Origin: Cystobasidiomycetes sp. EMM_F5
Taxonomy: Eukaryota
Length of the DNA: 32,179 nt
Assembly: GCA_051047955.1 (NCBI GenBank)
Contig: JBPGPT010000048.1
Coordinates: 62,001-94,179 of the forward strand
Direction of reading: 5' to 3'
Part shown: positions 1-32,179 of the stretch, one piece after another
Layout: every line of letters starts with the position of its first letter
How positions within the stretch are numbered: the stretch's first letter is position 1
Notes under the pieces: model-generated
Seen by the model: the letters and a program-made list of their open reading frames with translations, nothing else
Database searches by the model: none
Told to the model about the DNA's origin: nothing
Translations under genes and position numbers: made by a program

Positions 1-884
1 ATCCCAAGAGCAACGCACAGAAGCAATACAGGGTGCACATCAAGCTGCACTGTACTTTCGTCAGCATGTGCTGCAGGGAGTGGCAGAAAGTAGGGAATCA
101 AATTATGGTATGTGGTTTGTATACATATTCTTCAAGAAGTAAGAAAGCTGAAACGAGCACTGTTCAATTGACACGCGTTATTACGCATACATACTCTCTT
201 ACCCTGTCGTATCTTATTACATCATCTCTACAGCCCTCCGGATAACGCCAGAAACGAAACTGGGCGATAATGAATCCATAAAAAATGTTGCTCCCGCTCC
301 GAGCTTGGACGAGATTGTAAAGAGCAAGGGAACGGCAGTCAAGAGACGGAGACGGCAAGCTGCATAGCGGGGCGTGCGCGAGACATGCTTGAGGGCGATA
401 CCTGCTCATTGATACCATCTCCAGAAATAGATGCGTATGACGGCACTGGACGAGGGTTCAATTATCGTCAATGTGTAGGCTGGAGCAACGACAGCAAGAC
501 GATACACTATCCAGGAAGAATTCAGCCTCACATCTCGTCTTCTGCGTGATCTTCGCGAGTCTTTCTAGCATTTTTATACTGACGATCATGCATAAATTTC
601 ATCATGCGCGTTTATCAGCGCAGGGAGTTGGGAGAAGTAGGACGCGGACACGGTGGACACGAGCAATGTGTGCCATAGTATATACCCTGCGCTGTCTCTG
701 TTCACATACATCGCTCGTTGTTCAACTCAAAACACTGCCCAAACCTTGCCCATTTGCGCGTGGTTTGGTATCGCCGATAGGGAGCGTCAGTTCACTAATG
801 CAGCGCCCAGCTGGCTTGCCTCTGGACTGACCGAGTTCACAGACACCACTGCTGAGACTAACTCCACAACCCACTGAGGCCGAT

Positions 885-3238
885 ATGGGCAACACTGCGT
901 CCCGTCACGGTGGTAGCGCTGACCCGTCTGGCTCGGCAATCTCGACGACGACGGCAAACAGCCCAATCAGCCCATCGTCGCCCACCGTCGGAGGCAGTAG
1001 CGGTATCCTAGACCGTAGAAGGCAGTCTCACTCTGCTGGAGTTGGTGCTGGTGCAGACGGGTCGGGCAGTCATGGTCATCCTGGGGCTGCAGCGGGTGGT
1101 GCCGTCACTGCTTCCGGACCAGCTGCCAACCCCGATCCAGGCAACAGGCAAGCGGCAGCAGCTCTGTACCATCAGGAAGCACGCATAGACAATGGCCATC
1201 TCGTTCCGCTCAGCAACATTTACCCCAACGCTCCCCAGGACTGGCTCCACGATGTCGTACAGACGCTAATCGTACAGCGAAAGATTGCCCCATTCTACCG
1301 CGGACTGGATGATTGTGACGGCGCAGACGATAACGACGATGAGAATGATGAGAGTAGCTCGTTTGACGTAGAAGCCATCAATACAGCTCTCAATAACGTA
1401 GGAGACGAGCAGGCAAAGAAGTGGAGGAGGAAGCTCTACAAAGACGCAGATCGCAAAGCAGAAGCAAACATGTATAGAAAGGCAGCAGAATGCCCAATAT
1501 GCTTCCTGTGGGTCGTTGCGCGCTTATCTTGTCACATTTTTGTAGACTGACGTTATCGCCATCCTACCGACTTCATACCTCAGCTACTACCCTCCTCTCA
1601 TCAATACTTCCAGATGCTGTGACCAGCCTATCTGTACGGAATGCTTCGTGCAGATCAAGCGTACTGACCCAACTCCAACCAATATCACCGTGAGTCATCG
1701 CTCTGTAGAAACGGAACCGGCTCTCACTGATACACCTTTTCTCATAACACCGCTATGATTGACCTGTGTTTAGAGCGAACCCGCCGCCTGCCCATACTGC
1801 GTTGAACCGAATTTCGGAGTGACGTATATTCCACCGCCAGTGTCTCACCGGACGGGTCTGGGTGCCTTGAAAAAGGGAGGATCCGGGAAGCATGCAGTCA
1901 GCTCCAACATGGAGCGTACATTGTCGGGGCAATCAGCTGCATCGTCTTCCTCGAACGGCGCGGAAGCAGAAGAAGCGGGTCCGGCTACAGCAGCTCACAA
2001 GCGCAGAAAATCCGTTTCGCACACTGCTGCAGAAGTAGTGACGACTGATTCTATACAAGAAGACTGGGAAGCAAAGTTGGCGGCTATGCGTGCAGTCGTT
2101 GCAAGGAGATCAGCTAGAAGGGTCGTGTTTCGCCAGATTGGGGAAAGGCTCGTCCCAGTGGGAATCACTTCTGGAGGAAGGGAGGTGCCGAATTCAATAA
2201 CGGATGAACAAGGTAGAATCATTCTTACTGGCCCAACGCCGATAGTGGGACAGGGTTTCGGACCACCGCCATCAAATCAGACAATGCCGGTCGGTCCTGC
2301 GGGTATTGCCATAGCAGGCTCTGCGGGAGTAGGCTCGTCCAGTGCAGCCGCAGAATCGACAGGAACGCATTCGCCGAGTCGGCTCCTAGGTCGACAGTCG
2401 AGAAGACATCGTGGTTCTACAAGCGCCAGTGCTTCGGACGTGGATCCACGTGTGTTGAATATGGGTGCAGAGTGAGTCGGTTTGCCTTTGGATTATTTCG
2501 CACAGTGCTCATTCCGTGCGATTCAGCTTGGAAGAATTGATGGTCATGGAGGCGATGAGGTTGTCGCTGCTCGACGAGGAAGAGCGACGCAAAAAGGCAG
2601 ACAAGGACGCCAAGGCCCAGACAAAGAAGGAGCCAAAGAAGCGCGGTGGTCTGTTACACGCTATCGGTAATGCCAAGCACGGTCACGATGCGGCCTCATC
2701 GGTGGAGGCTGGCCCATCTGGAACAAGCGATTCCCTATCGAGTGGTGCAGGTGTGCCAAGTACTAGCAGGAGATCGTTAGATGTACTCAGGTCATCCCTC
2801 GATCGCGGTCATCGCTCCTCTGTTGACAAGCAGCACCAGCAGGATCGAGATAGGTCAGTCTCGGTGTCCGAGGCCGAATCTGCAGGTGCGAGCACGAGCA
2901 CCGGCCGAAGCACGCCGCCACGACCGAGAGATACAATCGCAGAGCCCGAAACATACGCCGCTACATCATCATCGTCGCAAGTGCCATCACCCTCTCAGAG
3001 TCGAAGTAAGCGTAGCAACCAAAACAATTCGAGCGTGCATTTCAGTACGAATCAATCACCCTTTCTTCGCATGCCGCCTATGGCCAGAAATGACTCCACG
3101 GCAAGCATGTCGCAAGTCAACATGTTCCTTCCCCCTCCTATGGTGCCGAGCAAAGCAAGTGCTGCTCCGCCCGCAATGCACGATGGCAATGGTGGTGTGA
3201 GGCAACTTACGCAGGAGGAAATGAGCGACCTATTGTGA
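885..3238 (+). CDS. SIP5: Sip5-like protein (RING-like Cys domain, Snf1/Reg1-interacting family); 4 exons: 885-1507, 1584-1689, 1774-2471, 2527-3238
   Basis: Starts MGN (possible myristoylation). Contains [15 protein letters not shown]...[12 protein letters not shown]. Splicing the GT..AG introns restores [51 protein letters not shown] and the C-terminal [15 protein letters not shown] motif, all characteristic of fungal Sip5. Confidence 0.9.
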
Positions 3239-3870
3239 AGTTGCATACCATCTTGCGGTATGATGATTGCAGCCTGAGTCTTCTTTTTGTGGCTATTTAG
3301 ACTTTACGTTGCTGTTGTTTTGAGCCGAAGTTTGTCAGAGCAATAGCAAGTCTGTTTTTGGTACGTTGTCCCCTTCTTCGTTGTACATTCTCAGTTGGTA
3401 CCCGCGACTACTAGAAGGGCTCTACATGGACAGGGTACGCCCAATTTGTGATTCGGTTGTCTTTACACAAGCCCGAACAGGCTTGCATCCGGGTGATGGC
3501 ATTCGCGCTAGGACTGCCCTGCTATACGAATTTCAGGCGGAGTATGATATTGTCAATCTTCGTCTTCCGTTCCAATCCAACCGGTCAGTGGAGACAGCAC
3601 CGGCAGCTCCAGGGAGTCGGGACCTGACGGGTCCCGATCCAAACTCCAATAGTCTGTTCTGCGGCGCGATGGCACTATTTCAGCAACTGAATGTGTTCTC
3701 AAGCCTATGATTTACATACATCAGTGTCTGACGGTACTTCCTTACGTCTCGCACCCGAGCATTCAAAGGAAAGTCTTCGTCGCTCGGCTCCAGAGGCGCC
3801 TGAAAATAACGCAATAACCGTGTCCTATGCGACAATTAGCGTTGCATGGGCATGCACTCAAACAATGTGC

Positions 3871-5398
3871 TCACATTGGCATACTTATCAAGTAATCCCA
3901 CAGCCCAAACCCCGATTTGCAAGTCGACTGTAACTTTTGACCGAAAGCCCAGTCATTGGGGATAGTAAACTGCATATACAAATGAGGGATGCGCGCCAAA
4001 GTATTGCGAGCTTCCGTTGCTTGAACGTGATAGACCGCCTCCGTCACGATCATGTGAGCTCTGGCGGCTAATCTCCACTTTTTCTCACTTGCAGACCAAT
4101 TGATGTCTTCATCCCAAAGGTAAGGGATCCCGCAGCCTGCGCTACAGTAATACTGCCTCATCCAGCGATGAGCCAACGTCTCAGCATACGTTGTGATACG
4201 TTGTTGCAGCATTGGCCAGGACAGCCGCAGGTGAAAATATGACAGTTGCGAACCGTACAAGCCAATTTGACTTTTTATTGTATCAAAGGTTGTTTCCGTC
4301 ACATACCAAATCCTCAGTGTCAGGTGGCGCAGGCGCGGAGCTGAGGTTGGAAAATCAATTTCCAGGTGTCCTATCTGCACGTCCAGAGCCTCCAAGGCAG
4401 GGAGACCTTCCAATATCAGGCGTAACAAAATCAAGTACGAGTCGTCGTCCGCCTCTCCTGGCGGGCCTGCATCATTATCGAACAAATCCAGACGTCGCAG
4501 ATTGCGTCCGAATTGCGAATTGTCCTGTAGATTGTGAAATAAGTCGAGCAGGTTGAAGTGTGTACCAGGGGTGGAGTAGGTGCAGCGAGGAAGTATCCTC
4601 AGATGTGCAACGACATCCGATAAATTGCAGGCCTTGCAGAGAACACGTATGCTCCTGACTTCGCTGAGTTGGTCAAACTGCTCCACGACAGTGGCGATAT
4701 CGGGTATTGGACACTTGTACACGTGCAGCAGCTCCAAGTATTGCAGCTGCTTTTGCCAGCCGGCCAGAGCGTTCCGAAATCCAGCGGACTTTATGCGGTA
4801 GTCCATCTCATAGAGGGCAAGTATACGGGGTCGAAGGTGTGCTGCCCACAAGCCTATGTAATGAAGCACTGTGTGCGAACACAGGAGCAGACATAGCTTA
4901 TACAATCCGGCCAAAGCAGACGAACGTAATAGTGTCTCCAATCCGGACGCGAAAAGTATGGCCCCGCCATCTGGCAGGTCGCTGCCACCGATGGATAACA
5001 TCCTTATCGTTCCGGTCGGTAGTGCGGCCAGGAAGGCGTTGCGCTCACGTGCTCGCTTGTTAGAGGAGATGAAGATACAAATGTACCCGAACAATTCGCG
5101 CTGAGCGATCCAACGGAGCTTTCTGCAGCAAAGAGACAGGTTCTTGATGTTGCCTATACTGTTCGGGAAGCCACGGAGATGGGCAGCGATGGATTGCAGA
5201 ATACCATCAGGCAGGTCGAGAAAAGGCGATACGTTGGCTGAAGCTGCTGTATGAGACAGAAATGGATGTGGTTCATTAGTATGCTGGGTGCTGATTGTTG
5301 CTCACTTCTGCAGGGACTGGTGCCAGTGATGTGATGCTAGTCAACTCACCTTTGTCAGCAGGCTCGATGAACTGTAGCCTGCGCTGTATGAGAGGCAT
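3871..5398 (-). CDS. F-box protein with an LRR-like C-terminal region; exons approx 5398-5350 and 5246-3871 (3' end uncertain, a further intron near 3885-3827 is possible)
   Basis: The ORF-track ORF 3871-5094 extends upstream without a stop to FLDLPDGILQSIAAHL...NLSLCCRKLRWIAQRELF, an F-box consensus. Downstream LxxLxL repeats (LQYLELL, LRRLDLF, LEALDV, LRHLTLR, LSYFHLR). Intron GTGAGT...CTAAT...CAG 5349-5247 is phase-compatible with an ATG at 5398. Confidence 0.7.
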
Positions 5399-5789
5399 TA
5401 CGCGAATGACCTATGGTAGGAAAGGAGATAGCAGAGATGAGAAGGAAGAGTGAGCACAGCCAGCGTCTTGACTAGGTTGGGCTGCCATTCTTGTCCGACA
5501 ATCTGACCTGTCAAACGGTCAGACAAAATGTCAAGCTCGCGCGCTGTCAGTGTGAACGAGGCTGCTGCAGCCTCTGCCACGGGCATGTTAACGTTGGTAC
5601 GGATGTGATTTGCATGGTGCCCGCATGCTGTCAGATGTGCCACGCCCAAAGGAGCAAGACCGTCAAATAGTCTCCAAAGCTTTGAGATCCCCTAGTGGAC
5701 GCATCATAATCGGCCGGCTTGAAGTAAGGTGTGCCGCCTACCCGCTCCATCCCCGCAAAAGTCTAAGCGTAACCTGCTACATATGTGTC

Positions 5790-6446
5790 CTACCATTGAA
5801 CTCCACTGTACTCGCCCAACTTCCTAGCCCTAGCCTCCAGCGCCAAACGACGGGATCGAGCTCCAGCTGTGGCAGACAGACCGGCACAAGCGATTCTGGT
5901 CACGGACTTTCGCCCGGGACCGCAGCTACAGATGGTCGTATAAGTAGTGACAGTATCTCCGGGTGCAACACCGCTTGTGGCTGTCACAGTATCACCAAGG
6001 GAGGGTGAACAAGAAGCTTGGATATTCCGTCCTGCAAACAGGTCGTCAGGATCATTCTGACGGCTGGCATGCATCCGGAACACCCCTTCCGGCTTGTACG
6101 CTCACCGTAATTGAGTCTGGTAGAATTTGGTGCCCGCGGTATACTGTACTCTAGGGAAGTCTGCTGCGAGGCTGCATGAAGAGAACTGAGCGGAAAAGCT
6201 TATTCCGATGCATGCTGCCGAGCTCGGTCAGCTTCACACATGGCGGCATTAGAACTTTGACACACTACTGCTTGCAGAACAGAGGGTTTGGCAAATAGCC
6301 AGCGTCGTCGCACTCTGAGAAGAGGTTGTTGCATCAGGCAAGACTGTAAGGCCACCTGCCGGGGCGTCGTAGCCCTGGTAGAACTGTGCATATGCAGATC
6401 CTATCAGGGAGACGATGAGCAGGACGATGTAGGGAGTGTCTAGCAT
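5790..6446 (-). CDS. Small secreted Cys-containing protein with a PAN/apple-like module; multi-exon, 3' structure unresolved
   Basis: Signal peptide MLDTPYIVLLIVSLIGSAYA. Splicing GTGTGT...GCTGAC...CAG gives TLAICQTLCSASSTCIGISFSAQFSSCSL, a PAN-type CxxxC..C....C spacing. A likely downstream exon (GRNIQASC...TICSCGPG...) lies at 5790-6040, but I could not join it in phase. Confidence 0.5.
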
Positions 6447-7548
6447 GATTGGAGGCGTGTTGAGGCTGCTGGACAGCTGCAGACCAGAGGCGCACCAGTT
6501 GGTCAGCTGCAGCGGGAAGCCTGCCTCCTGCTCACGCTGCTTCTGAGCTTCTGATTACTGCCGGCCAATTGATCAGCAGTGAGTATATTGCTCTGCTTCC
6601 GGATGTCACCACGTACTGTGCCTTATATCTCGAATCCCTGACCTGAAGCAGGTCCAGCGGGGAGATAAGGTTCTGACTTACGAGCCGCACGAGCCACAAA
6701 GCAGGATGCGAGCAGCTGCAGCGACAAGCCCGTGCAAGCGAGCCAGAAGGGATCAGCTTTCAGCCCATAATGTTGCGTCAGATGATTGTCGGAATTTCCC
6801 GTCAGTCTTTGTTGTACAGCGCTTTTTGGCCTCGTCCAGACGGGCGCGGTTTCGCTGAGTCGAGGTGCACAGTGCACGTCGACAGCAGGTGCGACACTGC
6901 GAGTGCTGACAGCCTAGCATGCCGAGTCCTTCCATCCATCCAGTGATAGATTGTCAGTCCCGCGAGTTTGTGTTTATCGTCAAAGACTGGCCAGACGGGA
7001 GCTGAGTTCAAGCAGCCCTCTCGACTATGCTGCGATAACACTGCCATAGTGTGTGTTGTGGGGGTCTCGAGCAAGCGGTGCGCATATCGTCCCTCACTCT
7101 CGCCTGGCAGCCAGTCCGGAACGTCTTCGAGGTCGAACTCGTCCATATATCCAAGCTGACGGTCATGACGGCTGACTCCGAGCTGACACTCCTGATAACA
7201 TTCCCACCACGTCCTCGTCGAGTTGGTGCAGCGTCCAGCCATGCCCCTCTCAAACGGGCCAAGGTGGCCGGCGACCCGCCACCTTGTACCTTCTTTGAGC
7301 AAGTGATGCACTGACCAGGATATACCGAAAAGGCAGAAGCTTCGAAGCAAGTGTACACCCTGACCAGCTGAAGCTGCATGCCATAATGCGTCTCGTTTCA
7401 GAGGGCTAGCTTGACTCTCTTCCATCACTTTCGTATACTTTCCACCCTGCGGAAATCCACAAGACGACCTGCACCACACCGCGGTGCACCCAGAGACCCG
7501 TCCTGCACACTCCCTACACCACACTCACTTCCACTCTACTTCCGCGCC

Positions 7549-9246
7549 ATGATCAATGTCTTTTGCAAATGTTTCATCAGTCTTCTCCTCGCAGCAACAA
7601 CGCTCGTCTCCGCAGCTCCTTTAGTCGAGCAGAATAAACGAGACGTCCACCTCGAGGGGTCTACTCAGATCCTTACTGGCTTCTCTGCCAAGATCAACAT
7701 TGCTGCTTCGACGAACATCATCTGGCTGCCAAATGGTGCACCTTCAACAGTCACGGTAGTGCCAACGACGACGGTGACAGCAGCGACTACGACAATAACC
7801 AGCACCGCGGCTACAACAACAATCTTGCAGACGGTGACATCTGCAGTTACAACTACGGTGTTGTCGCAAGCCTCTCAGGCGGTCTTCTCAAGCATACCGC
7901 AGACTAGCTCGTCTCCATCAAAGCCCGCTGCTTCAGCTTCGGCGTCAGTTGCGCCATCGACCGGCTCCTCATCACCATCCGGTGCAATCAACGCAGTCTA
8001 CTATCCTGATTGGATAGCTGGCTCATTGCCTCCCTCGGCCGTGGACTATACGCTCTTCGATGTCATCTACTTCTGTGCGCATATCACTACTCATATTGTT
8101 GACAACATCTGCTGACTGTGCTGTCTCACAGCATTTGCTATCCCAGACAACAATTTGGGTCTATACTTCACCCAGGACAACTCGATCTCAATTCTTCGAG
8201 ATCTAGTGACGAGGACCCACGCAGCCGGCAAGAGAGTGTGCATCACCATCGGCGGATGGACGGGCAGCCAATACTTTTCTAATTCAGTCTCGTCCGACGC
8301 GAATCGCCAGACCTTCGCTTCCAACATCGCAAAAATGGTCAGTCTGTACGGCGTTGATGGTGTCGATCTAGACTGGGAATACCCAGGTCAAGCGGGCGCA
8401 AGCGGCAACATCATCACCAACAATGACTCTGCGAACCTTTTACTCTTCTTGCAAGTTCTGCGCCAAAAGCTGGGTAGTAGCAGTATCATCTCGTTAGCTA
8501 CTCCCCTCAACGTATGGTACGGCAACAATGGTCAGCCGATGAAGGACGTCTCGCAATACGCGCAATACATCGACCATGTCCTTTTGATGAACTATGATGT
8601 TTGGGGAGCGACAAACGCACCGAATGCTCCCTTGTCAGTGTGTGATGTCAAGACATCGTCGCAGCCGTACGCCAACGCGCAAGGTGGCGTAGCTGCTTGG
8701 AAGGCTGCTGGTATGCCCGCCAACAAGATCATGCTGGGTATCGCATCGTACGGATACGTCGCAAGCTCTTCAGCCACTACATTGAACCATCGTCGTCGGT
8801 CGCTCTTCAACGTGATGGAGGTAGCTCGCGAGAAGGCAATGAAGACTCGCTCACAGCAGGTTTTGAGCAATGCTCGACTGATACACAGTCGATTGGCACG
8901 CGAACGCATCCAAGAGCGAGGCGTCAACCTTGCTTCTTACGCTGGTTCATCCATCGAGTTTTCGGCAATCATGGACTCTGGCGCTCTGGCCTATAGCGCA
9001 ACCGCCGGCTGGTCCGGCCAGAACGGCTATACGCAGAGCTGGGACACTTGCAGTCAAACACCTTACTTGTACAATACAGACGCCTCCATCGTCGTGACGT
9101 ACGACGACACTAAATCACTCCAGCTCAAGGGTAACTTTGCTGCTCAACAAGGTTTACGCGGATTAGGAATGTGGGATATCTCGGGCGATACAGATAGTTG
9201 GATTTTGACAAAGGCCGCAAGGGCCGGACTTGGGCTGAGTTCATAA
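7549..9246 (+). CDS. Secreted GH18 chitinase; exons 7549-8074 and 8132-9246
   Basis: Signal peptide, KR site (EQNKR), T/S-rich linker, then YYPDW, ITIGGWTGS, catalytic DGVDLDWEYP, LMNYD, LGIASYG, WD..SQTPYL, YDD and GLGMW. Intron GTGCGC...GCTGAC...CAG at 8075-8131. Confidence 0.93.
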
Positions 9247-9486
9247 GTTTTGGGGAACTCGGCAAGGGGCATAGAGGGAAGAAGTATACGGGCAGTACCA
9301 CAAAGGCGAGACCTTTTGTATCCATAATCGTGACGACGGACATTAGGGCTCAAGGGAAGAATGGAGGGCTTGAAGCAGTCAGTACGCAAATGGTGTAGCC
9401 ATCTGAAATTCGATTACAAACGCGATTTACAACAGTGTTTCCATTCTTGCATCGCCCACACTTGCCACTGGCTTCCGTACACTTGA

Positions 9487-9881
9487 TCAAATACGATGGT
9501 GACGATGATGATGGCGCTTGTGCTTGAGACCGAGCTTGATGCCGAGGCGTTCAATAACAGTACCAATCTTGCGATGTGGGATCTCGCTCCTCGGAACGCG
9601 CTGGAAGTGATAGGCATCATACATTAAGAAATCTCCGGGTCATCCTCTGAAAATGGGATACTAACCTGTGCCTTCAAGTCTGCTCGAGCTCGTGATGCAC
9701 CACGCCACGATACATAGGGATTGTTGATGGCGCCCTGGAAGAGTCAAACTCTGTATAAGCAAGGCTTATTTCGAACTGATTCAGACTCATTCGCATATTT
9801 TACCTTTAGTCCTGCTATGCTGCGGTCACTGTCAACATAGTGTATGCGTGTGCGGCCCGTGGTAGTATACTTAGTAGGCAT
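9487..9881 (-). CDS. Small basic Con-6-like (conidiation protein 6 type) protein, 86 aa, His-rich C-terminus; exons 9881-9804, 9734-9666, 9600-9487
   Basis: Two GT..AG introns, both phase 0, give MPTKYTTTGRTRIHYVDSDRSIAGLK|GAINNPYVSWRGASRARADLKAQ|RVPRSEIPHRKIGTVIERLGIKLGLKHKRHHHRHHRI*. The segment 'R.IAGLK.AI.NP.VS....A...L' resembles the Con-6 repeat. Confidence 0.72.
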
Positions 9882-10163
9882 GATTGCGGGTAACAAGGGA
9901 AGAGATGTATTTCGACGAGAGCAGAGGTGAGCAGAGGTGAGTCGCAACACAAGTCTTAGAAGCGGAGCCCGTGAGCTTTTGGCATGTCGTGATTGGGACG
10001 TCATGCTCGACATGCTTTGACATCCAGCCGTTGAAATGACGTTTCGTGTTTGACATTGTCATATTCAAACGCAGCATACGTGCACGATGTCGTACTTTGT
10101 GTAGAGATACAGATACACAAAATGAGTCATGGCCAGGGCGTTACGTGTATAGCCCTCCATCAT

Positions 10164-10669
10164 CTAGTAGACGAGCCAGCCCTCCTTCTTCAATTCTTCG
10201 AGAGGGTCGCTCCATGTAATGACCTTTTCTCCCTGTGCATCCCGGGGACTGCGTTGTAATTGCTTGAAGCTGTCTACATTCTCACCCTCGATTCCGCTAC
10301 CGCCATAGAGATGGGGGAATGCCTCGCCCGACGACGTAGGCTCCCACCGCACTTCTTTGAATGCAGACAACCGCTTGTAGTCGAGCTTGAGCAGCACTAC
10401 CTCGTCGTGGTTTGCAAAGAAGCGGTTCAGGGTGTTTGGGAGCTGAGCTGCAGTCGACAGATGGACGTAACCGTCCTTCAAGTCGAGCTCGGGCAATGCA
10501 AACGAGTGCGACCTGATGGTAGCCGGCTGTCAGAGGAATACCGACGCATACTGCCATTCCTGACTGCTCACGCTGGTATCGGGACTGGAAATAGAAATCG
10601 AGGATTTGTGTTTGCCGTTTCCAGGATCTTGTAGACGTAGGTCGGGAGAGTGCTGGGAGCTGCAGCCAT
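10164..10669 (-). CDS. DUF952 family protein; exons 10669-10572 and 10512-10164
   Basis: PTYVYKIL...LPELDLKDGYVHLSTAAQLPNTLNRFF...VVLLKL...VRWE....FPHLYG matches the DUF952 consensus (YKI..D..DGFIHLST..Q...F..WE..FPHLYG). Intron GTGAGC...CTGAC...CAG. Confidence 0.9.
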
Positions 10670-10821
10670 GGCGGACGATGTAGCTCGGGGAGTGCTGAGG
10701 CCGACAGACTGCAGGATGCGCGAGAGCATGAAGATATTGAAGATTATTATTCAAAGAGTCGGACAGCTTTCAACGCGTAGACTGGCTTCATCATTGATAT
10801 TGTTACCAAAAGCAGCCTTTC
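10670..10821. promoter_or_regulatory. Short divergent intergenic region between DUF952 and ORC5, with an MluI-box (ACGCGT) at 10773-10778
   Basis: Only 152 bp separate the two start codons. The ACGCGT hexamer starts 49 bp upstream of the ORC5 ATG. Confidence 0.4.
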
Positions 10822-12802
10822 ATGATTCCGCTGCCCGACGAGCTGCTGCACTCTCTCGCATCATGGCAGCCAGTGTACGCCCATCTCAGCGCGCTGCTGC
10901 AGTCGCCGTACCCTCCCCGTTCCATCTTTGTCCACGCTCCGAGCAACCTGGACGTGGCTGCTCAGTTGCTGGCAGCCTGCATGCCCGCAACATATGGCTC
11001 TGACCACTCGCAGGCTGATGTTGACGATATCCCTCATCCCTCAATCCAGTCCTTACTCCCTAGCGCCGTCTTTGTGGACTGCGCAGAAGTCGCGTCGACA
11101 AAGGCACTCTATGGGCGTGTACTCAATACTCTGAGCGGGTGGGGCACAGGCAGATGGGATGATGTCTACGGCGGTGTCGTCAACTGGGACGGAAGGCAGG
11201 ACGGGTATCGCGTCACAAAAGACGGACAACGAAGCACCCCTCGTCTCGTCTGGGACTTGGATAGTACACCAGCACCGCTTGCAAGCACAAACGGAGCACT
11301 GTCCACATCACGCAAAGACGAAAGTCTGTCTGGATTTCTCGAGGGACTCAGAGCTGTATTTGATCTAGGAAAAACAGATAGCCATCCGTCGACCTCTCAA
11401 GATCCGCCCCGCTTTATAGTCCTGGTCAATGCCGACCGGCTTTCACAGATTGAGACTATACAAGCAGGGCAGCCAGAGGGGATGCTGCTGGCGGTATTTA
11501 TGCGCATAGGCGAGCTGGTGCGTCATTCGGCAGTCAGTCTTCATAGCTGTAATACAAATTCATGTCTATCAACAGACTGGAAAGCCCATCACGCCTATAT
11601 TAGTATCTTCGATAGACTGGCTCCTGCTCCGCCCGCCTCGGGGTGCGACGGAGCCAGCTGCCGTCATAGACATCCCATCTTTGGGCTCGAAAGGTTTGTC
11701 AGGAATGTAATGCACGCACAGGCTTTGCTGACCATCATATCTCTCACAGACATTTCGGACTTTTCGTATCACACTCTTGTGCACACGCTCTCCGTGCCTA
11801 CTATCAACTCGACCGACGCACCAGAGCGCTTGCATAGTGCTTTGCGGCTTATCATCAGCCTACTTCAACCCGTGTTCGAGCCATACTACGGAGACGAGTT
11901 GTCACCATACCTCTTTCTGATTGACAAATGCTGGCCAGAATGGTATGCTACCTTTCTACGAGATGGTGGTACGTCTGGCATCCAATACAGCGTAGCCAAA
12001 GCTGAATCAAATGCCACCTCCAACAGACGATGGCTACTCTCCGCGCGTGTTTTCCGCATTCAAACCGATTCTGACAAGGGAACTTGACCTTGTGGCCGAG
12101 CTACGGCCGTTGGTCAGCGCCCCACAAGCACAAGATACTCAGTCCCACACAGCTTCCAGCTCTTTCGAGATGGCTGTCTCACCAAGCAAGCGTCCTACCG
12201 ACAATGGCGTTGTAGAAGGCATTCGCTCTCATGCAGACACACATCTCCAGACGCCGCCGCAAGAAAAGTTGGCAATGTCTCTACCAGTCATTGCGAAATA
12301 TCTCATCATTGCTGCATTTCTCGCGTCTGCAAATCCTAGCAAGACCGACATACTCATGCTCGCAACGGCCGAAGATGAATTTTTAGCAAGCAAGAGGCGA
12401 AAAAAGAAGGGTGGTGGAACGCGCAAGACACCTACGAAACGAGCTGATGCAAACAGAAAGGAGAAATTGCCACAACGCTTGCTTGGTCCGAAACCTTTTC
12501 CCATCGAACGGCTACTGGCAGTCTGCGAGTGCATCTTGCCTGTGGAATTGCGTTATCTTGCGCATGGTCCTGATATCCTGCATCAAGTAGCTACGCTCAC
12601 CAGCCTTAGGTTCTTGACCAAGACTTCAATGGGCGCCACGAGCTCAGGTCTGTCTGGTGCTGCGTCTGGCGGTAGTTTTTCTGCCTTTGACAGGCTGGAC
12701 AATATCAAGCTCAAGTGCAATAATCTGGAATTGGAACTCGTCGAAACGCTCGGTAGGAGTGTCGGATTCAAAGTAGCAGAGAGGCTGTGGGAAGCATTGT
12801 AG
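10822..12802 (+). CDS. ORC5: Origin recognition complex subunit 5; exons 10822-11517, 11576-11693, 11750-11968, 12027-12802
   Basis: The C-terminal segment LPVIAKYLIIAAFLASANPSKTD...RLLGPKPFPIERLLA...VATL...LD.IKLKCN matches the ORC5 C-terminal domain. The N-terminal part is AAA-like (VDC.E......LY.R.LN.L). Three phase-compatible GT-AG introns. Confidence 0.88.
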
Positions 12803-12867
12803 GGCATTATAATATGACGAACAACAACAGACGGAGTGCGCTAGCGGCACACAGATTGCACGTGCCA

Positions 12868-13954
12868 TCAAGCTGCAAGATGTGACTTTTCTGATTTACG
12901 CGACTTTTTCGACTTCTTGACTGGAGTATCCTGTGAGAGCTGCGCAGAAATGTCCATTGATGCATCCCCTTGGATATCAGGTAGCGACTTGCGATCTTTC
13001 CTGCGCTTCTTCTCCTTGGTAGGATCCGTTTCGGTTGGAGTAGCATTAGGCGCAACCTGCTGAGACGATGGTTGGTCCGGTCTGGCGAAATCGGGTTTAG
13101 TATGAAAGCCGTATGGTGCAAAGAAGCCGTTAAGCCCTGCGGGCTGGCTGCGCTTTGTAGGCTCGCTGTCATCGTCGCTGCCCGTATCTTCCTTCCCGTT
13201 ACTGGCAACGGGGACCGAGGATACAGCAGGAGGAAAGCTGAGCGCCTGTTTGATGACAATGTGGTGTGATATTGGCATGGGTGCTGTGTAAAGCATCCCA
13301 TCAGACATCAGTCAATGAACATGATATGTGACCTGCCTGTCGAATATGTGCGACCCTTCCTATCAGGACACAAGGCTGTAAAGCTGAGCATTTCGCCTGC
13401 ACCGACAGCGCTTATCGCTTCTGGCTCGGAGCCTACGGAAACGATATCATATTGCACCTTCTTATGACTGAGCACGCCAAGTTTTTCGGACGTCTTGCTG
13501 TTCTTTGGCACTTTGATGCTGGTTTCAGTCAGATGTCGTAATTTGAACTGGGGCAATGTTACATTTCAGAACACCTTACAGCACTGGCATTAGAGAACTC
13601 ACTCCTTCCGGAAGACGAATAGCCCATAATTGACATCCAGTAGCGAGCTTCTGTCTTAGCGTCTCGCTATCAAATTGCGAAAGTTGTGCTCCGCTTCCAG
13701 TCGCTCGTTTCAGACCCGCTGGCGGCGTAAATGACCTATAACACATGAATGAGTGTGCGTCGCTGCAATCTTTGAACAGTTCCAGCTCACTCTGCCGACA
13801 GTACTGCAGAAGTCTCCCCGTTCAGTCCACTCCCTTCGCCGTCGAGCGCAAACTCGACTCTGCGTCGTTTGGCCAGTCTCACTTCCTCACGGTCTGCATC
13901 AGACTCGGACCCAGAGGTGCTCTGTCGCGCATCACGGACAGACGCAGCAGGCAT
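12868..13954 (-). CDS. RPA34: RNA polymerase I subunit RPA34.5-like; exons 13954-13791, 13735-13603, 13547-13337, 13283-12868 (third intron GC-AG)
   Basis: The spliced product contains FTPPAG...LWAIRLPEG...YDIV...EM.....LCP...P..HHIV...QPAGL..FFAPYG and a Lys-rich tail (KEKKRRK, KKSKKSRK), the RPA34.5 layout. Confidence 0.72.
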
Positions 13955-14285
13955 GACAGTTGTGTAAAAGGCAAGTACTCATGGGAATCGTCAGCTTGAA
14001 ACAGGTTCTGCTGGCGACACGTGACTGGACTTTGAGATGGTTTCAATGCAAACGCAGGCTACCTGCTTGGAGCCTGTGGGCAGAGTAGCGCCGTCATTGC
14101 GACATAGCGGCTCGCTTCGTTGCTTTCCCGGACGGGCTTTGAGCTGGTTCCCGTCAGACCCGGCAATTTGTTGTCTACATTCTACAAATCATTCGGTCTA
14201 TGACAGCTTGAAAGCGCGAGGACGAGCCGCCGCCGCCCTCGCTTTGATGCCGACGATCAACCACGTCGGCTAGTCCGGCTCAGCT

Positions 14286-15011
14286 TCACTTGTCCAGCTT
14301 GTAGCCAACGACGTGCCTAGCATAAAGAAGTAGCCCGTCAGCAAAGGTACGCAATGAACAATCACATTCACGACGACCCACCTCCTGCCAATCATCTCTC
14401 CAATGGTAAAGATGCCGTACGCTTCGATGGCATAGACGGCGAGTCGCTTCCATTCTCCGCTCTCAAGAATAGATCTCCACCAAGAGGCATCCGATGCCTT
14501 TTTGTACCCGTCTTCGTATACATGTCTAATCGCTTGCAGATCCGTAGGTGGTGCCAGCTTTTCAGAGATGTACACTTGCTTGGCAACTTCACGGAGAACG
14601 GCCAGATTGTGGACGACGGGTTCGCGGTATGCTGCAAATGAGGAGTGGAGCAAATCAACGGAAGATGCCAGCTTAGCTCGACGCTAAACAGAACTGCACA
14701 TTGGTGCACCTACATCCCAATAAGCCTGAAGCTGTGCTCGAGACCTGTCCGAGTATACGACTGCCTGCAGCGGAAGCCTGACCGGCGTACTTTGATGCGC
14801 CCTCCACCGCGGCGTCTGCGCCCGCTTTCGCCTTGTTGGCAGCTGCGTCTGCCGTGTCCTTGACCTTGTCTGCAGCTTTGGCCGTCGTTTCCTTTACTGA
14901 GTCCGCCGTAGAGGTGGAAGCTGCCCGACGTTGCCCGATAATCTGAGCACTTCGCAAGGCGCTGCTGCGGGCAAAGCAGCCAGCCGTCGACGTAAGAACT
15001 GTCCGCTGCAT
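14286..15011 (-). CDS. ATP20: Mitochondrial F1Fo ATP synthase subunit g; exons 15011-14714, 14631-14382, 14316-14286
   Basis: Arg/Ser/Ala-rich mitochondrial presequence, then YREPVVHNLAV.REVAKQVY..EKLAPP...W...AIEAYGIFTIGEMIGRRHVVGYKL, the subunit g signature with GxxxG. Confidence 0.93.
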
Positions 15012-15624
15012 GGTTGTGACAGATATCGAGACAGAGCTGCTGGATTTTAAACACGTCTGATGGATCAAATCGCAAGCCGCAAACTGATCCACGACCAGCG
15101 GAGAAATTCGGTGGTCTGTTTCGCACGAACAGCCTGGACGATGTATTGCGATATGGCAAGTCGGCAGCCTGTTCAGCTATGCAATCAAAGAATTAACTCC
15201 GTAAGTCTTGTCCTGCTCTCTCTCCACTCCCGCAATCCCCGTCGCAAATTTTCAACGATGAACAAATACAAAATCGATTAGTCTTTCCGAAGCGTTACTG
15301 CTCATGGCGACTATACCGTACACACACTGAAAATCCTGAAGGAAAACCGCCCACTCGCCTACATCTCGTTGATGTAAATCCGATTAAGTCGATGAGTCGC
15401 ACAGTATGCTGACCGTTCTACTATGTAGCAGAATCACGGCAGGCACGCAAGCCATGATAATATCCGCAGAGAAGCCCTGGTCACATGAGATGTGAATGCA
15501 TTCACGCACTGCGTCGGAACTACAGTGTCTGGCATTGTTCTAGTTCAGGAACGCCGAAATGTCCGACTGCGATGCAACCGAGATTGACACTCGAGATAGG
15601 TATGAATGTGCATCTGCCATGTCA

Positions 15625-18538
15625 TCACTTGTGATAAGCAGAATAGTATCTGTCAAAGTCTCTTTCGTGGAGTTTTGCTGCAAAAATTGGCGGAGGTCGC
15701 TTCGGAGTCCCGCTCAACTCGTCCAGAACTCCTCGCCAATATTTGCGTTTGCTTTGCTTGCCGACTGTAGAGTCTGCCTTCCGTTCGTTGCTTCTGACAG
15801 TGTCGTTCTTGCGGTGTAGTCGCGTGCGGGGAGGTGTCTGTGACGGAAAGAACACGGAATTCAAGGTGGATACGCTAACTGACTGAGGAACTTCGGTAGG
15901 GGTATGCGATGATATGCTAGGCGGGACGTTCGTGTTGATGCGCAATCTAGGAATAGGCCTACGCCTGGCCTGAAACAAGCCTTGTATGTTGGTAGCCTGC
16001 CTTCTATCGGTGCCGTCGTTGACAGGAAGAATGCCTGTGCCAGTACTGGGACGACCTTGCGGCCATGTGGCATTGCTTTGCGAAGTTGTAGAGCCAGCGG
16101 ATGGCCGCACTGGAATAGCAGAAGAGCTAGGCAACGCGGCGTTGCCGGCCCCGGTAGTGCTGACATTGTCGACTATTGTGCCCGGAGTGGTCGGCGTTGT
16201 GAATCGAACAGTAGCTGGTGCTCTCTGAGAATTACTTGGCAATCTAGACTGGCTACCAGCATTACTGGGTGTACGATGACTGCTGCTTGCTCGACTGTCG
16301 TTATTTGCTCCTGACATTATGGGAGCAGTCGTGGCTGGTCGCCTCGTAGTGGTAGACGATGTCACAGTTGATGCTGTAGGAATTAGTGGAGGAATCGCAC
16401 CCGTAGATACCAAAGGGGGAGAATTGCGGTGTTGGGGAGTTCGACCACTTTGTGTCCGACTCTGGCTACTTCTGACGGATGAGGTAGGCATTGGCGCAGG
16501 CGTCGGATGTCTTGGTGGCAGAAGTGGAGGAGTCACACCCGCAGACGGTTGTGGGGATCTTCTCGAAATTCGATTCTCGGCACCTGTCTCTGAGGTTTGC
16601 CTTGGTCCAATTTGACTGCCGATACCAGCATTGCTGCCGTTGCGGCTGCCACCCCTAGTCGAGCCCACTTCAGACGTATTAGCATCTGCTTGTTGCACGA
16701 TTGCTGGGCTTCTCGGAGGGAGTGAAGGCTGGCTAGCGGCAGGAGTTGGGAAGCTTGATCTAGTCGACTGATGCGTCTGCCCGCGCTGTGAACTTGCTAT
16801 GTTCTGGCCAGTCGGAGTTGACGAACTGCTAAGACGATTTTGAGATGCCCAACAAAGACATTACATTGTAGTTTGCGAATCACAGACAATGTGAATCGGG
16901 TCAGCGGGAGTCTGGCTAGAGGCTGACAGAATTGCACGAACCTGCTGGGCATAGGACTCAGGTGGACTAGACCACTACCACCCAGATTATAGCCGCCAGA
17001 GGTATCGGAGTCCCGGTTGGGCGATGACACTGTAAATGGCATTCCACCAGCAGGAAGCGGTCTGCCAGAAGGAGTAGGATTCCTGCGTCCGCCCTGGATA
17101 GCGCCTGAAGGCGCATCCGCTACTCGAACGTGCCCATCCTCACTTCCAAGCGATCGGCGCTGAGGATGCCCGCGAACTGCTTCTACCCTCAGGCCTGGTG
17201 ACACATGGAACATCCTTACTCCAGAATTGTCACCTGAACCATCGTCAACACCGAAAAGGCATTCTTCACCATCGTGTGTCTGCAGATCGATAACATCGCC
17301 TCGACGAACGGGAAAGGTGAAAGAATATGAAGTCGAAGTATCTGACGATGCCTATGTAATGATAGAACTGTCAGTTATCATTATGACCGGAGCTCAGGGT
17401 GCGGAACGGACTTGCGAAGTCGTGGTATATCCGGCGGCAGCAGAGGGTGTCTGTATGTCTCGTCTCGTCATCTGCATTTAAACCGGGTCTGTCCGTCGGA
17501 ATGCTAGCTGCACAGGGAAATGGATCTTACCGACGATTCACCAGTGGGGACCTGAGTCGGGAAAGGGGCAGACATGTACCGCGTATTTCCAGTCGGTCGC
17601 CTCGTCACGTAGTCGTTCCACATAATTTGGTAGAGCTCTTGCGGGATGACAGCTTCAAATGTCCGTCTGCCCCGCCAATATATTTGGTCTGGTTGGCGTA
17701 GTTCCTGGGTAGTGCGCTGCCGCTCAATGACGATTGCTCGACCCTCATCATTGCCATTGAGTATATACGAATGTTCTTGATCGTAGATATCCCATCTGCC
17801 ATCAGGGCCATCCGGGAGTCTGAGGGAGCGGTTGTGCAACACGCGTTCTGTGCCCGCCTGTGAATAATATTCCGGCTCGGACGATCTGTGGGAACCGGAA
17901 TCCCACGATTCCGTGCTTGAGTTGGACGATGACCGGTTCTCTGCCTCATCGAGCAGTTGTTCGCCAGCTAGAGATGACTCGCGTGAGCCCGATCCCGTCT
18001 AGTTCTCTCATTATCAGCTGTATAGCCTACAGTACCTCTGATACGGTTACGCTAACCTCTATCCAGCTCCTCGTAGAGAGATCATTGTCTCGAAAGATAA
18101 GTTGCGGTTTTTGAGGCTCATCCACTTGCTGTGGAGACGGAGTATGAGCCTCGTTGATTCAATGCCAGCAGGCACACTTACTGGACCCGTACTAGGCGCC
18201 GTACCTCTAGAGCGCATTGCCGTCGGGTAGGTGCTCCATATTTTTGGGGATCTAGTCGGCCCATACGCTGAGACGGGTGAATCGCTATGACATTCATCAG
18301 CCCCAAAGGTCAGTGCTTCCCTGAATAACGAGCATACTGACGTGTAGTGATCTCGACTACGACCAGCTGCGCTGGAGATCGCGACACTTCCGGGATACTC
18401 ATCTGCAGCGTCATCCTGGATGAGCAGTTCGTCACGACGGTAGCCATTCTGGCGACGGTGGAAGCTTTCAGCGTCGTCGGAGCTCCCGCTGTTGCTCCGT
18501 GGGCGGCTGTTTGCAGATCGCGAGGGTGAATGTCGCAT
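15625..18538 (-). CDS. Orphan paralog A (~837 aa), S/T/P/R-rich low-complexity protein with one 'NGN' domain; exons 18538-18342, 18284-18182, 18128-18057, 17998-17531, 17471-17412, 17351-16942, 16828-15625
   Basis: Six GT..AG introns join the ORF-track fragments (18059-18622, 17504-17842, 16797-17213, 15625-16698) into one frame with consistent phases. Shares motifs with the two adjacent genes at higher coordinates (B and C). Confidence 0.7.
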
Positions 18539-19074
18539 GCTTCTGGACTGAATATGGGCAGCGTAGCAACGAGATTGACTCAGTGACGATAGTCTTCGGT
18601 TTGGGTATGGTTGGCCAGACAAGGCGCAGCTAGGTGGGAGAAGAGACTCTCTTCTAGTACGCTGAGAGAACGAATGTGCGCGAGAGTATGACCTTGACCA
18701 GCAAGATGCTAAGGGGCTTTACGGAGAAGCGAGAGTGGGAGGATCAGCGGGTGGAGACTAGATGAGAAGCGCATTCCCTGGGCCTTTGCAGCAGCTACGA
18801 AAGTTGTCAGAGCAGTACAGCATCCTCAGCATCGCATGCTTCCGGCCAGCAGCCATCATCTCAGCACAATGGACAACGGGACGTCTGCAGTCCTTTGACG
18901 GCGACTGCACCGCTTCACACCGGGACGACTGCGGTGAGCAGTGCAGCAGTGCAGCTCTCCAATCAATGGCGTAGTGTCCGATATGGCAGCCAGTATAGTA
19001 TCCTCGTAAGGCTACGACTATGAGCTCAGCAGCACTAGTCAGATAGGGTCCATATCTTCCCGTTGAAGCTCAGA

Positions 19075-19099
19075 CATTGCATTGCATTGCATTGCATTG
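19075..19099 (+). repeat. (CATTG)5 microsatellite
   Basis: cattgcattgcattgcattgcattg in the intergenic region between paralogs B and A. Confidence 0.9.
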
Positions 19100-19362
19100 C
19101 TGCAGCATCATCATCTCTCAAATGCATTGTCGTCTTTTAGAATCCATGTTCGAGAGCGGTCACACTCGTACACGGCAGCGGCGAAGCGGATGCAAAAGGC
19201 GTTTCAAACATGATTATATGGCAACTGCAGACAATAGATAACTCTCCTCTCGCTCGGAGTCGTCGATGGCTTTCGATTCGTCCCATATCAACGAATGGCT
19301 CTATGCGCACACAAAGCGGGGCAGGCACCTCAGGCCAAGTCGCATGGCAGTAAAATTATCGA

Positions 19363-21805
19363 TTATCGGTATGCACGTCGCACTGTGCTGCCTAGTATAG
19401 GCTGCGCCCGCGACCCTGCAGTGTGAGCGCCACTCATAACATCAATAAATTGTCGAAATTTCGCACCAACCGTCTTGCGATTGGGTCCTCCAGTGTCTGA
19501 CCTATCAACTACCGTTTTGGCAGTGGTTTTGCCGGCCGAGCGCAATACTAACGGCTGCTTTGGCCTGGCATTTTGAGAAGCGGAGACGCCGAGTGAGTCT
19601 GGAGCTTGATTTCTGGCTCGGGCCGGGATATAGTAGGAGTGTCGGTGTGAGACCACAGACCGGCGGTCGTTTGTGGTTCCGCTATCAAACGAGGATAGGC
19701 TTGTGCTCCCACCTCGTCGCACCCTATCATACGGGCGCTCCTCTACCGTGTAATTCGTCTTACGCAGAGATCTTGGCGGTCGATATTCAGGCCGAGTTCC
19801 GTAGGGTGACCATGAGGGATTATTAGTACGCCGACTGTTTGTCAATCTATCCCTGGATGCCGACGAACGTGGATATGATGGTTGGCTAGACACGACCTGG
19901 TGCCTTGTGCGATAGCGGGTTTCGTAGCCGCCTATTGCCGCCCCGAAACTGCCGATTGACGTTGGAATATACACATCGCCTAACGAAGACAGGCTGTCAC
20001 GCTGTCGTAGTCGGTCATGCAAATCCTGGCTACTGCTGGAGGATGATGAGAGGGATTCGCCGGTCGGCCTACGCAAGCGTGGTACCGGATGCTGGTTGCT
20101 GTCTGTCTGATTGTTCCGGCCGTGCGACCCAACGGATGATGCAGGTGTTGTTGAGGACTGCTCGGGTGACGGCGCGAATTCAACGCGTCGTCTTCTTGCT
20201 CTCAGTCTACCTGGCTGCCCGACCGGAGGGCCCGTGTCTGACTGATTGTTGAGATCGGTCAAGAGTTCGACGGGTGTTAAATGCTGACTAGAGGGCCTCC
20301 TTATGATTTCCGTGCTTGGATGAGGTGTACTTGGTCGAGCGGAAGACCCGGGGGTTGCCTGAGTGCCCACAGGACGTAAAGGTTGAGGACTTAGCAAGTG
20401 AGGTCTGCGTTGTCGACTATATATACCAAGAAGAGCCTCATTACTGGACGGACGTGATGGAGAAGACGATGACGAAACGCGTTGTTCTCTGGTCAGGAAA
20501 TGCGGAGAAGCGACATTTTGTGGGTCTTGTTGCTTTTGTCGGTCGCCTCGCCTCACACGCACATAGACATTTGGTGGTATCACGGGCGCTTCTACTCTGA
20601 GCGTGCCACCCTCACCGGGATGCACAATTGCTTGGACACCACCGTGCGGGGTTTGTATGTGAAGTGGTCGCCCAGGATCAATAGGAACCTCTTCTGTGTA
20701 AAAGCCTGGAAGTTCTGTTTCAGATACCTGCGGAGATCAGTGCGTCAGCAACCGAACAATGTGTCTCACGTGGAAACGGTAATTCACCGGCGATGCCGTG
20801 CCCACGCTGTCTCTCCTTGCTCTGTCCCCACCGTCCCGCTGTGTACGGCTATTTCTGTCGGATCCGGAATTCGTGCTACCGAAAACAAGGTCATGCAATT
20901 CCGGCGGAACAATGTAATTTGTGTTGGAGCGAGGAGCGGACGCAATACTTGCGGGGCGCCAACCGCTCGCTTGGGGGTCGCTCAGCCAGGAAGAAGGTGT
21001 CTGGACGCGCCTGATGTTCGTGGAAGCAGTTGCACAGGTTGTTAGTGTGTCAGTCAATGTCTACGCTTCGGATTCGTCGTCCAACGTACGAATTAGCTCG
21101 ACTTCGTGTAGAACGATCGCCTTCACTCTCTACACTCTGCGTGCGCTGTTGCATTTCGAGCTCCTGGTAGAGCGCTTGGTCTATATTAATAAGCACCGCC
21201 GGTCGGCCACGCCAGGTATGCACATCACGCCGCGATGACTCTGCAGGTTGGATCGATCGTTTGAGCACTGCGATTGCGAGGTTTTCCGGATTACCATTGA
21301 ATAAGTATCGGGCATCTCGTGTAACATACTCCCAGGGTTCGTGCGGTCCAGCAGGGAGCTCTAAATCTGGGAGGCCTGCAAGCTCGACAGCATTTTCATC
21401 GTCGTAGTTCCACTCCAAAGATGGTGTATCGCTGACGTCGGATCGACTCCTATGCGAAGACTCTCCGCTATCGTATGTCGTTTCAGAAGAAGACTGGTGC
21501 AATATATGATTAGCTGCACGGCCGGGCTTTTGCAAGAGTATGCAGCGTCTACGCACTGATGTCCGAAGCTGATGTGAATCGGGATCTTCGTGGCCGTGGA
21601 CACTGGGTGCTTGGACCGGCGACACGGAGGGCTGCCTAGGCAGAGACCCTCTCGTTTCAGAGCTGGACGCAGCATCGTCTGCGGAGGGTCTGCGAGCACT
21701 TATGTTGCTGTTTGCATTTGAGAGATTGCTCCGAGTTCTCGCACGTAGGCTGGAGCTGCGATCACTTTCTACATAGGCCTGGTGTGGGTTGCCTGGACCC
21801 GACAT
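19363..21805 (-). CDS. Orphan paralog B (~752 aa), S/R/P-rich protein with one 'NGN' domain; exons 21805-21557, 21493-21090, 21010-20770, 20727-19363
   Basis: Phase-consistent GT-AG introns (the last is only 42 nt) join ORFs 21050-21805, 20737-21057 and 19363-20625. Contains LPAGPHEPW..RYLFNGNPENLAIAV..WRGR..LYQ. Confidence 0.7.
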
Positions 21806-22540
21806 GCTAATGCAATGAGTACTGTGGTGAAGCGCTACTCCCTCCTGTTAGGCAGCGGTATAACTCTCTTTGGGTAAAATTCCAGCACTTACAATGGAGG
21901 GAAAGGTATTGATAGTGAGCGGGGTGTTGCAGACTTGGGACTGGTAGATAAGCTCAGGCCTGACCGGCAGACTGAGTACACAGAATTCGATGACAATTGG
22001 AGAGGAGATGCGCTTGAAGGAGTGCACCCTCTCGCCCGCCTTCGAGTGTGCAGTGCGGTAGGTTGCCGTGCCCATCAAGGGAGTTCATTGTCCGAACAAG
22101 GGCACAGCCGGCACACAGGACTGCCAACCTCTCCCGTTGATACGAGGCGAGTCTGCCCTGCCATTGTTTTGAGGTATGAAAGGCCACGTCCATTGTGCGG
22201 ACTTTACCCATGTCACCGTATCAAACGGCGATGCAGCAGGCATTCCTGCAGCTCAGCTCAGCTCACGTCCTTCAATTTCAGCACCAGTTTGCATCAGCAT
22301 CAGCTTGCATCAATGTTAGCACATCTACTTCAAGGCCACTCTTCAGCCAGAAGCATCCGAACAGTAATATGTCCAGCAACGATGACCAGACGAAGAGCGA
22401 CAGCCAGCCTGCAGCTCAGCATTCGTGGCAGTCCTGCTCAACGCAGCGCAACATGGATTGGCAAAGACGCAAGACTCGCTCAACTCGATGACGGCGACCA
22501 AGCCAGTTGCTGCCAGGTCTTTCTGCTACAACAGGCCAAC

Positions 22541-25500
22541 TTAATGCGCTAAGACAAACGACGACATGTGTGATCCAAGGCCAAGGGATCGCGGAGTGCC
22601 AGAATATCGCAGGCCTCTGCTTCCTCGAGTGGAATTCCGCTGCGCACGATTAGAGCGAGGTAGCGTACTCAAAGGCGCGCTGCTTGTAGCGCTTCTCCTC
22701 CGACTGGATCTCTTCATTGGCTGCTCCTCCCAGTGGGCAACATCCGTTCCATAGATGGCCTTTGCTCGAGTATGTTCATTCTGCACGCCACCCATCACAT
22801 CCGCTACCTCTATGAACTTGTTCCAGGCGCGTTTTCCCTTCCCGTTGGAAGACTTGGAAGACTCGGAAGACTTGGACGACTCGGAGGACGTTCTGTTGGT
22901 TCTATTTCCTCCCCGACCTGGATCTGCATCTTCTCGGACCCGGGGTTGGTACCGTTCTGCATTCGGGGCGTTCGACAGGCTGGCCATCGGTCCAGCTCGT
23001 CTATCAGCCTGAGGGTGGTACCATTCTGCATTCGAGGCATTCGACAGGCTGGCCATCGGTCCAGCTCGTCTATCAGCCTGAGGGTGGTACCAATCCCTGT
23101 TTGAGGCCTGTGATATACTTTCTGTCAATCGCGATATTCTTGGAATAGTCGTCAAGTGCGCTGCACTCTGCCGGGGAGAGATAGGAGGGTCATCGCGACC
23201 CGTTGCAATTCTTCCCCCGCCCGCATAGGGATCGACAGCAGCAGTTGACCGAGCGCCGAAAGAGAAGCGGCCAGAAAACAAAGACGGAGATGGTGCTGCT
23301 GCACCCAGCGGAGTATTCGCAGTATAGTCTCCTGGCGGCGGGCCTCCCACTACGTCGGGAGGCGCTCGAGAGGGAGAAGCAGAATAGTCTGAGCCCCGTC
23401 GACGCCGCCTAAAGAATGGTGTGCGAGGGAATGGCGTTCCGGGCGCTGCTGCCGGGCCGTCCAAGCCCGTTACGGCTTCAGTGGGTCTGATACCGGTCGC
23501 GACAGTCACCGGAGTTGGACTGCCACGGCGGATGCTTGCGGATGGTGTAGGGTGCCCGTTAGCACTGCTCACCACGGACTCTACTCTCACACGTCGATCC
23601 GGACGAGGGGTCGACGCAAGGCCAGGCTCTGAATGTATGGATGTTGTCGACCCGATACGATCCCGCTGAGCGGATGAAGGACGCTGGGTTACAGGTTGCG
23701 GCGTCGTTGTTGGAGCCGAGACGGCTCTCCTCCTTGCCTCGCTCGTCTGGCTTGTTTGGCTTGCCTGGCTTGCCTGGCTAGTTCGTCGAGGTAGTTCGCC
23801 GCCTGTATTTGTTGCACTGCAAAGAGACCATTGGAAAGATGAGACAGAGATGTCAGCATATGAACCAACTGCATCTGAATGACATGCATCTCACGTTTGG
23901 GTCTGCTGCGTGTTCACTTGGACTGTGCTCCCCGCTTCGCTGGCCCTCGCGGAGCCGCTGCGTCGTCGATGCGTGTCTGTGACGGGCGTCGGAACCCGTC
24001 CAGTCGTCGGAAGAGGAGGGACATCGGGCCCCGCAATCGCCGAGGATGGACGTCGAATGCTGCCAAGCGATGCGCGAGAACCCTGCGGGCGGACAGTACG
24101 TGCAGGATCACTAAACACGGTCTCGCCAGCCACGTGGCGCGAAAGTGCATCTTGTGCTGCTTGTAGCCTCGACGTGCCTGAGGGCCCCGCCACCCCGGTC
24201 TGCGGTAGCTGTAAGTCTGGCTGCCGGGTTGACAACTCTGGATCTGAACCCTCGCGCAGTCTATAACGAACTTGCACATTGGAAGGCGCTTCTAGTACTT
24301 GCTGGCCCGTGACTCGCCCATTATCGTCGCGCAGTACTCGTATTTGCACGGGGTCTCGCCGAGGGATGTCAATTTGCAGCACCGATTGCGATGAATGCAG
24401 AGACATGGCTGCGGAAAAGTTAGACGCATGCTCCGGAGATACTGCGCGCTGCTAATTCTCCAATTAGCGATGATTCTAGGGGCAGCAGCGTAACAGAACC
24501 TTACCCAATTGCTTGGGCCAGCGACGGTCTGTGCAGCCGCATTATTTGATCACGAGTGATGTAGTCAAGTCAGATCAGCGTTACTTGACAGAAAAGTCAA
24601 CATAGCCGCACCTCATCACTGGTATTCAAGGCATCTTGTGCAGTCTGATGCGCCGGAACGCCCGGTGGTCTTGTTTGATCCCTTTGGCGGCGTCGGTATT
24701 CTCTGTTTGGACCCGGTGTGGAGGAGTTATAATCTGGATTGGACGTATTTGAGGTTCCGCCTCCTGGACGGCCACTGTTGACGGAAGAGCCCGGATGCAC
24801 ACCGGTAAAACCGTTGTTGGGAGAATCGTTATGCACTGGCGGGGGTGGTGGTGCAGCTGCGCGGCCATTCTGTCTCTCTGCCTCTTCTCTTCGGGAGCGC
24901 GATGCTGGATTTGTATCCAGTAGCTGTTGATAATGGTCGTTGTCGAGTTGCCGGACGGTGGCTTCACGCCCGCGCCAATACGTGCTGTTATGAGATCGAT
25001 CTTCCGCTGGCGTAACGTGCCTATTGACTGCAATCACCTCATTGCGGTCATTGCCGTTCAGTATATACCGATGGGCCCGGCTTGCAGTGTCCCAAGGCTC
25101 ATCGGAACCTGGTGGAAGAACGACGTTTGAACGGCGAGCGAGTTCTACGGCGTTGTCGCGCTGCCAATCGTAAATTATGTTCGAACTCAGCTCTGAGTCT
25201 GTAGCATTCCTGCTGTTACCGCTGCCGCTTGAGTGATTGCTGGCACTGACGCGACTTCCTCCACCAACTGAGCTCCCTTCGGCTTGTTCACGTAAATAAG
25301 CATTTCTCCATCGCTGATATTCCTCCGGTGTTACCTCTACGACATCGATCTCGTGTCCGTTCAAGTACTCAATCTCAGATGATCGGCTTGCTGTACTCCG
25401 CCGCCTGCCGTCTCGACGGGCACGATAAAACTGAATGGCCCAGCCATCGCCATTACCATTCAGAATGTACAGGAATCGTGACGTCGTATGGACCCATGGC

Positions 25501-26336
25501 CGATCGGGCCCTCTCGGTATATCGATATCGTCGCAATCAGGTATCCAGACAACATTTTCGGAACCCAATCGAACTCTTTCCTGAATATCGATCCAATCCA
25601 GCAGGGGCGACACAGTGTTCTCGGCACAAGATCCGACTTGAGACTGGTTATATTCCGATGCTACGTGACGACTTGCTGAGCTCTGGGGACGAATGTTTGG
25701 GTTCAGCTGTTCCGAGCCGTTGAAACTTGATTGACGTGAAGTACGGATATTCATATCGTCTTCCTGGCCTCGTTCCGGCTGTTGCGGCGTAGGTGCGTGT
25801 CTGCTGCCGCTTGCGCGACTGCTGCGACGTGTGGAGTGGCCGGAGCCGGCTGGGCCGCGAGGCAGCCCCTGTCTCCACCGCTCCTCCGTGCCTTCAGGCA
25901 GCTGCACAATCCGCACATGTCGGTCTTGGAAGTACGCTTGGCCGTATTCATGAAGGGAGGAAGGGCGACCATTTACTTCAATTGCCAGTCTTTGCTCGTT
26001 GCCGTTGACGATATAACGGAAGTCTGCTGTATTATGAATCAAAGGCTCATAGCGCCCGGCAGGTAGCGCAATGTGTCCAACGTCTTTTCCGCTCACATCA
26101 TACAAACGAACTCTATTGTCGTTGCTGTCGTACGATAAAGCGCTTCCGATATCACTTGGGTCATAGCCAGCGGTCAATCGTGACTGCCTGTCGGTCTCGG
26201 ATGGGGGTGCTTGCGGACTCGAGGACCGCGTAGATCGATCCCGTTCATTGAGGGCTTGCAAGTTTGCAGCGCTCAGACCAGTGATGGCCGATCCACTGAC
26301 TGGCGGAGCGGGTGGGGAGGAAGATGTACGGGACAT
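22541..26336 (-). CDS. Orphan paralog C (~1193 aa), S/R/P-rich protein with three 'NGN' domains; exons 26336-24612, 24528-24505, 24451-23895, 23816-22541
   Basis: Phase-consistent introns, including a 24-nt micro-exon, join ORFs 24597-26336, 23891-24406 and 22541-23590. Three copies of Y(I)(V/L)NGN. A further in-frame 57-nt intron near 25581-25637 is possible. Confidence 0.72.
22846..22888. repeat. Imperfect 9-bp coding tandem repeat (SSE/SSK)n in paralog C
   Basis: ggaagactt ggaagactc ggaagactt ggacgactc ggaggac, encoding SSESSKSSESSKSS on the minus strand. Confidence 0.8.
22948..23091. repeat. Near-perfect 69-bp coding tandem duplication (23 aa, WYHPQADRRAGPMASLSNASNAE) in paralog C
   Basis: Units start at 22948 and 23017 (ggtacc..cctgagggt) and differ at about 3 positions. 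A partial third unit starts at 23086. Confidence 0.92.
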
Positions 26337-26802
26337 AGTTTGCTGGTCTGTACGACTGGACTTTTCGTAAGTGAGTTGCGGGAAGTGGAATGCTGCCGCA
26401 ACGATGAGATGCTTAAGGGGTGTATAGTGAGTGTAGCTGCGTTGGGTAGTGACAACGAGGTATGATGTGGTGTATGTTTGCGAGACTTGACCGGCAAGTC
26501 AGCCCACGTGGTGAGGGATCGCAAAGACAGTAAGTGATGGAGACTCAAGGCAACGCGTCAGTAGATGGAGCAATCGCTGTCGTCGACAGAGCTGCGCCGG
26601 ATGAGTGGTCAGTTGATATCCCGGCGGTGTTTGCGGCAGTGACCGCATACGACAAGGGTGACTGGGAGTCATCAGCGAGTCAGTGGAGAGCATATACACG
26701 CAGACTGCAGCAGAGCTCAGCGTTGTCCTCAGACATCAGCCCCACTTCAATCCCCATCAGCCTCAGCCTGCGACAAACTTGAGCCAACTCGAGCCATGCT
26801 TG

Positions 26803-29566
26803 ATGGGCCGACCAGCGCCCAGACTACGCCGAGGCCGCATCGAAACATGGGAGAGTGGTCGCAGATTTGGCATTGTCGTCGACGCGGGCTCGTCGGGCTC
26901 GCGACTTCAAATCTACAGCTGGCTCGACCACGATATCGCTAGGGCAGCCCGCACGGAAGCCGGGCACAGCAGCGCAGTACTGCCGCGTATCGAGAAGGGC
27001 GTCGAGCATGGCGAGGCGTGGACGCTAAAGGTGGAGCCAGGTGAGCGGGGTTTTGGTATGGTCGCCAAGAGCTGGCCAGGATATTGGACGGTCGAGCTAT
27101 GGAATGGGCCTCATTTCGCTGATGCACCGTCTACCTTTTGTTCTTGTTCATGTTCTTCCTCTGTTCTGTCGCCGTCTCCGCTTTCCGGTCTCACATCCAG
27201 GCATATCCTCGTTTTCCGGCAGACCTCAAGATGTCGACGGCTACCTCGAACCGCTGTTCAGGCATGCTCGCGACCATATTCCTCCCTCACAGCTGGCGAG
27301 TACGCCCGTCTACATCCTCGCGACCGCTGGAATGCGCCTCCTTGCCGAGAGCGACAGTAGGGCTATTCTCCGACAGGCGTGCAAATACGTGCAGTCCAGC
27401 ACGCCCTTTCGAATAAAAGACTGCGAGAGCAACGTCCGAATCATATCGGGCGAGGAAGAGGGCGTATATGGTTGGGTCGCTATAAACTACCTCATGGACG
27501 GATTCGACAGTCACGGCATTGCAGACAAAGGCCAAGAAAAGCATTCCAGCACGTACGGCTTTCTCGACATGGGCGGAGCATCTACGCAAATCGCCTTTGA
27601 GCCTAGCACGCTTGCCCGGAAGGAACATGCAGACAACCTGCTAGACGTCAACCTCCGGCTCCTCGATGGCGCAGACGTCCATCACCCCGTCTTCGTTACA
27701 ACCTGGTTGGGCTACGGAACAAATCAAGCCCGAGAACGCTACGTGGATGCTCTCCTCCACTCTCACAAGCTTCAACATCCCGAAGAGCAGGCCGAGCATT
27801 CTGCGTCGACCTCGGCTACCGAGCTGCCCATGCGTATCGTACGCGATCCCTGCCTTCCGTCCAACCTCATGCTCAATGAGGTGCGCTATCCCGGCACGGC
27901 TCTGCAGGGTACTGGAGACTTTGCGCAGTGCATGACGCTCACGTCTCCTCTTCTCAACCGGGAAGTACCATGTCCGGACGAGCCCTGCATCATGGGCGTG
28001 CACGTCCCGCCGATTGATTTTTCCGTTAATCACTTCATCGGGGTCTCTGAATACTGGTATTCTACTCAGGAGTTGTGGTCGTTGGGCGGAGTGTACGACT
28101 TTCAGACTTTTCAGAAGAGTGCCTTGGAATACTGTTCCCAAGACTGGAGCGCCATTGAGAATTCACACACTATAGGTGGATCCAAGCCAGTAGACGTACA
28201 TCGTCTGGAAATGCAATGCTTTAAAGCAGCTTGGATAGTCAATGTTTTACACGAAGGGATTGGCATTCCTCGACTCGCCTTGGACCGTATCCCAGTATCA
28301 GGAACCAACGAAACGGAAGAAGCCCTTCGGAAAGCGGGTGAGAAGGGGTTCGCAGGCGTTCCACCGAACTTTCAGAGCGTCAACGAAATAAACGATGTAG
28401 CTGTCAGTTGGACCCTCGGCCGTATAGTCCTCGAAGTGACAGACAGTATCCCACGCTCTCGCATTCCCAGCCAAGCACATAGCCACGGCGAAGCTGTTGA
28501 TACTCCTGCATTCGAATGGAAGCATGGGTACGCCAGCAACACTTGGGCTAATACACTGTCCCGGAGTATGCAGTACGTGTATTATCCTCTGAACCCAGTC
28601 ACGCTCTGCGTTCTTGCAATACTCGTTGGCATCTTGTATCGATGTGCTTGTCGCACTGCTTGGAGCGGCAAGAGAAGCTCGGCACGGCCACCCGGCGAAG
28701 CATACGGTCTCCTGTCTATGGAAGAAGGAATGCAGGAGCACGGTGATGGCGCGAGCGACGGAATGTCTTCGCCTGTAAAGCACTCTAATGCTGTCATGCG
28801 GTCGCTGACTCCGCTTCGACTACTTGCCTCGCGTGCGTTGCACATCGTTGGTCGTCAAGGTCCTAACCAAACATCCTATCTCCCGCTCACGCAACACACT
28901 ACTAGCGCAACGGCTCTTCCCACCCGCCCTATATCGTCAAGCGTACTCTCTGGCAGCCCTTCTGCTGTCCGCCCGTCCAAAAATCTGCGACATGTCGCAT
29001 CGTCTCCTGCTATATTTCGTAATTCTTCACCATTCAAAATAGCTCTTCCGGCTTCGTCCTCCTTGTCGTCGTTGACAATGGCCAAGGGCAAATCGGGAAG
29101 AGCACGTCTAGATCCATCCAATACTAATCTAGGATACAGCGATACGGATACTCCTCCTATCACACCACCGGCACGGAGCAATAGTCCAGCTTGGCTTCTG
29201 CGCACAAAGACCATGTCTCCTCGTACCACTGTCAACGGGACAGCCTTCTCGCTGCATGGGCGGAGCAACTCTACCAAGAGTGCGTCTGGTCATCGGAGTT
29301 ACCCATCCTCGGGCTCGGAAGCAGAGGGGCATCTGTCGGTCCCACCAACCGGACCGCCTACGATGCCTTGGACGCGCGACACGCCTGAAATAGACAGCGA
29401 AGGTATTGTATGTGCACCGACGCTGGTCGCCAGCTTTGGACCCGACGATGTGCCAGCTTTGGGATTGCGGTCTCGGAATTCCAGTTATACCAACTTGAAC
29501 GGTCTGGCCAGATTGAGGGGTGGTCACATCCGGCAAGGCTCTACGTATACGGACGTGGGGCTGTGA
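26803..29566 (+). CDS. YND1: Golgi apyrase, GDA1/CD39 (E-NTPDase) family; exons 26803-27040 and 27201-29566
   Basis: Apyrase conserved regions DAGSSGSR, ATAGMR, ISGEEEGVYGWVAINY, GFLDMGGASTQ and VSWTLG. A single C-terminal TM helix (VTLCVLAILVGILY) and a long Ser-rich cytoplasmic tail match Ynd1 topology rather than Gda1. Confidence 0.9.
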
Positions 29567-30510
29567 CGCTGTTAATGTTCATATTATCCTTGTAGCGCTA
29601 TCATTGCCTGTATCGTATTTTTTTGAGCCAGTTGAATCTCGCTCGTCTCCGCACAACTTGATGAACGCAAAGGCGGTATGCGATATGCAATACAGTCTGC
29701 CAGTCATCTAGTTGCTCATACTACGCTTTGCAATGCCAGCCTCAGCCCGTCAATAATAATGGCCGCTGCCTGCCCATCATGGAGGCCATCCACTACGGAC
29801 TCAGCCTCCAACAAACGCGGCCGCTTGGACAGCTGCGAGGAATCGTACAGCCTTGGTGCCCTTGCAGTGGTGTGCGTGGTGCAGCCTCCGGTTGCGCACG
29901 GATTTGGCACTGAAGTAGGCCGCTCTGGGAAGGAGGGGCAGTCTGACCTGCCCATACGGGAAATACTATGTCCACTCAATATACGGGTGCTTTGGCTAAC
30001 GCTGACGGCTATGCGAGGCTCAGACATGCTAACCTCAGAAGAACGCTGATGTTGCCAAATCTGAGGACAGTCTCCGCTAAATTTACGGATTCCAATCAGT
30101 GACGGAACTAATTTGTTCGAACCATGTCTGGACTGCTGAGCCGAATCGCATCGGCCAGTCATAAGGTTCCCTACCACTCCTGTCACGGTCGCAGGTCAGG
30201 CGGGTGCAACCCACCTTGACCACAGCATACTTTTCTGCTTCCGCTGTTCCAAACTCAGACCAGGTATTGTCCACAAATTCCGACTCCCCGTCTGAGCCAG
30301 CGTCTCGTCTCTCCTCCTCCCATCAACCGAACGACGCTGGGTATCCTCTTGGTACCAGCGAGACATCGCCCTTCTCGAGAGACGCTGCCCATCTGGTTAC
30401 GCCCCACATTCCCTAAACCCACGCGCTACTGCAGCGCAGTCTTCAAAGCCAGCTTTAGGTACTACAACACACAGAGCAACGCCTTGAAAGTATAAATTCT
30501 CTGCTTTTAG

Positions 30511-32179
30511 ATGCTCGCAATGGTGCGCCTTTCGGCCGCCATCCTCGGCTTGGCCGTAACGCAGGCCGCGTCGGCCGCCGCAGGAATTGCTGGAGATGTT
30601 GTTGCACAGATACCTCGAGCTGCTGTCGATCCGAACACATCTCATGCCACCGCTGGTCCCGCAAGCCTAAAGGAACGTACATTTAGTTGGGGCGGTTGGG
30701 GCGGTTCGGGAAGGTGAGCGACTTATCGATCAAGATACACACTGCAAGGTTCTGACGCTGTATGGTGCTTTGTCCTCAGTAATCCTTATTTAAGCGATCC
30801 TTCGAAGTAAGCCGAAACCGCAATAAACCTTGAGTGTCACGAGACTAAAATCCGGCTATGTATCAAACAGCTGCGGTTCGGCTGGCAATAACTGCGAGCA
30901 GAATGCTGGAGGTGGTTGCCAACGCGGTTCAGGCTCCTGCAATAATGGCGCATGCTCCGTTACGTGCCAATCGGGCTATACTGCTGATAGTAATGCAATC
31001 TGTCAGCCAAATTGCAAAGACGGCTCGTACAGGGACAATTCTGGTGCTTGCGTGCGCTGTGAGTCTCGTCTCCAGGTGTTTATCACGATGTGTGACTGAA
31101 TTTGTTGTTCATATAGATCAATGCTCCACTTCCGCTCAGTGCATACAGTCAACCGGCATATCTAATTCTTTCTGCTACCTTTCTCAATGCTACGCTCCGT
31201 CGTCCAGTAAGATGCCTAATCGTGAAAGCACGGCCGAATACTGATCTCCGGTCGATAGATGCGGATGGCTTAGCTCTAAACTCAGCATGTGCCGTTAAGA
31301 AGCCGCCAAATGGCGACGATAATAGCTGCGATACCGGCATGGTCTGCTTACAATACAAGTGTCAGGCAGCAACGTCTCTGGACTCTGGCAATTGCGGCGC
31401 CGCCGGAAATAAATGCCCAACTCCTGGTCAAAACAACGTCGTTAGCAGCTCATGCCAAAACAGCGCCTGTGTGACTACATGTTCCTCCAACTATGTCTCC
31501 TCGACAGACGGCAAGTCTTGCCTTCCGAGCGATATCAACAACTGCGGCAGCACAGGGAAGAAATGTCCTGTAGCTGGTCAGAACGGAGTAGCGACCAGCC
31601 AGTGCCCCAACGCAAAATGCGTCTTGACATGTTCGTCCGGGTACGGGCTTTCATCAGACGGCCAATCCTGCGTCGGAAACACCGTCAACAACTGTGGCAC
31701 ATCCAGCACGAAGTGCGCTACCCCTGGTCAGAACGGCGTTGCTACTAGTCAATGCACAGCTGGCTCCTGTACAGTAACCTGCTCGCAAGGTTTCGCACCC
31801 TCGCAAGATGGGGCATCGTGTGTTGGAAACACCGTCAACAGTTGTGGTGCTTCCGGCGCAAAGTGTGCCGTTGCCGGTCAAAATGGCGTCGCTACCAGCC
31901 AGTGCTCAGCTGGAAATTGTGTTGTGACCTGTTCGCAAGGCTATGCACCTTCTCAAGACGGCAAATCGTGTGTCGGAAACACAATCAACAGTTGCGGCAC
32001 ATCCGGCACGAAGTGCGCTACCCCTGGTCAAAATGGTGTTGCTACTAGTCAATGTACAGCAGGCTCTTGCGCAGTAACCTGTTCGCAAGGGTATGCACCC
32101 TCGCAAGACGGTTTATCATGTGTTGGAAACACAATCAACAGTTGCGGCACGTCTGGCACGAAGTGCGCGACCCCTGGAC
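30511..32179 (+). CDS. Secreted Cys-rich repeat protein (PriA/CPL1-like 'NCG..G.KC' modules), truncated by the window end; exons approx 30511-30713, 30780-30806, 30871-31058, 31117-31206, 31259->32179
   Basis: Signal peptide MLAMVRLSAAILGLAVTQAASA and phase-consistent GT-AG introns. The last exon is open to the window end and encodes 50-aa units with 6 Cys (NTVNNCGTSSTKCATPGQNGVATSQCTAGSCTVTCSQGFAPSQDGASCVG). Confidence 0.8.
31375..32179 (+). repeat. 150-bp coding tandem repeat, at least 5 units
   Basis: ggaaacac..tcaaca recurs at 31675, 31825, 31975 and 32125. More degenerate units start near 31375 and 31525. Confidence 0.93.

Follow-up and report, generated by a model that had tools for sequence, protein, structure and literature searches.

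The window analysed here, a stretch of 32,179 nucleotides from Cystobasidiomycetes sp. EMM_F5 (contig JBPGPT010000048.1, positions 62,001 to 94,179), carries three tandem paralogous intron-containing genes, all on the minus strand. Five copies of a small conserved unit are distributed over them, one in gene A, one in gene B and three in gene C. The GT-AG introns with CTAAC or CTGAC branch sites are those of a fungal context, and the neighbouring genes encode GDA1/CD39, GH18, ORC5 C-terminal and CPL1-like domains.

Gene A (15625..18447) encodes a 750-aa product, P0006, which GenBank lists under Cystobasidiomycetes sp. EMM_F5 as a hypothetical protein. The deposited model has five exons, which were placed by exact mapping of P0006 at 18447-18343, 18122-18057, 17998-17531, 17351-16944 and 16827-15628; the N-terminal exons are doubtful. 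For gene B (19363..21805), our model predicts a 773-aa protein from exons 21805-21090, 21010-20770 and 20727-19363, as removal of the putative introns GTACGT...CTAAC...CAG and GTGAGA...CTGAC...CAG regains a single open frame. Gene C (22541..26336) is likewise modelled as a 1192-aa protein encoded by exons 26336-24612, 24528-24505, 24448-23895 and 23816-22541. Its last predicted intron (GTGAGA...CTGAC...CAG) excises an in-frame stop, and the two candidate introns upstream are less certain. The only part of gene C present in the protein collection is its 579-aa first exon, P0004.

Beyond the conserved unit, the three proteins have no other strongly similar region. A C-terminal motif, KFRQFIDVMSG...R..PI, may be common to all three at a marginal level: BLASTP aligned the motif of B (19387..19461, minus strand) with a counterpart in C (22745-22819, minus strand) at E 0.024, with 40% identity over 25 aa, and the counterpart in A (15670-15750, minus strand) was seen by eye. 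A block after the last domain, 'ID..P..IQ...VEAP..V.VR', was considered as a degenerate half-copy and was rejected because hhalign gave it a probability of 0.3% and the BLASTP alignments between paralogs did not contain it.

The preliminary description had reported five copies of a unit of about 85 aa, and translation of its minus-strand intervals gave exactly the peptides it quoted. The discrete repeated unit stands, while its length is rather about 90-95 aa because of an N-terminal extension of about 10-15 residues containing the 'DNAVEL' strands. Copy A lies at 17609..17872 and was supported by translation, a leave-one-out test and a structural model, its N-terminal extension being taken from alignment A2. 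Copy B (21140..21421) was supported by the alignments, the leave-one-out test and a BLASTP match to copy C3 (E 4e-16). In gene C, low-complexity linkers of 97 and 42 aa join the three copies, of which C1 (25866..26138) is the most diverged, with W changed to L, YWRGR to YFQDR and YQ to EE. In C2 (25296..25604), extra residues are inserted within the N-terminal strands and in the loop that follows the AIxF strand, and C3 (24900..25187), which was also modelled and recovered by the leave-one-out test, is closest to the consensus.

In the MAFFT alignment A1, mean column identity over the five copies was 47%, and the P-x-G, Y-x-x-N-G-N and downstream I were invariant in all of them, as had been proposed. 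The conserved motifs are L-P-x-G-x-x-x-P-W, Y-I-L-N-G-N, A-I-x-V, Y-W-R-G-R and Y-Q. Pairwise identity was 20-41% for amino acids and only 39-46% for nucleotides, and the invariant residues are encoded by differing synonymous codons (CCG/CCT/CCT/CCG/CCA for P and GGC/GGA/GGG/GGG/GGT for G). It is therefore the protein sequence that is conserved, and the duplications are old; judged from these codons, the invariant residues are shown to be under protein-level selection.

To define the family, we used L-P-x-G ... W ... Y-x-x-N-G-N ... I with fixed spacing, plus a full-length profile match, and 5/5 copies in the window fit this definition. When each copy was left out and a profile of the other four was searched against the 824 six-frame ORFs of the window, the omitted copy was recovered in every case (i-E 5.6e-15 for A, 1.5e-18 for B, 3.5e-9 for C1, 1.9e-12 for C2 and 2.8e-23 for C3), and the best match outside the three domain ORFs had an E of 0.11-3.6. 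BLASTP between the proteins also linked A with B (2e-8) and A with C3 (2e-11). The five-copy profile found no sixth copy in the window, the next best match having an E of 1.6.

The composition of the proteins agrees with the earlier claim that the domain is embedded in disordered sequence. The residues S/T/P/G/Q/N/R make up about 60% of the whole proteins and 62-64% of the flanks, compared with 37-47% of the domains. Hydrophobic residues account for 29-32% of the domains and 16-19% of the rest, and D/E for 16-17% and 7-9%, respectively. The domain lies near the N-terminus of these long S/T/P/R-rich proteins, and the S/T/P/R-rich regions are presumably disordered.

The same description had suggested that the unit is a small beta-rich fold which contains an NG turn and ends in a helix, and this is backed by confident AlphaFold2 models of two copies. 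The model of copy A (78 aa; pLDDT 87.9, pTM 0.75) has five strands and a C-terminal helix, and that of the extended copy C3 (96 aa; pLDDT 84.2, pTM 0.77) has eight strands and a C-terminal helix. The two models have five strands and the helix at matching alignment positions, N-G-N forms the loop between two strands of a hairpin, and P-x-G and R-G-R are also in loops. The predicted fold would thus be a set of short beta-strands, eight at most, with the C-terminal helix as a cap. As the conserved motifs fall at predicted turns, strands or the helix, they appear to define the fold, unlike the residues of a catalytic site.

The agreement between the two models is not independent, because the alignments used were shallow (5 and 7 rows) and most rows were common to both. 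This depth, together with a mean pLDDT that ranged from 71 to 88 among the five models of copy A, would be expected if the unit were instead conserved sequence without a fold of its own, structured on a partner or never, with AlphaFold being overconfident from rows of paralogs. We consider this quite improbable, since alternating hydrophobic strands, conserved turns (P-x-G, N-G-N and R-G-R) and a discrete unit of about 90 aa are typical of a folded module, and the unit was reused three times in gene C on linkers that are themselves not conserved. That the five copies are a real folded domain is very probable. Both prediction runs for a C3 homodimer scored 0.00, where the mark was 0.32; these were runs without controls or alignment, and chain pLDDT was below 50 in at least one of them.

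Relatives of the domain are few. The profile matched 6 of 1,835,955,588 representatives at E<=0.001, namely the three window proteins, a true relative (P0008) and two proteins with repeat-inflated scores (P0007 and P0009). P0008, from a metagenome, matches profile positions 5-80 in a single stretch of 37.6 bits, with an hhalign probability of 96% over 77 columns, and from these alignments it is a true distant relative. P0022, which is 77% identical to P0008, scored 33.7 bits over the same profile positions (5-80). Both keep P-x-G, with the Y of the second motif changed to C and N-G-N to N-N-N. The domain was found in three sources in all, Cystobasidiomycetes sp. EMM_F5 and two assemblies, and is read as lineage-restricted with a very narrow distribution. 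The search for homologues of gene C in the range of 318-1014 aa returned only gene C itself. Three metagenome loci (L001-L003) returned with copy C3 as query were rejected, as only the seed peptide PPGSDEPW matches and they score at most 8.8 bits with the domain profile. The simple-repeat protein P0009 was also discarded as a repeat-inflated false positive, its stretches scoring 5 bits or less.

P0007, a clostridial extracellular solute-binding lipoprotein, would change this distribution if its repeat of about 110 aa were related, in which case the domain would be a beta-hairpin module of old origin and wide occurrence instead of a lineage-restricted one. The whole protein reached E 8.2e-11 with hmmsearch, and 6/6 repeats match the spacing (D/E)N-x-V-x-L ... 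G ... W ... Y-(I/L)-x-N-G-N-P at profile positions 3-44. However, the total is a sum over six mutually homologous repeats; taken singly these score 7.2-13.4 bits, which against the library is a per-stretch E of 6e3-5e5. The motif spacing is common to the repeat and the fungal domain over about 40 residues, and the alignment is limited to the first half of the domain, the second half being unrelated. The hhalign probability was 6.5%, and there is no Pfam or PDB relative of P0007 for comparison. P0007 is also a bacterial secreted lipoprotein, whereas the domain proteins are fungal and probably intracellular. We therefore rejected it as repeat-inflated, and a common origin is very improbable.

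The domain had been described as unrecognised, and this held in all of the family and fold searches. For the three domain-bearing ORFs there were 0 Pfam families at E<=10, a threshold at which only a real match would show, as the HMMER filters remove most matches above an E of about 0.1. There were also 0 Pfam families at E<=1 for P0006, P0007, P0008, P0022 and the remaining exons, and nothing below E 0.15 in NCBIfam. Among PDB sequences, the best match of the A1 profile was NLRP3 PYD (E 0.063, 16.5 bits), which is not significant, and the A2 profile gave no match at E<=1. Structure searches with the models were no more successful: the best E with Foldseek, including BFVD, was 0.2, the best Z with VIA-align was 3.8, which is not significant, and the best ESM Atlas score was 0.85 (recognition 1676), below thresholds, with some phage-tail-like proteins among the matches listed. 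A literature text search for three strings, YILNGN, YIVNGN and YLFNGN, found them in no paper.

From these results the domain probably belongs to no known family. Instead, it could belong to a known superfold but have diverged too far for the searches used to recognise it, and the candidates would be a two-blade beta-propeller unit similar to that of the small fucose-binding lectins, a sheet plus helix of the PH or polo-box type, or a sheet plus helix resembling the kinase N-lobe. Taken together, these are unlikely, though not negligible. PH-like and polo-box folds did appear among the Foldseek matches, although only at E 0.4-1.5 and TM 0.2-0.25, and they were absent from the top 50 of VIA-align.

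As a whole, we favour, with a probability of roughly 60%, the explanation that all five copies represent a single, so far undescribed domain of about 90-95 aa that folds autonomously and would serve as a binding module in the basic, presumably disordered products of three tandem paralogous genes of a cystobasidiomycete yeast. The folded module would dock onto a protein, possibly a nucleic acid, and anchor the disordered tails, and the three copies in gene C would add valency. The binding or scaffold role within this explanation is tentative, at somewhat less than even odds, being drawn from architecture.

Another possibility is a domain whose ligand is nucleic acid and not protein. The proteins would then be RNA- or chromatin-associated, with basic tails binding non-specifically and the domain conferring specificity. 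Proteins A, B and C are indeed basic (pI 10.3-10.6, with 11-13.5% K+R), the W-R-G-R turn and aromatic residues are conserved, W-R-G-R and the very basic tails would suit nucleic-acid binding equally well, and the N-termini that were inspected contain no evident signal peptide or membrane segment. The domains themselves, however, are mildly net acidic (16-17% D/E against 9-13% K/R), and neither the Pfam nor the VIA-align searches found similarity to known nucleic-acid-binding folds. We hold this reading to be rather unlikely. It is a still more speculative proposal that the domain is a new fold which originated, or diverged past recognition, in a narrow group of basidiomycete-related yeasts, spread by internal triplication and tandem gene duplication, and joins the basic disordered proteins into a multivalent network through copies that associate with themselves or with each other. 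A conceivable form of this would have gene C's three two-meander units packed into one propeller-like body.

If the predicted fold of the domain were confirmed, it would represent a compact domain family with no relative in sequence or structure. Lineage-restricted folded domains are useful test cases for how folds originate and multiply, in this instance through triplication within a gene and tandem duplication of genes, and this one would draw functional studies to long disordered proteins in a fungal class that has received little attention. Its practical weight is modest because the domain has no function attached, and among fungi with sparse sampling orphan families are frequent.

The nickname 'NGN' clashes with that of the unrelated N-terminal domain of NusG, Pfam PF02357, and a different name would prevent confusion. 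The three letters are all the two have in common, and at E<=10 in Pfam the three ORFs had no match to PF02357. SH3, PH, polo-box and similar domains are generic small binding modules within disordered scaffold proteins. They are like the fungal domain in architecture, being compact, beta-rich, of 100 aa or less and sometimes present in several copies in low-complexity proteins, but no sequence similarity or significant structural similarity to them was found. The closest known systems also include the two-blade beta-propeller lectins BambL (PDB 3zw0) and RSL (PDB 4csd) and the blade pairs of WD40/eIF3b.

The five-copy domain is a real observation: the peptides quoted in the preliminary description exactly matched the translation of five minus-strand intervals (copies A, B, C1, C2 and C3), and the residues it had called invariant, namely the P and G of P-x-G, the Y, N, G and N of Y-x-x-N-G-N and a downstream I, were all invariant in a MAFFT alignment of the copies. 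When each copy was left out in turn, a profile of the other four recovered it from the window's 824 six-frame ORFs with i-E values from 3.5e-9 (C1) to 2.8e-23 (C3), against E values of 0.11-3.6 for the top unrelated ORF. A profile search found no sixth copy in the window (next best E 1.6). Synonymous codons differ at the invariant residues and copy-to-copy nucleotide identity is 39-46%, so the copies are old and kept by protein-level selection, and are not DNA repeats. The unit had been sized at ~85 aa; it stands as a unit, with a length of ~90-95 aa instead, as N-terminal extension of the copies revealed an additional conserved 'DNAVEL' stretch.

The copies are distributed over three tandem, co-oriented paralogs (genes A, B and C, all on the minus strand). 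Gene A (15625-18447) has a deposited model, P0006 (750 aa), from a basidiomycete of the Pucciniomycotina, whose exons map one by one onto the window. Its first two exons (18447-18343 and 18122-18057) look doubtful and the true N-terminus is uncertain, because they are out of frame with the long, S/R-rich ORF 18059-18718 on the same strand, which likewise has plausible introns. Genes B (exons 21805-21090, 21010-20770 and 20727-19363; 773 aa) and C (22541-26336; exons 26336-24612, 24528-24505, 24448-23895 and 23816-22541; 1192 aa) were modelled solely from splice consensus and frame continuity. The deposited gene C protein in the NCBI and Logan sources, P0004 (579 aa), consists of the first exon only and is probably truncated, since downstream ORFs joined across plausible GT-AG introns reach ~1192 aa and end in a C-terminal motif common to A and B. 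This motif, K..(W/F)..F(I/L)(D/E)V..(M/L)(S/G)G...R..(P/A)I, is weakly common to the paralogs (BLASTP B-C E 0.024).

BLASTP among the three proteins matched the domain at E values of 2e-8 to 4e-16, and apart from the domain there was no match under E 0.02. In the gene C protein, the domains occupy residues 69-157, 255-346 and 389-475, and the linkers between them are not conserved. A second short block, 'ID..P..IQ ... (R)VEAP ..V.VR.R.G', was noticed by eye downstream of the last domain copy in genes A, B and C (17169-17321, 20542-20727 and 24248-24385, respectively, minus strand); it gave no match at E<=10 in the paralog BLASTP and an hhalign probability of 0.3% with the domain.

The window has a G+C content of ~53%, and its sparse long ORFs are interrupted by short introns that run from GT to AG and have CTAAC or CTGAC as the branch site. 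Domains in the adjoining plus-strand ORFs identified a GDA1/CD39 nucleoside phosphatase (27041-29566), a GH18 chitinase (8155-9246), an ORC5 C-terminal domain (12011-12802) and a CPL1-like Cys-rich protein (31222-32178). As fungal genes these are unremarkable, with housekeeping or cell-wall roles and no evident functional link to the trio. Genes A and B are separated by a spacer that contains a perfect (CATTG)5 microsatellite (19075-19100).

The fold proposed in the preliminary description, a small beta-rich domain with an NG turn and a terminal helix, was supported by AlphaFold2. Copy A, from a five-row alignment, was modelled with five strands and a C-terminal helix (mean pLDDT 87.9, pTM 0.75), and the extended copy C3, from seven rows, with eight strands (4-7, 13-16, 19-24, 32-35, 39-43, 50-55, 69-71 and 74-80) and a helix at 83-91 (pLDDT 84.2, pTM 0.77). 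The strands and helix of model A correspond to the last five strands and helix of model C3, a comparison made by alignment position, not superposed coordinates, between runs that have most of their alignment rows in common. In the C3 model, strands 39-43 and 50-55 are connected by the loop that contains N-G-N and strands 69-71 and 74-80 by R-G-R, and P-P-G comes after strand 19-24. The conserved motifs thus coincide with turns and core positions of the predicted fold, which fits a structural scaffold better than an active site.

All three proteins are basic (pI 10.3-10.6) and rich in S/T/P/G/Q/N/R (59-62%), whereas the domains hold more hydrophobic (29-32% vs 16-19%) and acidic (16-17% vs 7-9%) residues than the rest of the proteins. 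A discrete, selected and repeatedly duplicated unit with turn- and core-conserved residues, carried by long proteins of basic, low-complexity sequence and present three times in one paralog, suggests that the domain could be a folded docking module, a specific attachment point for disordered scaffold proteins; the three copies in gene C would then raise valency. Nucleic acid is a live alternative as the ligand, in view of how basic the tails are and of the conserved W-R-G-R, although the net acidic character of the domains themselves speaks against it.

The tails of the three proteins carry R-R-x-S/T sites (nine in C, four in B and one in A), a typical basophilic-kinase consensus, which suggests that phosphorylation would regulate the putatively disordered tails. 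The gene C tail also contains a 69-bp tandem duplication (22947-23092; 2.1 copies, 96% match) encoding the peptide repeat 'EWYHPQADRRAGPMASLSNA.NA', and in gene C 9- and 18-bp microrepeats at 22845-22889 and 23733-23779 give SSESSK and SQASQ runs.

Among 1,835,955,588 representative proteins, the five-copy profile matched six at E<=0.001, three of them products of the window itself (P0004, P0005 and P0006). P0008, a 340-aa protein from a metagenome assembly, is a genuine relative, with a single stretch of 37.6 bits over profile positions 5-80 and an hhalign probability of 96% across 77 columns; it has N-N-N instead of N-G-N, and its first copy is partial. P0022 is 77% identical to P0008, and both may hold a counterpart of the second short block, 'GALIVHQASPV'. 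P0007, a clostridial extracellular solute-binding lipoprotein, was rejected: its E value of 8e-11 came only from adding up the scores of six repeats that are related to one another, reach 7-13 bits each and cover half the profile (hhalign probability 6.5%). These repeats (~110-120 aa, residues 528-1191), each with Y-(I/L)-G-N-G-N-P, have a motif spacing in common with the domain that is curious though not accepted as kinship. They have no relative in Pfam or PDB, and so form an unannotated repeat domain themselves. P0009 (a simple repeat) and three seed-only matches that a pattern scan returned from JGI metagenome contigs were also rejected.

The domain had been called unrecognised, and it falls outside every described family compared, with no significant fold match. 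Pfam gave no family for the three domain-bearing ORFs at E<=10, nor at E<=1 for P0006, P0007, P0008, P0022 or other exons; NCBIfam gave nothing better than E 0.15, and two PDB sequence profile searches gave a best E of 0.063 and no match at E<=1, respectively. Foldseek reached E values of 0.4 and 0.57 against PDB with the two models and 0.2 against BFVD, and no ESM Atlas score exceeded 0.85. Kinase N-lobes and beta-propeller blades, alone or in pairs (eIF3b, Elp2, BambL, RSL), made up most of the weak structural matches. The NusG N-terminal domain already bears the nickname 'NGN', and nothing in the analysis points to that identity. In fungi with poor sampling, orphan families are common, which tempers the weight of the finding. 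The domain is best classed as a new, lineage-restricted family with a predicted fold, and a small fold that is confidently predicted, unmatched and clearly duplicated both internally and in tandem makes a reasonable target for structure determination.
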